NCBI GenBank assembly: GCA_039587395.1
Contig: JBDHIQ010000002.1
Span: forward strand, 1,171-65,170
Origin: Gemmatimonadota bacterium
GTDB lineage: Bacteria > Gemmatimonadota > Gemmatimonadetes > Palauibacterales > Palauibacteraceae
Length of the DNA: 64,000 nucleotides
Reading direction: 5' to 3'
In this document: piece by piece, positions 1-64,000 of the stretch
How the letters are laid out: every line of letters begins with the position of its first letter
Position numbering within the stretch: the first letter of the stretch is position 1
Translations under genes and position numbers: made by a program
The notes under the pieces: model-generated
Seen by the model: only the letters and a program-made list of their open reading frames with translations
Told to the model about the DNA's origin: nothing
Database searches by the model: none

Positions 1-84
1 CGTGCCGCGGGTGATGGAGACCTCCACCCTAACGCGCTTCACGCTCAGGCCAATGACGACCGCCGACGCGATGGTCTCTACCAT
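1..84 (-). CDS. hypothetical protein, N-terminal fragment (gene runs off the left edge)
   Basis: Not in the ORF track (too short). Reverse-strand ATG at 84-82 opens MVETIASAVVIGLSVKRVRVEVSITRGT with GC-rich third positions and an in-frame stop just upstream. No family recognised. Confidence 0.35.
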   Translation of the reverse strand, partial: MVETIASAVVIGLSVKRVRVEVSITRGT

Positions 85-251
85 CAGCGGGATTGCCCAC
101 GCTCAACGTTGCATCTCATGCAGCAAGGGTGAGACCGGGCATCAACCAGGTGTCAAGCTGCGCCGCGACCCCGCCACGGGCGTCCCGCGGGCGCATGCCC
201 GGGAGGGTCGCATCCCTTGCGAGCCGCGATCGCACAAGCCAGTCTGGCCAC

Positions 252-992
252 ATGTTCGACCGGTCCTCCGCTCTCCGCCTGTCCGCACTAAGCTGGATGG
301 ACGCGGCCGCCTGGTTCCGCCGTGACCCGCGGCTCATCGTCCCGGTCGCCTCCTGCATGCAGCATGGCCCGCATCTTCCGCTCGGGGCGGATCAGATCAT
401 CATCGAGAGCCTGGCCTGCGGCATTTCTTCCGCACACAAGATCCTGGTGGCCCCTACGCTCTCCTATGGCGCGGCATCGGAACGCGACCAGGAGTACGCG
501 GGGACCGCCTCGATCGGCGCCAAGACCTTGCACCGGGTGCTCAATGATCTCGTGGCCGCCTGGGAGTCACACGGAGTCCGGGAGTTCGTTCTGATGACGG
601 CCCAGGGCTTCGGCCCACACTTTGGCGCACTGGTCAGCGTGATCGCCGAGCGGGCCAGGATCCGGGCGGTGGACATCAACGGGGTGGATCTCTCGGGCTT
701 TCTCACCAACCCGGATCTGCCCGAGCACGCGGGAGAGCTGGAGACGTCGCTGCTGCTGTACCTGGCCCCTGACCTCGTTCATGAGGATAGGATCGCGGAC
801 ACGCCGCTGGAGAGACATGAAGTCGCGGCATTGCTCGTCGGATCGGAACCGGTGCCACCTCCCGGCTCCCCGGGTGTAGTAGGCCATCCGACGTTCGCGT
901 CGGCAGAGAAAGGACGACGAATCTATGACTACCTCGTCGAACATATCGGGAGCAGGCTGTTCGGTCAGCCGCAAGGCTTGGGCGACCAGTAA
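252..992 (+). CDS. creatininase (creatinine amidohydrolase) family protein
   Basis: ORF 93..992. Internal ATG at 252 (MFDRSS...) fits the family length. Motifs CMQHGPHLPLGAD and EHAGELETS are typical of creatininase/MftE-like amidohydrolases. Confidence 0.8.
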   Translation: MFDRSSALRLSALSWMDAAAWFRRDPRLIVPVASCMQHGPHLPLGADQIIIESLACGISSAHKILVAPTLSYGAASERDQEYAGTASIGAKTLHRVLNDLVAAWESHGVREFVLMTAQGFGPHFGALVSVIAERARIRAVDINGVDLSGFLTNPDLPEHAGELETSLLLYLAPDLVHEDRIADTPLERHEVAALLVGSEPVPPPGSPGVVGHPTFASAEKGRRIYDYLVEHIGSRLFGQPQGLGDQ

Positions 993-1671
993 ATCATTGC
1001 CGCTGATTGTCTTACTCCTGGTTTCCACAGTGTCTCCGGCGCCTGGACAGACGGCCACGGAGCTGGACGCCGGACGGTTCGAGATCCGTGTGCAGAACCG
1101 GCGCGTCGGTGTGGAAAGCTTCCGCGTGTGGCGGGAAGATGGCGAGGTAAAGGCCGTCGGCCTGGTAACCCTGGATGGATCAGGATCTGCTCCCATGGAT
1201 GTCCGTCTGCAGGCAGATGAGCGTTTCCGGCCCACGCGCTATGGGCTCCGGGCACCCCAGGCGGGCGTGACGTCCGTGGATGGCGCGTGGACGGACGACC
1301 GGCTGCGGTTGCACATCACCTCCTCCGACGGAGAGCGCTGGAAGGAGTTCCTTACGCCCGGGCAGGTTGCCGTCCTGGAGGACGGCGTGGCACATCACGT
1401 CCTTCTGCTGCTCCAGTTACTGCCGGCGGACCCGGTGGGCACAAGACTCACCGTGATCATCCCCAGTCGCGGCGAGCAGTCCCTGGCCGTGGTGCGCTCG
1501 GTGCGGCAGGAGCCGATTCGGCTGGGCGACGAGACGATGGAGGCCAGAGTGTACGAGCTGGAGGTCTCCGGAAGCGCCCTATTGATCTGGGTCGATGATG
1601 ACGGCCGCGTCGTACAGGTGGCGGCTCCGGACGAGAATCGGATCGCCACCCGGCTTCCCGACACGGGCTAG
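925..1671 (+). CDS. secreted hypothetical protein
   Basis: ORF 925..1671. N-terminal signal-like segment KSLPLIVLLLVSTVSPAPG followed by a beta-rich body. Start uncertain (ATG 925 overlaps the creatininase gene by 68 nt; TTG 997 is an alternative). No family recognised. Confidence 0.55.
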   Translation: MTTSSNISGAGCSVSRKAWATSKSLPLIVLLLVSTVSPAPGQTATELDAGRFEIRVQNRRVGVESFRVWREDGEVKAVGLVTLDGSGSAPMDVRLQADERFRPTRYGLRAPQAGVTSVDGAWTDDRLRLHITSSDGERWKEFLTPGQVAVLEDGVAHHVLLLLQLLPADPVGTRLTVIIPSRGEQSLAVVRSVRQEPIRLGDETMEARVYELEVSGSALLIWVDDDGRVVQVAAPDENRIATRLPDTG

Positions 1672-1792
1672 ACCTCGCCGCCGCCTTCACAGATCCACCT
1701 GTTCCCACTTACCTTTAAGAATTCCGGAACATCCGCCTACCCGCGGGGAGCGGTGTGACCGTGCGCTTCACTCACCCGACAGGGGGAGATTC

Positions 1793-2518
1793 ATGTACGA
1801 CACAACCATGGGAGTGTCAGGCAGCGACGCTCCTGGCACAGCCGGGGGCGGCGAGCCTGTGCCCAACGTCTTCTCCCGGATCGTCCAGGTCTTCGTCTCG
1901 CCCGGCGCGCTGTTCGAACGTCTGAAGAACAACCCGGTGTGGATGGACGTCATGCTGCTGATGATCGTAGTCGGGCTGGCCGGCTACTTCATGATCGTCG
2001 AGAGTCCGCTCATGGTCACCATTCAGGAGCAGGCTGCGGCGCGGGCGGGAACCGATGTCCCGATGGAGCAGCTGGCTATCGCCAAGTGGTCCATGCGGAT
2101 CTTCGCGCTGGTCGGTACACCCCTCTTCATGGCCATCATCGCTGCCGTCCTGCTTCTGATCTTCAACGTGCTGCTGGGCGGTGAGGCGACATTCCGGCAG
2201 CTGTTCAGCGCGACCACCCACGCATCGATTATCAACTTCGTGGGCGGGATGATCACCTGGCCTCTCATTCGGGCCCGTCAGGATGTAGAGATCACGCTGG
2301 CTCTCGATCTGCTCGTTCCGGGACTCAGTGAGGGGTACCTGTACCGTGTTCTGCACGGCATCAACTTCTTCAGCCTGTGGACCGGGTTCGTCCTCGGGAT
2401 CGCGGTGAGCAAGATCTACCCGGGACGAAGCGCCGGATCCTCAGCCGCGATCATCATCGGTGTGTACGTGGCCATCGTCGCCATCTTCGCGGTGTTCGGT
2501 GGCGGCCCGGGTAGCTGA
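1793..2518 (+). CDS. Yip1-domain multi-pass membrane protein
   Basis: ATG at 1793 is in frame with ORF 1595..2518 and preceded by AGGGGGAGA. Short cytosolic N-terminus (FSRIVQVFVSPGALFERLKNNPVW) followed by about 5 hydrophobic helices, as in the Yip1/DUF1282 family. Confidence 0.65.
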   Translation: MYDTTMGVSGSDAPGTAGGGEPVPNVFSRIVQVFVSPGALFERLKNNPVWMDVMLLMIVVGLAGYFMIVESPLMVTIQEQAAARAGTDVPMEQLAIAKWSMRIFALVGTPLFMAIIAAVLLLIFNVLLGGEATFRQLFSATTHASIINFVGGMITWPLIRARQDVEITLALDLLVPGLSEGYLYRVLHGINFFSLWTGFVLGIAVSKIYPGRSAGSSAAIIIGVYVAIVAIFAVFGGGPGS

Positions 2519-2671
2519 GGGCAGCGCGACAGCTCGCCCGGGGCACCGCAGACGGGTTGGGGGGTTTATCCACCGTCGCCATTGAAACCGGTCGCCCCCG
2601 CGATGCGTACCGTTTCGCGGGGGTTGCACCATAGCAGACGCCGCGTTCAGCGCGGCCTGGCAGGCATTGGA

Positions 2672-3958
2672 ATGAGCCGCAAGAAGAAGGTCATAATTGG
2701 TGTGGTGGTGGTGGCGCTCATCGCCGTCCTCGCGTTCAATGCTCTCCGGCAGGAGAGTGGCGGGACGGTAGAGGTGCGCGTCGAGAACGTGCACCGGCGC
2801 GATCTCGTGGCACAGGTCTCGGCTACGGGCCATATCGAGCCCCAGACATCGGTCGACATCACGACGGACGTGGCCGGCCGGATCGTCGATCTGCCGGTCG
2901 AGGAGGGGCAGGACGTGGCGGAAGGCGACCTCCTGCTGGTCATCGACCCGGCTCAATACCAGGCGGCGGTCAGCCGTTCCCGCGCGGCGCTCTCCCAGGC
3001 CCGGGCGAACCAGGCTCAGGCCCGCGCCAACTACATACAGTCATCCCGGGATGCGGAGCGGCTCACGGAGCTGAAGAACCGCATCCCCGACATGGTGACG
3101 GATACGGAAGTCGAGCAGGCGGTCACCCTGGCCGAGGCGCAGAGGGCGCTGTGGCAGGCGACGGAGCACGCGGTGGATCAGGCGGTGGCCAGTCTGGACC
3201 AGGCCAGCGATCAGCTCAGCAAGACGGTCATCAGTGCGCCGATGAGCGGCCGGGTCACCCGTCTCAACGTGGAGCGTGGAGAAACGGCCATCGTGGGCAC
3301 GATGAACAACCCGGGCAGCCTTCTGCTGACCATCGCGGACCTGTCTACGATGGAGGCCGTCGTGGAAGTCGACGAGACCGATATCCCCGACATCGCAGTG
3401 GGTGACTCGACCTCGGTGGAGATCGACGCCTTTCCAAATCAGCGGTTCTCCGGCGTGGTGACCAAGATCGGGAACAGCTCCATTGTGCCCCGCCAGCCTT
3501 CGGTCGCGGGGAGCAATCAGGCGATCGATTTCGAAGTGCGGATCACGCTTGACGACCCCCCCACGGCCGTACGGCCGGATCTTTCGGCCACGGCGGACAT
3601 CATCACGGACACTCGGTCCGGTGTGCTGGCTATCCCGATCACGGCGTTGACGCTGATGGATGCAGACGATTTCGAGCGCGTGCCGAACGAGAACGTGGCC
3701 GAGTCGGAGCAGCCGTTCGACCAGGAGGGAGACGTCGAGGGCGTGTTCATCGCCGACGACGGCGTGGCGCATTTCCGTCCGGTGAGAATCGGCATCGCGG
3801 GCGAGAACTACTTCGAGGTGTTATCCGGCCTCGAGGAGGGTCAGACGGTCGTCTCCGGTTCGTTCCAGGCTATTCGCGACCTGGAGGACGGGGGTCGTAT
3901 CCGCGTCACCGCCGCCGACACCACGGAATCGACGACGCGCGGGGCAGCGGGCGGATAA
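2672..3958 (+). CDS. efflux transporter periplasmic adaptor subunit (HlyD/MacA-like membrane fusion protein)
   Basis: ORF 2582..3958, start taken at ATG 2672 (MSRKKKVIIGVVVVALIAV membrane anchor). Has a lipoyl-like segment (GRIVDLPVEEGQDVAEGDLLLVIDP), a coiled-coil hairpin and a beta-barrel part. Sits immediately upstream of the ABC ATPase and permeases. Confidence 0.85.
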   Translation: MSRKKKVIIGVVVVALIAVLAFNALRQESGGTVEVRVENVHRRDLVAQVSATGHIEPQTSVDITTDVAGRIVDLPVEEGQDVAEGDLLLVIDPAQYQAAVSRSRAALSQARANQAQARANYIQSSRDAERLTELKNRIPDMVTDTEVEQAVTLAEAQRALWQATEHAVDQAVASLDQASDQLSKTVISAPMSGRVTRLNVERGETAIVGTMNNPGSLLLTIADLSTMEAVVEVDETDIPDIAVGDSTSVEIDAFPNQRFSGVVTKIGNSSIVPRQPSVAGSNQAIDFEVRITLDDPPTAVRPDLSATADIITDTRSGVLAIPITALTLMDADDFERVPNENVAESEQPFDQEGDVEGVFIADDGVAHFRPVRIGIAGENYFEVLSGLEEGQTVVSGSFQAIRDLEDGGRIRVTAADTTESTTRGAAGG

Positions 3959-4072
3959 GCGGCGAGCCGGGCCGGGTCCCGGCTGGGAGACATCGAGCGG
4001 AACTGCTGGCGCCGGGATCCCGCGACACACAGCGCCAAATACGGCATCAGACTATAGAAGAAACGGCAGAAT

Positions 4073-4804
4073 ATGGATCATCAGGATGCGGTGATTGTCA
4101 CCCACGGGCTGAAGAAGGACTATCACATGGGCGCCGAGACCGTGCATGCGCTGCGCGGTGTGGACCTCACGATCGGACGGAACGAGTACGTCGCGATCAT
4201 GGGTCCGTCGGGATCCGGCAAATCCACGCTGATGAACCTCATCGGCTGCCTGGACACGCCCAGTGCCGGCGAATACGTGCTGAACGGTCAGGCCGTTCAG
4301 GATCTGAACGACGACGAGTTGGCTCGCATTCGGAATCGAGAGATCGGTTTCGTGTTCCAGACGTTCAACCTGCTCCCACGAGCCACGGCGCTTCACAACG
4401 TGGAGCTGCCACTCATCTACGCAGGCATCGGCGCGAAGGAACGCCAGGCGAAGGCGGCTGCGGCGCTGGAGCGCGTGCAGCTGGCCGACCGCATGGATCA
4501 CCGACCCAATGAGCTTTCGGGTGGACAGCGGCAGCGCGTGGCCATCGCGCGCGCGCTGGTGAACAGCCCTTCGATCCTCCTGGCGGACGAGCCCACGGGG
4601 AACCTGGATTCGACCACGTCTTCGGAGATTATGGACGTGATCGACGGTCTGTATGACGCCGGCCAGACCATCATCATGGTCACGCACGAGCATGATATCT
4701 GCGCCCACGCGCACCGCGTCGTGACCATCATCGACGGCATGATCGGCTCGCAAGATGCCCAACTGGGAGTCACGGCCGGGACGGGCGCCGGAACCGGCGC
4801 TTAG
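4073..4804 (+). CDS. ABC transporter ATP-binding protein (MacB/LolD-type)
   Basis: Walker [10 protein letters not shown], signature [15 protein letters not shown], Walker [14 protein letters not shown]-loop VTHE. Confidence 0.92.
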
Positions 4805-4816
4805 GAGGAGCCCGGC

Positions 4817-6061
4817 ATGAGGTTCTGGGAGGGGGTCCGCCTGTCGCTTCAGCAGATCAGGGCGCACAAGCTGAAGTCCTTCTTCAGCCTGATCGGCGTG
4901 ATCATCGGCATCACCTTCCTCATCGCCGTCATCACCATCGTCGAGGGCATGAACCGCTATGTGCAGGAGGACTTTGCCGGTTCGATCTTCGGGGTGAACA
5001 CCTTCACCGTGGTCCGGCGTAGCCAGGTCTCGACGGGGCCACAGTCCGAGGAGAGGCGGAGGCGGCAGGCACGCAACCCGGAGCTGACCCTGCATGACGT
5101 GGATGTGGTGCGCAGCGCCTGGCCCGATGCGCAGTACTTTGCCTACTCCGCGGACCGCGGCGTATCCGAGGTCCGGCACGGACAACTGAGCCGCAAGAAC
5201 GTTCGCGTCATCGGGGGCTCGGAAGAGTACCAGGCCGTTCAGGGCTGGAAGGTGGAGTTCGGCCGCGGGCTGACCCCGCTGGATGAACAGCGAAGTCTGA
5301 GGGTCGCGGTGATCGGGATGGAGATCGCGGAGCGACTGTTTCCCACCACCTCCGCGCTCGACAAGGACATTCGGGTCGGCGGCCAGCGGTTCACCGTGGC
5401 CGGCGTGTTCGAGAAGCAGGGAGGCATGCTGGGCAACATTCGGGATGCCTCCATTCTTCTTCCCTTCTCGACCTACGACCAGACCATGTCGCGACGTCGG
5501 GAGGGGGTCGAGGAGATCCACGTCAAGGTGGCCCAGGCCGACGATATGGAGCCCGCGATGGCGGAGGTCGAAGGCGCCATGCGGCGCGACCGCCAGCTGC
5601 GGCCGGGAGAAGAAAACAACTTCTGGCTCCAGACGTCCAGCGACCTCCTCAGTGCCTGGGAGACCATTAATCGGATCCTCATGACCGCGATCCCCGGGCT
5701 GGTGGGCGTTTCGCTGGTGGTTGGCGGGATCGTGATCATGAACATCATGCTGCTCTCCGTCACGGATCGGACAAAGGAGATCGGGCTGCGCAAGGCGCTG
5801 GGCGCCAAGCGACGCGACATCCTGTGGCAGTTTCTGGTCGAAGCCTCGACGCTGTCGGTGGTCGGAGCCGGAATCGGGATCCTGGTTGGGCTGGGGCTGG
5901 CCAAGTTCGTGGAGGCCATCACACCGATGCCCGCCTCCGTGTCGGGAACATCGCTGGCCATCGCTCTCGCCCTGGGCCTGGTTGTCGGTATTTCGTCCGG
6001 CCTCTATCCGGCCAACCGGGCATCGCGCCTGGACCCGATCGAAGCGCTGCGCTGGGAGTGA
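4817..6061 (+). CDS. ABC transporter permease, FtsX/MacB-like with periplasmic domain
   Basis: N-terminal TM, about 230 aa periplasmic domain, and a C-terminal FtsX block (TDRTKEIGLRKALGAKRRDILWQFLVEA ... YPANRASRLDPIEALR). Confidence 0.87.
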   Translation: MRFWEGVRLSLQQIRAHKLKSFFSLIGVIIGITFLIAVITIVEGMNRYVQEDFAGSIFGVNTFTVVRRSQVSTGPQSEERRRRQARNPELTLHDVDVVRSAWPDAQYFAYSADRGVSEVRHGQLSRKNVRVIGGSEEYQAVQGWKVEFGRGLTPLDEQRSLRVAVIGMEIAERLFPTTSALDKDIRVGGQRFTVAGVFEKQGGMLGNIRDASILLPFSTYDQTMSRRREGVEEIHVKVAQADDMEPAMAEVEGAMRRDRQLRPGEENNFWLQTSSDLLSAWETINRILMTAIPGLVGVSLVVGGIVIMNIMLLSVTDRTKEIGLRKALGAKRRDILWQFLVEASTLSVVGAGIGILVGLGLAKFVEAITPMPASVSGTSLAIALALGLVVGISSGLYPANRASRLDPIEALRWE

Positions 6062-6067
6062 TCCGCC

Positions 6068-7357
6068 ATGGCACTTCCTGACGTCCGACTGGGCTTCTTC
6101 GCCACTATCACCGAGGGCGTGGGCGTCGCGTTTACGGCGCTCGGGGCCAACAAGGTGCGGACCGGGCTCACCGTGCTGGGCGTTACCATCGGAGTACTGG
6201 TGGTCATGGTCATGGCGGCCGTCATCACGGGGGTGAACAAGAGCTTCAGCGAGCTACTATCGTCTCGTGGCACGGAGACCTTCTACGTGGCGCATTACGA
6301 CTTCTCCTCGGGGGGCATGAGTACCGGGCTCGAGGAGGAGGAGCCGGAGTTCTTCCGCAACGATCCCATCAACCCCAGGTTCGCGCGCACGCTGTCCCGG
6401 CTTCCGGAAATCATGTCGGCGTCCGCGGTCGCCGACCTCAGTCAGGGCGGCTACCGGGCCACCTGGGGATCGAACGAGGTCGAGATCTCGCTCGTCGCCA
6501 GCGGTGCCGACTTCATGGACATCGACAACGGGGACATCGTCTACGGAAGGTTCTTCTCGCAAACCGAAGATGACCGGCGCACACCTGTGGCCGTCATCGA
6601 TTCAGCCGCGTCGATGGATCTCTTCCATGGTCTCGACCCGTTGGGCCGGACCATCCGCATCGGCGTTACCGGCGGCGGGACCGCGGTCTTCAAGGTGATC
6701 GGCATCTACAAGGCGCCGCCCAACCTGTTTGCGGGCTTTGCCAGCCACTACGTGTTCGTGCCGTTTCACGCAGCCGACAAGCACCTGCCCGTATGGGACC
6801 GTCTGGTATCTCTGGTCGTCCGACCCGAACCGGGCGTCCCGCTCGAGCAGGCGCTGGACGCTGTACACGCCCGGCTGCGCCAGCTTCGCGGCTTGAAAGC
6901 CGGACAGGAAGACGATTTCGACCTCATGACCCAGGACCAGATCGTCGATCTGTGGAACAGCCTGACGTCCGTCCTGTTCACGGTGATGGTGGCCTTGTCC
7001 AGTGTCGGGCTGCTGGTAGGCGGGGTCGGCGTGATCGGGATCATGATGATCTCGGTGACCGAACGCACCCGGGAGATCGGTCTCCGCAAGTCCATCGGCG
7101 CCCGCAAGCGTGACATTCTGTGGCAGTTCCTGGTCGAGGCCGCCACGCTGACCCTGTTTGGCGGAGCGTGCGGGATGGCCGTCGGCGGAGCGATAGTCTG
7201 GGCGCTCAATGCCTGGACCCCGGTCCCGGCGGTAGTGCCCATGTGGTCTATCGCAGCCGCGCTGGCCGCTTCCGCCTTCACGGGCATCGGGTTTGGATTG
7301 TATCCCGCATCGCGTGCCGCCAAGCTGGACCCGGTGGTCGCGCTGCACTACGAGTAG
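6068..7357 (+). CDS. ABC transporter permease, FtsX/MacB-like (second paralogue)
   Basis: Same architecture as the preceding gene (TERTREIGLRKSIGARKRDILWQFLVEA ... YPASRAAKLDPVVAL). Confidence 0.87.
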   Translation: MALPDVRLGFFATITEGVGVAFTALGANKVRTGLTVLGVTIGVLVVMVMAAVITGVNKSFSELLSSRGTETFYVAHYDFSSGGMSTGLEEEEPEFFRNDPINPRFARTLSRLPEIMSASAVADLSQGGYRATWGSNEVEISLVASGADFMDIDNGDIVYGRFFSQTEDDRRTPVAVIDSAASMDLFHGLDPLGRTIRIGVTGGGTAVFKVIGIYKAPPNLFAGFASHYVFVPFHAADKHLPVWDRLVSLVVRPEPGVPLEQALDAVHARLRQLRGLKAGQEDDFDLMTQDQIVDLWNSLTSVLFTVMVALSSVGLLVGGVGVIGIMMISVTERTREIGLRKSIGARKRDILWQFLVEAATLTLFGGACGMAVGGAIVWALNAWTPVPAVVPMWSIAAALAASAFTGIGFGLYPASRAAKLDPVVALHYE

Positions 7358-7401
7358 CCGCCGGTACCGACGGGACGACCAACAAGGACAGACATCAGCC
7401 C

Positions 7402-8121
7402 ATGTCAACCGTGGACATCCTCGCGATCGCTCCCCACCCGGATGATGTCGAGCTGACGTGCGGCGGGACCCTGGTGAAGAGCGCGGATCAGGGCTACGCG
7501 ACCGGCATCCTGGACCTGACCCGGGGAGAGACCGCGACGCGGGGGACGCCCGAGCTGCGCGCCGAAGAAGCCGCCAGGGCGGCGGAGATCCTGGGCGTGT
7601 CGGTGCGCGAGAACGCGGGATTGCCGGATGCGGGGCTGTTCAACACGACCCGGAACCGCGAGGTGGTGGCCGGCGTGCTCCGCCGACTGCAGCCGCGCGT
7701 GGTAATTCTGCCGTTCTTCCGCGGCCGGCACCCGGATCACCGGATCGCATCCGAGCTGGGCCGGGACGCATGCTTCCTGGCCAAGCTGGGCAACTTCGGC
7801 GGTGGACCGGCACACAAGACGCACAAGATCCTGTACGCGCTGGCGTACCGAGAGGACCCCGTGAAGCCTACGTTCGTGGTGGGATTGACCGAAGAGCAGC
7901 ACGCCAGGAAGGTGGAGGCCATCCGCTGCTATGCGTCACAGTTCGACGGTGTGCAGGCGGCCGGTGAGCTCTTCCCGACCGGCCAGTCCCTGTATGACCT
8001 GATCGAGTCGCAAGGCCGGCACTACGGGTCCCGCGTCCGACAGCCGTTTGGAGAGCCGTTCTTCACGGAGGAGACGGTCGCGGTGGACGACCTGGTGTCT
8101 CTGGAAGTGCTGTCCCTGTAG
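7402..8121 (+). CDS. bshB1: PIG-L family deacetylase, BshB1-like (bacillithiol biosynthesis deacetylase)
   Basis: ATG 7402 in frame with ORF 7120..8121. Motifs AIAPHPDDVELTCGG and ILDLTRGETATRG fit the LmbE/PIG-L fold and the BshB1 subfamily pattern. Confidence 0.65.
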   Translation: MSTVDILAIAPHPDDVELTCGGTLVKSADQGYATGILDLTRGETATRGTPELRAEEAARAAEILGVSVRENAGLPDAGLFNTTRNREVVAGVLRRLQPRVVILPFFRGRHPDHRIASELGRDACFLAKLGNFGGGPAHKTHKILYALAYREDPVKPTFVVGLTEEQHARKVEAIRCYASQFDGVQAAGELFPTGQSLYDLIESQGRHYGSRVRQPFGEPFFTEETVAVDDLVSLEVLSL

Positions 8122-8180
8122 GCCGGGACAGGCCCTGCGCAACACAAGCCCCTGCAGAAAGGGCTCCGGTCGGGCCCCGC

Positions 8181-8540
8181 TCAGGCGTCGGCCGGCCGAT
8201 TGCTGCAGCGGACCTCGATCAGCAGACGCTTCCACGTCGGAACGGTCTCGTCACCCACCTTCAGGACTCTGGCCGTCGCGCGTCCTCCAGCCCGGATCCA
8301 CGGACCGAGCCATGCGGAGATCTCCGGCGGCAGGTGGCCGAGCGGATCACCAGCTTCCACGTGGACCCACACCTCGTCGGGAGCCGCACCGGGAGGACTT
8401 GCCAGCAGCAGGATCTCCGCGCCCCGCTCCAGACCACTCAGGTGCCGGGTGCGACCGGCAAACGCCAGACCGTGCACGGTGCTGCGAAACACCCTGGCGG
8501 CAGGGGGGGCCAGTTCGACGGGTCTCTGTCCGGGATTCAT
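8181..8540 (-). CDS. small HIRAN-like domain protein (tentative)
   Basis: 119 aa ORF on the opposite strand to its neighbours. The pattern VHGLAF.G....L..GAEILLLASP.....DEVWVHV..GDPLGHLPPEISAWLGPWI..GG...ARVLKV resembles the HIRAN fold signature (V.G..Y.....L..G..L.L.RE..N..D..AI.V....G..LG.LP.E.A..L.P). Pattern-level call only. Confidence 0.4.
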   Translation of the reverse strand: MNPGQRPVELAPPAARVFRSTVHGLAFAGRTRHLSGLERGAEILLLASPPGAAPDEVWVHVEAGDPLGHLPPEISAWLGPWIRAGGRATARVLKVGDETVPTWKRLLIEVRCSNRPADA

Positions 8541-8715
8541 CTCGTGGGATTGCCGCGTTCAGTGCGGAAAGGCGCATCCTGCATACGGTCTGTAAGTTAC
8601 GAGGTGCCGGGGTCGGGTGAAACCGACGGGGCGTGCGGAACCCGCTCTTGCCCTCAGGATACTAGGATGCCCGGTGAGCGGGCGATCAGCGCCCGCTCAG
8701 CCACCCATTCTCTGA

Positions 8716-9897
8716 TTGCGTGCCATGCAGCAGAATCAAGAACAGCGCGGGCCGATCTACCTGGACTACGCGGCCACCGCTCCGCTTCGTCCGGACGTGT
8801 GGGCGGCCATGGAAAAGGAATTGCCGCGGGCGTACAACCCGGCCAGCGTGCATGCCCCCGGCCGGGACGCTTCGCGTAGCCTCGAGTCCGCCCGCCAGGG
8901 CCTGGCCGCCAGCCTGCACTGCGACCCACGCGAGATTGTACTGACCTCCGGAGGGACCCAGTCCAACAACCTCGCTGTCCTGGGATTCGCGCGGGCGCAC
9001 TCCGGTCGCAACCCGAGGATCCTGATCTCGGCCATCGAGCACAAGGCAGTATCGGAGGCGGCCGGTAGAGCCGCCGACGAAGGCGCCCGCGTCGTTGTCA
9101 TCCCCGTCGACCGGACGGGGACCGTTCGGCTCCAGGAGCTCGAGACGGCGCTGGCGGACGGTGGCGGCCCGACCCTGGTATCGATCATGTGGGCCAACAA
9201 CGAGGTGGGAGCCCTGCAACCGGTCGAGGAGATCTGCCGACTCGCACGCGAGCACGGGGCGCTGTTTCACACGGACGCCGTTCAGGCCGTGGGCAAAGTG
9301 CAGGTCTCGCTGACTCGCGTCCCGGCCGACCTGGCCACCGTGACGGCGCACAAGCTGGGCGGGCCGGTCGGCGTCGGTCTGCTGGTACGAAGGGCCGCGG
9401 CGAGGCTCCAGCCCATTACGTACGGTGGCAGCCAGGAGGGCGGGCTGTGGCCGGGCACGCAGAACCCGCTGGCGGCCACCGGGTTCGCTGCCGCGGTTCA
9501 GCTCGCGGTCCGCGAGCAGCCTGCCGCGGCCGAGCGCTGGAGACGGCTGCGCGATGGACTCGCTCAGGTGCTCGCGGAGGGCATTCCGGATCTGCGGATC
9601 CACGCCGAAGAGGCACAGCGGCTGCCCAACTTGCTCAGCGTGGGGATCCCGGGGTGCGACACCGGCGCGCTCCTGCTCGCCCTGGACATGGCCGGGGTCG
9701 CCGTCTCGGCAGGCTCGGCGTGCAGCAGCGGATCGACGAGCGGTTCGGAGGTTCTGGGTGCTATGGGTCTGGAGTCTTCCGCTGCGTATGCAACGTTGCG
9801 CTTCAGCTTCGGTTTCGCCACGGAATCCGCTGAGGTTGACCGCGCCGGCCGGGTTGCGGTGGACGCCGTCCGGCGGCAGCTGGCCGCGGCCGGCTGA
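8716..9897 (+). CDS. cysteine desulfurase (NifS/IscS-like, class V aminotransferase)
   Basis: IYLDYAATAP N-terminus, PLP-lysine context TVTAHKLGGPVGVGLL, catalytic Cys loop SAGSACSSGS. Directly upstream of mnmA. Confidence 0.88.
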   Translation: MRAMQQNQEQRGPIYLDYAATAPLRPDVWAAMEKELPRAYNPASVHAPGRDASRSLESARQGLAASLHCDPREIVLTSGGTQSNNLAVLGFARAHSGRNPRILISAIEHKAVSEAAGRAADEGARVVVIPVDRTGTVRLQELETALADGGGPTLVSIMWANNEVGALQPVEEICRLAREHGALFHTDAVQAVGKVQVSLTRVPADLATVTAHKLGGPVGVGLLVRRAAARLQPITYGGSQEGGLWPGTQNPLAATGFAAAVQLAVREQPAAAERWRRLRDGLAQVLAEGIPDLRIHAEEAQRLPNLLSVGIPGCDTGALLLALDMAGVAVSAGSACSSGSTSGSEVLGAMGLESSAAYATLRFSFGFATESAEVDRAGRVAVDAVRRQLAAAG

Positions 9898-9907
9898 AGC
9901 AGGTCCT

Positions 9908-10990
9908 GTGCACCACGACGCCCCGCCTTCCGTGCTGGTTGCCATGTCCGGTGGCGTGGACTCCAGTGTCACTGCAGCCATCCTGCGGCAACACGGCCAT
10001 CGAGTTGCCGGCGTGACGATGAAGACGTTCTGCTATAGCGACGTACAGGGGCCCGGCCGGACCTGCTGCGGGCTGGACGGAATTCAGGATGCGCAGGCCG
10101 TGGCCGCCCAGTTGGACTTTCCGCACTACGTGTACGACGTAGAGGAACAGTTCGCCCGTGACGTCATCGATGATTTCGTTGCCGAGTACGCGGCCGGGCG
10201 CACGCCCATTCCATGCGTGCGCTGCAACAGCTACACCAAGTTCCGGGACCTGGTGCGACGTGCGGATCTGCTGGGATGTGATGCCCTGGCGACCGGGCAC
10301 TACGCGCGGGTGCGCCGGGACTCCGGGCAGGCGCGTTTGCACCGGGCCGAGGACGATCGCAAGGATCAGACGTACTTCCTGTGGGGCATGCCGCGCGAGG
10401 TACTGGACCGACTTCTCCTGCCAATCGGCGACATGACCAAGACGGAAGTGCGACAGGTCGCTCGCTCGCTGGGGTTGCGCACGGCGGAGAAGCCAGAGTC
10501 CTTCGAGATCTGCTTCGTACCCGACAATGACTATGCGGGCGTGCTGCGACGGTATCTGGGCGACGACCACCCGGCGCTGACCCGCGGAACGTTTCGACTG
10601 CAGGATGACACCGTGGTTGGCGAACACTCCGGGTACGCGCACTTCACGGTCGGGCAGCGGAAGGGACTCCCCGGCGGCTTTCCCGACCCGATGTTCGTGT
10701 TGGAGATTCGCCCGACGGATCTCACGGTGGTGATCGGCCCGCGCGACGCACTGGCCACCGCCACGTTGCGGGCAGACAAAGCCAACTGGCTTGCGGAGCG
10801 GCCGGAGACGGGCGAGACCGTGGGAGTACGGATTCGCCACGGCGCGCCGATCGTGGAAGGAACTGTCCTCGCTGCCGGGCCGGACCGGTTCAAGCTTGAG
10901 CTGCGGGCCGCTCAGAATGCGGTGACGCCCGGGCAGAGCGCCGTGCTGTATCGGGGATCGGTTGTGGCTGGAGGCGGCGTGATCGCCTGA
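9908..10990 (+). CDS. mnmA: tRNA 2-thiouridine(34) synthase MnmA
   Basis: GTG 9908 in frame with ORF 9425..10990. PP-loop VAMSGGVDSSV, then CNSYTKFRDLV and ATGHYAR motifs. Confidence 0.9.
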   Translation: MHHDAPPSVLVAMSGGVDSSVTAAILRQHGHRVAGVTMKTFCYSDVQGPGRTCCGLDGIQDAQAVAAQLDFPHYVYDVEEQFARDVIDDFVAEYAAGRTPIPCVRCNSYTKFRDLVRRADLLGCDALATGHYARVRRDSGQARLHRAEDDRKDQTYFLWGMPREVLDRLLLPIGDMTKTEVRQVARSLGLRTAEKPESFEICFVPDNDYAGVLRRYLGDDHPALTRGTFRLQDDTVVGEHSGYAHFTVGQRKGLPGGFPDPMFVLEIRPTDLTVVIGPRDALATATLRADKANWLAERPETGETVGVRIRHGAPIVEGTVLAAGPDRFKLELRAAQNAVTPGQSAVLYRGSVVAGGGVIA

Positions 10991-10991
10991 G

Positions 10992-12104
10992 TCAGTGCGG
11001 AATGCCCTCTTTCTCGACCAGCTCCTCGAAGGCCTTCCGTCCGTCTTCGGACAATTCCGGGGTCTCCACCTGGACCCGTACCAACTGGTCGCCGCGCGAC
11101 CCTTCCTTCTCGACGCCGTGTCCCCGGATGCGAAACGTGGTGCCGCTCTGCGTCCCTGCCGGTATGCGAAGCACGACCTTCTTGTTGTCGATGGTGCGCA
11201 CCTTGATCCGGGACCCCAGCATCGCCTGCGCGACGTTGATCGGCACATCGCAGACCAGGTTCATGTCGTCGCGCTCGAAGAAGCGATCCTCCTTGATGCG
11301 AAACTTGATGATGAGATCGCCGGACGGCCCCCCGCCCGGTCCCCGCTCGCCCTGCCCCGACACCCGCAGCTTCGAGCCGCTCTCGACGCCGGATGGGACG
11401 TTGACGCTGATGCTCCGCTTGCTGCGCACCTCTCCCTGTCCGCCGCAGGCCTGACACGGCTGCTCCGGTATCTGGCCCCGTCCCAGACATGCGGGACACG
11501 GGCGGCTGACGGCGAACGAGCCCTGTCCGAACGTCACCATGCCAACCCCCTTGCACTCCGTGCAGCTCTGCAGCTTTGTCCCGGGGGCCGCCCCGGACCC
11601 GTTGCAGGCAGCACACTCTTCCGTGATCGGCACGGTCACGCGGATCTTTCCGCCGCGCGCCGCCGTCTTGAGGGGTATCTCGACCAGGTACTCGACGTTG
11701 TGTCCGCGTGAAGGGCCTGTCTTCTTTCCGGAAGGCTTCTTTCCGAACTCGAAGATCGAGCTGAAGATGTCGCCCAGCCCGCCGCCAATGTCGGAGAGGT
11801 CCTCGAAACGGAAACTCCTACCGCCGCCGGGAGCCCCCGGCGTGCCGCCAGGCCCTCCCATCCCGAGTCCGCCGAGTCCGCCGAACCGCCGGACCTGATC
11901 GTACTGCTTGCGTCGTTTGGCATCCGACAGAACGCGGTGCGCCTCGGAAATCTCCTTGAACCGTTCCGTCGCCCCCGGATTGTCGGGATTCGCGTCCGGA
12001 TGGTACTTCTTGGCGAGCTTGCGGTAAGCCTTCTTTATCTCGTCCGGCGAGGCGTTCTCCGCCACACCGAGGATCCTGTAGTAGTCTTTGGCCCGCGTCG
12101 CCAT
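10992..12104 (-). CDS. dnaJ: molecular chaperone DnaJ
   Basis: J domain with KKYHPD, a G/F-like region, four CxxCxGxG zinc motifs ([32 protein letters not shown]) and C-terminal domains. Confidence 0.95.
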
Positions 12105-12112
12105 GGTATGTT

Positions 12113-12829
12113 CTACCGGTCCGCCGAGTCGTCGAAGTCGGTCTCCGAATCGTCCAGCTCCGCTGCCGGACCCGAGCTCACGTCAGCCGGTCCTTCCCCG
12201 ATGGCCGTGCCTTCCAGATTCTTGACGACCACCTGAGCGGGACGCAGGAGCCGGTCTCCGAACCGGTATCCGGTCAGGATGACCTGTGCGACGATGTCGT
12301 CCTCTTCGACACTCGCGGTGGGAATGCTGAGCAGCGCATCGTGTATGTTGGGATCGAACTTCTGCCCCTCGGCATCGATCACTTCGAGACCCGAGTCGCG
12401 CAGCACCTTCAGCAGCTTTCGCTCGACAAGCTCGACACCCTCGTGGAGTGCCTCCACCGTGGTTTGCTCCGGTTCCAGGTCGGCGAACCTGCCCAGGTCG
12501 TCCAGCACCTCCAGCAATCTGCCCGTGAGGTTGCCCTCGGCCCGATCCGCGGACTCGAGCATCTCGCGCCGGGTCCGCTTGCGGTAGTTCTCGAATTCCG
12601 CGGCCAGCCGGAGGTGTCTGTCGCGCAGCTCCGCAAGCTCGATCGCCTCCTCGCGGATCTCCTCCGAGATCGCATCGGCTTCCGGCTCCTCGAGCTCTTC
12701 CAGGCCGGAGTTGAGGTCGCGCAACTCCTCAAAAGCCTGCTCGAGCGTCTCGTCGCTTCCTTCCACCTGTACCTCATCGAGCTCAGGGGCATCCGCCTCC
12801 CGGCTTGGCTTGTTCTGTTTCCTTCTCAT
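12113..12829 (-). CDS. grpE: nucleotide exchange factor GrpE
   Basis: Acidic N-terminus, coiled coil [18 protein letters not shown]-terminal beta domain ([16 protein letters not shown]). Confidence 0.9.
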
Positions 12830-12859
12830 CGAGAGCGTCGCTGTTCGAGTCCTGCCAAT

Positions 12860-13369
12860 TCACAGGGCGGGCGATTCTCGCTCCGCCGCTTTCACCGTTT
12901 CCGCCAGCATCCGAAAGGCCTGCTGCACCGTGTCGCGCCGAATCTGATCCCGGTTTCCGGCGAACCGAAAGACCCGGACAGCGTGCAGCGGCCCGTCCAC
13001 GGCGATCCAGACTGTACCGACGGGCTTGTCCTCCGTTCCTCCCGACGGACCGGCAATCCCGGTGACAGCCACGGACCACGTGGTGTCCGCCCTGTGCCGA
13101 ATGCCCGCCGCCATCGCCGACGCCGTCGCCTGCGACACGGCCCCGTGCTCCTCCAGTACCGCCGGACTGACCCCGAGGAGCTCCGTCTTGGCAGCGTCAT
13201 GATAGGTCACCGCGCCGCCCCAGAATACACTCGACGCACCGGACACATCCGTCAGAGCGGCACCCAGCATCCCTCCGGTACAGCTCTCGGCCGTGGACAG
13301 GGATGCGGTCGACCGTCGGAGAAGCTCCAGTAGCTCTGCAGCCTGCGGGGTTGATCGCGTAGGGATCAC
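12860..13369 (-). CDS. CinA C-terminal domain protein (nicotinamide-nucleotide amidohydrolase PncC family)
   Basis: GTG 13369 in frame with ORF 12860..13861. LSTAESCTGG motif plus AVTGIAGPSGG. The start overlaps the pgsA stop as GTGA. Confidence 0.8.
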   Translation of the reverse strand: MIPTRSTPQAAELLELLRRSTASLSTAESCTGGMLGAALTDVSGASSVFWGGAVTYHDAAKTELLGVSPAVLEEHGAVSQATASAMAAGIRHRADTTWSVAVTGIAGPSGGTEDKPVGTVWIAVDGPLHAVRVFRFAGNRDQIRRDTVQQAFRMLAETVKAAERESPAL

Positions 13370-14001
13370 GGCTCTCGACGTGCGAAGATCCGCGAGAACG
13401 TGACCAGGTAGAACAACAGGGACAGCACGGTCAGGAAGAGCGCGGCCGCCAGGAAGACCGTCGTAAACCAGGCATGCACCTGGGTGAACAGATCCCAGAA
13501 CCAGCCACTCGGCTCCTCCGGGCCGAGCGAACGGAACGCCACCCAGAGGATCGCCGCGCCGATGAAGATGTTCTGTGCAACCGCTTTGCGCTTGCCGATG
13601 CCTCGTGCCGGGACCACCTCGCCTTGCCGTGCGGCGGCGAACCGGAGCACGGTGATCAGCGCCTCGCGGCCCAGGAACACGATCACGGCCCAGAGCGGGA
13701 TGATACCGAACAGGGGCAGTCCCGCCAGCGCTGCGTCGCCGGCCGTGAGCACGTGCAGTGGAATCACCGTGCAGACCAGCAGCAGCTTGTCCGCGATGGG
13801 ATCCACGAGCTTGCCGAACGTGGTGACCTGACCGCGGCTGCGAGCCAGATAGCCGTCCCACAGATCGGATACGGCAGCCACGACGAACAGCACGAACGCC
13901 GCCAGCCTGAGATCCGCCCTGGGTTGAAGAATGAGCCAGGCCGTCAGCGGCGAGGCCATCACCCTGGCCGAAGTAATGAGATTCGGGAGATTCCTCGTCA
14001 C
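13366..14001 (-). CDS. pgsA: CDP-diacylglycerol--glycerol-3-phosphate 3-phosphatidyltransferase
   Basis: CDP-alcohol phosphatidyltransferase motif DLWDGYLARSRGQVTTFGKLVDPIADK. Multi-pass membrane protein. Confidence 0.85.
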   Translation of the reverse strand: MTRNLPNLITSARVMASPLTAWLILQPRADLRLAAFVLFVVAAVSDLWDGYLARSRGQVTTFGKLVDPIADKLLLVCTVIPLHVLTAGDAALAGLPLFGIIPLWAVIVFLGREALITVLRFAAARQGEVVPARGIGKRKAVAQNIFIGAAILWVAFRSLGPEEPSGWFWDLFTQVHAWFTTVFLAAALFLTVLSLLFYLVTFSRIFARREP

Positions 14002-14064
14002 CGGGAAGGCTCCGCTTCAGACTCTGGATCCGGCAGGTTGTGCAGAGGGTCCGGGAAGCACCTG

Positions 14065-14400
14065 CTATGCGCCATCGCCGGCCGCCGCGAGGCTTGCCTC
14101 CATCTGCTGCAGGACGGCTGCGGCTCGCTTTCTGAGCAACGGCCGTTCCTCCCAGGCCAGGAAGTCGCGCAGCAGCATGACGTTGTCCACCTGCGGATGT
14201 GATCTGAGATAGCCCAGGGCCGCCAGTCTGCGAAGGGGGTGTGGGCTGAACAGATCTCGCTGGTGACGCACCATCTGATCTCTGGCGAGGAACAGTCCAA
14301 GTGCGGCCGCGGCCGCGGCGCCGACGAGAGCGACCCCCGCCAGCTTGACGATGGTCCCCAGTCGTTCGTTCTCGTCCGAGTACGAAATCCGTACCGTCAT
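14065..14400 (-). CDS. hypothetical membrane-anchored protein
   Basis: 111 aa, one TM (LAGVALVGAAAAAALGLFLA) and a helical C-terminal part. Abuts the recR stop (14401). No family recognised. Confidence 0.5.
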   Translation of the reverse strand: MTVRISYSDENERLGTIVKLAGVALVGAAAAAALGLFLARDQMVRHQRDLFSPHPLRRLAALGYLRSHPQVDNVMLLRDFLAWEERPLLRKRAAAVLQQMEASLAAAGDGA

Positions 14401-14988
14401 CTACATTTCCTGTCGGCCTGAGAAGGCCTCGGCAATCGTAACTCCATCAGCATACTCGAGGTCGCCCCCAACGGGCAATCCGCGTGCCAACCTGGTCACC
14501 CGCAGGCCGCGCAGCTCTCCGACCAGCCGGTGGATGTAGGTGGCTGTCGCCTCGCCCTCGACGCTGGGGTTGGTGGCTATGATAAGTTCCTGCACCCCGC
14601 CCTGCAGCCGCTCGAGCAAATCCCGCAGGTTGAGGTCGTCCGGACCGATTCCGTCCAGTGGCGAGAGCCGGCCGCCTAGCACATGATACAGGCCGCCGAA
14701 GTTGCCCGACTTCTCGATGGCCGGAATGTCCGAGGCCTCCTCGACCACGCACAACTGGCCCGTGTCCCGGCGCGGATTCTGGCAGAAGCTGCAGGGATCG
14801 GTATCACCCAGATTCCCGCACGTCCGGCACACCCGCACCTGGTCGGTGACACGCTCGATCGCACGGGCCAGCCTCAGGGAGTCCTCGCGGGAGGCCTTCA
14901 GCAGGAAGTAGGTCAGCCGCTGCGCCGTCTTTCGCCCTATGCCCGGGAGACGGCCAAACTCGTCTACCAGAGTCTCGATGGCGCTCAT
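14401..14988 (-). CDS. recR: recombination protein RecR
   Basis: HhH N-terminus (LPGIGRKTAQRL), C4 zinc finger CRTCGNLGDTDPCSFC, Toprim domain. Confidence 0.95.
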   Translation of the reverse strand: MSAIETLVDEFGRLPGIGRKTAQRLTYFLLKASREDSLRLARAIERVTDQVRVCRTCGNLGDTDPCSFCQNPRRDTGQLCVVEEASDIPAIEKSGNFGGLYHVLGGRLSPLDGIGPDDLNLRDLLERLQGGVQELIIATNPSVEGEATATYIHRLVGELRGLRVTRLARGLPVGGDLEYADGVTIAEAFSGRQEM

Positions 14989-15010
14989 GGGTTCCTTGCC
15001 GCCGCGCGGC

Positions 15011-15346
15011 TCAACCTCCCAGCAGGCCGGGGATGTTCGGCAAGGGAAGACCGCCCGTGGCCTGCTTCATCTCCTCCTCGAGCATCTCGCGAGCCCGGCG
15101 TTGCACTTCGGAGACGGCCGCCTGGACCAGATCTTCCAGCATCTCTACGTCCTCCGGGTCCACGACCGCAGGATCCAGCTTGATCCGCACGACGTGCCCA
15201 CGGCCATCGGCCGTCACCTCTACCATCCCGCCGCCGCTCTGCGCCGTGATGCTCTCCTTCTCGAGACGCTTCTGCAGGTCGCTCATACGCGTCTGCATTT
15301 GCTGTCCCAGCTGGAAGAGCTGCTGCAAGTTATCGAAATTCTCCAC
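15011..15346 (-). CDS. ybaB: YbaB/EbfC family nucleoid-associated protein
   Basis: About 110 aa with QQLQ.MQ..M pattern and GGGMVEVTADGRG. Classic dnaX-ybaB-recR position. Confidence 0.9.
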   Translation of the reverse strand: MENFDNLQQLFQLGQQMQTRMSDLQKRLEKESITAQSGGGMVEVTADGRGHVVRIKLDPAVVDPEDVEMLEDLVQAAVSEVQRRAREMLEEEMKQATGGLPLPNIPGLLGG

Positions 15347-15350
15347 TCAC

Positions 15351-17171
15351 TCACTCCTTCAGTGTCAGGTCCAGCTTTTCTACCGCTTCCTTCAACTGGG
15401 GATCCCTGTCCATCAGCTGCGACAGGCGCTGGTTCTTCGCGTCTTCGGCCGTCAGCCGCCGCTGCGATCCGGCCTCGGCCGCGTGAAACGTCAGCGTGTC
15501 AGGATCAAGACGGAGCTCGGACGCGAATCGCTCTCGCAGCGGCTTGCTTCGGTTCGCATCGGAGAAAAACGCCTGCAAGTCCTCCGCCAGCCCCTGCGGC
15601 ACGTGCAACGTCAGCGCACCGTTCTCCAGACTCGCGACCCGCGCACCTCTCAGTGCGACGATCTGACCGCCAGTTCCCGGCGTGGCCGCCAGAGCCGCCT
15701 GCCATGCGTCGCGAACCGTCGCCGAATCCTCGGAATCAGAAGCAGCCGACGAAGCCGGCGGCGGCTCCAGGGCCCGTGTCGCTGGGCCGTCCGAAGCCGG
15801 CACGGCGGACTCGACCGCCGGCGTCGCGCGTTCTGCGGCCGTCCGTGGCGTGGCTGACTCCTTGGCGGCCGCCGGTGGCGCGGCTGGCTCCGTGGCGGCC
15901 GGTGGCGTGGCTGACTCCGCTGATGCTCCGGGTGTGGCCGCCGTGCCCGCGCCGGCAGATTGGAGCGCCGGCGTGGCCCGGGAGCGCGGCGTGGGATTGT
16001 CAGGCGGCGGCTGCCAGTCCGGTTCACCGCCGGCAGCGGCGAGCAGCTCTTCGATGCTCACGGAAGAATCAAGACTGGCCAGCCTGAGAAGCAGGACTTC
16101 CAGCTGAATCCGCTGCTGGGAGCTTCGCTGGAAGCGTCCGGAGGTCTCGAAATCGCTGACGGCAATCAGCTGGCGGAGCAGATCGGTGTCGCGGAACAAA
16201 GCCGCAACTTCCTGGAATCGCTGGCGCGACTCCGGAAGAAGGTCTATCGCACCGCTTTCCGGGTCTGCACTGACGATCAACAGGATTCGCAGGGCGTCCG
16301 CGAGTCCTTTCACGAACTCCGATGGATCGAAGCCCGCGTCCAGAAGATCCTGCACGTACGGGAACACGGCGCCGCGATCACGGCGCCGGACAATGTCGAA
16401 GAACTGGAAGTAGCGCTCCTCCTCGACCAGACCGAGCATTCTCCGCACATCATCCGAGCTCACGCGATCCGCCGAGAACGAGAGGACCTGGTCGAGGAGC
16501 GAGAGGGCATCTCGCATTCCACCATCCGCGCGCCGGGCGATGGACAGCAGGGCCTCATCGTCCGATTCGACATCCTCCAGCTCCAGGACTTCGCGGAGCC
16601 GGCCCACGATGTCCGGTACCGCAAGGCGCCGGAAATCGAACCGCTGACAGCGCGACAGAACCGGAGCCGCCCCCTGTTCGATCTTCTGGGGTTCCGTTGT
16701 CGCGAACACGAAGATGACCCTGGGCGGTGGCTCTTCCAGGATCTTGAGCAGCGTGTTCCACGCCTCGCGCGTGAGCATGTGCGCCTCATCGAGGATGTAC
16801 ACCTTGAAGCGCTCATCGCTGGTCGGCGCGTACATGGCCCGCTCCCGGAGGTCGCGGGCGTCGTCCACCCCTCTATGACTCGCCGCGTCGATCTCCACGA
16901 CGTCCAGCGACGCCTGGCCGGACCAGATCCGGTTACACGACTCGCATTCGCCGCATGGCTCGCCGGCCCGACGTTCCGGGCAGTTGAGGGCCATGGCCAG
17001 GATCCTGGCCGCGCTGGTCTTCCCGATTCCACGCGGGCCGCAGAACAGATAGGCGTGTCCGACGCGCCCGCCTTCGACTGCGGCCGCCAGGGTGGCTGCC
17101 ACGTGACTCTGTCCCACCAGCTCCGCGAACCGTCGGGAGCGGTGCGTTCTTGCTAAGGCCGTGCGATACAT
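15351..17171 (-). CDS. dnaX: DNA polymerase III subunit gamma/tau
   Basis: Walker A GPRGIGKTSAARILA, zinc module CGECESC, box DEAHML, SRC motif, then a Pro/Ala/Thr-rich linker and a C-terminal tau-like domain. Confidence 0.95.
   Translation of the reverse strand: MYRTALARTHRSRRFAELVGQSHVAATLAAAVEGGRVGHAYLFCGPRGIGKTSAARILAMALNCPERRAGEPCGECESCNRIWSGQASLDVVEIDAASHRGVDDARDLRERAMYAPTSDERFKVYILDEAHMLTREAWNTLLKILEEPPPRVIFVFATTEPQKIEQGAAPVLSRCQRFDFRRLAVPDIVGRLREVLELEDVESDDEALLSIARRADGGMRDALSLLDQVLSFSADRVSSDDVRRMLGLVEEERYFQFFDIVRRRDRGAVFPYVQDLLDAGFDPSEFVKGLADALRILLIVSADPESGAIDLLPESRQRFQEVAALFRDTDLLRQLIAVSDFETSGRFQRSSQQRIQLEVLLLRLASLDSSVSIEELLAAAGGEPDWQPPPDNPTPRSRATPALQSAGAGTAATPGASAESATPPAATEPAAPPAAAKESATPRTAAERATPAVESAVPASDGPATRALEPPPASSAASDSEDSATVRDAWQAALAATPGTGGQIVALRGARVASLENGALTLHVPQGLAEDLQAFFSDANRSKPLRERFASELRLDPDTLTFHAAEAGSQRRLTAEDAKNQRLSQLMDRDPQLKEAVEKLDLTLKE
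15845..15918 (-). repeat. imperfect 27-30 bp tandem repeats inside the dnaX linker
   Basis: GTGGCGTGGCTGACTCC occurs at 15845-15861 and 15902-15918, with a diverged copy (GGTGGCGCGGCTGGCTCC) at 15874-15891. Encodes repeated ESATP/EPAAP-type linker units. Confidence 0.7.
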
Positions 17172-17259
17172 GGAAGTACGGAAGCCAAGACAGCCATTCG
17201 GCCGTGTGAATAGCGGACCATCTACCCCGTGCGCCCCGCCTCGCGGCGGGGGGGCCGGG

Positions 17260-17370
17260 CAAGAAATCGCCCCAGGCTGGCCGTGGCGATCATCACACGC
17301 TTACCGCTGCTACCTTCACGGTCCTCACGGGGTTCACGCGCTCCAACCCCACGGGCCTGGGGCGATCACC
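17260..17370 (-). ncRNA. ffs: signal recognition particle RNA (small bacterial 4.5S type)
   Basis: Minus strand reads GAUCGCCCCAGGC...GUGAGGACCGUGAAGGUAGCAGCGGUAAGC...GCCUGGGGCGAUU. The domain IV core (AGGaCCG-GNRA-AGGuAGCAGC) matches the E. coli AGGUCCGGAAGGAAGCAGC motif. The 5' and 3' ends pair for about 12 bp. Lies upstream of dnaX, as in many bacteria. Confidence 0.8.
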
Positions 17371-17400
17371 ATGATAGCCCGCGCGGGCATCCCGGGTCAA
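17371..17400 (-). promoter_or_regulatory. sigma70-type promoter of the SRP RNA gene
   Basis: Minus strand TTGACC (17400-17395), 18 nt spacer, TATCAT (17376-17371), immediately upstream of the paired 5' end of the RNA. Confidence 0.5.
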
Positions 17401-17419
17401 CTTAATCGGCCCGCTGCGG

Positions 17420-17791
17420 CTAGCAGTCGTCTCCCGTAAACGCGTCGGTGATGTGGACCAGTGTGGGCGGCCGATGCGGATGCATGACGATCCCCACCAC
17501 GTCGAAGCGAAACTCATGCCCGGTTCCCGGATGCGCGTGAATCCAGGCCTCCGCGGCCCCGCGCAACCGCCGCCGCTGCGCCCGGGTCACCGACTCCGTG
17601 GGAGATTGCGGTCCGTGGCGGCGCGTCTTCACCTCCACGAAGGCCACTACGGCGCCGTCCCGGACGACCAGATCCAGCTCCCGACGGCCGGACCGCCAGT
17701 TGCGTGACAGGACTTCCAGACCGGCACGTTCGAGGAACTGCGCCGCCAGCTGCTCGCCGGAGCGGCCCAGGCGGAGAGTGCTCTCCGTCAT
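17420..17791 (-). CDS. yraN: YraN family endonuclease-like protein (UPF0102)
   Basis: GEQLAAQFLERAGLEVLSRNWR..RELDLVVRDG..VAFVEVKTR pattern of the YraN/UPF0102 family. Confidence 0.8.
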   Translation of the reverse strand: MTESTLRLGRSGEQLAAQFLERAGLEVLSRNWRSGRRELDLVVRDGAVVAFVEVKTRRHGPQSPTESVTRAQRRRLRGAAEAWIHAHPGTGHEFRFDVVGIVMHPHRPPTLVHITDAFTGDDC

Positions 17792-17828
17792 CCTCCGTGA
17801 TGCCAGGAAGGAAGGGATTCTGTCACGC

Positions 17829-18878
17829 TCACTCGACCAGACGCAGCGCCTCGGGCAGCTCGGCGATGGTCCGCCCGATCCCGGCCGCGATGGTTCGGCA
17901 CTCCTGTGCCAGCTGCTCGAACTCTTCGAAAGTGAGAGACTGTGCTCCGTCGGACGCGGCGTGCGGCGGGTCCGGATGAACCTCCACCATCACCCCGTCG
18001 GCGCCCGCAGCCACGGCGGCCCGCGCCATTGGACACACCTTCCGTCGTGCGCCGGTCCCATGACTCGGATCGGCGATGATCGGGAGGTGCGACATCTCCT
18101 GGACGCTGACGATGGCCGTGAGATCCAGCAGGTTTCGGGCATGATCGTCGAAGCTGCGCACGCCCCGCTCGCACAGGATCACGCGGGGCTCGCCCTCTGC
18201 GACGATGTACTCGGCGGCCAGCAGGAGCTCCCGGACAGTCGCCGCCATCCCGCGTTTGAGAAGCACGGGCTTTCCGGCGCGCCCGGCGGCCCGCAGCAGC
18301 GAGTAGTTCTGCATGTTTCGTGCACCGATCTGTATGATGTCGGCGTACTCCGCTACCAGCTCGGCGCCAGCCGGATCCAGCGCTTCGGTCACGATGGCCA
18401 GACCGGTCTCCTGCCTCGCCATGGCGAGAAGCCGCAGCCCCTCCTCCCCCAAACCCTGGAACGAATAGGGCGACGTACGGGGCTTGAAGGCGCCGCCTCT
18501 CAGCACGGTGGCGCCGGATGCGGCAACGCTCCGCGCCGTCTCCAGAATCTGCTCCTCGGACTCTACGGCACACGGCCCGGCCATGATGACGACATCGGTC
18601 CCCCCGATGTTCACCCCGTTGGCCAGCTCGATCACCGTGTCGTCTGGCCACCACTCGCGGCTCACCTGCTTGTAGGGCTGCGAGACATGGATGACCTGGA
18701 GCACCCCGTCCAGCGACACCAGCTGGCCAGCATCCACCCGGCCGTCGTTCCCGATCAGTCCTACGGCGGTTCGTTGCCGGCCCGGCATGGGTCGCGCCCG
18801 ATACCCAAGGCTCTCTATCGTCCGCACGACCTCATCGATCTGTGCCTCTGTGGCACCGTGCTTCATGACTATGAGCAT
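17829..18878 (-). CDS. aroF: 3-deoxy-7-phosphoheptulonate (DAHP) synthase, type I-beta with N-terminal ferredoxin-like regulatory domain
   Basis: N-terminal MLIVMKHGATEAQIDEVV regulatory domain, then GPCAVES, AFKPRTSPYSFQGLG, KRG and ADPSH motifs. Confidence 0.9.
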   Translation of the reverse strand: MLIVMKHGATEAQIDEVVRTIESLGYRARPMPGRQRTAVGLIGNDGRVDAGQLVSLDGVLQVIHVSQPYKQVSREWWPDDTVIELANGVNIGGTDVVIMAGPCAVESEEQILETARSVAASGATVLRGGAFKPRTSPYSFQGLGEEGLRLLAMARQETGLAIVTEALDPAGAELVAEYADIIQIGARNMQNYSLLRAAGRAGKPVLLKRGMAATVRELLLAAEYIVAEGEPRVILCERGVRSFDDHARNLLDLTAIVSVQEMSHLPIIADPSHGTGARRKVCPMARAAVAAGADGVMVEVHPDPPHAASDGAQSLTFEEFEQLAQECRTIAAGIGRTIAELPEALRLVE

Positions 18879-18971
18879 GAGATCAAATCGCCTCTGATCG
18901 TGCCGTCGTTTGCAGGCCCCCGACCGTCGAGAGCACAGAGTAGGGAATAGTCGACGGCTGTCACCGTGCCG

Positions 18972-19769
18972 TCAACGCCGGGCTGGCTGTCCGGCACCGG
19001 GCTCGTAGACCTGGCCGTCTGTCGCCAGATCGATCCTGCCCGCGGTGTAACCGGCGGCCCTGACCAGCGCCGGCACATCGTCCGTGGTCCGGAAGTGAGG
19101 ATAGATATGGGTGAGGATCAGGATCTCCGGCCTGGCCGTCCCGGCGATGCGCGCGACGCGGGAGGGAGACAGGTGGTTGTCTCCCACCTGGTCATCAGGC
19201 AGCGAGCACTCGCAGATCAGGGTATGCACCCCTTCCATGAACCCACCAAGCTGGTCGCTGGGTCCCGTGTCGCCGGTGTAGCCCACCGCGGCGTCCGCGC
19301 CATCCAGCCGGACCGCAAGACTCTCCGCTGTGTGTGGCGTGTCGTGCGCCGACAGGGTGGCACCGGACGACAGTGGCTGCGGGGTTTCCGGATGCAACTC
19401 GTGGATGCGAACAGGAAAGCCGGGCTCGACGAAGAACGAGCCGAGCGCGGCGGCCAGCCGTGCAAACAGATCTGCCGTTCCCGCTGGTCCCCAGACATCC
19501 AGCGGCTCCCTGGTGCGGGGTGGCATCCGGCCGTGTTGCAGCGCGAAGAACAGACCGGGAAGCGCGCCAACGTGATCCGAGTGGAAGTGCGTGATGACCA
19601 GGTCGGTCAGACCGGCCCACGGGAGGCCGTGGCGGGCGAGCGATTGCACCGCGCCAGGACCGCAGTCCATGAGGATCCGCGAGTCCCCCAGCTCCAGGTA
19701 GTAGCTGGCCCCCCCCCGGTCTCCCTCGGGCACGACGGTTCCGCTTCCGACAACGACCAATCGGGCCAT
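18972..19769 (-). CDS. MBL-fold metallo-hydrolase (RNase Z/ElaC-like)
   Basis: Start taken at ATG 19769 (MARLVVVGSG...), one base after the smc stop. HFHSDHVG metal motif. Confidence 0.75.
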   Translation of the reverse strand: MARLVVVGSGTVVPEGDRGGASYYLELGDSRILMDCGPGAVQSLARHGLPWAGLTDLVITHFHSDHVGALPGLFFALQHGRMPPRTREPLDVWGPAGTADLFARLAAALGSFFVEPGFPVRIHELHPETPQPLSSGATLSAHDTPHTAESLAVRLDGADAAVGYTGDTGPSDQLGGFMEGVHTLICECSLPDDQVGDNHLSPSRVARIAGTARPEILILTHIYPHFRTTDDVPALVRAAGYTAGRIDLATDGQVYEPGAGQPARR

Positions 19770-19770
19770 C

Positions 19771-22700
19771 TCAGGCCACGTGGCTGGCTTCGCCCAACTC
19801 CACTCCCACAACAGATGAGACACCCGGCTCCTGCATCGTCACGCCGTAGATCCAATCGGCTGCCTCGATAGTCCGCGCGTTGTGGGTGATGATTACGAAC
19901 TGCGTCTCGGACTTGAACTGTTGCACCATGTTGACGAAGCGGAGGATGTTGGTCTCGTCCAGCGGCGCATCCACCTCATCCATCAGGCAGACGGGACTGG
20001 GCTTGGTCAGGTAGATGGCGAACAGGAGCGCCAGCGCCGTCAGCGCGCGCTCGCCCCCGGACAGCAGATGGATGCGTTGGGTTCGCTTCCCGCGGGGGCT
20101 GGCCGAAATCTCGATGGGAGAATCGAGCGGGTCGTCGGGATCCTCCAGCCACACATCGCACTCGCCTCCTTCGAACAACGTCTGGAAGGTCCTGACGAAG
20201 TTGTCCCGGATCTCATCGAACGTCTCCGTGAACGTCGCGGCAGCTGTTCGGTTGATCCGACGGATCGATTCGCGCAAGTCGTCTCGCGCCTCCACCAGAT
20301 CATCCCGTTGCTCTGTAAGGAAGGTCAGCCGCTCCTGCTCGGTGGTGAATTCCTCCTGCGCCAGCAGGTTCACGGGACCGATGCGGGCCAGCGACCGCCG
20401 AACGGTGTCGAGCTCGGATTCCCACTCCTCGAGCCCACCCGTTTCCAGGGGCTCGACGCGCGTGGACAGCTCGTCCAGGTCGGCATCCCACTCGGCTTCC
20501 AGGCGCTCGAGGATAGTCGCCTGGCCGGCCTTCAGCTCGGTTACTTCCAGCTCCAGGGCATGTCGTTGCTCGAGGTGCTCGCGCTCCGTCCGCCGCGTCT
20601 CGCGCAGCGCGGTTTCGCGTGAGGCCAGCTCGAGACGCGTGGCGTCGACTCTCTCTTCCGCCTCACGCAGCCGGGTCTCGATGCCGCGGCGCGCATGGAG
20701 CAACGATTCGAGCTCCTCCTCTCCTGCCTGGATGGACTGCCGGCCTTTCTTGATGGTCTCCGTCAGAGTCGCGCGCTCGGCTTCGTGGCGGCTCTCCCGG
20801 CTCACCAGATCGGTCAGCGCCTCCTCGGCGCGGCGGAGCGTGTCGGTGGCAGCCGACAGATCGGCTTCGCGACGCGCCATTCGGAGCTGCAGCTCGTGCA
20901 GCATCCCCCGGCGCTCCTCCCACGCGCTGTGGGCTTTGCCGGCCTCGGTGCGGAGCTCCAGCGTCTCGGCGTCGACGGTGGCCACCTCGGCCTTGATCTC
21001 GCTCAGCCGTTCCTTTCTGGCCATTGCCCGCTCGCGCGCCGCCTCGGAGAGAGATTCGAGCTCCGTCATCCGCTCCCGGATGGCGGACTGCTCCGAAGCT
21101 ATGCGCCCCAGCCGGCTCTCCGCATCCGCCGACTCGGCTTCCCGCTTGCGGCGCTCCACCGCCGAGTCGCCCGCTTCCCGTTCGAGCGACTCCGCCTGCG
21201 AAATGGCCTCGGCCAGCTCCGCTTCCGCTGTCTCACGGGCACCCCGAATCTTGTCCCACTTCGCTTCCAGCTGGGCCGTCCGGCCGTGAAGCAGCTCGAG
21301 CTCCGCTCGCTGGGAGACGACACCCTTCCTGCCGCCGTGTCCGATGTGTACGGCGCCCCATTCGTCCTGGCCTGTTCCATCCGGCTTGACCCACGGAGTG
21401 GATGCGGGGTCGAACGCCTCCCCGGATTCGATTCCCACGTCGCGGAGCAGGACACGGGCCCAGGGCGCACCCGGACCCTCCAGCGTGATCTGCTCGAGCA
21501 GCGAGGGAAGTGCCGCGGAGCGGTCAGAGCCTTCACTACCTGCCACCGGACGCGGTCCCGGTTTCAGTGGTAGAAGCAGCAATCCCTCGTCACTCCCCCG
21601 GTCTGCGAGCCAGCGTCGCACCGCGTCCACCGTCTTCCAGTCGCGGACAACCACTCCATGCAGATAAGGCCCAAGCCGCGCTTCTACGGCCGCAGCCAGC
21701 GACGACGGCGCCCGTATGGCGTCGGCCAGAACTCCTTCCACCCCGTTCACGGACGACTTGGCCGCGATCAGAGCGCCCACGATTTCCGGAAGATGATTCG
21801 CCGATGCGACGAAGCCGCTCAGACTCTCGGCCCGGGCCCGCGCTCCGATGAGCTCGCCCTCGATGGTCGTTGCCTCCTCGCGAAGCTCCCGAACTTCCGC
21901 CTGTTTCTGCTCGATCGCTTCGCGCAGCTCTGCGAGCTTCCCTGCGATCGAGGCCGCGGCGCTACCCGCGGCCGTGGCCTGCTCGGCCGCGCGGTCAACG
22001 ATCCCGGAGAGTTCCGCCTCCTCTCTCCCGAGTTCCTCCAGCTCGGCGCGGCGGCGTTCGTTCTCGGCGCGCCATTCGACGTCGCGTTGCTCCGCCGCCT
22101 CGATCTCAGACTCCAGGAGGCTGATCTCCCGGGTCAGCGAGTCCAGCGTTCGCCTGGCCGTGTCCGCCCTGGCGCCCGCCGTTTCCCGGTCGGCGGCCAG
22201 GCTCTCGACCTCTGCCAGCAGCGCTCTTTCTCGGCCGGTCAGATCGTCCACACCCGCTCGCTCACTGTCCAGGGCGCCGGCGGCCGTCTCCAGCACGTTC
22301 TGGATGTCCGCCTTCCGCCCGGTCAGCTCCTCGAGCTCCCTGGAAAGCGTGGCAATCCTCTCCTCAGCCGCCGATACCCGCTCGGCCGCCACGAGACGCT
22401 CACGCTCACGAGATTCGAGCTGTTGGCGCGCGGTTTCCAGCTCGCGAGCCAGACGGCTTCGCTCGTGCTCCTGTTCGGCCAGGCCGATGCGGAGAGTCTC
22501 CGCCTCGGTCTCGGCCGTCTGCAGTCCCGTCTCTTCCCCGGAACGCACGTCCACCAGCCGGCTCAGCTCCACCTCCGCTGTGGCCAGTCGCTCCCTGGTC
22601 CAGGCCAGCCGGGCACCGGCGACGGCCACTTCAAGCTGCAGCAGACGCTCGCGAAGACGACCGTATCGTTCGGCCCGGCCCCGTTGCTGAGCGAGCGAGC

Positions 22701-23307
22701 GCACCTTGGACTGCACCTCGTTGAGGACGTCGTCCAGGCGCTGTAGATCGGTTTCCGATTGCTCCAGGCGGCGCAGCGCCGTGCGGCGTCGATCCTTGTA
22801 GCGGCCCACTTCGGCAGCCTCTTCAAACAGGGCCCGTCGCTCCTCCGCCCGGTCGCTGAGGATCGAGTCGATCATCCGACCCTCCATGATCGCGTAGGCG
22901 TTGGCCCCAAGACCGGTGTCTCGGCAGAGATCGAGGATGTCGCGCAGGCGGCAGGCGCCGCCGTTGATGGTGTATTCGCTTTCCCCGCCCCGGTAGACCG
23001 TTCGCCCGACTACGACTTCCGAGTACGGGAGTGGAAGGATGCCATCCTCGTTGGACAGCTCCAGCGACACTTCGGCCCGGTGGATGGGCCGCCTTGCCTC
23101 CGTCCCGCCAAAGATGGCCTCTTCCATCCGCGACCCGCGGATGGCCGTGGGGCGTTGCTCGCCCAGGACCCAGCGGAGGGCATCCGAGATGTTGGACTTG
23201 CCGCATCCGTTCGGGCCGACGACCGCCGTGACGCCGTCGTGCAGATCGATGCGAGTTCGATCGGCGAACGACTTGAACCCGTGGAGCGTCAGCGACTTGA
23301 TCCTCAC
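19771..23307 (-). CDS. smc: chromosome segregation protein SMC
   Basis: 1178 aa. N-terminal Walker A GPNGCGKSNISDA, long coiled coils, hinge, C-terminal LSGGERALTALALLFAI and Walker B DEVDAPLD. Confidence 0.96.
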   Translation of the reverse strand: MRIKSLTLHGFKSFADRTRIDLHDGVTAVVGPNGCGKSNISDALRWVLGEQRPTAIRGSRMEEAIFGGTEARRPIHRAEVSLELSNEDGILPLPYSEVVVGRTVYRGGESEYTINGGACRLRDILDLCRDTGLGANAYAIMEGRMIDSILSDRAEERRALFEEAAEVGRYKDRRRTALRRLEQSETDLQRLDDVLNEVQSKVRSLAQQRGRAERYGRLRERLLQLEVAVAGARLAWTRERLATAEVELSRLVDVRSGEETGLQTAETEAETLRIGLAEQEHERSRLARELETARQQLESRERERLVAAERVSAAEERIATLSRELEELTGRKADIQNVLETAAGALDSERAGVDDLTGRERALLAEVESLAADRETAGARADTARRTLDSLTREISLLESEIEAAEQRDVEWRAENERRRAELEELGREEAELSGIVDRAAEQATAAGSAAASIAGKLAELREAIEQKQAEVRELREEATTIEGELIGARARAESLSGFVASANHLPEIVGALIAAKSSVNGVEGVLADAIRAPSSLAAAVEARLGPYLHGVVVRDWKTVDAVRRWLADRGSDEGLLLLPLKPGPRPVAGSEGSDRSAALPSLLEQITLEGPGAPWARVLLRDVGIESGEAFDPASTPWVKPDGTGQDEWGAVHIGHGGRKGVVSQRAELELLHGRTAQLEAKWDKIRGARETAEAELAEAISQAESLEREAGDSAVERRKREAESADAESRLGRIASEQSAIRERMTELESLSEAARERAMARKERLSEIKAEVATVDAETLELRTEAGKAHSAWEERRGMLHELQLRMARREADLSAATDTLRRAEEALTDLVSRESRHEAERATLTETIKKGRQSIQAGEEELESLLHARRGIETRLREAEERVDATRLELASRETALRETRRTEREHLEQRHALELEVTELKAGQATILERLEAEWDADLDELSTRVEPLETGGLEEWESELDTVRRSLARIGPVNLLAQEEFTTEQERLTFLTEQRDDLVEARDDLRESIRRINRTAAATFTETFDEIRDNFVRTFQTLFEGGECDVWLEDPDDPLDSPIEISASPRGKRTQRIHLLSGGERALTALALLFAIYLTKPSPVCLMDEVDAPLDETNILRFVNMVQQFKSETQFVIITHNARTIEAADWIYGVTMQEPGVSSVVGVELGEASHVA

Positions 23308-23391
23308 CTTGACCTCATCTGGAATTCTACTCTTCCGGCGGCCTGACGTGCATTTCCGGCTGCGGCCGCCGGCATCGTCTCGGCATCCAGG

Positions 23392-24873
23392 CTATCTCAA
23401 CGTCCCCCGCCTGGCGACCAGCTCCGCATCCCGCCCGGCTTCCTGGAGGATGGCCTGCATGGTCTCGGCTGCCGTCTCTGATCCGTAGCCGCCCGACAGA
23501 AGCTGAAAGGCCGAGTCCGCCCCGCTGCCGGCCGATAGAATGTAGGCCGGGATCCCCGCGGCACTGGCTTCGGCCAGCGCGGACTCCGCGCGTGCGCGGT
23601 CCGGATACACCCCCAGCCGAAACACCAGCGGAACGGGCCGGACGTCCCAGGCGGTCGCCGATCGCTTCAGGCCCTCGGAGACCAGGGCATCCATCAGAGC
23701 CTGCCCGGCCGCCTGGTCGGCCACGGCGCCGGCCAGTACCCGGAAGTAGGTGTCGCCACGCACGGGCGTTGGCGCGATGTAGTACAGCCGGTCGTCCGTG
23801 GCGCGCAGTCCGTTCAGCACCGCTTCCGCCTCGGCGGGATCAGGAGAGCTGGCCATGGCCACCGAGTAGCCCAGCTCCTGCGATGCATCCACGATAGCCA
23901 CCAGCTGCTGAAGGCGCAGGCTGCCCTGCCCTGTTCCGGCGTCCGCACCCGCCGTGGGCTCCGCGCCCGGACCCCCGGCCGCGGGGTCGTCGGGAACTGC
24001 GGCCGTCGAATCCGGGTCGGAAGACTCGATGGTCTCGCGCGCGAGAAACCACCAGCCCCCGGCGATGATGATCACCGCGATAATCCCGATGGCGATGCGA
24101 CCGACCGGCAGCGTACCCCTGGACCGGTGTCGCCTCCAGGCCCCGGCCAGCCCCGAGCCGGCTTCGACGGGCTCCTGTCCGTCCTGCTCGGCATCTTCCG
24201 TCTCGGCCGCGTCGTCCGCCCGGACCGCATCTTCCAGCTGGACTTCATCTTCGGCGAGCGCGTCCGTAACGGCGCCGGGCGAGCGGGCGTCCGGGTCCTC
24301 ATCGACGGCATCCAGCACCAGGCGGCCCAGCTCGACGGCGCGGGTGGGTGGTACGGGTCGGGTGTAGATGTCGCCCAGCGTCAGGTATCCGTCCAGCAAC
24401 CCGCTCAGAGACTCGTCTGCGAGGGCGTCCTCCGGCATGTGCAGAAGCAGCGTGCCACCGCGGCCACGAACGCGCTCGACGAACTGCCGGAAAGCCTCGC
24501 TCGCGAACAGCGCCGCAAGATCAACGGGCTCCTGGCCGGCGGGAAGGTACACATAGGGCTTGTTCTCACTTCGCAACGCGATGTCGCTCAGCCGCACACG
24601 TCCGTGGAGGGCCGCATTCAACCCGTGGCGATCTCCGCCGCCGAGCAGGTTGTCCAGCGGGGCGTTGGACGTCTCGCAGCTGGTCAGCAGGGTGTGCTCG
24701 CGGCGGCGTGCCACGGCGGTGGCGATGGTGTCCGCCGCACTTGCATTGCGCTCCGCTTCTCCGACGGACAACCAGGACGGATGAACCAGCCCGATGATCT
24801 GTACGTCGGCAGGAACGTCCCAGGCCAGGAAGCGGGCCTCGTTCTCCTGACGCTCGTTTACCGGATCCATCAT
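23392..24873 (-). CDS. bitopic membrane protein: degenerate ParA/BY-kinase-like P-loop domain, TM helix, two C-terminal SPOR domains
   Basis: Residues about 20-190 align in pattern to MinD/BY-kinase ATPases, but the Walker A, A' and B positions read SVGEAERNAS, TLLTSCET and TLLLHMPE. Acidic linker, TM (IAIGIIAVIIIAGGWWFLA), Pro/Ala linker, then two SPOR-like repeats (YSVAMASSP...YFRVLAG and FRLGVYPDR...FQLLSGGY). The start overlaps the upstream stop (ATGA). Confidence 0.7.
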   Translation of the reverse strand: MMDPVNERQENEARFLAWDVPADVQIIGLVHPSWLSVGEAERNASAADTIATAVARRREHTLLTSCETSNAPLDNLLGGGDRHGLNAALHGRVRLSDIALRSENKPYVYLPAGQEPVDLAALFASEAFRQFVERVRGRGGTLLLHMPEDALADESLSGLLDGYLTLGDIYTRPVPPTRAVELGRLVLDAVDEDPDARSPGAVTDALAEDEVQLEDAVRADDAAETEDAEQDGQEPVEAGSGLAGAWRRHRSRGTLPVGRIAIGIIAVIIIAGGWWFLARETIESSDPDSTAAVPDDPAAGGPGAEPTAGADAGTGQGSLRLQQLVAIVDASQELGYSVAMASSPDPAEAEAVLNGLRATDDRLYYIAPTPVRGDTYFRVLAGAVADQAAGQALMDALVSEGLKRSATAWDVRPVPLVFRLGVYPDRARAESALAEASAAGIPAYILSAGSGADSAFQLLSGGYGSETAAETMQAILQEAGRDAELVARRGTLR

Positions 24874-26501
24874 CTGTTCTCCGTCGAGCTCCGGGGTCGG
24901 ACGTCAGGTCCGATCTCGGCGATCCAGCCCTGCAGGCCTCTCTCGCGACGCAGCGCCTGGACCGCCGCCTCCGCTGCCTCGCGGTTCGCGTGCGGACCGA
25001 CCAGCGCGCGATACCAGATCTCGTTCGCCTCATCCCGGTGTCGCTGGATTCGCGTCGGAAACCCGGCTTCCGAGAGACCGCGCGTGAGCTCTGCGATGCC
25101 GGAGTAATTCAACGACGAGCCGACGATGACGTAGAACCCGGCCGGTATCTCCGCCGGGGCCCCGGTCGGCTCGTCGCGGGGCCGCTCACCGGCCAGCTCC
25201 GACGCCGGCGTGCCAGGCCGCACGATGGAATCCCCCGGCGCCTCCCGGGTCGCCGCTTCACCCGCCTGTGCCAGGTCACCTTCAGCGACCCCGCCTCCAT
25301 CTTCCGCCGCAGCGGCTTCGGACGCCAGGCTGTCGCCCGGCTCCCGGCCTGCGACAGCCATGGGACGAGCTGGCGGTCTCCAGCGCACGGCCAGCCACCA
25401 CGCCTGGGCCGGTCCGATCACAGGAGCGCTTCCGGCCGCATCCGGAGTCCACAGCACGGGGCGTCCGTCCTGGAGCGTCAGGACTCCGTCGCCCACGGCC
25501 ATAGGCACATCCGTCCGCCAGTCGCCGGGCACGGGCTGACGATCCCCGGAGGGATACACGATCCACGCTTGCGCTCCGTCGAACACCAGGACGGAGCCGC
25601 CAAACAACGAGCTTCGAATCTCCCCCGGCGCGCTGTCCAGCTCCGTCAGTCTCCGCGATTCCTCCGTGTATCTGCCGACGGCATGGAGGCCCGCTCGGTC
25701 CGTCGTCGCCGCATAGATCAGGTGGGATGACGGCGAGGTGGCCAGTGCCGTGACCGCCCCATCCACGTTGGGCTCACCCGTGACGGAGAGTTCGGGAAGG
25801 CTCAGCAGGACCAGGCGATTGGACCGTATGCCACGAAACGCGGCCTGGCTGCCCCATGCCGTCACGAGTCCGGGCGGCGACACCTGGAGGTCCGTTCGCG
25901 TGACCGGCTCAGCGCCGTCGGCCGTCCAGAGACCCAGCATCAAGCCATCCGCGGAGGAGAACAGTGCCAGAAGCCCGCCGCCGCGCACCGGCCCTGCCCA
26001 CACGGGCGGGCCCGGCAACTCGTAACGCCATGTCTCGGTCGCGGAGATCACCACGGCGGTCAACGCCGTTGGGTCCGCGTACGCTCCGTGCTCGCCAAAC
26101 GATCTCCAGACGGCGCCGCTTCCGACCTGAGCGATCTCCTCCAGCACATCGCGAGAGGGAACGTAGCGGTGGACCGATCCTTCCTCCGTCTTCAGGATTA
26201 CGGCCCCGCCGAGCGCGTGCGCTTCCACGGAGGATGGGAGGATCGTCGTGCCCCGCCACACGGAATCAGAGGGGGTGGTGAGGTCACGGAGCTGTGCGGT
26301 GCCGCCCTCCCGTGGTATGACGAGCCACCCCCAGCCCTGGAGGGAACTCCCGACCACCAGCCGCACACCGGTGGCTGGAGCGCTCGGATGGCTTTCCGAG
26401 ACTCTCCCGTCGTCCCCGCATCCCGCGAGCAGCATGGCAGCCAATAAGGCTGGCCACCAGCGCGTCCTGTAGAGCCTGACCGTCAAAGAGGACCGATTCA
26501 C
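24870..26501 (-). CDS. lipoprotein with beta-rich domain and C-terminal SPOR domain
   Basis: Lipobox ALLAAMLLAGC, about 330 aa beta-rich region, disordered acidic linker, and a C-terminal SPOR (FYVIVGSSLNYSGIAELTRGL...WYRALVGPHANREAAEAAV). Confidence 0.7.
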   Translation of the reverse strand: MNRSSLTVRLYRTRWWPALLAAMLLAGCGDDGRVSESHPSAPATGVRLVVGSSLQGWGWLVIPREGGTAQLRDLTTPSDSVWRGTTILPSSVEAHALGGAVILKTEEGSVHRYVPSRDVLEEIAQVGSGAVWRSFGEHGAYADPTALTAVVISATETWRYELPGPPVWAGPVRGGGLLALFSSADGLMLGLWTADGAEPVTRTDLQVSPPGLVTAWGSQAAFRGIRSNRLVLLSLPELSVTGEPNVDGAVTALATSPSSHLIYAATTDRAGLHAVGRYTEESRRLTELDSAPGEIRSSLFGGSVLVFDGAQAWIVYPSGDRQPVPGDWRTDVPMAVGDGVLTLQDGRPVLWTPDAAGSAPVIGPAQAWWLAVRWRPPARPMAVAGREPGDSLASEAAAAEDGGGVAEGDLAQAGEAATREAPGDSIVRPGTPASELAGERPRDEPTGAPAEIPAGFYVIVGSSLNYSGIAELTRGLSEAGFPTRIQRHRDEANEIWYRALVGPHANREAAEAAVQALRRERGLQGWIAEIGPDVRPRSSTENR

Positions 26502-26608
26502 CTTCCGTCGACTGCCCGATGCCCTTCCCTGGTCCCGCTTCGGGCCGATGGTTCAACATAGCCGACAGCGGAAAAACGCCGCAAGAAAGCCTGAAGAACG
26601 GGAACGGA

Positions 26609-27001
26609 TCAGGCGAACTCGGTTCGCGGTGCGTCACCCCACAGCGTTTCGAGCTGGTAGAACTCGCGGACCTGTGGTTGAAAGACATGGGCTATGACGC
26701 CAACGAAGTCCAGGAGGATCCACCGACCCGACGATCTGCCTTCCTGGCCAACCGGACGGAAGCCCGCCTCTTTCATCCGCTCCACGATGTTGTCGGCGAT
26801 GGCCCGTGCGTGCGTGTCCGAATCCCCGGAAGCGACGAAGAAGAAGTCGGTAACATCCGACAGGCCCCTGAGGTCCAGCACGAGGCTCTGCCGCGCGTTT
26901 CGCTCCAGGGCGGCCTCCACCAGGCACGCCACCTCGGCGGGAGCCCCCCGTGTCTCGAGGCTTTCGAGAGCCTGTTTCTCGCGGCTTGCGTCGTCCGGCA
27001 T
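26609..27001 (-). CDS. rsfS: ribosome silencing factor RsfS
   Basis: LVLDLRGLSDVTDFFFVASGDSDTHARAIADNI ... WILLDFVGVIAHVFQPQVREFYQLETLW is the RsfS/IojAP signature. Confidence 0.9.
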   Translation of the reverse strand: MPDDASREKQALESLETRGAPAEVACLVEAALERNARQSLVLDLRGLSDVTDFFFVASGDSDTHARAIADNIVERMKEAGFRPVGQEGRSSGRWILLDFVGVIAHVFQPQVREFYQLETLWGDAPRTEFA

Positions 27002-27017
27002 GTGTTCCAGCGCCCCG

Positions 27018-27467
27018 TTACTCCTGCGCCACGACCCAGACCCGAATCACGGGTTCGACGTCTGCATGCAGCCGAATGGGCACCCGGTACACGCCGAGCT
27101 CCTTGATCGGCTCTTCCAGAACGATGTCGCGCCGGTCCACCTGAAGCCCGTCCTTCTCCAGCGCTTCCGAGATGTCCGCGTTGGTGACGGATCCGAACAG
27201 ACGGCCTTCCTCTCCTGCCCTCATCGTGAAGGTGAGAGATACGCCTTCCAGTTCCGAAGCCATGTCTTCGGCATGCGCTTTCTCTCGCTCCACCGTACGA
27301 CCGGACTGGCGGCGTTCTTCCTCAAACATGCGACGGTTGCCCTCCGTAGCTTCAAGGGCAAGTCCCTGCGGGATCAGGTAATTCCTGGCGAAGCCCGGCC
27401 TGACGTGAACCACCTCGCCGGCGCTTCCCAGATTCTCGACATCCGCTCTCAGAATCACATCTACCAT
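27018..27467 (-). CDS. rplI: 50S ribosomal protein L9
   Basis: MVDVILRADVENLGSAGEVVHVRPGFARNYLIPQGLA N-terminal domain, 149 aa. Confidence 0.95.
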   Translation of the reverse strand: MVDVILRADVENLGSAGEVVHVRPGFARNYLIPQGLALEATEGNRRMFEEERRQSGRTVEREKAHAEDMASELEGVSLTFTMRAGEEGRLFGSVTNADISEALEKDGLQVDRRDIVLEEPIKELGVYRVPIRLHADVEPVIRVWVVAQE

Positions 27468-27486
27468 AGTCTCAACTCGTCCTTCG

Positions 27487-28452
27487 TTACTCCGCGCTCG
27501 GCCGGCCGCGCAGTCTTCTCCTGAGATCGAGCCACGTGTCGCTCAGGCCCAACAGAAGCGCCGCCCCGACAACTACAGGATAAAGCAACATTGCGGCCAC
27601 CGCCCAGAGGGCCGCGGTCCACACCGATGTGACTACCGCTGCGGCCAGCCACAGCATGACCGCCATTCCCCTCAACACGTACAGACTGCCCATGAATACC
27701 AGCGCGTTCTCGCCCAGTCGCGTGGCGAGCTGTCCGACTGGAAGCAGGAACAGCAGCAATCCTGCAATGAGCAGCCATATCAACTGATCGGCAAACCGGA
27801 AATCGCGCAGCGCGCCGAGCGCGTTGGCCTGTCCTCCCAGTCGCCGCAGTATGTACCAGGCCACTGCCAGACCCGCCAGCGAGGCCAGGCCCAGAAACGC
27901 CGGATACAACAGAACCTGTATCTCCACGACATCCTCAATCGTCGCGGCAACCGAAGCCCACGACGCTCCACCCGCATCAAGCCATGTATAAGCCATTTGT
28001 GCGGCGCCCCGAATCTGTCCACTGATCAGCCAATCCAGCTCCGACAGCAGCGCGGGTCGCCACGCGGCGGCTCCCAGCACCACGGCGAACGCGGCTCCGA
28101 CCGCAATGATCGATCGCATCGTGACGCTGCCGTTCCGGTACACAAGCCCGGCCAACACGAATCCGCCTCCCAGCAACAGCGCCCACGCCCGCTCGCCGTA
28201 CCAGACCGGCGACGGGACGGGCGGCGCGACGGAAAACACGAACGCCACTATCGCAGCGGCCAGGAACAGGGCTCCGAAGCTTGTCGACCGGTAGGCGACC
28301 AGGAAGACCGCCAACGGAACGCACACCAGAACGAGAGGGCTGACCGGCGACATGAGCGCCGCCGTCACGGCCAGCGCGGCCGCCCGGGCCAGAGTCCAGC
28401 CGCGCCCGCTCACCCTACCCGTGCCACCGCGATCCAGGTTACGCGCCGACAC
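27487..28452 (-). CDS. polytopic membrane protein, DUF2232 (YybS-like) by position and topology
   Basis: 321 aa with about 8-9 TM helices, lying between rpsR and rplI as yybS does in Firmicutes. Family assignment is positional and topological only. Confidence 0.55.
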   Translation of the reverse strand: MSARNLDRGGTGRVSGRGWTLARAAALAVTAALMSPVSPLVLVCVPLAVFLVAYRSTSFGALFLAAAIVAFVFSVAPPVPSPVWYGERAWALLLGGGFVLAGLVYRNGSVTMRSIIAVGAAFAVVLGAAAWRPALLSELDWLISGQIRGAAQMAYTWLDAGGASWASVAATIEDVVEIQVLLYPAFLGLASLAGLAVAWYILRRLGGQANALGALRDFRFADQLIWLLIAGLLLFLLPVGQLATRLGENALVFMGSLYVLRGMAVMLWLAAAVVTSVWTAALWAVAAMLLYPVVVGAALLLGLSDTWLDLRRRLRGRPSAE

Positions 28453-28497
28453 GGTGCGACGGTGCGGCAGAGTGCTGCCGCGCGTGTCCTGTTCCGT

Positions 28498-28719
28498 TCA
28501 GCTGTGGTAGCCCTTGATGTAAGGTAGAATCGCCAGGTAGCGGGCCCGCTTGATGGCCGTGGCAAGCTGTCGCTGGTGCCGGGCGCAGGTTCCCGTCGCG
28601 CGGCGCGGCAGAATCTTTCCTCGATCGGATATGTAGCGACCGAGCATGTGCTCGTCCGCGTATTCGACTCGCTCGGCCTTGGCCTCGCAGAACCGGCAGA
28701 CTTTTCTGAACGCAGCCAT
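28498..28719 (-). CDS. rpsR: 30S ribosomal protein S18
   Basis: Start taken at ATG 28719 ([67 protein letters not shown]). The longer N-terminus in the ORF track overlaps the S6 tail and is an artefact. Confidence 0.92.
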
Positions 28720-28720
28720 G

Positions 28721-29359
28721 TCAGCTCCCCTTCTCTTCGTCGCCGGCGGGCTCGACCCCGGCTTCATCACCGGCGGGCTCAACCTCGGCTTCATCATCGG
28801 CAGGCGCCGCCTCGGCAGCCTCTTCCGTGACGGGCTCGGCGGTCGCCTCTTCGTCCGCCGCCTCATCCTCCGCTGCGTCCTCTTCCGCCTCCTCTTCGTC
28901 CGCCGCTTCTACCTCCGACGCTTCTTCCTCTGACCCTTCTTCAGCACCCGCCTCATCCTCTGTAGCCTCTGCGGGAGCGGACTCCGATGCCTCGTCGACC
29001 GCCTTCTCCGCGACTGGCGTCGCCGCCGCACTCGGCTCACCGTGCTCAAGAGACGCGGCAGGTCGGGGGAGCTCTCCCTCGGAGATGACGATGAGGTGAC
29101 GAAGCAGGTCTTCGTCCAGCTTCAGACGGCGTTCGAACTCGGGTAGCGCCACGGGCTCCACAGTGAATTGCGCGATGACGTAGTACCCGTTGCTTTCCTT
29201 GCGAATGGGGTAGGCGAGCTGGCGTTTCCCCCATTGCTCGACGGCGGTGATTTCTCCGCCATCTGAGGTAAGTACGTCGTGGTACTTCTCGAGCCGCTGC
29301 TCGATCTCTTCGGGCATGAAGCCCGACTTGAAGATGTAGACTATCTCGTAGTCTCGCAT
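28721..29359 (-). CDS. rpsF: 30S ribosomal protein S6 with about 110 aa acidic C-terminal extension
   Basis: [14 protein letters not shown]...[11 protein letters not shown]6 core (about 100 aa), then a Glu/Ala/Asp-rich tail ending [24 protein letters not shown]. Confidence 0.92.
28741..28821 (-). repeat. 27 bp tandem repeat (2 good copies plus 1 degenerate) in the S6 tail
   Basis: CGCCGGCGGGCTCGACCCCGGCTTCAT (28741-28767) and CACCGGCGGGCTCAACCTCGGCTTCAT (28768-28794), followed by a degenerate third unit. Encodes [18 protein letters not shown]. Confidence 0.8.
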
Positions 29360-29555
29360 GACACTCTCCTTCGGTCACAGTGATTGCGGCCCCGGATCCA
29401 GTCCGGAGCAGGAGATCTTTCGCCGCCGCATGCCGGCGAGCGCGCCAAGCTAGCGCCCCCGGCTGCGGAGTTCAACCTGGCAAGCCCCGGCCAGTCGGCC
29501 CGATCCTGCCGCGTCGTGGTCTCGTATCTGTGTCAGGTGCCGTTTATGGTCTTTC

Positions 29556-31727
29556 CTAGTGTAGCCCCGCGACTACCCTGAGCACTTCGAAGGCCGGAGC
29601 GGCCACAGCCATGAGTTGTTCGCTGTCGGTCATCGTGATCCCGTGCACCCGGACAAACCAGGGCGCCAGCACCAGGGACACCACGCTGATCAACTTGATC
29701 ACGATGTTCATGGAGGGGCCCGACGTGTCCTTGAACGGGTCGCCCACGGTGTCACCAACCACGGACGCCTTGTGGGGATCGGAGCCCTTCCCGCCGTGGG
29801 CCCCGCCTTCGATGTACTTCTTCGCATTGTCCCAGGCACCGCCCGCGTTAGCCATGAAGAGCGCCAGCAGGACACCGCTCAAAGTGGCGCCGGCCAGCAG
29901 GCCCCCCAGCGCCTCCACACCGAGGAAATACCCGACCACGATCGGAACCAGAATGGCCGTAAGTCCCGGAACCACCATCTCCTTGAGGGCCGCCGTGGTG
30001 GAGATGTCCACACAGCGCTCGGAGTCCGGCTTGGCCGTACCCTCCATCAGACCGGGGATCTCCTTGAACTGGCGACGCACCTCGGCCACCATTCCGGAGG
30101 CGGCGCGCCCGACGGCCGTCATCGTGAGTGATGCGATGAAGAAGGGCGTGATGCCGCCGATGAACACTCCGATCACGACCAGAGGGTTGACCAGGTTGAT
30201 CCCCTGCTCCGTGAGTCCGACCGCGTTGGCGTAAGCGGAGAACAGCGCCAGAGCCGTCAACGCCGCGGAGCCGATCGCGAAGCCCTTTCCGATCGCCGCG
30301 GTCGTATTGCCAAGCGCGTCCAGCCCATCGGTGATCTTGCGCACCTCGGGTCCCAGACCGCTCATCTCGCTGATCCCACCCGCGTTGTCCGCAATCGGTC
30401 CGTACGCATCGACCGACATCGTGACGCCCACGGTCGCGAGCATGCCGACAGCTGCGATACCGATGCCGTACAGACCGGCAAACTTGAAGGCGAAGAAGAT
30501 GGCGGCCGAGATCAGCAGCAGCGGAATGGCCACCGACTCCATACCGACCGCCAGACCCGTGATGATATTCGTGGCGGCGCCCGTCTCCGAGGCCTGCGCG
30601 ATCTTCCGAATCGGCTTCGCCGCCGTGTAGTACTCCGTGGACAGGCCGATGAAGATCCCGACGAGAGAGCCGAATAGCATGGCCCAGAACGGTCCTGCAT
30701 CGGGGTGCAGCCAGCGCCACAATTCGGCGTCGCGGGGGAAGATCGGAAGGTTGATCGTTATGAAGTAGGCCATGACCCAGAAGATGACGGCCCCGATGAA
30801 TGTCGTGTTGCGCAGGGCTGCCGCCGGATTGGTGCGCTCGAGGACTCGCATGCCTACGACGCCGACGGCGCTCGCCAGGAAGCCGGCCATTATGAAGAGA
30901 ATGGGCAGTGCGATGGCCGCAAACCGTGCGCTGATCGCGCTCCAGGATGGGTCCGCGCTCTGGACAATCAACGTGCTGGTCGCACCAAGCACGATGGTAG
31001 CAATAACCGAACCGACGTAAGACTCGAAAATGTCGGCACCCATACCGGCGACGTCACCCACGTTGTCCCCTACGTTGTCCGCAATCGTGGCCGGATTCCG
31101 CGGGTCATCCTCGGGGATTCCCGCTTCCACCTTCCCGACCAGGTCGGCTCCGACGTCGGCGGCTTTCGTGTAGATGCCGCCTCCGACGCGGGCAAACAGC
31201 GCGATGGAAGAAGCACCCATGGCGAACCCGCTGATCGTCTCGCCGAACGCTCGAGCGCTGGCATCGCTCATGGTCTCGGGCCAGAAGATGAGCACGACGG
31301 CGCCGATCCCCACCAGGCCGAGACTCGCCACTGCCATACCCATGACGGCGCCGCCGCTGAACGCCACACGCAGCGCCTTGGCCTGGCCGTGAGAACGTGC
31401 CGCTTCCGTCGTTCTGACGTTGGCGCGCGTGGCCGCCTGCATGCCAAAGAAGCCCGCCATGATGGAGCACGCGGCACCGAAGACGTAGGCCGCGGCGGTC
31501 TGCCCGCCGATCAATACGTACAAGAGGCCGGCAACGACCAGGACGAACGGTACAAGCACCATGTACTCCCGCTTCAGGAAGGCCATGGAACCGTTGTAGA
31601 TGGCGTCCGCCAGCTCCGACATCACATCGCTGCCGACGGGCTGGCTCCTCACGTATGCGAACAGGGCCCACGCGAACATGAGCCCGACCACACCCAATCC
31701 AAGCGCCCAATCGATGGACTGTTGCAC
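29556..31727 (-). CDS. hppA: membrane-bound ion-translocating pyrophosphatase
   Basis: 723 aa, about 16 TM. Motifs [48 protein letters not shown]. Confidence 0.95.
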
Positions 31728-31776
31728 CTTGTCTATTCTCCTTGAACGGTTTCGTCCCGGTCTGCGACGCGGTCGA

Positions 31777-32346
31777 TCAGTTCCGGTTGTAGCGGTTCAT
31801 CGCCGCTTCGATTCCTTCCTGTATCCAGCACTCCACACCCTGCACGGCCCGTCCGAACGTCGCGAGGACTTCTTCCTCGTCGGAGCCCGACATGGTCGCG
31901 AGCACCCACTCGGCCAGGTCTATCCGGTCATCATGCGGTCTGCCGACTCCAATCCTCAGCCGGGAGTACTCCGGACTCTCCAGCGCCCGCTCCACAGAAG
32001 CCAGGCCGTTGTGCCCTCCGGCGGAGCCCTGACGCCGCAGTCGAATCTGGCCCGGGGACAGCCACACATCATCCACCAGCACCAGCAGATCTTCCGCAAC
32101 GTGGAAGTCCTCGCGCCGCCGCAGCTCTCGCACGGCCTCGCCACTGCGATTCACGTAGCGGAGCGGCTTGATGATCTCGACCGCCTGGCCGTGGACCGTA
32201 CCACCGGTCCGAGCGGTATCCCCCGTCTCTCGATACGGAGGCAGAGACCAGGTGCGTCCGAGGCGGTCCGCCAACCACCAGCCGACGTTGTGCCGGCTGT
32301 CCAGATACCGACGCCCGGGGTTCCCCAGAGCCAGGATGGCCTTCAA
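31777..32346 (-). CDS. pth: peptidyl-tRNA hydrolase
   Basis: [20 protein letters not shown]-terminus, GGHNGL motif. Confidence 0.95.
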
Positions 32347-32398
32347 CGATCACGCCTTGGTCGAACGGGTGGCGGCGGCCGTCAGGCCGCCAGCGGGC

Positions 32399-33076
32399 TC
32401 AGTCCTCGGAATCCTCGGAGTCTTCGTCGTCCGCAGACTCCGCCTTGCCCTTGCCGATGACCTCGGGCTCCATGTCCTCGACTTCGCCCTCGACCTCTTC
32501 CTCTTCCTCCTCCACCACCAGGGCCGGCGGCTGCACTATGGCAACCATGACCTCAGGATCGTCCACGACTGTCACGTTGCCGCCGTCGATGTCCGCTACG
32601 TACAGCGCGTCGCCGATGGCCAACTCGCTGATGTCCAGGTCGAAGGCTTCGGGGATGTCGCCCGGCAGACACTCGATCGCGATCTCGTGCCGCTGCTGCT
32701 GGAGGATCCCACCTTCGGTGCTACCCACGGCCTGACCGGTCAGATGCAGGGGAATCTCGACCCTGATCACCTGATCCTCACGAATCAGGAGGAAGTCGAC
32801 ATGGAGAACTTCGGACCGGAACGGATGCCGCTGAATCTCCCGGATCAGCACCTTGCGGGACTCGCCTGAGCCGACCGTCAGCTCGATCACCGTGGAAGAG
32901 GCGCTGATGTGCGCCAGCATCATCTCCAGCTCGTCGGCTTTGACGCTCAGGCTGGAGGTTGTGCGGCCGTGACCGTACACCACGGCAGGAACAAGACCCT
33001 CGCGGCGAAGCTGTCGAGCCGCGCCCTTCCCCAAGCCGTCACGCGTCTCCGCCTGCAGCGTAACCAGATCCTTCAT
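32399..33076 (-). CDS. rplY: 50S ribosomal protein L25/general stress protein Ctc
   Basis: RDGLGKGAARQLRREGLVPAVVYGHG N-terminal domain, a Ctc-type second domain and an acidic tail. prs-ctc-pth order. Confidence 0.9.
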   Translation of the reverse strand: MKDLVTLQAETRDGLGKGAARQLRREGLVPAVVYGHGRTTSSLSVKADELEMMLAHISASSTVIELTVGSGESRKVLIREIQRHPFRSEVLHVDFLLIREDQVIRVEIPLHLTGQAVGSTEGGILQQQRHEIAIECLPGDIPEAFDLDISELAIGDALYVADIDGGNVTVVDDPEVMVAIVQPPALVVEEEEEEVEGEVEDMEPEVIGKGKAESADDEDSEDSED

Positions 33077-33173
33077 ACCAGTCCTCTAATCCTTGCAGCA
33101 GTTGTGTTCGTTCGCGTCTCGGCGAGCCGCCCTGTCTCGCAGGGCCGACGTCGTCAGGCGCACGTCCCGACCT

Positions 33174-34133
33174 TCAGCCGAATAACGAGCTGACCGAGCT
33201 GTTCGTGTGCGTGCTCAGAATGGCCCGGGCCAGAAGATCCGCCACGCTCAGCACCCTCAGGTTGTCCAGGGCTGCCAGCTTCTCATCCGGAATCGCGATG
33301 GTATCCGTGACCGCGATCTCCCGCACTCCGGCTTCTCGCAGCCGTTCCACCGCCGGTCCCGACAGGAGCGCATGCGTGGCCACGATGTAGATCTCTATCG
33401 CTCCCCGCTCGCGCAGGACATCGACCGTCGTGGTCATCGTGCCGGCCGTGTCGATCATGTCGTCGGGAATGAGGCAGCGCTTTCCCTCCACCTCCCCGAC
33501 GATGTTGACCACCTCGGCCACGTTGGGGCCCGGACGCCTCTTGTCCACGATGGCCAGGTCGCCACCCAACCGCTTCGCGTAGCCGCGCGCCATCTTGGCG
33601 GCACCCACGTCGGTGGCCACCACGACCAGATTGTCCAGCCCCATCGCTTCGAAATGTCTCCGGAACACCGGCGCCGCGTACAGGTGGTCCACCGGAATGT
33701 CGAAGAATCCCTGCAGCTGGTGCTGGTGAAGATCGATCGACAATACCCGGTCTGCCCCCGCCGCCGTAATCAGATTCGCCATCAGCTTGGCGGAGATCGA
33801 TACGCGCGGCTGGTCCTTTCGGTCCGCCCTGGCGTACCCGAAGTACGGGATCACCGCCGTCACCCGTGCCGCAGACGCTCTCCGTGCCGCATCGATCAGT
33901 ATCAGCAGCTCCATGATGTTCTCGGCGGGCGGATTGGTAGGCTGGATCAGGTAAACGTCGCGACCGCGAACGTTTTCGTTGATCCCTACGTGAATCTCGC
34001 CGTCCGCAAAGCGCTTGATAGTCACGTCGCAGAGCCTCTCGTCCAGCTCCGCTGCGATCCCCTCCGCGAGTGCCCGATTGGCGGTGCCGGAGAGAAGCAT
34101 CAGCGGGCTCGAGGAGGCCGAGAGATCCGGCAT
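33174..34133 (-). CDS. prs: ribose-phosphate pyrophosphokinase
   Basis: RFADGEIHV, YFGYARADRK, DLHQHQLQGFFDIPVDHL and DDMIDTAGT motifs. Confidence 0.95.
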   Translation of the reverse strand: MPDLSASSSPLMLLSGTANRALAEGIAAELDERLCDVTIKRFADGEIHVGINENVRGRDVYLIQPTNPPAENIMELLILIDAARRASAARVTAVIPYFGYARADRKDQPRVSISAKLMANLITAAGADRVLSIDLHQHQLQGFFDIPVDHLYAAPVFRRHFEAMGLDNLVVVATDVGAAKMARGYAKRLGGDLAIVDKRRPGPNVAEVVNIVGEVEGKRCLIPDDMIDTAGTMTTTVDVLRERGAIEIYIVATHALLSGPAVERLREAGVREIAVTDTIAIPDEKLAALDNLRVLSVADLLARAILSTHTNSSVSSLFG

Positions 34134-34236
34134 TATCGCAACCCGATTCGTGTGCTGAAGGCCGTTGTTCCGGCAGAACCCGTCATCCGCCCGGAACGTC
34201 CATAGCCGCGCAGAATATAGCGGTTATCCAGAGATG

Positions 34237-35316
34237 TCAACGAATTTCCGCGCCCTGCGTACCTTCGGAGGCGGCCTGCAGGTGGACTGTTCGGGTCGGG
34301 TACGCGAACTCGATTCCGTCGGCCTCGAACCGTTGATGGATCTCCAGGTTGATTGCCTGCTGAATATCCATGGCGGCGGCGTACTCGGGTCTCAACACGA
34401 AGTACACCGTGTCAAAGTCGATCGAGGAGTCGCCGTAGCCCGTGAAGTGTGACCGGTCGAAGCGGACTGTCTCCTGTCCTTCTACCGCTTCGCGCAGCAT
34501 CTGCGGGATGCGCTCGATGCTCTCCCGGGGCGTCTGGTAGGTCACGCCGATTGTGAACGCCATCCGTCGCTCGTACAGGCGGCCAAAGTTCCTGACCCGG
34601 CTGTTCAGGAGGTCCGCGTTGCCGAGCACCAACTGCTCGCCCGTCAGGCTGCGGAGGCGAGTCGTCTTGAGTCCGATGTACTCCACGGTACCCTTGTATT
34701 CGCCCACTGCCAGGAAGTCGCCGATCACGAAGGGCTTGTCCAGTACGATCGCCAGCGAGGCAAACAGGTCGCTCAGGATGCTCTGCGCCGCCAGGGCGAC
34801 GGCGATGCCGCCTATGCCCATTCCCGCGACCAGCGCCGTCACCTCGATCCCGAAGTTGTCCATGATCAGCAGGATTGCGATCACCCAGACGGCCAGTTTG
34901 CCGATGAAGCTGAGGGCCGTCACGGTGGTGACCGCGGACGCATCCTGTTCGAGCTTCGCTTTCCGGTAGCGCTCCAGCAGGAAGTTGATCGCCGCGTTGA
35001 CCCAGATGGCTCCCTGCAACACCAGCGCGATGATCGAGGCGCGCAGCAACACGGTGCGGATAACGGCCGGCAGCGTGAGCGCATGCGAAGAAAGGAACAG
35101 CGACACGATCAGGAGGAAAAGGAACCGCGTCTTTCCCAGCAGCTCCGCCACGAGGTCGTCGACAGGTGTGTCCGTCTGGTCGGCAAGTGGCGCCAACCGT
35201 TTGACCGCCATTCCCACCAGGAACCGCAGGATGAACAGCGCCAGTACCAGAATGCCGGCGGCGACCAGCCACTCCTGCACGGTGTTGTTGTAGAAAGTGC
35301 TATCCAGAAAGCTCAT
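34237..35316 (-). CDS. mechanosensitive ion channel family protein (MscS-like)
   Basis: N-terminal TM helices then PFVIGDFLAVGEYKGTVEYIGLKTTRLRSLTGEQLVLGNADLLNSRVRNF, the MscS beta-domain signature. Confidence 0.85.
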   Translation of the reverse strand: MSFLDSTFYNNTVQEWLVAAGILVLALFILRFLVGMAVKRLAPLADQTDTPVDDLVAELLGKTRFLFLLIVSLFLSSHALTLPAVIRTVLLRASIIALVLQGAIWVNAAINFLLERYRKAKLEQDASAVTTVTALSFIGKLAVWVIAILLIMDNFGIEVTALVAGMGIGGIAVALAAQSILSDLFASLAIVLDKPFVIGDFLAVGEYKGTVEYIGLKTTRLRSLTGEQLVLGNADLLNSRVRNFGRLYERRMAFTIGVTYQTPRESIERIPQMLREAVEGQETVRFDRSHFTGYGDSSIDFDTVYFVLRPEYAAAMDIQQAINLEIHQRFEADGIEFAYPTRTVHLQAASEGTQGAEIR

Positions 35317-35538
35317 CTCTCATCCGTTCCTCTTGGTTCCCCGTTGTGGCTCGTGCCGGTCCATGTGCGGGCCGGGCAGGTCACGATACGCGGTGCGGAA
35401 GATCGCGCAATACCGCCAGCGCGGCCGACCCCTGCGCTTGATTCGGCTCTCCCCGCAGGACAATTTGCTGGGCCCGCTGGTGTGTTCCGGCTGGCGCGGC
35501 CTGGCCAGTTGATCATCCGTGCTGAAGGAGTTTCGTCC

Positions 35539-36827
35539 ATGGTGTCGCGCCCCTCGCTCGCTGTTGCTGTTCTCCCGCTCACGTTCTTTCTGTTGCCGTC
35601 GCACGCCCCGGAATCCAGCCGAACCAAGCCGCCGGAGTGCGACCCGGACAACGCGGGAATCTCGCTCCCGGCCGGCTTCTGCGCCCTGGTGGTGGCTGAC
35701 GAGGTCGGCACGGCCAGGCATCTCGCGGTGTCTCCGGCCGGAGACGTATACGTGGCGGTGCGCCGCAGCCGGGGCTCCGATGCCCCTGGCGGCGTGCTGG
35801 CCATGCGTGACATGGATGGAGACGGACGAACCGAGATCAAGCTGCGGTTTGGCGGCGAGGACGCCGCCGGCGGCACCGGGATCGCGCTGCAAGGATCGCA
35901 TCTGTACTTCGCGCCGGACGGCGGGGTGGTGCGGGCCAGCATACCGGAAGGAGCGCTCGAGCCCACCATGCCGCTCGAGATCATCGTTTCCGACCTGCCC
36001 GGACCCGGCACTACGCACGCCGCCAAGTCGGCCGTGATCGACCAGGCCGGCAACCTGTACGTCAACATCGGATCTCCCTCCAATGCCTGCCAGGAAGAGG
36101 ATCGGCAAGCCGGGTCACCGGGCAAGGAGCCGTGTCCCGACCTCGAAACGCGGGCCGGCATCTGGCGTTTCGATGCGAACCGAGTCGGTCAGAAACAGAG
36201 TGATGGCGTCCGGTTCGCCACCGGCCTTCGCAACACGTTCGCGCTCGCCATCCACCCGACCAGCGGCGAGCTGTGGGGAGTCCAGCACGGTCGCGACCAG
36301 CTTTCCAGATGGTCGGACCTGTTCGACGACCAGGACAACGCGGAGAAACCGGCCGAGGAATTCGTGCAGATCGATCAGGGAGATGACTTCGGGTGGCCGT
36401 ACTGTTTCTACGACCCCGAGCAGCAGAAGAAGGTGCTGGCTCCCGAGTACGGCGGGGACGGACAGCTTGTCGGACGCTGCGGCGACAAGAAGGACCCGGT
36501 CATTGCCTTTCCGGCGCACTGGGCGCCGAATGCGCTCGCATTCTACGCCGGAGATCAGTTCCCCGAGCGATTCCGGGGCGGGGCGTTCATCGCATTCCAC
36601 GGGTCGTGGAACCGGGCGCCGGAGCCGCAGGGCGGGTACAATGTCGTATTCGTGCCGTTCGGCGCGGACGGGAGACCGACCGGGGAGTGGGAGGTGTTCG
36701 CCGACGGCTTTGCCGGCGACGATGTGAGTCCGCGTGGCGCGTTGCACCGGCCTTCCGGGCTGGCGGTGGGGCCGGACGGTTCCCTGTTCGTGGCCGACGA
36801 TCGCGGCGGACGGATCTACCGGATCGT

Positions 36828-36843
<16 letters not shown>
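35539..36843 (+). CDS. PQQ-dependent sugar (glucose/sorbosone) dehydrogenase family beta-propeller protein, secreted
   Basis: ATG 35539 preceded by GAAGGAG. Signal peptide [48 protein letters not shown] and GDDFGWPYC motifs. The only plus-strand gene between 10992 and 59549. Confidence 0.75.
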
Positions 36844-38927
<2,084 letters not shown>

Positions 38928-39028
38928 GAATTGGAACTCCCCCGGTGGTGTGAGCCAGCGCGACGATGCATCCGGAGCGCCGTGGCACTCCGGATGCTAC
39001 CGGAACCGAGGAAGATAGGTGATGTTCG

Positions 39029-40213
39029 CTACTGAGCGAGCACCCGGGTGGGTGTGAGGCGCGTGTTCACGTTGCCGGTGCCGAGGCGGCCATCGGTCCC
39101 CAGTCCCCAGCAGAACGGTTCGCCGGCCACCGTCACGCCGCACGTGTGCCGGTCTCCGGCAATCACGATCGCAAAGGCATGGCCGCCCGCCACCAGCCTG
39201 GGCTCGAGCGTGTCCAGCTCGTTTCCGGTGCCCAGACGCCCGTCTGCACCCTCGCCCCAGCAGTAGGCATTGTTGTCAGCGGCCACGCCGCAACTGTGCT
39301 CCGTTCCGGCGCTGATCTGCACAAAGGCCAGGTCCCCTGCCACCGGCCACGGCTCCAGTTGATTGTTGGCGTTTCCGGTGCCCAGTCGGCCGCTCGAGCC
39401 ATCTCCCCAGCAGAACGCGACGTCTCCCGTGGTCACGCCGCAGCTGTGACTCTCACCCGCGCTGACCTGGGCGAACTGGTGCCCGCGCGTCACGAGCCGG
39501 GGTTGCGTCGCAGTGTTCGTATTGCCGGATCCCAGCTGCCCGTTGGCGCCTTCGCCCCAGCAGTATGCGTCGTTGGTGGTCCCCACGGCGCACGAGTGCT
39601 TCGCACCGGCGCTCACCTGGCTGAACGTCATGCCTCCCGAGACGAGGGCCGGCGACAGGCGGTCCGTAGCAATGCCGTTGCCGAGCCGGAACTCCTCACC
39701 CTTGCCCCAGCAGTACACCTGACCATCCGTCGCGACCGCACAACTGTGCGCCTCGCCGGCGCTGACCTGAGCGAACACGAAATCGCCGAACACCAGCGCC
39801 GGGGTGAGCCTGTCGGCAATCGCATTGGTGCCCAGGCGGCCGCTCTCTCCCTTGCCCCAGCAGAGCGCCGCTCCGTCGGTCGCAACCGCACAGCTGTGCT
39901 CGGCACCCGCCGACGTCTGGACCAGGGTACGGCTGGAGCCGGCCCGCACGGGTTGAAGCTGGTCCGCCGTGTTGCCGGTCCCGAGCCGGCCGCTGCCGCC
40001 CTCGCCCCAGCAGAGGACCGAGCCGTCATCCCTCACCCCGCAGGAATGAGCCTGGCCGGCGGAAACGACCAGCCAGTCAAACGCTTCGGGGGGAGGCGGC
40101 TCCGTCGTGGATTCGTCGCTGGAGCACGCGGCTGTGAAACCAACAGCGCAAAAGAAAAGAATTACTGGAACGAACGAGCCCTTCCTGTCCACGCCACCCG
40201 CCTCCTTCATCAT
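39029..40213 (-). CDS. lipoprotein with seven RCC1-like repeats (beta-propeller)
   Basis: Lipobox FFCAVGFTAAC. Seven consecutive roughly 50 aa units of the form VSAG..HSC(A/G)V...G..(Y/F)CWG.G..G(R/Q)LG.G. Confidence 0.85.
   Translation of the reverse strand: MMKEAGGVDRKGSFVPVILFFCAVGFTAACSSDESTTEPPPPEAFDWLVVSAGQAHSCGVRDDGSVLCWGEGGSGRLGTGNTADQLQPVRAGSSRTLVQTSAGAEHSCAVATDGAALCWGKGESGRLGTNAIADRLTPALVFGDFVFAQVSAGEAHSCAVATDGQVYCWGKGEEFRLGNGIATDRLSPALVSGGMTFSQVSAGAKHSCAVGTTNDAYCWGEGANGQLGSGNTNTATQPRLVTRGHQFAQVSAGESHSCGVTTGDVAFCWGDGSSGRLGTGNANNQLEPWPVAGDLAFVQISAGTEHSCGVAADNNAYCWGEGADGRLGTGNELDTLEPRLVAGGHAFAIVIAGDRHTCGVTVAGEPFCWGLGTDGRLGTGNVNTRLTPTRVLAQ
39032..40075 (-). repeat. seven tandem ~150 bp coding repeats (RCC1 blades)
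   Basis: The periodic HSC(A/G)V...CWG.G..GRLGTGN motif recurs 7 times in the translation. Confidence 0.8.
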
Positions 40214-40361
40214 CCCAAGTTACTAAGCCACAGTCTCTTACAGTCCGCCATGAATCAAATGAAGGTGCGGCGGGCCGCTACACGCCTGCGTTTCCGGCGC
40301 AAGGGGCATGCCTTCCGCAACGAAGCGGTGGGCCGCGTCCCATGCGGCCGGTCCGGTACAG

Positions 40362-40432
40362 TTGGCCCCCCAGGACTCGAACCTGGATTGCCGGCTCCAA
40401 AGGCCGGAGTCTTGCCGTTAGACGAGGGGCCA
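40362..40432 (-). tRNA. tRNA-Gln (anticodon UUG)
   Basis: Hand-folded cloverleaf. Acceptor UGGCCCC/GGGGCCA, D arm GUCU-AACGGCA-AGAC, anticodon arm CCGGC-CUUUGGA-GCCGG (UUG), variable CAAU, T arm CCAGG-UUCGAGU-CCUGG, discriminator A. CCA is not encoded. Confidence 0.95.
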
Positions 40433-40579
40433 GCGCCTGCCGTGTGGAACTTGGATCCCCGCAGGATACGCGTCAACTTGATGAGATACGCGCGTTGCTG
40501 CCGTGCAGTCGGGTCGCCGCGGCATTCGTCTCTCGTCAGGTGGGTTCGGTCGCGCGGGGGACCGATGCCGACCGAGGGT

Positions 40580-41494
40580 CTAGACAGGCGTGTCCACCGG
40601 GATCATCGACCACCCCGCTGGCCAGTCGGCCCCTGCCAGTGCCCCATCCCGGCTTTCCGCGTTGGAGAAGACGGCGAATACGGCCGAGCCGGATCCAGTC
40701 ATCTGACTGATTTGTGCACCTTCGGCCAGCAATCGCTGGCGCGCCTCGCGGAGCTCCGGATGCCGTGCAAACACCGGCCCTTCGAAATCGTTCATCGCCA
40801 CCATACGGAGCGCGTTCCAGTCGGTGAGTTTCCCCGGGGAGGGCAACGCCCCACCGCTGGAACCGGACGAATAGAGGCTCTCCGCCTGCGCCTCCCGATC
40901 CTGCCGCAGCCAGCCGTAGGCCTCCCCGCTCCCGATGCCGAAATCGGGCACGACCAGGAGCGCCGGACGTACCCCGGGAGGTCGCAGCGGAAGCAAGCGA
41001 CGGCCACGCTCCCACCCGAGAGCCATCGGCACCCCGAGCGCCGCGAACGGGACGTCGCTGCCGAGCTCGCCGGCTACCGTCAACAGCTCGCCCTCGCTGA
41101 GCGGGTTGTTCAGGCTCTGGTTCAAGAGTCGCAGTAGCGCGGCCGCATCGGCGCTCCCTCCCCCGAGACCGGATCCGCTCGGGATTCTCTTGCTGAGCGC
41201 GATATGCACCGCCGGCCGTCTCCCGACGGCGGCGAAGAAACGTTCGGCCGCCAGCCAGCACAGGTTCTCCGGGCCATCCGGCACGGTGGGATCTCCGGTC
41301 ACCTGCAACTCGATGCCCGGGCCGGAGGCCTGCAACTCCACGGTGTCGTGCAGGCCGGTGCGCAGGAAAAGTGTTTCGATCGAATGATACCCCTGATCGT
41401 CGGGCCGGAATACGCGAAGCCGGAGGTTGAGTTTCGCGTGCGCGGCTGCCGAGCGAGCCCGCTCCGCCGGTCTCTCCGGTTGCGTTTCGGTCAC
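40580..41494 (-). CDS. ispE: 4-(cytidine 5'-diphospho)-2-C-methyl-D-erythritol kinase
   Basis: C-terminal 304 codons of ORF 40580..42475, starting at GTG 41494 (GTGA overlap with the upstream stop). AKLNLRLRV N-terminus and GHMP-kinase motif IPSGSGLGGGSADAAA. Confidence 0.9.
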   Translation of the reverse strand: MTETQPERPAERARSAAAHAKLNLRLRVFRPDDQGYHSIETLFLRTGLHDTVELQASGPGIELQVTGDPTVPDGPENLCWLAAERFFAAVGRRPAVHIALSKRIPSGSGLGGGSADAAALLRLLNQSLNNPLSEGELLTVAGELGSDVPFAALGVPMALGWERGRRLLPLRPPGVRPALLVVPDFGIGSGEAYGWLRQDREAQAESLYSSGSSGGALPSPGKLTDWNALRMVAMNDFEGPVFARHPELREARQRLLAEGAQISQMTGSGSAVFAVFSNAESRDGALAGADWPAGWSMIPVDTPV

Positions 41495-42472
41495 CCGTGC
41501 TCCCCCGCTGACTCGACGACCTCTTCGCTGCGCTCCACTTCCGACCAGGTCAGGCCGAGCTGATTGGCAAAGTAGAGACCGATCACGGTGATAGGGATCA
41601 TCGAGAAGATGTGGTAGCCCGCCGCGAAGCTGATGATGCGGGTCGGATCCACCCCATACAGCGACAGCGCGACGCGGGACGCGGCCTCGAATGGTCCGAA
41701 GAAGCCGGGACTGGACGGAATCGACACCGCGAATCCGATGATAGACTGGAGAAGCACGGCGCCGGCGAATCCGGGTCCTTCGATGTCGAAGGCCAGAAAG
41801 CCAAGCCAGAAAGAGGCGGCGTTCCACAGCCAGACAACCACGGTCCAGGCTATCGCCTGCATAAACACGTGCGCGTGACGCAGTGCGCCGAGCCCCGTGA
41901 TGAAGGACGAAAGAAGACCGCCGATTCTGTCCGCGAACCGGTCGGGGAGGAGGCGGTGCATCCAGCGCTCGGCCACCTCGAGGAACCGGTCCGGGAAGCG
42001 AACCAAGAGCCCCAGCGTTATCAGCCCGATGCCGACGGCAATCAGCCCGACCACAAACGCCTGACGCACCAGGTCGGGCACTTCTCCGGCCAGGCCGGGA
42101 AGGTAGAACGCCGGAAACAGGAACACCATCAACACGATGGCGTCGAACAGCCGCTCTATGACGAGCGACGCGAACGCCGCTCCGATCCCGATCGGCTCGA
42201 GCCGGGTGAGCGCGACTACCCGGGCGAACTCTGGCCGAGAACCGGGACCGGAATGCTGAGTGCTCCAGGGCAGGGAGCAGAAGCACTCGCCACCGGAGCG
42301 CACGCAGCGCGAACGTGCCGGTGGCCACCGCGACGGAAGCGCCAAGAAGTAGGAAGTTGGCGTTTCCGACCTGGACCAGCAGCTCCGATATGGAGACGTC
42401 GCGCAGCGCCCACCACAAGAGCGCAACCGAGATGAACAGACCGACGACAATGGTGATGCGGTGTTTACCCAT
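41491..42472 (-). pseudogene. UPF0104 / lysylphosphatidylglycerol-synthase-TM-like (flippase-like) membrane protein, reading frame broken near 42232
   Basis: The family-typical N-terminus [26 protein letters not shown]...FALRALRWRVLLLP is in the frame of ORF 40580..42475. The rest (EFARVVALTRLEPIGIGAAFASLVIERLFD ... to stop 41491) is in the frame of ORF 41491..42450. The two are joined at TTC TCG GCC A GAG TTC. Confidence 0.7.
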
Positions 42473-43197
42473 CAATCACGGCGGGCCCGACGCACGATCT
42501 CGCTCATCTCTCGCACGGCACGCTCCATCCCCACGAACACGGAACGGCTGACGACGGAGTGGCCGATGTTGAGCTCCTCGCACTCCCGGATGCGCGCCAC
42601 CGGGGTCACGTTCTCGTACGTGAGGCCGTGTCCCGCGTGCACCGCCAGGCCTAGCTGGCGCGCCAACGCCGCCGCCCGCTGCAGCCGGGCCAGCTCGTCC
42701 TGTGCCGCGACGCCCGGTGCTGCGCTGGCGTACTCGCCCGTGTGAAGCTCCACGGCCTCCGGGCCAAGTCGTGCGGCTCTGCCAATCGTGTCTTCGTCCG
42801 GATCGATGAACAGCGAGGTTCGGATGCCGGCCCCCCGCAGTCTCTCGATCGCGGCGCTGACTCTGTCCTCCGAGCCGCCGAGATCCAGGCCGCCCTCGGT
42901 GGTCACCTCTTCCCGGCGTTCCGGCACCAGCGTGGCCTGGCGTGGCGACCATGCTTCGGCCATCGCCAGGATCTCATCCTCCGCGGCCAGCTCGAGATTC
43001 ACCAGGGTGCGGACGGACTGCATCAGCAGATCTACATCCCGCTCATTGATGTGCCGTCGGTCCTCGCGCAGGTGCACCGTGATCCCGTCCGCTCCGCCAA
43101 GCTCTGCGAGCACGGCGGCCCTCACCGGATCCGGCTCGTCCGTCATGCGCGCCTGACGCACCGTGGCCACGTGGTCGAGGTTGATGTAGAGGCGCAT
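42472..43197 (-). CDS. pdxJ: pyridoxine 5'-phosphate synthase
   Basis: Start at ATG 43197 ([17 protein letters not shown]...). [19 protein letters not shown] and HAGHGL motifs. Confidence 0.95.
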
Positions 43198-43201
43198 ATC
43201 G

Positions 43202-44149
43202 CTAGCCACTGCTGTCCCCCTGTGCCTCATCCGCGTCCGTGTCGCCGAGCAGCCGCCCGATCCGGAGCGCCGTCTCGGGATTGACCCTGTCGCCGGCGGC
43301 AATCAACAGCTCCGTCGCGAGAGCACGATACAGAGAGGCAGTGCCGCGGTCGAGGGCCTCCAGGTGACCGGCGACAGTGCCATGGTCTCCGCGGACGATG
43401 GGCCCGGTCGCTCCTTCGACGATGCCCGATTGGGTCAGATTCTCGATGGCGGAGCGTGCCAACGGCAACAGGTCCTCGATGCCGACCTGCTGTTCGCTGG
43501 CTTGTTCCAACAGGCGGGCCGCGACCGCCAGCGAGGCGACCAGGAAGTTGGATCCGAACACCGCGGCCGTGTGATACAGCGCCTTGTGCTGGGGCAACAC
43601 CCGAATCCACCGCGCTCCCACCGACCGCGCCATCCAGCCGCCAAACCCCAGCGCCGCGTCGTCTCCTTCGAGGCCGATGGTCACGCCGCGAAACGCGTCG
43701 CGTCGCGGGCCGGCCAGTGCCAGGAGCGGGTGCCAGCTGCCCACGGCCGCGCCGCTGTCGCGCAGGTCGGAAAGCGCCTCAGCCGGGCGGAAACCGCTCG
43801 TGTGCAGGGCCACCTCCACGCGGACACCGTGATCCGCCAGGGCGGTTGCCCAGGAGGCGGCAACCGACGGCAGCGGGTCATCGGGTATGCTGAGCACCAG
43901 GGCCTGAACACGATCGGCCGCCGGCAGCCGGGCGGGTACCGGGTCATCCCCCGTCGAGTGATAGCCCGGCCTGGATCCCCAGACTGGAGACGGCTCGGCG
44001 GTTCGGCCGATCAGTCGCACGTCGGCAAACACACCCGACTCGACGAGTGCGATGGCCAACGACGTCCCGACACGACCACCACCCACGATCCATACAACTC
44101 CCGGCCGCACGGCTGAGGCGGAATCGCCGTGCTCGATGCCCTGGTTCAT
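43202..44149 (-). CDS. Rossmann-fold protein, DUF2520-type (putative oxidoreductase)
   Basis: [17 protein letters not shown] dinucleotide-binding N-terminus and a C-terminal helical domain ([15 protein letters not shown] ... TGPIVRGD) typical of DUF2520/ProC-like proteins. Confidence 0.6.
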
Positions 44150-45549
44150 GCCGTCCCGTCCCCGGGCGCAGCATCCTCTCGCTCCACCTCGATCTCCGCG
44201 TTCCCTCGCCAGCGTCCCAGCAGCGCCTCCGGGATCCGGGCCGTCAGTACGATGCGGTCATCCAGCATCTCCCGCTGCAGCACTTCTCCCTCCTGGTATG
44301 CCTCCGCGAGAATCCGACCTTCCTCGGCCGGGAAGCTCACGTGCACCGTCGCCAGCCTGTTTCGAAGCTCGTTCTTCAGGGCCGTCTGCAGAGGCGCGAC
44401 CCCCCCCTTCTCGAGCACCGAAGTGAAGACATGCGGTCCCATGAGCGCCGCGGCCCGCGTTTGGAGCGCTTCCTCTTCCGCGTGGGTCAACCTGTCCACT
44501 TTGTGGAACGCGATCAGTGTCCGATGTCCGACCGCATCCGCCTCATGAAGCACCTCGTGGACCGCTTCCATCTGGTGTTCCCAGTCTACGGCCGAACTGT
44601 CCACCACGTGGATCAACAGATCAGCCTCCGCGACCTCCTCCAGGGTAGCCCGAAACGAGGCGACAAGGTGATGCGGCAGCTTGCGGATGAACCCGACGGT
44701 ATCGGTTAGCAGGGCCTGGTATCCATCTCCCAGGTCACAGACCCGGGTGGCCGAATCCAGGGTCGCGAACAGCCTGTCCTCGACGAACAGGTCGCTCCCC
44801 GACAACGCCCGCAGGATGCTCGACTTGCCTGCATTCGTATACCCAACCAGTGCCACTGTGAACGTCTCCCGGCGAGCCTTCCGCTGGGTTTCGCGAGATC
44901 TGGCAATGTGCTTCAGCTCTCGCCGGAGACGCGCGATGCGGCGGTCGATCAGGCGACGATCCGTCTCGATCTGTTGCTCGCCCGGACCGCGGGCGCCGAT
45001 TCCACCCTCCATGCGCGACAGGTGCGTCCACATCCTCTTGAGGCGGGGACGCATGTATTGGAGCTGCGCAAGCTCGACCTGGTGTTTAGCCTCACCCGTA
45101 CGGGCCCTGAGGGCAAAGATATCGAGGATCAACTCCGTGCGGTCCATCACCCTGATGCCCAGTTGCTTCTCCAGATTCGAGCCCTGGGCCGGGCTCAGAT
45201 CCTCGTCAAAGATCACCAGCGTGGCGTCCGACCTGTCCAGCAGATTTCGCAGCTGGTCAATCTTTCCGCGGCCGATGTACGTGCCGGGGTGCGGCGCTGC
45301 GAGCCGCTGGATCAGCGTATCGACCACCTCTGCCCCGGCCGTATCCGCCAGCCGGCCCAGCTCCGCGAGATGCTCGTTCACCTCCGGCTCCGGCATATCG
45401 AGAGGCGGGGCGCCCACCAGGATTGCGCGCTCGCCCTCGTCAGGAGTCTCCAGGAGGCGGCTGCCGGGACGCTCCTCGCTACGTCCGTGTTGCGTTCCCC
45501 TGGGCAATCTGGCCGATCCGGGGGACTCGGGTCCCCGTCCCTGCGTCAA
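44146..45549 (-). CDS. hflX: GTPase HflX
   Basis: HflX N-domain (YIGRGKIDQL, LIFDEDLSPAQ..NLE), G domain GYTNAGKSS / DTVGF / FHKVD. Start uncertain: TTG 45549 (TTGA overlap with the rarA stop) is preferred over ATG 45690, which would overlap rarA by 145 nt. Confidence 0.85.
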   Translation of the reverse strand: MTQGRGPESPGSARLPRGTQHGRSEERPGSRLLETPDEGERAILVGAPPLDMPEPEVNEHLAELGRLADTAGAEVVDTLIQRLAAPHPGTYIGRGKIDQLRNLLDRSDATLVIFDEDLSPAQGSNLEKQLGIRVMDRTELILDIFALRARTGEAKHQVELAQLQYMRPRLKRMWTHLSRMEGGIGARGPGEQQIETDRRLIDRRIARLRRELKHIARSRETQRKARRETFTVALVGYTNAGKSSILRALSGSDLFVEDRLFATLDSATRVCDLGDGYQALLTDTVGFIRKLPHHLVASFRATLEEVAEADLLIHVVDSSAVDWEHQMEAVHEVLHEADAVGHRTLIAFHKVDRLTHAEEEALQTRAAALMGPHVFTSVLEKGGVAPLQTALKNELRNRLATVHVSFPAEEGRILAEAYQEGEVLQREMLDDRIVLTARIPEALLGRWRGNAEIEVEREDAAPGDGTA

Positions 45550-47018
45550 CCGCCCACCTGCTCCCCGTTCGCGTCCGCCCCGGCGGCCTGGCCGGGCGTA
45601 TCGGACTCGGTGGCCGGGTCGGTTTCGGTGGAGGAATCGGTACGCCTGCCGCGAGCCTGGTTCACCACTGCCAGGCGCTCCCGAATCCACTTCTCCTTGC
45701 CGTGGCCGGACGGATCATAGAAGCGCTCGCCCGATAGACTGTCCGGCAGGTAGGTCTGGGGAGCGACCGCGTCCTCGTACGAGTGGTCGTAGCGGTACGA
45801 TTTTCCATACCCCAGGTCCTTCATCAGCCGGGTCGGCGCGTTTCGGAGGTGCAGTGGAACGGGCTCCGCCGGAGTCTGAGCCGCTGCTTGCCGGGCAGCA
45901 CCAAACGCGGAGTACACGCGATTCGATTTTGGGGCCGTGGCCAGGTAGAGCGCGGCTTCCGCCACGGCGAGCTCCCCCTCCGGGGATCCCAGAAAGTGAT
46001 AGGCGTCGCGAGCGGCGACGCACACACCCAGCGCTGCCGGATCAGCCAGGCCGATGTCCTCCACGGCCATTCTCACCAGCCGGCGGCACAGGTACAGCGG
46101 ATCTTCTCCACCCTCCAGCATCCGGGCCAGCCAGTACAACGTGCCGTCGGGATCAGATCCACGAACCGCCTTGTGCAACGCGGAGATCAGGTTGTAGTGC
46201 TCTTCACCGGATTTGTCGTAGCGGGAGTACCTCTTCTGCAAAGCCTCGCGTACGCAGGCCGTGTCGATGCGTCCGTCAACGGCCAGCTCCGATGCCGTCT
46301 CGAGCGCGTTCAGCGCGCGCCTCGCGTCTCCGTCCGCCTGCTCGGACAGCACGGCCAGCGCGTTGGGAGTAATCTCGAGCCCGCGGCCACCCAGGCCTCG
46401 CTCGCCGTCCTCCAGGGCGCGGGAGCAGATGGTCGCAATCGACTCGGGTGTCAGCGCCTCGAGGACGAACACTCGGGTTCGGCTGAGCAACGGTCCAACG
46501 ACCTCGAAGCTGGGATTCTCTGTGGTTGCGCCAATCAATGTGACCGTGCCGCGCTCCACATGCGGGAGAAGCGCGTCCTGCTGCGCCTTGTTGAAGCGAT
46601 GGATCTCGTCTACGAAGAGGATCGTATCTCGTCCGGCTGCCGCCTTGCGTTCGGTGGCTTCGGCGATGATACGACGCACGCGTGGAATGCCCTCTGTGAC
46701 CGCGCTGAACGGGACAAACGCCGAGTCCGTGCTGTGGGCAAGGACGCTCGCGAGCGTGGTCTTCCCGGAGCCGGGAGGACCCCAGAGGATGAGACTGGGA
46801 ACCCGATCCTTCCGGATCAGCTCGCGGAGTGCGCTGCCCGACCCGACGACGGCGTCCTGGCCGACAAACCCCTCCAGCGATCGCGGCCGCACCCGGGCGG
46901 CCAGCGGCGCCCCCGCATCCTGAACCTCGAGCCCCTGGTCCCCCCACCGGCGAGAGCGATCCCCGCCGGCGCTCGGTTCGCCATCCACGGCCGGGAAGAG
47001 GCTCGGCTCGTTCTTCAT
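45546..47018 (-). CDS. rarA: replication-associated recombination protein A (MgsA/RarA AAA+ ATPase)
   Basis: Walker A GPPGSGKTTLA, ILFVDEIHRFNKAQQDALLP, C-terminal MgsA domain (HYNLISALHKAVRGSD). ATG 47018 overlaps the cca stop (ATGA). Confidence 0.9.
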   Translation of the reverse strand: MKNEPSLFPAVDGEPSAGGDRSRRWGDQGLEVQDAGAPLAARVRPRSLEGFVGQDAVVGSGSALRELIRKDRVPSLILWGPPGSGKTTLASVLAHSTDSAFVPFSAVTEGIPRVRRIIAEATERKAAAGRDTILFVDEIHRFNKAQQDALLPHVERGTVTLIGATTENPSFEVVGPLLSRTRVFVLEALTPESIATICSRALEDGERGLGGRGLEITPNALAVLSEQADGDARRALNALETASELAVDGRIDTACVREALQKRYSRYDKSGEEHYNLISALHKAVRGSDPDGTLYWLARMLEGGEDPLYLCRRLVRMAVEDIGLADPAALGVCVAARDAYHFLGSPEGELAVAEAALYLATAPKSNRVYSAFGAARQAAAQTPAEPVPLHLRNAPTRLMKDLGYGKSYRYDHSYEDAVAPQTYLPDSLSGERFYDPSGHGKEKWIRERLAVVNQARGRRTDSSTETDPATESDTPGQAAGADANGEQVGG

Positions 47019-48367
47019 GACAGCTCGCCGGGCCACTCCGGGCCTGTCTGCCCCAGTCCGCCGATAGAGATGAGCTCCCTGGCCCGTTCGAGAAGGTCAT
47101 CCCGCCGGTTGAGACCCGGGTCCTCCAGCACCTCGGCGTGTAGCTCATCCAGCAGGATTCCAATGGCCGGTCCCTGCCCGACCCCCAGTGCCAGCAGATC
47201 CTCTCCGCTGATGGCCAGGTCGCCGATGCTAAGCGGCGGGGACTCCAGCCATTCGTCGTGGACCTTGCGCCAGACAGCCACCAGGAAGCGTGCCTGTTCG
47301 GACGCGTGGTTTGCCCGGCACTCCGCCGCGTGGAGACGAAACAGGTCCCATGCCACAGCCGGACCGACCTCCGCCAGCCAGCGCCGTACCTCCGCAGACG
47401 AGTCAACCGGACTCAGCAGAATGGGATAGTGCCGGAGCCTGTCCGCCACTCCCCGCGTGTCAGCCGTGGAAAACTTGAGCCGCGTCGTGAGGGCGCGACC
47501 GAGGGCTTCCCTCTCCTCCGGATCATCGGCCATCGGAATGAGCCAGCGAACCAGTCGCAGATTCGTTCGCCATCTGGGGATGGCGTCCACGGCGGCGAGA
47601 TTGAGCTCCCAGCGCGGATCGCCTGCTGCGATGCCGGACAGCTCCGGGTACCACTCGCTCAGCGCATTCGCGTCCGCGTACAGGTGGAGTGCCGCAGACG
47701 GCCGTGCATCGGCCAGCACTTTGGCCAACTCCTCGCGTACTCGCTCAGCGGACAGGCGGCCCAGCTGGGGGACCGCCGCCTCGAGAGCCTCGCGCGTCGC
47801 GGGCTCGATCTCCAGGCTGAACCGGCCGGCAAACCGCAGACCGCGTAGGACGCGCAGGTAATCCTCCGCGAACCTGTCCGCCGGCTGGCCGACGGCGCGC
47901 AGGATGCCGTTCCGCAGGTCTCCCTGTCCGGCGAACGGGTCGCGCAGCTCATCCGTGGCGGGCCTCCAGGCCAGCGCGTTGATTGTGAAGTCGCGGCGGG
48001 CCAGGTCTTCCTCGATCGAGTCCGCAAACTCGACTACGGCGTGCCGGCCATCAGTCTCCACGTCCCGCCGGAATGTGGTCACTTCGTACATCGCGCCGTC
48101 CGATGCCAGGACGCCGACAGTGCCATGCTCTATTCCGAGGGGGACCGTGCGCCCGAATACGCGTCGCACATCGGGGGGGCGGGCGTCTGTAGCCACGTCC
48201 CAGTCCGCGCCCGGGTGGTTGCCCCGTTGGTCGCCCACGAGCTCGTCACGCAGCGCGCCACCCACGGCCCATGCCTCGAAGCCGCGGCTTTCCAGCGCGC
48301 GAGTAATCTCGAGCACCGCCGGCGGAGGGCCGAAGGAGATGTCAGTGACTATCCCGTCGTCACGCAT
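47015..48367 (-). CDS. cca: CCA tRNA nucleotidyltransferase (poly(A) polymerase head-domain family)
   Basis: WAVGGALRDELVG ... DWDVAT nucleotidyltransferase motif, then RRDFTINALA. Confidence 0.85.
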   Translation of the reverse strand: MRDDGIVTDISFGPPPAVLEITRALESRGFEAWAVGGALRDELVGDQRGNHPGADWDVATDARPPDVRRVFGRTVPLGIEHGTVGVLASDGAMYEVTTFRRDVETDGRHAVVEFADSIEEDLARRDFTINALAWRPATDELRDPFAGQGDLRNGILRAVGQPADRFAEDYLRVLRGLRFAGRFSLEIEPATREALEAAVPQLGRLSAERVREELAKVLADARPSAALHLYADANALSEWYPELSGIAAGDPRWELNLAAVDAIPRWRTNLRLVRWLIPMADDPEEREALGRALTTRLKFSTADTRGVADRLRHYPILLSPVDSSAEVRRWLAEVGPAVAWDLFRLHAAECRANHASEQARFLVAVWRKVHDEWLESPPLSIGDLAISGEDLLALGVGQGPAIGILLDELHAEVLEDPGLNRRDDLLERARELISIGGLGQTGPEWPGELS

Positions 48368-48385
48368 GGGCGCTGCCGTCCCGGC

Positions 48386-49213
48386 TCAGCCACACAACAC
48401 GCTGCCGCCGTTCACGTTTACAATCTCGCCGGTGAGATGGCGGGCCAGATCGCTCAACAGAAACACTATCGGGCCCGCGACATCCTCTGCAGCGGCCACT
48501 CGCCCCAGGGGGATGCCTCCGAGGATGGCGTCGAGGTCCGCGGCCCCGAGGGCCGGGGCCGCCATGTCGGTATCGACCCAACCCGGGGCTACGGCATTGA
48601 CCGTGATGTCGTGCGGGCCAAGCTCCGGAGCCAGCGACTTGCAGAAGGAGTTGATGGCGCCCTTGGAAGCTGCATAGTGGCTGTGGTTGGCCTCCCCTCG
48701 CTGCGCGGCGGTGGAGGACAACAGCACGATCCGGCCGCCGCGATCCATTCGCTGCACTGCGGCGCGTGTGGTCAGAAAGATGGACGTCAGGTTCACCTCC
48801 ATCATCTCTGCCCACTCCTCCGGATCCAGCTCCTGGATCGGGCGGTCGTGAGCATTCCAGATGCCGGCGTTGCCGACAAATCCGTCCAGCCCGCCGAATT
48901 CCCGGTCCACGCGCTCGAACAGCCTCTCCACATCGGAGGCCCGCGACAGGTCTCCCGCCTCGGCCCAGAAGTCGGCAGCCGTGCCCTCCAGTCCCTCAAG
49001 CCCGTCAGGGCTCCGTGCGACCGCCGCGCCCCGCGCCTCCTGCACTGCCGCTGCGGCTTCTTCATGGGCCTGCCGATACGCGATCCCGACCCGGGCTCCC
49101 GCCCTGGCCAGCAGGATCACGGCAGCCCGGCCGATGCCGCGCGATCCTCCCGTCACGAGGATCCGGCGGCCCTCCAGACCAGGCAAGCTGATAGGACTGC
49201 CGGGAAGGCTCAT
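48386..49213 (-). CDS. SDR family oxidoreductase (FabG-like)
   Basis: Start at ATG 49213 (MSLPGSP...). TGGSRGIGRA cofactor motif, NAGI, catalytic YAASKGA. Overlaps the upstream stop (ATGA). Confidence 0.85.
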   Translation of the reverse strand: MSLPGSPISLPGLEGRRILVTGGSRGIGRAAVILLARAGARVGIAYRQAHEEAAAAVQEARGAAVARSPDGLEGLEGTAADFWAEAGDLSRASDVERLFERVDREFGGLDGFVGNAGIWNAHDRPIQELDPEEWAEMMEVNLTSIFLTTRAAVQRMDRGGRIVLLSSTAAQRGEANHSHYAASKGAINSFCKSLAPELGPHDITVNAVAPGWVDTDMAAPALGAADLDAILGGIPLGRVAAAEDVAGPIVFLLSDLARHLTGEIVNVNGGSVLCG

Positions 49214-49545
49214 TCCGTGCCGCCCGTCTGCGAGAGCCTTCCGCCGAGCAGTCCAAACGGCCCGACCCGGTCGGCCAGCGCACGTGCATCTTCGCCAAGC
49301 TCGGCCGCGGCCTCGAATGCGTAGGTCAACGTCGCGTCGGCGGCGAGCAGGGAGAGAGCCACGGCCCGGGTCGGCTCGCGTGTGACGACCGAGTCCAACT
49401 CGGCTAACGCGGCCCGCGCCAGCGCCTGGCCCACACCCTCGTCCTGGCGCTGCGGATGGCCCGCCACGACTGCGCGGATGGCCTGATCCAGTTCGTCGGG
49501 CACCTCGCCAAGCCGGATCTCCAGCCACTCCAGCGCCGCGGTCAT
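49210..49545 (-). CDS. hypothetical helical protein
   Basis: 111 aa ORF packed between alaS and the SDR gene with coupled junctions. No family recognised. Confidence 0.5.
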   Translation of the reverse strand: MTAALEWLEIRLGEVPDELDQAIRAVVAGHPQRQDEGVGQALARAALAELDSVVTREPTRAVALSLLAADATLTYAFEAAAELGEDARALADRVGPFGLLGGRLSQTGGTE

Positions 49546-49556
49546 GTCTTGTCGGC

Positions 49557-52241
49557 TCAGTCCGCCGTGGCGGGATCGCCACCGGCGCCGTGGGCTGGAG
49601 GCAGCTTCTCATCAGCCCACGCTCTGGCCAGCCGGATCGCCTCCTGGACCTGCGAACCGTCTCCCACGCCGCCCTGCGCGAAGTGAGGCTTCCCTCCTCC
49701 GCCCGATCCGGTCGTCTTGCTGGCCACCCGAACCAGGTCCCCCGCCTTCAGTCCCCGACCGATCAGGTCGTCGGTGACGACCGACAGGAAGGCCTGTTTC
49801 GCGTCCCCGGGCGTCGCCACGTGCAGCAGCGCGGCGCCGGAACGCAACCGGTCGCGAAGTCCATCTCCGAACTCGCCGAAATCCGCTCCGTCGGGCAACT
49901 CGACGGCGGTAAACAGGTAGCGGCTACCACCAATCTCCTCCGAACGATTCTCCAGGAGGTCGTCCACCAGAACATCCGTGGTCTCTCCGCGGCGCCCGGC
50001 CGCCTCATGGGCCAGGCGGTCTCGCTCTTCCAGCAGCCTGTGCACCCGTCTGTCCAGCTCGGCCGGTGGCACCCGCAACGCATCCGAAAGCCCGGAGATC
50101 AGCCGATCTCTCTCGAGCACCCACTCATACGCCGGCTTCCCCGTGATGGCCTCCACACGCCGTACACCGGCCGCAACGCCGGTCTCCGAGACGATCTTGA
50201 ACAACCCGATCTGGCCCGTCGTACGCACGTGCGTGCCACCGCACAGCTCCAGGCTGACGCCGGGAACGTGAATGGTCCGCACAACGTCGCCGTATTTCTC
50301 GCCGAACAGCGCCATGGCGCCGGCATCCAACGCTTCCCTGTACGGGCGGTGCGTGGCCTCGACCGGCGTATTGTCCAGTATTGCGCCGTTGACGGCGGAT
50401 TCCACGGCCTGACGCTCCTCCGGGGTCAGCGGGCCGCGATGGCTGAAGTCGAAGCGCAGGTGATCCGGCGCCACCAGTGAGCCCGCCTGATGGACGTGAT
50501 CTCCCAGCTGGGAGCGCAGAGCCGCGTGCAGCAGGTGCGTAGCCGTGTGGTGCCGCTCGGTCTCACGACGGGCGTTGCCGTCCACCGCGGCGCGGACCAC
50601 CTCGGGCACCTCCGGCAGCTGCCCGTCCACGTGCCCCGCCAGAATCGTCACGCCACGTTCGTCTTTGAGCACCTGCTCCACGCGAAGTCGCCAGCCGTCC
50701 CCTTCGACCACGCCGGCATCGCTCACCTGCCCACCGGCTTCAGCGTAGAACGGGTTGTCCGCCAGCACTACGGCGCCCATGCCGTCGAGGCGGCCCGCTT
50801 CCAGAACCGGGGTCCGCACCTCCAGGCTGTCGTAGCCTACGAAGGCCTGCTCCGCCGGATCCCGGTCGACGGAGGTCGGGGTCAGCGCCAGCTCGGCCGA
50901 GCCAACTGCCACCACTTCGCCCCGCGCCTCTCGAGACCTGGCCCGTTGCCGTTCCATAGCGTTGCGGAAGCCATCCACGTCCACGTCATAGCCGCGCTCG
51001 CGAGCCATCAGCTCGGTCAGGTCGGCCGGGAAACCGTACGTGTCGTAGAGCTTGAACGCCTCGTCGCCGGCTATCGCGCCGGATCCTCCCCGGGGCGCGA
51101 TCTCGTCGAACCGCCGCATCCCCTCATCGATCGTTGCGAGGAAGCGCTCCTCCTCGGCCCGGGTGGTGCTCAACAAGTGGTCGCGGCGTGCCTTCAGCTC
51201 CGGATAGACGTCCGACATCATCTCCACGACGATGTCCACAAGACGGTCCAGGGTCGGTTCCTGGCGGCCCATCAGCCAGGCGTGGCGAACGGCCCGCCGC
51301 AGGATGCGGCGCAATACGTAGCCCCGCTTCTCGTTGGAGGGGAAGACACCGTCAGCAAGCAGGAACGCGACCGCGCGGGCGTGGTCCGCCAGCACCCGGA
51401 ACGGCATCCCTTCTTCCCAGCGACCCGGTTCACGGGGATACTCGCGTCCCAGCAGCCGCTCGGCTTCCTCGATGAGCGGCATGAAGAGGTCGGTATGGTA
51501 ATTCGTACGCTGGTCCTGCAGGATCGCGGCGATGCGCTCGAGTCCGGCGCCCGTGTCGATCGAGGGGGCCGGCAGCGGTTGGTCGCCCGTCTCGGAGCGG
51601 TCGAACTGCATGAAGACCAGGTTCCAGATCTCCATGAACTGGTCCGCCTCACCCGCTGCGATGAACGCTTCCGGCTCCAGGCTGCCGCCGCGCTCGCTAT
51701 CCGGCCTCACGTCGTAGTGGATTTCGGAGCACGGTCCGCACGGCCCCGTCTCACCCATCTGCCAGAAGTTCTCCTTGTCGCCCAGGCGCAGGACCCGCTC
51801 CGGCGGGATCTCGCTGGCCTCGAGCCACAGATCGTACGCCTCGTCATCGCTGTGGTGCACCGTGGCCCACAGCCGGTCCGGCTCCAGACCGAGGTCTGCG
51901 GTTACCCACTCCCAACCGTAGTGAATCGCTTCGGCCTTGAAGTAGTCTCCGAACGAGAAGTTGCCCAGCATCTCGAAGAACGTGTGATGGCGCGCCGTGA
52001 GACCCACCTCCTCCAGGTCGTTGTGCTTTCCGCTCACCCGCAGGCACTTCTGTACCGTCACCGCGCTGGGTGCAGGCCGGTCCACTTCTCCCTGGAAGAC
52101 GCGCTTGAACTGGACCATCCCCGCATTCGAGAACATCAGGGTGGGGTCGTCCTCGGGCACGAGCGAGCTACTGGGAAGGTGAAGGTGCCCGTTACGCGCA
52201 AAATACTGTATGAACCGAGCTCGGACTTCTGCTGCTTTCAT
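49557..52241 (-). CDS. alaS: alanine--tRNA ligase
   Basis: 894 aa. FSNAGMVQFK, class II core, editing-domain HTATHLLH, C-terminal DHHA1-like domain. Confidence 0.97.
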   Translation of the reverse strand: MKAAEVRARFIQYFARNGHLHLPSSSLVPEDDPTLMFSNAGMVQFKRVFQGEVDRPAPSAVTVQKCLRVSGKHNDLEEVGLTARHHTFFEMLGNFSFGDYFKAEAIHYGWEWVTADLGLEPDRLWATVHHSDDEAYDLWLEASEIPPERVLRLGDKENFWQMGETGPCGPCSEIHYDVRPDSERGGSLEPEAFIAAGEADQFMEIWNLVFMQFDRSETGDQPLPAPSIDTGAGLERIAAILQDQRTNYHTDLFMPLIEEAERLLGREYPREPGRWEEGMPFRVLADHARAVAFLLADGVFPSNEKRGYVLRRILRRAVRHAWLMGRQEPTLDRLVDIVVEMMSDVYPELKARRDHLLSTTRAEEERFLATIDEGMRRFDEIAPRGGSGAIAGDEAFKLYDTYGFPADLTELMARERGYDVDVDGFRNAMERQRARSREARGEVVAVGSAELALTPTSVDRDPAEQAFVGYDSLEVRTPVLEAGRLDGMGAVVLADNPFYAEAGGQVSDAGVVEGDGWRLRVEQVLKDERGVTILAGHVDGQLPEVPEVVRAAVDGNARRETERHHTATHLLHAALRSQLGDHVHQAGSLVAPDHLRFDFSHRGPLTPEERQAVESAVNGAILDNTPVEATHRPYREALDAGAMALFGEKYGDVVRTIHVPGVSLELCGGTHVRTTGQIGLFKIVSETGVAAGVRRVEAITGKPAYEWVLERDRLISGLSDALRVPPAELDRRVHRLLEERDRLAHEAAGRRGETTDVLVDDLLENRSEEIGGSRYLFTAVELPDGADFGEFGDGLRDRLRSGAALLHVATPGDAKQAFLSVVTDDLIGRGLKAGDLVRVASKTTGSGGGGKPHFAQGGVGDGSQVQEAIRLARAWADEKLPPAHGAGGDPATAD

Positions 52242-52317
52242 CCCGTCGAATGCTCTTCCGGTATCGCGTTTATGATCTGGCGGTCCGAGGCGTCATCATC
52301 CGTGCCGCCCATGTCCG

Positions 52318-52980
52318 TCACTCGAAGTCGGACGCTGCCTCTCTCAACACCTCTTCCAGGGCAGCAGCCGCCTCTTCGCGGCGAAACCCCCGCCGGTCCA
52401 GATAGCCGTACAGCCGCCGCCTGACTGTCTCCTCGTCTCGAGTTCCCGGCGCGCCCAGCGAGTTGAATCCCCGTCTGGCCGCACGCAACGCGAGCTCGGG
52501 CTCGCTCACCCGTTCGTCGGCCAGCGCCTGGTCTATTCCGGCGCGGGCATGCTCCGAGCGGACGCCGCGTCTTCTGAGCTCGAGCTCGATCAAAACGGGG
52601 GCGCGTGGGCGAAGCCGAATGCGATCCCGGGCAAACGCTGCTGCGAACTCCCGATCGTCGATGTACCCCTGCCTCGCGCAGCGGTCCAGCGTAGAGACGA
52701 CAGCCGGATCCCCATACCCCCTGGAGCGCAGGTGGCGTTCCACCTCGAAACGGCTGCGCGGACGGTAAGAAAGGTAACGCAGGGCTCGATCCAGTGCTTC
52801 CCGGGATTCGGCCTCAGCCTGCAGGCTGGCGACCTCGGCGTCGGAAAGCTCGCAGTCCACCGCGAGCCCATCCCGGTCTGCCAGGCGTAGGGGTAGCCGG
52901 AACCGAAAAGCGCCGTCCAGGTGCAGGTCACACCAACCCGAACGACGCTTGCTGGGCTTGAGCCCGGTAATCCTCGGCAT
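52318..52980 (-). CDS. recX: recombination regulator RecX
   Basis: Three-repeat helical protein (ALRYLSYRPRSRFEVERHLRSRGY...) directly downstream of recA. Confidence 0.85.
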   Translation of the reverse strand: MPRITGLKPSKRRSGWCDLHLDGAFRFRLPLRLADRDGLAVDCELSDAEVASLQAEAESREALDRALRYLSYRPRSRFEVERHLRSRGYGDPAVVSTLDRCARQGYIDDREFAAAFARDRIRLRPRAPVLIELELRRRGVRSEHARAGIDQALADERVSEPELALRAARRGFNSLGAPGTRDEETVRRRLYGYLDRRGFRREEAAAALEEVLREAASDFE

Positions 52981-53019
52981 CCGACGGTCCGGAAACGAAC
53001 CGGCGCTAGAGGCAGCGCA

Positions 53020-54159
53020 TCAGGAGCGGAGTGGCTCCTCCTGGACCGACCCCGAATTCGCCGCGCCACCCGCGCGCGCACCATCGGCCCGCGGCCCGGT
53101 CTTCTCCTCCGCTCCCGCCTCTGATTCCGCTTCCGCATCGGAGGGCCGCAGGTCCATCCCGAGATTCTCACGGATGCGCGCCTCGACCTCCTCCGCGATG
53201 TCCGGGTTCTCCTTCAGGAAGACCTTGGCGTTCTCACGACCCTGCCCGAGACGGACGTCATCGCCGTATGAGTACCAGGCTCCGGCGCGATGCACGATCC
53301 CGATCTCCTCGCCCATGTCGACCAACAGGCCTTCGCGACTGATCCCCTGGTTGAACATGATGTCGAACTCCGCCTGCCTGAACGGTGGCGCGCACTTGTT
53401 CTTCACCACCTTCACGCGAGTCCGATTGCCGATCTGCTCCGTCCCTTCCTTGATGGAGGCGATCCTGCGGATGTCCAGGCGAAGCGACGAGTAGAACTTG
53501 AGGGCTCTGCCACCAGACGTCGTTTCAGGGCTACCGAACATGACGCCGATCTTTTCGCGAATCTGATTCGTGAAGACCACCGCCGTGTTCGAGCGGCCGA
53601 TCGCGCCGGTCAGTTTCCGCAACGCCTGAGACATGAGCCTGGCCTGGAGACCCACGTGGGCATCCCCCATCTCACCCTCGATCTCGGCGCGTGGGACGAG
53701 GGCCGCTACGGAGTCGACGACCACGATGTCGAGGGCGCCGGAGCGGACAAGCACCTCGGCAATTTCCAGCGCCTGCTCACCCGTATCGGGTTGCGATACG
53801 AGCAGGTTCTCGACATCCACTCCAAGCCGCTCCGCATAGTTGATGTCCAGGGCGTGCTCCGCATCGATGAACGCCGCCACGCCGCCATCCTTCTGGGCGT
53901 TGGCGATCACGTGCAGGGTGAGCGTCGTCTTCCCCGAGGACTCCGGGCCGAAGATCTCCGTGACGCGACCGCGGGGTATGCCGGAGATTCCCGTGGCGTA
54001 ATCCAGATTGAGTGCACCGGTGGAGATGGCCGGCGTCTGGACGCGCGCTCCTTCCGCACCCAGACGCATGATGGCGCCCTTCCCGTGCGCTCGTTCGATC
54101 TGCGTAATCGCCACGGAAAGCGCCTTGTTACGATCGTCGTTCGGCATTGCGCCCATCAC
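53020..54159 (-). CDS. recA: recombinase RecA
   Basis: [22 protein letters not shown], Walker [15 protein letters not shown]1/L2 loops. Longer than usual acidic/Gly-rich C-terminal tail. The start could also be ATG 54147. Confidence 0.97.
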
Positions 54160-54231
54160 TCGCCCTCCACACTTGGTGTCCGTTTCTCGGGGTTGCTGCG
54201 CCAGATTGCGGGCGCCGACAACGCCCGAGCC

Positions 54232-54260
54232 ACAATAGCACGGGCCTCCGACTTTCGCAA
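54232..54260 (-). promoter_or_regulatory. candidate sigma70-type promoter for recA
   Basis: Minus strand TTGCGA (54260-54255), 17 nt spacer, TATTGT (54237-54232), about 70 nt upstream of the recA ATG. Confidence 0.35.
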
Positions 54261-54391
54261 TTTGTTCGGGTCTGCCCGGAGACCCGTAGCGCGGTTGCTT
54301 TTCGGGTGTTGGAAGGGTGCGTCTGGCCCGTCATCCGGACCTCAACAGGCAGGCGTGCCGGCCCGACCCGAGCGGCGAACCCGGCGAATCG

Positions 54392-55426
54392 TCAGCTCAC
54401 GGCTTCCTGCAGCGCATGCACAGCGCGCTCGATACCGACGTCGTCCACGTCCAGATGGGTGACGGCACGCAACCGGTCGGGTCCGGCAGGCAGAATCCAA
54501 ACACCCAGGCGGGCCAGCGCCGCGGACACTCCATCCGGGGTGAGATCCGGACGATCCAGGTAGATCATCACGATGTTCGTGTCCGGCTCCTCGGACCGCA
54601 AACCCGGGATCTCCCGGCAGGCCGCGGACAGCTTCCCGGCTCGCCGGTTGTCATCTGCGAGGCGGTCCAGGTTATGGTCCAGCGCGTACAGACCGGCGGC
54701 AGCCAACACCCCCACCTGACGCATCCCGCCGCCCAGTCGCTTCCGAACGTTCCACGCCCTGTCGATCAGTTCCCGTGGACCGGCCAGCATGGACCCGACC
54801 GGACAGCCGAGTCCCTTTGACAGCGAGACCATGACCGTGTCCGCACAGGCGGTGAGCTCCGCGAGCGGCAGGCCGGTGGCCGCCGCTGCGTTCCACAACC
54901 GGGCGCCATCCAGGTGAACCGGGATGCCGTGCCGCGCGGCCAGGTCGTGGACACCGTTCAGCCGGGACACGGGCACAACGGCTCCGCCGTGCATGTTGTG
55001 CGTGTTCTCCAGGCAGAACAGCGTGGTCGCAGCGTGGTGGACGTCGCCCGGCCGGATGGCGGGCTCGTAATCGGCCGCCGTCACGCGGCCGCCCTCCGAC
55101 CGCACGGGGTGCAGCTGGACTCCAGCCAGCCAGGCGGAGTCGGCCAACTCGTAGTGGAAGACGTGGGATTCCGCTTCGCACACCACCTCGGTCCCCGGCC
55201 GCGAGTGGAGGATGACCGCCGTCTGGTTGGCTTGCGTGCCGGATGGAAAGAACAGGGCCGCTTCCTTGCCGAGGAGGCCGGCCACTCGCCGTTCCAGCCG
55301 GTCGACGGTCGGGTCCTTGCCGAGAACATCGTCACCCACTTCTGCGGTTGCGATGGCCTCCCGCATGCCGGTCGACGGCCGGGTGACAGTATCGCTACGC
55401 AGGTCTACGACGGCATCGTTCGACAA
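54392..55426 (-). CDS. ltaE: low-specificity L-threonine aldolase
   Basis: VDLRSDTVTRPS N-terminus, PSGTQANQ, PLP-lysine context VSLSKGLGCPVGS. Start tentatively TTG 55426; the upstream part of ORF 54392..55849 is not protein-like. Confidence 0.85.
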   Translation of the reverse strand: MSNDAVVDLRSDTVTRPSTGMREAIATAEVGDDVLGKDPTVDRLERRVAGLLGKEAALFFPSGTQANQTAVILHSRPGTEVVCEAESHVFHYELADSAWLAGVQLHPVRSEGGRVTAADYEPAIRPGDVHHAATTLFCLENTHNMHGGAVVPVSRLNGVHDLAARHGIPVHLDGARLWNAAAATGLPLAELTACADTVMVSLSKGLGCPVGSMLAGPRELIDRAWNVRKRLGGGMRQVGVLAAAGLYALDHNLDRLADDNRRAGKLSAACREIPGLRSEEPDTNIVMIYLDRPDLTPDGVSAALARLGVWILPAGPDRLRAVTHLDVDDVGIERAVHALQEAVS

Positions 55427-55454
55427 TGTTGTCGCTCGCTTTCGCGCTGTCCGA

Positions 55455-55856
55455 TCAGTTGGTGTCCGTATGCTCCCCGTCCGCGGCGGAGCCACACGAC
55501 GAGCAGAAATGATCGGAGGGGGCCAGAGCGGCTCCACATACCGCGCAGGAGTCGCCGCCGACGGTCCCCTCCGCGGATCCAGTTTCACCGGGGGATTCGG
55601 CCGCCGCCGCCGCGCGAGCCCGCACCGCCTCCTGCGCCAGCCGGCGGTGCAGCTCCCTGTACTCGGCTTCCGGCATCTTGCCGGTCTGGTGCTCGAACTC
55701 CAGCTGGCGGAGGGCTTCGATGGCGGTGTCGCGGCGCTCGGCGGCCGTGCGCAAGCGCCCCGGCTCCGGGCCGCCATCCGACTCCCGAAAGGCCGACAGC
55801 ACCACGACCAGCAGTAGCAGGAGGAGTATCCCGGCGAACGCGTATACACCCAGCAT
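55455..55856 (-). CDS. small membrane-anchored protein with C-terminal zinc ribbon
   Basis: N-terminal TM (FAGILLLLLLVVVLSAF), helical segment LRQLEFEHQTGKMPEAEYRELHRRL, and C-terminal CAVCG...CSSCG. One-base overlap with the upstream gene. Confidence 0.55.
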   Translation of the reverse strand: MLGVYAFAGILLLLLLVVVLSAFRESDGGPEPGRLRTAAERRDTAIEALRQLEFEHQTGKMPEAEYRELHRRLAQEAVRARAAAAAESPGETGSAEGTVGGDSCAVCGAALAPSDHFCSSCGSAADGEHTDTN

Positions 55857-56344
55857 CAGGCCAACCCTTCTCTTCGAGCCTGGGCTCGTTCCAGCGCGCG
55901 GGCCACCGCCTCCGCCGGATCATCGAACCGTTCAATTGCGAACTCGGCGGGCAACTCCGCCAGCAGTCCCACCAGCGGCACCCCGAGCTTCATGCAGAAG
56001 GATGCCTCGCTCAGGGTCCCCCAGCTTCCAGCGACGGCGACCACCGCCTCCGATGCTTTCACCACGAGCGCGTTGCGCGCCTCGCCCAGGCCCGTGGGAA
56101 CCGGGATGGAGACGCCCGGCGCCGCTGCGTTGGGATCATCTCCCGGCAGGAGCCCCAGCACCAGTCCTCCCTGTTCGGCGGCGCCTTCGGCCGCCGCCGC
56201 CATCACACCGCCCAGTCCGCCACACACGACCACCGCCTCGGCGCGCGCGATGGCCCGCCCGACCTGCTTCGCCGCGTCGGCGATGGACGCATCTGCATCG
56301 CCGGACCCGATGACGCCTATCCTGTAGGGACGCCGCTCACTCAC
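55856..56344 (-). CDS. TIGR00725-type protein (LOG/DprA-like Rossmann, SLOG superfamily)
   Basis: IGVIGSGD ... VVCGGLGGVMAAAAEGA ... PTGLGEARNALVV pattern of the TIGR00725/LOG-like family. Confidence 0.65.
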   Translation of the reverse strand: MSERRPYRIGVIGSGDADASIADAAKQVGRAIARAEAVVVCGGLGGVMAAAAEGAAEQGGLVLGLLPGDDPNAAAPGVSIPVPTGLGEARNALVVKASEAVVAVAGSWGTLSEASFCMKLGVPLVGLLAELPAEFAIERFDDPAEAVARALERAQARREGLA

Positions 56345-56351
56345 CCTGGTC

Positions 56352-56789
56352 TCACCTGTCTATCAGGATGGTCACCGGTCCGTCGTTCACCAGCTCCACA
56401 TCCATCATCGCGCCGAACTCCCCGGTCTCGACGCGGCCCGGGCCTTCCCGGCACACCTGCACAAACCGTTCGTACAGCGTCACCGCCTTCTCCGGACGCG
56501 CCGCTTCCACGAACGACGGACGCTTCCCGCGGGAGACGTCGCCGTACAGAGTGAACTGCGACACGATCAGTAAGGCCCCACCCACATCGCCGGCTGACAG
56601 GTTCATCTTTCGGTTCTCATCCGGAAACACCCGGAGTCCCCAGACCTTGTCGGCCATCCAGCGGAGCTCCGGCTCCGCGTCCGAGTCCCTGAACGCTACC
56701 AGCAGCACCAGTCCTTTGTCGATGCTTCCGAGCAGCTTCCCGCCAGCGCTCACTCCCGCCTGCGACACTCTCTGGACCACGACACGCAT
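56352..56789 (-). CDS. dtd: D-aminoacyl-tRNA deacylase
   Basis: Start at ATG 56789 (MRVVVQRV...). SQFTLYGD motif, 145 aa. Confidence 0.95.
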   Translation of the reverse strand: MRVVVQRVSQAGVSAGGKLLGSIDKGLVLLVAFRDSDAEPELRWMADKVWGLRVFPDENRKMNLSAGDVGGALLIVSQFTLYGDVSRGKRPSFVEAARPEKAVTLYERFVQVCREGPGRVETGEFGAMMDVELVNDGPVTILIDR

Positions 56790-56916
56790 GAACCGCGACC
56801 TCCGCTCTCTCCAGCGCCTACGTCCCCGCACTCGTTTCTCCCAATCCACAGTCTGGGGAAAACGGGGTTCCCTGTCCATGTCACCGCCTCGATATCCCAG
56901 TTGCGGCATTTTTCCG

Positions 56917-56952
56917 TTTTTCTACATCTTTTCCACATCGCTTTCCACATCG
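56917..56952. repeat. three tandem 12 bp direct repeats (TTTTTCTACATC / TTTTCCACATCG / CTTTCCACATCG)
   Basis: Read directly from the sequence. Each unit contains a DnaA-box-like 9-mer (TTTTCTACA, TTTTCCACA, CTTTCCACA versus TTATCCACA) and a phased T-tract. Confidence 0.85.
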
Positions 56953-56966
56953 TTTTTTTAAAAAAA
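56949..56966. repeat. left copy of flanking direct repeat ATCGTTTTTTTAAAAAAA
   Basis: Matches 57461-57480 (ATCGTTGTTTTTTAAAAAAA). These are the only long pure A/T runs I found in the window. Confidence 0.85.
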
Positions 56967-57413
56967 TGCCCTGTCTACAGCACCTCTCCTGATCCTGAGG
57001 AGCCGAGTGTGAGCAGCTACGGCCCGAGTGTGGCCTGGATTGAGCAGCGCGGCTGCACAGCGTGCGGGAGCCTCTCCTGGCGGGTGGCGCTACGGGAGGG
57101 CGTCGGGGTCCCGACCGACGTGCGGGCGACGAAGGCCTGGTGTATAGATGCGCGCAGCCCCTGTCCACCCGAAGGTGTCAGGGGCTGTACGAGAAGGACT
57201 ATGTTTTCCGGCTGCTCCGGCTTCACCCTGTTCGATTGCGCGGCCTCACAGGGCTCTCCGCGAACCTGGTACCTTGCGCCCGACTCAGCTGTTTGAGTTC
57301 GCTCTTCCTCGGAGCTTGCGCCCCGTCTCCGGCTCCCTCTTGTCGAACGGTTCGTGGTGCCGTTTCCAGCCTCAGCCTTCCGGATCGGCCGGTGCCTCCT
57401 TCCAAGGCACGCC
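56960..57413 (-). ncRNA. candidate structured RNA of unknown family (alternatively a long leader of the dtd operon)
   Basis: No protein-like ORF. Lies downstream of a near-consensus promoter. Minus-strand hairpins: 57155-57187 (9+4 bp, cUUCGg loop), 57359-57370 (GAAA loop), 57310-57325 (6 bp, GCAA loop), 57392-57410 (6 bp, UGGAAGG loop), 57101-57120 (6 bp), 57225-57254 (7 bp), 56986-57002 (5 bp, CAGGAUC loop). Ends at a U7 run (56953-56959). Confidence 0.45.
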
Positions 57414-57416
57414 GGG

Positions 57417-57444
57417 AATATAAAAGAAATCTTTTGCTGGTCAA
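57417..57444 (-). promoter_or_regulatory. near-consensus sigma70-type promoter (TTGACC-16-TATATT)
   Basis: Minus strand TTGACC (57444-57439), 16 nt spacer, TATATT (57422-57417). Same -35 hexamer as the SRP RNA promoter. AT-rich tract upstream. Rare composition for this genome. Confidence 0.55.
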
Positions 57445-57460
57445 CCCCTGAGAGGGCTGA

Positions 57461-57480
57461 ATCGTTGTTTTTTAAAAAAA
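57461..57480. repeat. right copy of flanking direct repeat ATCGTTGTTTTTTAAAAAAA
   Basis: See 56949-56966. Same orientation, 512 bp apart. Confidence 0.85.
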
Positions 57481-57513
57481 CTGATCCATTTGCCACCATA
57501 ACCCGTGACAAAT
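57474..57513 (-). terminator. possible terminator of the helicase gene
   Basis: Minus strand AUUUGUCAC-GGGUUAUG-GUGGCAAAU (9 bp including one G-U; 57513-57488), 7 nt spacer, then U7 (57480-57474), beginning 33 nt after the helicase stop codon (57546-57548). The spacer makes it atypical. Confidence 0.35.
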
Positions 57514-57545
57514 CGGAGCCAAAAGTCGTGAGAATCGGATGAGAA

Positions 57546-59549
57546 TCAGAACAGCCCCCGCGCATCCCTGCCGATGTTCTCGGCCGGGAGCACGGTTCCC
57601 CCTTCACGAACCCTGTCTACCACGCGGTTGAGGAGGGAATCCGGCGGCAGTGTCTGGCGGAGGCCCTCGCTCGTGCCGACAAGTACCAGCATGTCGCGAG
57701 TCCGAGACAACGCCACGTTGAGCAGTCTGGGGAAGTCCAGGTTGCGGCCCTCGTGCAAAAACCAGCTGCGGCCCGGCGGGGCATCGACCGTGTCGAACAC
57801 GACCACTGACTTCTCTCTCCCCTGGTATCGGTGGATGGTGCTGATCTCGAGGTTTCGCGGCGCTGCCTGTCCGAGCCGCCCGCGCGCCAGGCGCCACAAC
57901 CTCCGTGACTGGAGCCGGTATGGCACCACCACGGCAACGTCGTCTACACCGGCGGAAGCGGCTGCCTCCAGGAACCCGATGATGGCTTCCGCGTGCGCGG
58001 CGTTCGCTCGCGAGCCCTCGGCTCGCTCGACCGCGGGGCCCAGGCCCTCCGTCTCGATCAGGACCAGGGGCGATCGCGGCGCGGGGCGATCGAGTACGGA
58101 CGGCGTGTCCGTCAGGCGGCCGTCGTAGAAGATCTCGCTCACTATGGAGCGGATGGGTGGAGCCATTCGGTATTGCTCCGTGAGCATGGCACACAGCCTG
58201 TCCTGGGCCGAGGGGATGGCCAGCTCACCCGGCGGGGCGTCCGCCACCACCCCGGCCTCCCGGAACACGTCCCGGCTCAGCCAGCGAGCCGCCGCCTCGC
58301 CGCGCGATACCACGACCGGAGGCAGCTGCTGAAAATCTCCGATTGCCACGGCACGGCGTGCGGTCAGGGCGGCGGCCAGGGCTACATACGGCAGGGGAGC
58401 CGTGCTGGCCTCGTCGAGCACCAGCGAGTCGAACCGCAGCGCCATCAGTTCGTCGCGCACGGCCAGGCGCGCCAGCGTGGTCAGCACGACGTCAGCTTCC
58501 CGCAACGCGAGGATGGACTGTTTCTGAAGCTCTCCAGAGAGCCGGCCGAGCTGGCCGAGCGCCTGGTCATCGTCGGCGGCCCTGGCGGCGGCCAGCAGAC
58601 GGGCGTGCCTCGCTCGGATGTCCCGCTGCGCCGGGCCGGAGCCGGCCGGGCGACGCTTTCCGTTCTGGCCATCTCGGCCTGCAGGCGCGCGGCGGCCATG
58701 CAACAGCTCCGCCTCGAGCGTCTCGATCGCCGTCGTGACTCCACCGGCTCCACCACTGATTCTCCGTTCGAGCGCCGCGCCCAGGGACAACGCATCGTCG
58801 CCCGTGGCCGCAAACTCCGCACCGACCCGTACGACCCGGTTGGCACGCACGGCTTCCGGCCCCAGCGCCTGGACGACCCGGCTTGCCGCTTCGTCGACGG
58901 CCGTGTTGGTGGTCGCCACCACCAGGACCTTGCCGGTCTCGGCCAGCTCCGCCACAGCATGGCCCACCAGAAGGGTCTTCCCGGTCCCGGGCGGCCCCCA
59001 CACGAAGTGCACGTCGCTACCCAGGATTCGTTCCAGCGCCTGGCGCTGCGTGGAGTTCAGCTCGGAAGAGGCAAGCCTGCGAAGCGGCTCCGTGTCGAGA
59101 TCAGGATAGCTGCGCCCGAACAGCGCCAGCATGGTGGCCGGGTGGTATCGCTCCGGAGACTCGGCCACGGCAGCAAGCCGCTGTGCCAGCGTCGTGAGCA
59201 GCCACGTGGGGTCGAACTCCAGTTCGGCAGGATCCGCATGCCGGCCCAGCCACTCGGGTACAACGACCAGGAGCACCGAGCTGGCTCTCTTGAAGGAAGC
59301 CACGAAGCCGAGCGCCTCAACGCCGCCAATCCGCACGTACACGCCGTCGTCGGGTCGGATGTCGAGCGGGTCATCCGGCAACTTGAACTCATAGCGAAAC
59401 CCGGGGCCGCTCGATCGGACCAGCCGCCCACCCGTGGCCTGGATGGGCCGCTCCAGTCCCCGGCGGGCCAGCTCCACCCTGACGGCGTCAATCTCTTCAT
59501 CGAGCGCCTCCAGAGACGCGTCGATGATGGACTGGAGGTCTTCGGCCAC
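57546..59549 (-). CDS. Upf1-like superfamily 1B helicase (AAA_11/AAA_12 type) with uncharacterised ~170 aa N-terminal domain
   Basis: Motif I GPPGTGKT, Ia VVATTNTAVDEA, II LVLDEAS, III IGDFQQLPPV, IV EQYRM, V IHRYQGREKSVVVFD, VI LNVALSRTRDMLVLVG. No nuclease motif seen. Confidence 0.85.
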   Translation of the reverse strand: MAEDLQSIIDASLEALDEEIDAVRVELARRGLERPIQATGGRLVRSSGPGFRYEFKLPDDPLDIRPDDGVYVRIGGVEALGFVASFKRASSVLLVVVPEWLGRHADPAELEFDPTWLLTTLAQRLAAVAESPERYHPATMLALFGRSYPDLDTEPLRRLASSELNSTQRQALERILGSDVHFVWGPPGTGKTLLVGHAVAELAETGKVLVVATTNTAVDEAASRVVQALGPEAVRANRVVRVGAEFAATGDDALSLGAALERRISGGAGGVTTAIETLEAELLHGRRAPAGRDGQNGKRRPAGSGPAQRDIRARHARLLAAARAADDDQALGQLGRLSGELQKQSILALREADVVLTTLARLAVRDELMALRFDSLVLDEASTAPLPYVALAAALTARRAVAIGDFQQLPPVVVSRGEAAARWLSRDVFREAGVVADAPPGELAIPSAQDRLCAMLTEQYRMAPPIRSIVSEIFYDGRLTDTPSVLDRPAPRSPLVLIETEGLGPAVERAEGSRANAAHAEAIIGFLEAAASAGVDDVAVVVPYRLQSRRLWRLARGRLGQAAPRNLEISTIHRYQGREKSVVVFDTVDAPPGRSWFLHEGRNLDFPRLLNVALSRTRDMLVLVGTSEGLRQTLPPDSLLNRVVDRVREGGTVLPAENIGRDARGLF

Positions 59550-59725
59550 CCACTCGCGGCCGGTGTCGTGGTTCGGCGAGGCGTCTCTTCCTTCCTGGCG
59601 GTCCGTGCAGGCTCCGCCGTGTCTTCGGTACGTGCTACATTATCGGACTCGGCGTGCCCCGGCATGCCGGACCGGTACGCAACCCGACGAGGCAACACGC
59701 AACCTATGGATTCGGACGACGGATC

Positions 59726-61258
59726 ATGACCCAGGAGCCCACAAGCGAAACCGGCGCCGGCAATGAAGCCAGCCGGCCGGACCAGGCCGCGCCCCCACAC
59801 CCGGACCTGCGTGGCGATGACTTCCGGGCGGCCGCCAGGCGGGTGGCCGACTGGGTGGCGGACTACAGGGAGAGGGCGGAGGAACTGCCGGTACGGGCAC
59901 AGGTCGAGCCCGGGGAAGTGGCGAGCGCGCTGGCGGCCTCCCCTCCCGAGCTGGGCGAACCGCTCGATCACATCCTTGACGACGTGGACCGGATCATCCT
60001 GCCCGGTTTGACACACTGGAACCACCCGGGTTTCCTGGCCTACTTCCCGAGCTCGGCCACCGCGCCGGCGCTGCTGGGCGAGTTCGTGACGGCCGGCCTG
60101 GGCTCCAACGCGATGCTGTGGCTCACATCCCCTGCCGGCACGGAACTGGAAGAGCGCGTGGTAGACTGGCTCCGCCAGGCGGTCGGCCTGCCGCCCGAGT
60201 TCAGGGGAGTGATACAGGACACGGCCTCCTCCTCCAGCTTCACTGCACTGCTCGCCGCGCGTCAGGCCGCCGGGCTGGAGATCCGGCGACTCGGCCTGGC
60301 GGGACGCTCCGATCTGCCAGCCCTGATTGTCTACGTCTCCGACCAGGCACACCTGTCCATCGAGAAGGGGGCGATCGCGGCCGGGCTGGGCCAGACGAAC
60401 GTGCGGGCCATTCCGTCCGATTCCGAGTTTTGCATGGACCCGGAGGCCCTGCGCCAGGCCGTGCGGAGCGATCGGGAAGCGGGGCGCCGGCCGCTGTTCG
60501 TATGCGCCACGCTGGGGACTACCTCCTCCGCGAGCGTGGATCCGGTGAGTGAGATCGCGGACATCGCGCTTGAAGAGGGCATGTGGCTGCACGTGGACGC
60601 AGCGTACGCCGGACCGGCGGCGATCCTGCCGGAGCTCCGGGAGCGGTTCGCAGGCTGGGAGCGGGCGGACAGTCTGGTGCTGAACCCGCACAAGTGGATG
60701 GGGGCGCTGGTGGACTGCAGCGTCCTGCTGTTTCGCGATCCGGGTGTCTTTCGGGCCTCGCTGGCCCTTACCCCGGAGTACGTACGCACGGGAGTGGAGG
60801 GTGTCACAAACCTGATGGACTACGGTCTGCCGATGGGCCGGCGGTTTCGGGCCCTCAAGCTGTGGTTCCTGTTTCGGAACTTCGGCCTGGAGGGCCTGCG
60901 GAGCCTGTTGCGCGCCCACATTGAGTGGGCCACGCGGTTCGCGGGCTGGGTGGAGCACGACCCCCGCTTTGAGCTGCTGGCACCTGTGTCGTTCAGCACG
61001 GTCTGCTTCCGGGCGACCGGCGCCGCGCGCCGACCCGGACAGACGGCGCCACGGAACCCGGAGGAGGTTGATGAGTTGAACCGCAGGCTTCTGGACGCAG
61101 TGAACAGGACCGGCCGCGTGTTCATGTCGCACACTGTGTTGCACGATCGTTATACTTTGCGGCTGGCGGTCGGGAGCGTGCACAACCGGGCCGCGGATGT
61201 GGAGGCCGCGTACCGCGGTCTGTCCGAAGCGCTGGACGCGCTTCTGAACACGGACTGA
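59726..61258 (+). CDS. pyridoxal-dependent (group II, aromatic-L-amino-acid/tyrosine-type) decarboxylase
   Basis: ATG 59726 in frame with ORF 59654..61258. HWNHPGFLAYFPS, DAAYAGPA, PLP-lysine motif LNPHKWM. Confidence 0.9.
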   Translation: MTQEPTSETGAGNEASRPDQAAPPHPDLRGDDFRAAARRVADWVADYRERAEELPVRAQVEPGEVASALAASPPELGEPLDHILDDVDRIILPGLTHWNHPGFLAYFPSSATAPALLGEFVTAGLGSNAMLWLTSPAGTELEERVVDWLRQAVGLPPEFRGVIQDTASSSSFTALLAARQAAGLEIRRLGLAGRSDLPALIVYVSDQAHLSIEKGAIAAGLGQTNVRAIPSDSEFCMDPEALRQAVRSDREAGRRPLFVCATLGTTSSASVDPVSEIADIALEEGMWLHVDAAYAGPAAILPELRERFAGWERADSLVLNPHKWMGALVDCSVLLFRDPGVFRASLALTPEYVRTGVEGVTNLMDYGLPMGRRFRALKLWFLFRNFGLEGLRSLLRAHIEWATRFAGWVEHDPRFELLAPVSFSTVCFRATGAARRPGQTAPRNPEEVDELNRRLLDAVNRTGRVFMSHTVLHDRYTLRLAVGSVHNRAADVEAAYRGLSEALDALLNTD

Positions 61259-61300
61259 GCCGCCGACGAAGAGAGCGGCTGGCCCTACAGCTGAAAAGAG

Positions 61301-62077
61301 ATGGGAGAATCCATGATACACGTAACGTCCTCCGTCCGGCGCGGCGCCATGGCCGGTCTAATTGTACTCGTTTCGGTCGTGGCCGGATCGGCTTGTACGC
61401 CGGACGCGAACGGGGCCCAGGAAGCGTCAGTCGTCCCAACGGATCTGCAGGTGGCGTCGGAGCGGGCGGACAAGGCGCGCATCAAGGGGGACGACGACGC
61501 GATGGTTCGTATCGTGGAAATCTCCGACTTCGAGTGCCCATACTGCGCACAGTTCTACTCGGACACCTATCATGCGCTGGACAGCCTGTACGTGCAGACA
61601 GGGAAGGTCAGCTACGTTTGGATCTCGTACGCCAACCCCGGGCACCCGCGGGCCTGGCCGTCCATCGAAGCCGCCTTCTGCGCCGGAACGGTCGGGAAAT
61701 TCTGGCCCATGCACAGTATTCTTTTCGAGCGCCAGGCCGAGTGGCGCCAGGCCGAGAACCTGTTCGATCTGTTCGTGGAGTATGCGGTCGAGTTGAATAT
61801 CGACGCCGAGTCATTCACGGTCTGCATGCGAGACGATATTCTCGCTCCCATGCAGGTGAGGGACTACACGAACGTGGTCCGGGCAGGGATCAGCAGCACA
61901 CCGTACTTCATCATCGGCGACAGTGTGGCGGTGCGTGGCGCCGCGCCCCTGGAGACGTTCACGGCGGCTATCGACACTATGCTGGTGATCCGTACGGCTG
62001 AGGCGGCCAGCGCAGACGCCGAGCAGCCGGCCGCGGCCGAGAGGACCGAAGAGAATCCCGATCAGCCCGACCAGTAG
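61301..62077 (+). CDS. DsbA-family thiol:disulfide oxidoreductase lipoprotein
   Basis: Lipobox VSVVAGSAC and thioredoxin-fold active site FECPYCAQF. The start may be ATG 61313. Confidence 0.8.
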   Translation: MGESMIHVTSSVRRGAMAGLIVLVSVVAGSACTPDANGAQEASVVPTDLQVASERADKARIKGDDDAMVRIVEISDFECPYCAQFYSDTYHALDSLYVQTGKVSYVWISYANPGHPRAWPSIEAAFCAGTVGKFWPMHSILFERQAEWRQAENLFDLFVEYAVELNIDAESFTVCMRDDILAPMQVRDYTNVVRAGISSTPYFIIGDSVAVRGAAPLETFTAAIDTMLVIRTAEAASADAEQPAAAERTEENPDQPDQ

Positions 62078-62101
62078 GCTCTAGCCGGCAGCAGGCTTTA
62101 T

Positions 62102-62812
62102 CTAGCCGGCGCGAAACACTTCTCTGATTCGCTCGAGCGCCTCCGAAGCCACGGAGGCGCCACGGGCGAACACGCGGGCCAGCTCCCGTTCTTCCGTTCC
62201 CACCAGCGGGATGTCGAACGTGAAGTGGACAGAGATACCGGCCGGCCGGACACCGCCCTCCGAGCTAGCCCAGCCGACGTCCGGGTCCAGCGCACCCTCG
62301 ATGTGAACCTCCACGGCATCGGCGTCCTCGCCGATCTGGCGCGCCATGTTCGTGAGGCGGGCGGCCAGCCGCTCGTTCGTGGCGGGGTTGGATTCCCGCT
62401 CGTCGAGCCACAGCGGCGGTGGTGCGACGTCTACCCCGAGCAGGCCGAGCATGACGTTGGGGTCGTAAAGGAAATCGTCGGCACTTTGCGGTTTGTCGGC
62501 CGCCGGCTCGGTCTCCGCAGGGAGCGAGGTCGGAGCATGCCTCAGATAAGTGGCCAGGCCGTCGACACCGATGTTCGCTAGCCCCAGCGCCATCTCATCG
62601 ATGGAGAGCTCGACCAGGGCCGTCGGGATCTGAAGATGGTCCACCGCTCCGGATTCGAGGATATCGAGCTCGGATTGGTCCAGAGCGACCACGCGAAAGT
62701 ACCAGGACAGTGGCTCCTGCCGCCCGTCAAACAGGTCCCGCACCCCCAGACCGGCGCGGCGCAGCTCGCCCAGAAGGCTGGCGCCCATCTCATGGCGTGT
62801 CAGTTGGGTCAC
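62102..62812 (-). CDS. hypothetical protein
   Basis: 236 aa ORF with normal composition. No signal peptide and no recognised motif. Confidence 0.5.
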   Translation of the reverse strand: MTQLTRHEMGASLLGELRRAGLGVRDLFDGRQEPLSWYFRVVALDQSELDILESGAVDHLQIPTALVELSIDEMALGLANIGVDGLATYLRHAPTSLPAETEPAADKPQSADDFLYDPNVMLGLLGVDVAPPPLWLDERESNPATNERLAARLTNMARQIGEDADAVEVHIEGALDPDVGWASSEGGVRPAGISVHFTFDIPLVGTEERELARVFARGASVASEALERIREVFRAG

Positions 62813-62875
62813 GGGCAGCTCACAGTTCGCACGTATTGGTCGAGTCGGCCGCCCGCGGCCAAAGCACGCATAGAC

Positions 62876-63460
62876 TCAGCCGCCTGAGATCATCACGTGG
62901 GCAGTCGGTTTCCCCGGGAACATCAGCCACGGCCCGCCACCTCGCGGACTGGCCGGTATCCCCGTGGCCTCGGATGTGGCATACGACAGGTAGACCACCG
63001 TCAGCCGCTTGAGGCTGCCGACGTCTGCCGGAGTCTCCCCGAACAGCTGGTGCAGAGCGGCCGGTTGCCCCGGGAAGGAGAGGTCCCCGGCCTCGATCTC
63101 TTCCCAGCGGCGGGCGATGGACTCCTGTCCGGCCACGCCCTGCGCACGCAGCTCACGCCCACGGCTCATGTACGCGGCCAGGCTCTCGTGGTAGCAGGCC
63201 ACCTGGAAGCCCTCGCCATTCGGATCGTCCGCCAAGCACACGAAGCGGCCGGTTCCCTGCCTGAGTGTGACGAGTTCCTCGTCCCGGTAGCCCAGCACGG
63301 TTGCCCCCGCCCGTTCCTCTTCGGGGAGAGGCAGCAGGGCGGCTTCGATCTGTCCACCCTGGGCCAGCAAGGACGAGGTAGCTCCCTGCGCCGCGATCAG
63401 CACGACGGCGACGGCTGCCAGGATTGCGCCGGGGGGAGGCCGGCGGGCGGGCTGATGCAT
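62876..63460 (-). CDS. secreted hypothetical protein
   Basis: Start taken at ATG 63460 (MHQPARRPPPGAILAAVAVVLIAAQGA signal peptide). No family recognised. Confidence 0.55.
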   Translation of the reverse strand: MHQPARRPPPGAILAAVAVVLIAAQGATSSLLAQGGQIEAALLPLPEEERAGATVLGYRDEELVTLRQGTGRFVCLADDPNGEGFQVACYHESLAAYMSRGRELRAQGVAGQESIARRWEEIEAGDLSFPGQPAALHQLFGETPADVGSLKRLTVVYLSYATSEATGIPASPRGGGPWLMFPGKPTAHVMISGG

Positions 63461-63766
63461 GGATCCTCCTCTGTTCCGTTTCGATGGCCGGCTCGCGCCC
63501 GGTGAATCAACCGCGCGCAGCCGATCGGCCGGGCCTGTGGAGGTGGCCGATCGTGGTCGAGGTCGGCGTAATAACGCGAGTCGAGGCGCCGGATGCAACC
63601 AATCCTGGCCTGCTGGACCGGACTACCCTGGACAGGTGCGGAACCGACCGCGACGTCACCCATTGCGGCCCGGGAAGGTGCGTTGAATCTTCCGGGGTTT
63701 GCTGGGCTGTTCTGGAGAGCCGTAGAGCTTCACACGAACCCACATCGAGTTCTGGAAGCGACTGTC

Positions 63767-64000
63767 ATGTCCATTAAGATAGCTATTCCCAAGGAAGTCC
63801 TGGCTGGTGAGACCCGGGTCGCCATGGCGCCCGACGGCGTCCGCCGGATGAGTTCGGACGATGTCTCGTTCCTCGTTCAGTCCGGGGCCGGCTCGTCCGC
63901 CTCGTACAGCGACGAGGATTACCGCGAGGTTGGCGCGGAGATCGTGGGCGACGCGGCCGGCCTGTACGGGCAGGCGGACGTCGTCCTGAAGATCAACAAG
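63767..64000 (+). CDS. pntA: NAD(P) transhydrogenase subunit alpha, N-terminal fragment (runs off the right edge)
   Basis: Read from the sequence: MSIKIAIPKEVLAGETRVAMAPDGVRRM...SGAGSSASYSDEDYREVGAEIV...ADVVLKINK. This matches the PntA/alanine-dehydrogenase N-terminal pattern. Confidence 0.8.
   Translation, partial: MSIKIAIPKEVLAGETRVAMAPDGVRRMSSDDVSFLVQSGAGSSASYSDEDYREVGAEIVGDAAGLYGQADVVLKINK

What the first reader, a model, noticed from the sequence alone, without database searches (positions are those of the whole stretch)
56960..57444. Independently promoted ~450 nt hairpin-dense RNA locus of unknown family between the helicase gene and dtd
The 756 bp gap at 56790-57545 is by far the largest non-coding stretch in a window where most genes abut or overlap. 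None of its ORFs looks protein-like.

On the minus strand there is a near-consensus promoter (TTGACC-16-TATATT at 57444-57417). It has the same -35 hexamer as the SRP RNA promoter at 17400.

Downstream lie about 450 nt packed with stable hairpins whose loops are the classic RNA tetraloops only when read on the minus strand:
- cUUCGg at 57155-57187 (13 bp stem);
- GAAA at 57359-57370;
- GCAA at 57310-57325;
- further 5-7 bp hairpins at 57392-57410, 57101-57120, 57225-57254 and 56986-57002.

The run ends at a U7 tract (56953-56959).

I could not place it in a known family. It lacks the RNase P P4 strands (GGAAAGUCC / ACAGAACCCGGCUUA). It has no tRNA-like 3' end or tag ORF for tmRNA. The SRP RNA is elsewhere in the window. 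It also lacks the core boxes of the cobalamin, glycine or TPP riboswitches.

It carries 15 GGA triplets, several exposed in loops (UGGAAGG, CAGGAUC). That recalls CsrB/RsmZ-type protein-sponge RNAs, but this is speculation. A long regulatory leader for the dtd-TIGR00725-ltaE operon is the main alternative.
Basis: partly seen in the sequence, partly recalled or inferred. Interest (0 to 1): 0.7.

Follow-up and report, generated by a model that had tools for sequence, protein, structure and literature searches.

The report
New folded RNA beside DnaA boxes
The gap between the helicase gene and dtd holds the gene for a previously undescribed, strongly conserved folded RNA of about 265 nt in Gemmatimonadota, which probably pairs with copies of itself and always sits just upstream of a cluster of binding sites for the replication initiator DnaA.

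Summary
The feature is real, but its boundaries differ from those given. A conserved near-consensus sigma-70 promoter (57444-57417, minus strand) drives a structured RNA of about 265 nt (about 57410 to 57150), not 450 nt.

**The RNA**
- A covariance model finds it in 40+ Gemmatimonadota loci, at 137-249 bits.
- 97% of cells pair, and 30 of 52 base pairs show compensatory changes.
- There is no codon periodicity and no Rfam 15 match.
- The fold is a 5' hairpin whose loop forms a long-range pseudoknot, a long three-helix arm, two further hairpins, and a 13-15 bp UUCG terminal hairpin.
- Three unpaired motifs are self-complementary. Two of them change only between palindromes (CAGCUG/CCGCGG/CCUAGG; CCGG/CUCGAG). 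In OLE and GOLLD RNAs this pattern marks symmetric intermolecular kissing loops.

**Downstream of the RNA**
- A C-rich, non-conserved spacer of about 150 nt follows.
- That palindrome heads a conserved array of five DnaA-box-like sites (56966-56842).

**The cassette**
- RNA and boxes are inherited, lost and duplicated together.
- Two MAG assemblies each carry two paralogous cassettes in different gene contexts.
- This argues against a dtd leader and against a unique oriC.

The CsrB-like idea is not supported. Function is unknown.

The parts
57468..57480 (-). Upstream T7A6 palindrome, about 58-70 nt before the inferred start site
   Evidence: TTTTTNAAAAA occurs at only two places in the 64 kb window, both in this gap; 0 are expected by chance. 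It is conserved in most homologous loci.
57417..57444 (-). Sigma-70-type promoter: TTGACC, 16-nt A/T-rich spacer, TATATT, then a GC-rich discriminator
   Evidence: Scan hit with 10 of 12 matches. GGGGTTGAC-N17-TRTAnnT is conserved in 36 of the 37 loci aligned (L101 has a run of N there), often as an extended -10, TGTATAAT. The start site near 57410 is inferred, not measured.
57141..57410 (-). Structured RNA core (about 265 nt), new family
   Evidence: The covariance model R1 scores 166.9 bits, E 1e-45. 97.3% of cells pair and 30 of 52 pairs show compensatory change. There is no 3-periodicity. MFE z is -2.07.
57392..57410 (-). P1 hairpin (GUGCC/GGCAC). Its loop GAAGGA (57397-57402) pairs with UCCUUC (57193-57198), forming a pseudoknot
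   Evidence: P1 is fully paired in 39 of 39 distinct sequences, with 5 stem-sequence combinations. The long-range helix pairs in 98.8% of cells, and two of its pairs show compensatory change.
57378..57387 (-). P2 loop carrying the self-complementary motif UCCGGA
   Evidence: The loop is always palindromic: CCGG, UCCGGA, ACCGGU, CUCGAG or GCGC. The P2 stem covaries, with 20 G-C and 18 A-U at one pair.
57258..57357 (-). Long arm P3-P4-P5 with an apical GCAA hairpin and two one-sided bulges: J5/4, ACAGCUGAG (57284-57292), and J4/3, GCAAGGUACCA (57267-57277)
   Evidence: 15 of the 19 pairs in these helices show compensatory change. The J5/4 hexamer is CAGCUG, CCGCGG or CCUAGG, all palindromes. J4/3 is (U)GGUACC(A) in 39 of 40 sequences.
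57225..57254 (-). P6 hairpin with conserved AAGG...GCGCAA...CGA
   Evidence: 5 of 8 pairs show compensatory change.
57153..57192 (-). P7, the terminal 13-15 bp hairpin with a UUCG loop, followed by a short conserved tail (57141-57152)
   Evidence: 97.5% of cells pair and 5 pairs show compensatory change. A T-run follows in L015 and L022 only. It is the likely 3'-end or stabiliser hairpin.
56967..57140 (-). Non-conserved, C-rich spacer
   Evidence: There is no sequence conservation. Mean length is 151 nt. C is 0.36 against G 0.30, with C>G in 31 of 37 spacers, the opposite of the RNA core. This resembles a Rho utilisation (rut) site for Rho-dependent termination (inference).
56953..56966 (-).
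   Evidence: It is conserved at the head of the box array in nearly all loci.
56842..56949 (-). DnaA-box-like array: TGTGGAAAG (56949-56941), TGTGGAAAA (56937-56929) and TGTAGAAAA (56926-56918) in 11-12 nt phase, then TTTTCCCCA (56862-56854) facing TGTGGATTG (56850-56842)
   Evidence: In relatives the sites read TGTGGATAA and GTTATCCACG, the DnaA-box consensus TTATCCACA. Matches of at least 8 of 9 bases run at 5.5 per kb in the 400 nt after the RNA, against 0.03 per kb elsewhere in the same loci. The window's own boxes are degenerate; only one reaches 8 of 9.

Best explanation
The locus is a gene cassette, not a dtd leader. It has two parts.

**1. The RNA gene**
- A conserved promoter resembling those of stable-RNA genes drives it. 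The promoter has an upstream A/T tract, TTGACC, an A/T-rich spacer, TATATT and a GC-rich discriminator.
- The product is a compact RNA of about 265 nt. It begins at a 5' hairpin.
- A pseudoknot (GGAGGA:UCCUCC) closes the fold and stacks on a very stable terminal hairpin.
- The 3' end is most likely made at or after that hairpin, with Rho-type termination in the C-rich spacer (inferred).
- The RNA is a new family restricted, so far, to Gemmatimonadota.
- I propose that it acts in trans as a stable RNA that assembles into homo-dimers or larger homo-oligomers. The contacts would be up to three symmetric kissing interactions: the P2 loop CCGG, the J5/4 bulge CAGCUG/CCGCGG/CCUAGG, and the J4/3 bulge GGUACC.

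**2. The DnaA-box module**
- About 150 nt downstream lies a T/A-tract palindrome followed by five DnaA boxes.
- This module is inherited, lost and duplicated together with the RNA gene.
- I infer that DnaA binds there and ties the locus to initiator status. It could act as a roadblock or insulator for the strong promoter, or as a DnaA-titrating site that read-through transcription clears.

**Shown versus inferred**
- Shown: the conserved promoter sequence, the RNA structure, the palindromic covariation, and the co-inheritance of RNA and box array.
- Inferred: the start site, the 3' end, oligomerisation, DnaA binding, and any functional coupling.
For: **Conservation**
- nhmmer finds the gap conserved in 24 Gemmatimonadota genomes.
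- The covariance model gives 44 full-length hits in one search. Three further loci (L140, L143, L144) followed in later searches. It gives none in unrelated loci.

**Structure**
- RNAalifold on a plain MAFFT alignment finds compensatory change in 24 of 52 pairs.
- The model-based alignment gives 97.3% of cells paired and 30 of 52 compensatory pairs. The covariation score is 0.378, against 0.219 for shuffles (0 of 500 reach it) and at most 0.10 for slid controls.
- P1 is fully paired in 39 of 39 sequences.

**Not coding.** Variability by codon position is 0.249/0.258/0.248, and the ORFs have no Pfam match.

**Promoter.** It is conserved in 36 of the 37 loci aligned (L101 has a run of N there).

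**Palindromic covariation.** It is seen at J5/4 and the P2 loop, and GGUACC is invariant. The same signature marks symmetric intermolecular kissing loops in the OLE and GOLLD cryo-EM structures (PMC12286853, read).

**Cassette behaviour**
- The box array follows the RNA in every complete locus, with 180-fold enrichment of DnaA boxes.
- Both parts are missing together where helicase and dtd abut.
- Both are present together in a second genomic context.
- Assemblies CAZEBA01 (L041 and L140) and JAPULH01 (L028 and L144) each carry both cassettes.

**Spacer.** C>G in 31 of 37 spacers.
Against: - There are no transcript data: the start, the end and the abundance are all inferred.
- No terminator-like site is found by the scan. 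Only 2 of about 40 homologues have a T-run after P7, so read-through into dtd is possible.
- Oligomerisation rests on sequence logic alone. GGUACC and CCGG are nearly invariant, so only J5/4, and a few P2-loop variants, truly covary.
- The box-bearing module could be an ordinary DnaA-regulated upstream region of whatever gene follows, kept next to the RNA by chance or by short distance.
- In the window itself the boxes are degenerate; only one matches 8 of 9 bases.
- The two-cassette argument depends on MAG bins being pure.
- The pair counts are on alignments fitted to the model.
Confidence: 0.6

Rival explanations
1. The RNA gene and the DnaA-box array are functionally independent neighbours. 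The RNA is a stand-alone stable RNA. The boxes are simply a DnaA-responsive upstream region for the next gene (dtd, or the TonB_C/JAMM-like genes).
For: - DnaA is a common transcription factor (established knowledge).
- In some loci box 5 lies only 19-55 nt before the dtd start codon.
- Type-2 loci have a conserved TTGAC-N17-TACCNT promoter-like site after the array.
Against: - The two modules are never separated in more than 40 loci. Insertions do occur upstream of the RNA promoter in L043 and L036.
- They were duplicated together to a locus with unrelated downstream genes.
- They were lost together.
- Spacer length is constrained, mostly 125-175 nt.
Confidence: 0.22
2. The T/A tract plus DnaA-box array is the chromosomal replication origin (oriC), and the RNA gene is an origin-proximal stable-RNA gene whose transcription runs towards the unwinding element.
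For: - The only pure A/T 12-14-mers in 64 kb sit next to three boxes in 11-nt phase, in the same orientation as R1 next to the E. coli unwinding element (DUE). A box in R4 orientation faces them (the E. coli oriC layout is from my own knowledge).
- The array heads a 48-kb run of co-oriented housekeeping genes.
- Cumulative GC skew is at its minimum near 59 kb.
Against: - Two paralogous cassettes occur in the same assemblies.
- The cassette is absent from 8 related genomes at this site.
- There is no skew step in two type-2 loci (L096, L125), and type-2 loci L140 and L143 show no strand-bias switch.
- GC skew in the window tracks gene strand.
- dnaA and dnaN are not among the genes annotated in about 58 kb of the window and its upstream flank; about 9 kb at the far end was not annotated.
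- There are only five boxes and no DnaA-trio-like element.
Confidence: 0.1
3. It is a cis-acting leader or riboswitch that controls the dtd-SLOG-ltaE operon. The UUCG hairpin would be its terminator.
For: - It lies upstream of dtd on the same strand.
- No separate dtd promoter is found.
- The pseudoknot's 3' strand abuts the hairpin.
- L015 and L022 have a T-run after the hairpin.
Against: - The same RNA occurs in front of unrelated genes.
- About 350 nt, including a protein-binding array, lie between the hairpin and dtd.
- The hairpin sequence itself is nearly invariant, which is unlike an expression platform.
- In eight relatives that lack the RNA, dtd lies 11-53 nt (366 nt in L020) downstream of the helicase gene.
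- No riboswitch family matches.
Confidence: 0.06
4. It is a primer-type RNA of the ColE1 RNA II kind. Transcription from the strong promoter would form an R-loop at the A/T tract, and DnaA bound at the boxes would load the helicase.
For: - The layout resembles ColE1-type origins: a promoter about 450-500 nt upstream of an A/T tract, followed by DnaA boxes, with no genes in between (own knowledge of ColE1/pBR322 origins).
Against: - The spacer RNA is C-rich and G-poor, which disfavours a stable RNA-DNA hybrid and favours Rho.
- No antisense promoter is found.
- There is no similarity to plasmids.
- The RNA has a compact tertiary fold with a strong 3' hairpin, which suggests a released product.
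Confidence: 0.04
5. It is a CsrB/RsmZ-type sponge RNA that sequesters CsrA through many GGA motifs.
For:
- The P2 loop reads CCGGAA or CCGGAU in many homologues.
Against: - No Rfam CsrB/Rsm family matches.
- There is no array of repeated GGA-loop hairpins.
- The conserved GGAGGA is paired in the pseudoknot.
- The P2-loop GGA is lost in a whole subgroup, which reads CCGGUA.
Confidence: 0.02

Closest known systems
OLE, ROOL and GOLLD: ornate bacterial RNAs that form RNA-only homo-oligomers (PMC12286853)
   Same: Both are orphan, highly conserved, multi-helix RNAs with pseudoknots. Both have unpaired loops whose sequence switches only between palindromes: GGCC/GAUC/AGCU in OLE L9.3, CAGCUG/CCGCGG/CCUAGG here. 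Those switches are the signature of symmetric intermolecular kissing loops.
   Different: This RNA is much smaller (about 265-290 nt against 580-800 nt). It has no sequence or structure match to those Rfam families. Its phylum and genomic context differ: there is no OLE-associated (Oap) protein gene or prophage/tRNA neighbourhood. Its oligomer state is untested.
E. coli datA and DARS1/DARS2: non-origin DnaA-box clusters that titrate or recycle DnaA
   Same: Both are gene-free intergenic clusters of a few DnaA boxes in mixed orientation. Both occur in more than one copy per chromosome, beside A/T-rich protein-bending-type sequence. datA lies next to a stable-RNA (tRNA-Gly) operon. All of this is from my own knowledge.
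   Different: Here the cluster is strictly coupled to one particular structured-RNA gene, which is transcribed towards it. There is no evidence of IHF or Fis sites, and no functional data.
Housekeeping stable RNAs with paralogues (6S-1/6S-2 RNA, Y RNAs)
   Same: Both have a strong promoter with a GC-rich discriminator. The 5' and 3' ends are buried in helices. Two diverged paralogues occur per genome.
   Different: There is no 6S-like rod with a central bubble. No Rfam family matches (6S, tmRNA, RNase P or Y RNA). The SRP RNA lies elsewhere in the window.
ColE1/pMB1 RNA II replication primer
   Same: Both have a promoter about 0.5 kb upstream of an A/T tract followed by DnaA boxes, a structured 5' domain, and no protein gene in between.
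   Different: The downstream RNA is C-rich. No antisense RNA I promoter is found. The location is chromosomal. The fold is compact and pseudoknotted, with a terminal hairpin.
CsrB/RsmZ protein-sponge RNAs
   Same: Both are non-coding, independently transcribed and rich in GGA.
   Different: There are no repeated GGA-loop hairpins. The conserved GGA motifs are base-paired or lineage-specific.

Membership tests
Any Rfam 15 family (including RNase P, tmRNA, 6S, SRP, riboswitches, OLE/ROOL/GOLLD/raiA/HEARO, CsrB/Rsm) | Covariance-model match at or near the family threshold | tested here: not met
   There is no hit in the gap at the gathering threshold or at E<=10, and none in homologous loci. ARAGORN finds no tmRNA.
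CsrB/RsmZ sponge RNAs | Many repeated hairpins or single strands presenting (A)GGA | tested here: not met
   The consensus structure has one pseudoknotted fold. GGAGGA is paired, and the loop GGA is not conserved.
CsrB/RsmZ sponge RNAs | The genome encodes CsrA | not tested
   Only 64 kb of the genome is available. No csrA is seen among the annotated genes.
Cis-regulatory leader or riboswitch | Consistently upstream of one functional class of genes, with an expression platform adjoining the regulated ORF | tested here: not met
   There are two unrelated downstream contexts. About 350 nt and a DnaA-box array lie before dtd.
Chromosomal origin oriC | Cluster of DnaA boxes next to an A/T-rich unwinding element | tested here: met
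   Five boxes lie beside a T7A7 tract, with 180-fold enrichment of boxes.
Chromosomal origin oriC | One per chromosome | tested here: not met
   Two cassettes occur in each of assemblies CAZEBA01 and JAPULH01. The cassette is absent at this site in 8 relatives. Caveat: these are MAG bins.
Chromosomal origin oriC | GC-skew sign change or strand-bias switch at the site | tested here: inconclusive
   The skew minimum is near 59 kb, but skew follows gene strand. A step is seen at type-1 loci only.
Homo-oligomeric ornate RNAs (the kind, not a homologous family) | Conserved complex fold supported by covariation | tested here: met
Homo-oligomeric ornate RNAs (the kind, not a homologous family) | Unpaired motifs that stay self-complementary through symmetric double substitutions | tested here: met
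   J5/4 reads CAGCUG (11), CCGCGG (14) or CCUAGG (4). The P2 loop reads CCGG, CUCGAG, GCGC or UCCGGA. No second complementary site exists in the same RNA.
Homo-oligomeric ornate RNAs (the kind, not a homologous family) | Multimer observed for the purified RNA | not testable with these tools
   This needs a native gel, mass photometry or cryo-EM.
ColE1-type primer RNA | Persistent RNA-DNA hybrid (G-rich RNA) at the origin, and an antisense regulator RNA | tested here: not met
   The spacer RNA is C-rich. No antisense promoter is found. No plasmid is similar.

The most novel reading that the evidence does not exclude
A small (about 265 nt) natural RNA self-assembles into an RNA-only dimer or higher-order complex through three symmetric kissing contacts. 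Its gene forms a conserved, duplicable cassette with a DnaA-binding array. The RNA assembly, or its transcription, would then be part of how this phylum senses or controls the replication initiator. No such link between a structured RNA and DnaA is known.
Probability: 0.2. Interest if true: 0.9.

Novelty: new variant of a known kind. Interest (0 to 1): 0.72.

Why it matters
- It adds a well-supported structured RNA family from a poorly studied phylum, with a ready-made alignment, a covariance model and exact boundaries.
- The palindromes that covary give a cheap, sharp test: a native gel or mass photometry with palindrome and compensatory mutants. The question is whether RNA-only quaternary assemblies extend to RNAs under 300 nt in another phylum.
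- The strict coupling of an RNA gene to a DnaA-box array has no described precedent that I could find. It could expose a new layer of replication-initiator control, or a new use of DnaA as a transcription insulator.
- For annotation, it also explains a conserved 0.75-kb 'empty' gap in Gemmatimonadota genomes.

Tried and rejected
- **Known RNA families.** Five Rfam searches on the window and on 34 related or candidate loci found nothing at the locus.
- **Protein coding.** There are no Pfam hits, no conserved ORF and no 3-periodicity.
Its MFE is no better than shuffles on either strand.
- **DNA-pattern scan of metagenomes.** It returned 50 loci, but about 30 were chance matches. They showed no alignment and no covariance-model hit and were discarded.
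- **Plasmid origin.** There is no blastn match in 72,556 plasmids.
- **oriC.** This was attractive at first, because of the box layout, the A/T tracts, the skew minimum and the head of a 48-kb co-oriented gene run. I downgraded it after finding two cassettes per assembly and no skew step at type-2 loci.
- **Boxes 4 and 5 as an RNA hairpin.** Box 5 drifts (TGGGGAAT, TTTCGATT) without compensation in box 4 (read by eye). These are therefore DNA-level sites.
- **The T-run of the second palindrome as an intrinsic terminator.** Hairpins before it are inconsistent in position and strength.
- **Assigning L143 to the window's own MAG.** The cluster look-up gave no accession numbers.
- **Literature.** Searches for a Gemmatimonadota RNA motif, a Gemmatimonadota oriC, or an RNA gene coupled to DnaA boxes found nothing relevant.
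Full report
**What is in the window.** The 756-nt gap lies at 56790-57545. It separates a 667-aa SF1B helicase gene (57546-59549, minus strand) from dtd (56352-56789, minus strand). The helicase has AAA_11/AAA_12 domains, and its nearest solved relatives are Upf1, DNA2, IGHMBP2 and Sen1. The ORFs inside the gap match no Pfam family.

The promoter scan finds one site on either strand of 56300-58000: TTGACC-16-TATATT at 57444-57417 on the minus strand, where 0.3 are expected by chance. It finds no intrinsic terminator. Rfam 15 gives nothing in the gap at the gathering threshold or at E<=10. It does find the SRP RNA (17267-17362) and tRNA-Gln elsewhere in the window.

'Hairpin-dense' is therefore not a signal in this 65% G+C DNA.

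**Source and relatives.** The window is part of contig JBDGWB010000001.1 of GCA_039585395.1, a Gemmatimonadota MAG also seen in JGI metagenomes 3300041076-84. A scan of species-representative genomes with the helicase returned 35 Gemmatimonadota loci.

In 24 of them nhmmer aligns the gap itself. In eight (L010, L011, L013, L016, L018, L020, L023, L039) there is no such element. In seven of these eight, helicase and dtd are 11-53 nt apart; in L020 the gap is 366 nt, with no RNA. The element is present in all three depth groups of helicase similarity (50-66% identity). The empty sites all fall in one group, so presence looks ancestral and absence secondary.

**Anatomy from the alignment.** Read on the minus strand, the gap has five modules:
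- **(A) First palindrome.** A T6-7/A6 palindrome (57480-57468), a short GC hairpin, and a highly conserved promoter, GGGGTTGAC-N17-T(G)TATAAT-like. The promoter has an A/T-rich spacer and a GC-rich discriminator.
- **(B) Conserved core.** It is about 265 nt long.
- **(C) Spacer.** It has no sequence conservation.
- **(D) Second palindrome.** T7A7 at 56966-56953.
- **(E) Box array.** Three direct TGTGGA(W)A(R) repeats in 11-12 nt phase. About 55 nt further on, GTTATCCACG faces GTGTGGATT.

TTTTTNAAAAA occurs only at these two places in the 64 kb window.

**The core is a structured RNA**
- RNAalifold on a plain MAFFT alignment of 22 species predicts 52 pairs, 24 of them with compensatory changes.
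- A covariance model built from it finds 44 full-length matches at 159-249 bits (window: 166.9 bits, E 1e-45). It finds nothing else in 680 kb apart from antisense echoes of the terminal hairpin.
- On the final 40-sequence alignment, 97.3% of cells pair and 30 of 52 pairs show changes on both sides. The covariation score is 0.378, against 0.219 for shuffles (0 of 500 reach it) and 0.03-0.10 when partners are slid by 1-3 columns (earlier set). These counts are on an alignment fitted to the model.
- Variability is flat over codon positions, at 0.249/0.258/0.248.
- The 261-nt core alone folds better than shuffles (z -2.07).

**The fold in window coordinates**
- P1 at 57410-57392 is fully paired in 39 of 39 distinct sequences, with five stem-sequence combinations.
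- The P1 loop GAAGGA (57402-57397) pairs with UCCUUC (57198-57193). This pseudoknot helix itself covaries, for example GGAGAA:UUCUCU in L144.
- P2 follows.
- A long P3-P4-P5 arm (57357-57258) carries a variable GNRA/UUCG-capped tip and two large one-sided bulges.
- P6 lies at 57254-57225.
- P7, the 13-15 bp UUCG hairpin (57192-57153), is followed by a short conserved tail.

Two lie in the spacer and are not conserved.

**Ends of the RNA (inferred).** The -10 element places the start near 57410, at the first base of P1. Conservation stops about 10 nt after P7. A T-run follows P7 in L015 and L022 only.

The spacer is constrained in length (mean 151 nt) and in composition. C is 0.36 against G 0.30, with C>G in 31 of 37 spacers, while the core has G>C. 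This is what a Rho-utilisation region looks like. I therefore favour Rho-type termination followed by trimming back to P7. Read-through into dtd cannot be excluded.

**Self-complementary motifs.** Three conserved unpaired segments are palindromes:
- The P2 loop reads CCGG in most sequences. It reads UCCGGA in the window, and CUCGAG, ACCGGU or GCGC in others.
- The J5/4 bulge reads CAGCUG (11 sequences, including the window), CCGCGG (14) or CCUAGG (4). In 10 sequences only AGCU remains.
- The J4/3 bulge reads (U)GGUACC(A) in 39 sequences and GGUGCC, still self-pairing through G-U, in one.

The J5/4 variants differ by symmetric double substitutions. The same RNA holds no second complementary site. 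A hexamer cannot pair with itself within one chain.

In OLE and GOLLD, the same pattern, a loop switching among GGCC, GAUC and AGCU, marks symmetric kissing loops seen between chains by cryo-EM (PMC12286853). This is my basis for proposing homo-oligomerisation. It is an inference from sequence only.

**The box array**
- The repeats match the DnaA-box consensus TTATCCACA. TGTGGATAA and GTTATCCACG are common in relatives.
- Matches of at least 8 of 9 bases occur 75 times in the 13.6 kb that follow the RNAs. They occur 10 times in the remaining 326 kb of the same loci, which is 5.5 against 0.03 per kb.
- The window's own boxes are weaker; only one reaches 8 of 9.
- Boxes 4 and 5 do not compensate each other's changes (by eye). 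They are therefore DNA sites, not an RNA hairpin.
- That DnaA binds them is an inference.

**A cassette, twice per genome.** A metagenome pattern scan added 15 true loci and about 30 chance hits, which I rejected. In L096, L108 and L125 the promoter, RNA, spacer, palindrome and boxes lie between an M1 peptidase gene and unrelated genes of unknown function, including a JAMM-like one. Neither the helicase gene nor dtd is present.

I followed the peptidase. This 'type-2' cassette also occurs on:
- CAZEBA010000024.1 (L140:12211-12500, 156.5 bits);
- JAPULH010000216.1 (L144:6745-7034, 137 bits);
- a contig from the window's own sample series (L143, 164.6 bits).

CAZEBA01 and JAPULH01 are the assemblies that also hold the type-1 loci L041 and L028. 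Two independent MAGs therefore each carry both cassettes, subject to the purity of the bins.

Insertions are tolerated upstream of the promoter: a 377-aa gene sits there in L043. No insertion is ever seen between the RNA and the boxes.

**Consequences for interpretation**
- The dtd-leader idea fails on context.
- A unique oriC is unlikely, despite the origin-like layout and the position at the head of a 48-kb run of co-oriented housekeeping genes. The reasons are:
  - there are two copies per genome;
  - the cassette is lost in eight relatives;
  - GC skew follows gene strand;
  - there is no skew step at two type-2 loci, L096 and L125.
- A ColE1-like primer is disfavoured by the C-rich spacer and by the lack of any plasmid relative.
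- CsrB-like sponging fails on anatomy.

What remains is a stable, probably self-associating RNA whose gene is coupled to a DnaA-binding module. The role of that module is open. It could be a roadblock or insulator for a strong promoter that lacks an intrinsic terminator. It could be a titration site cleared by transcription. It could be something new.

**Novelty.** The RNA matches no Rfam 15 family. Full-text searches found no description of a Gemmatimonadota RNA motif or of an RNA gene coupled to DnaA boxes. It resembles the orphan ornate RNAs in kind. It is not a member of any of their families.

Noticed in passing
window 57546-59549 (-): The helicase next to the cassette is an Upf1/DNA2/IGHMBP2/Sen1-like SF1B enzyme (AAA_11/AAA_12), a class of 5'-3' RNA/DNA helicases. 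In relatives without the RNA cassette its gene abuts dtd (11-53 nt), which suggests an ancestral or restored helicase-dtd operon.
   Followed up: partly
window 10992-59549: A run of about 48 kb of genes lies on the minus strand: recA, recX, alaS, cca, rarA, hflX, pdxJ, prs, rplY, pth, H+-PPase, rpsF, rpsR, rplI, rsfS, smc, the SRP RNA, dnaX, ybaB, recR, grpE and dnaJ. The run starts at the cassette. Gene strand switches at about 59.6 kb and again at about 10 kb.
   Followed up: partly
window 57487-57513 (-): A 9-bp hairpin, AUUUGUCAC...GUGGCAAAU, lies 7 nt (12-16 nt in relatives) before the first T/A palindrome. Rfam reports it as a chance 'mir-8338' hit. A hairpin at this position recurs in relatives. 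It could be the helicase gene's terminator or part of the cassette.
   Followed up: no
L043:6007-7140 (also L036): A 377-aa gene is inserted between the helicase gene and the cassette. By eye it looks sulfotransferase-like (RSGTT motif). The cassette stays with dtd.
   Followed up: no
L025:4995-5274: This copy of the RNA lacks the 3' half of the terminal hairpin P7. It may be a degenerate copy or an assembly error.
   Followed up: no
L140 ~12780-12812; L144 ~7345-7378; L125 (downstream of box 5): Type-2 cassettes are followed by a conserved promoter-like TTGAC(G/T)-N17-TACC(N)T, about 60-80 nt after the last DnaA box and ahead of the next gene.
   Followed up: no
L024-L029, L041, L042 (type 1) and L096, L125, L140, L143, L144 (type 2), between P6 and the 3' strand of the pseudoknot: An optional extra hairpin is present only in these lineages. 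One form is GAUCUGUC-UGAA-GGCGGGUC; another is UUACUC-GCAA-GGGUAA. This suggests that type 2 arose by duplication of a group-B type-1 cassette.
   Followed up: partly
window 17362-17400 (-): The SRP RNA promoter reads TTGACC-N17-TATCAT with a GC-rich spacer. It lacks the A/T-rich spacer and the upstream T/A palindrome seen at the new RNA's promoter.
   Followed up: yes
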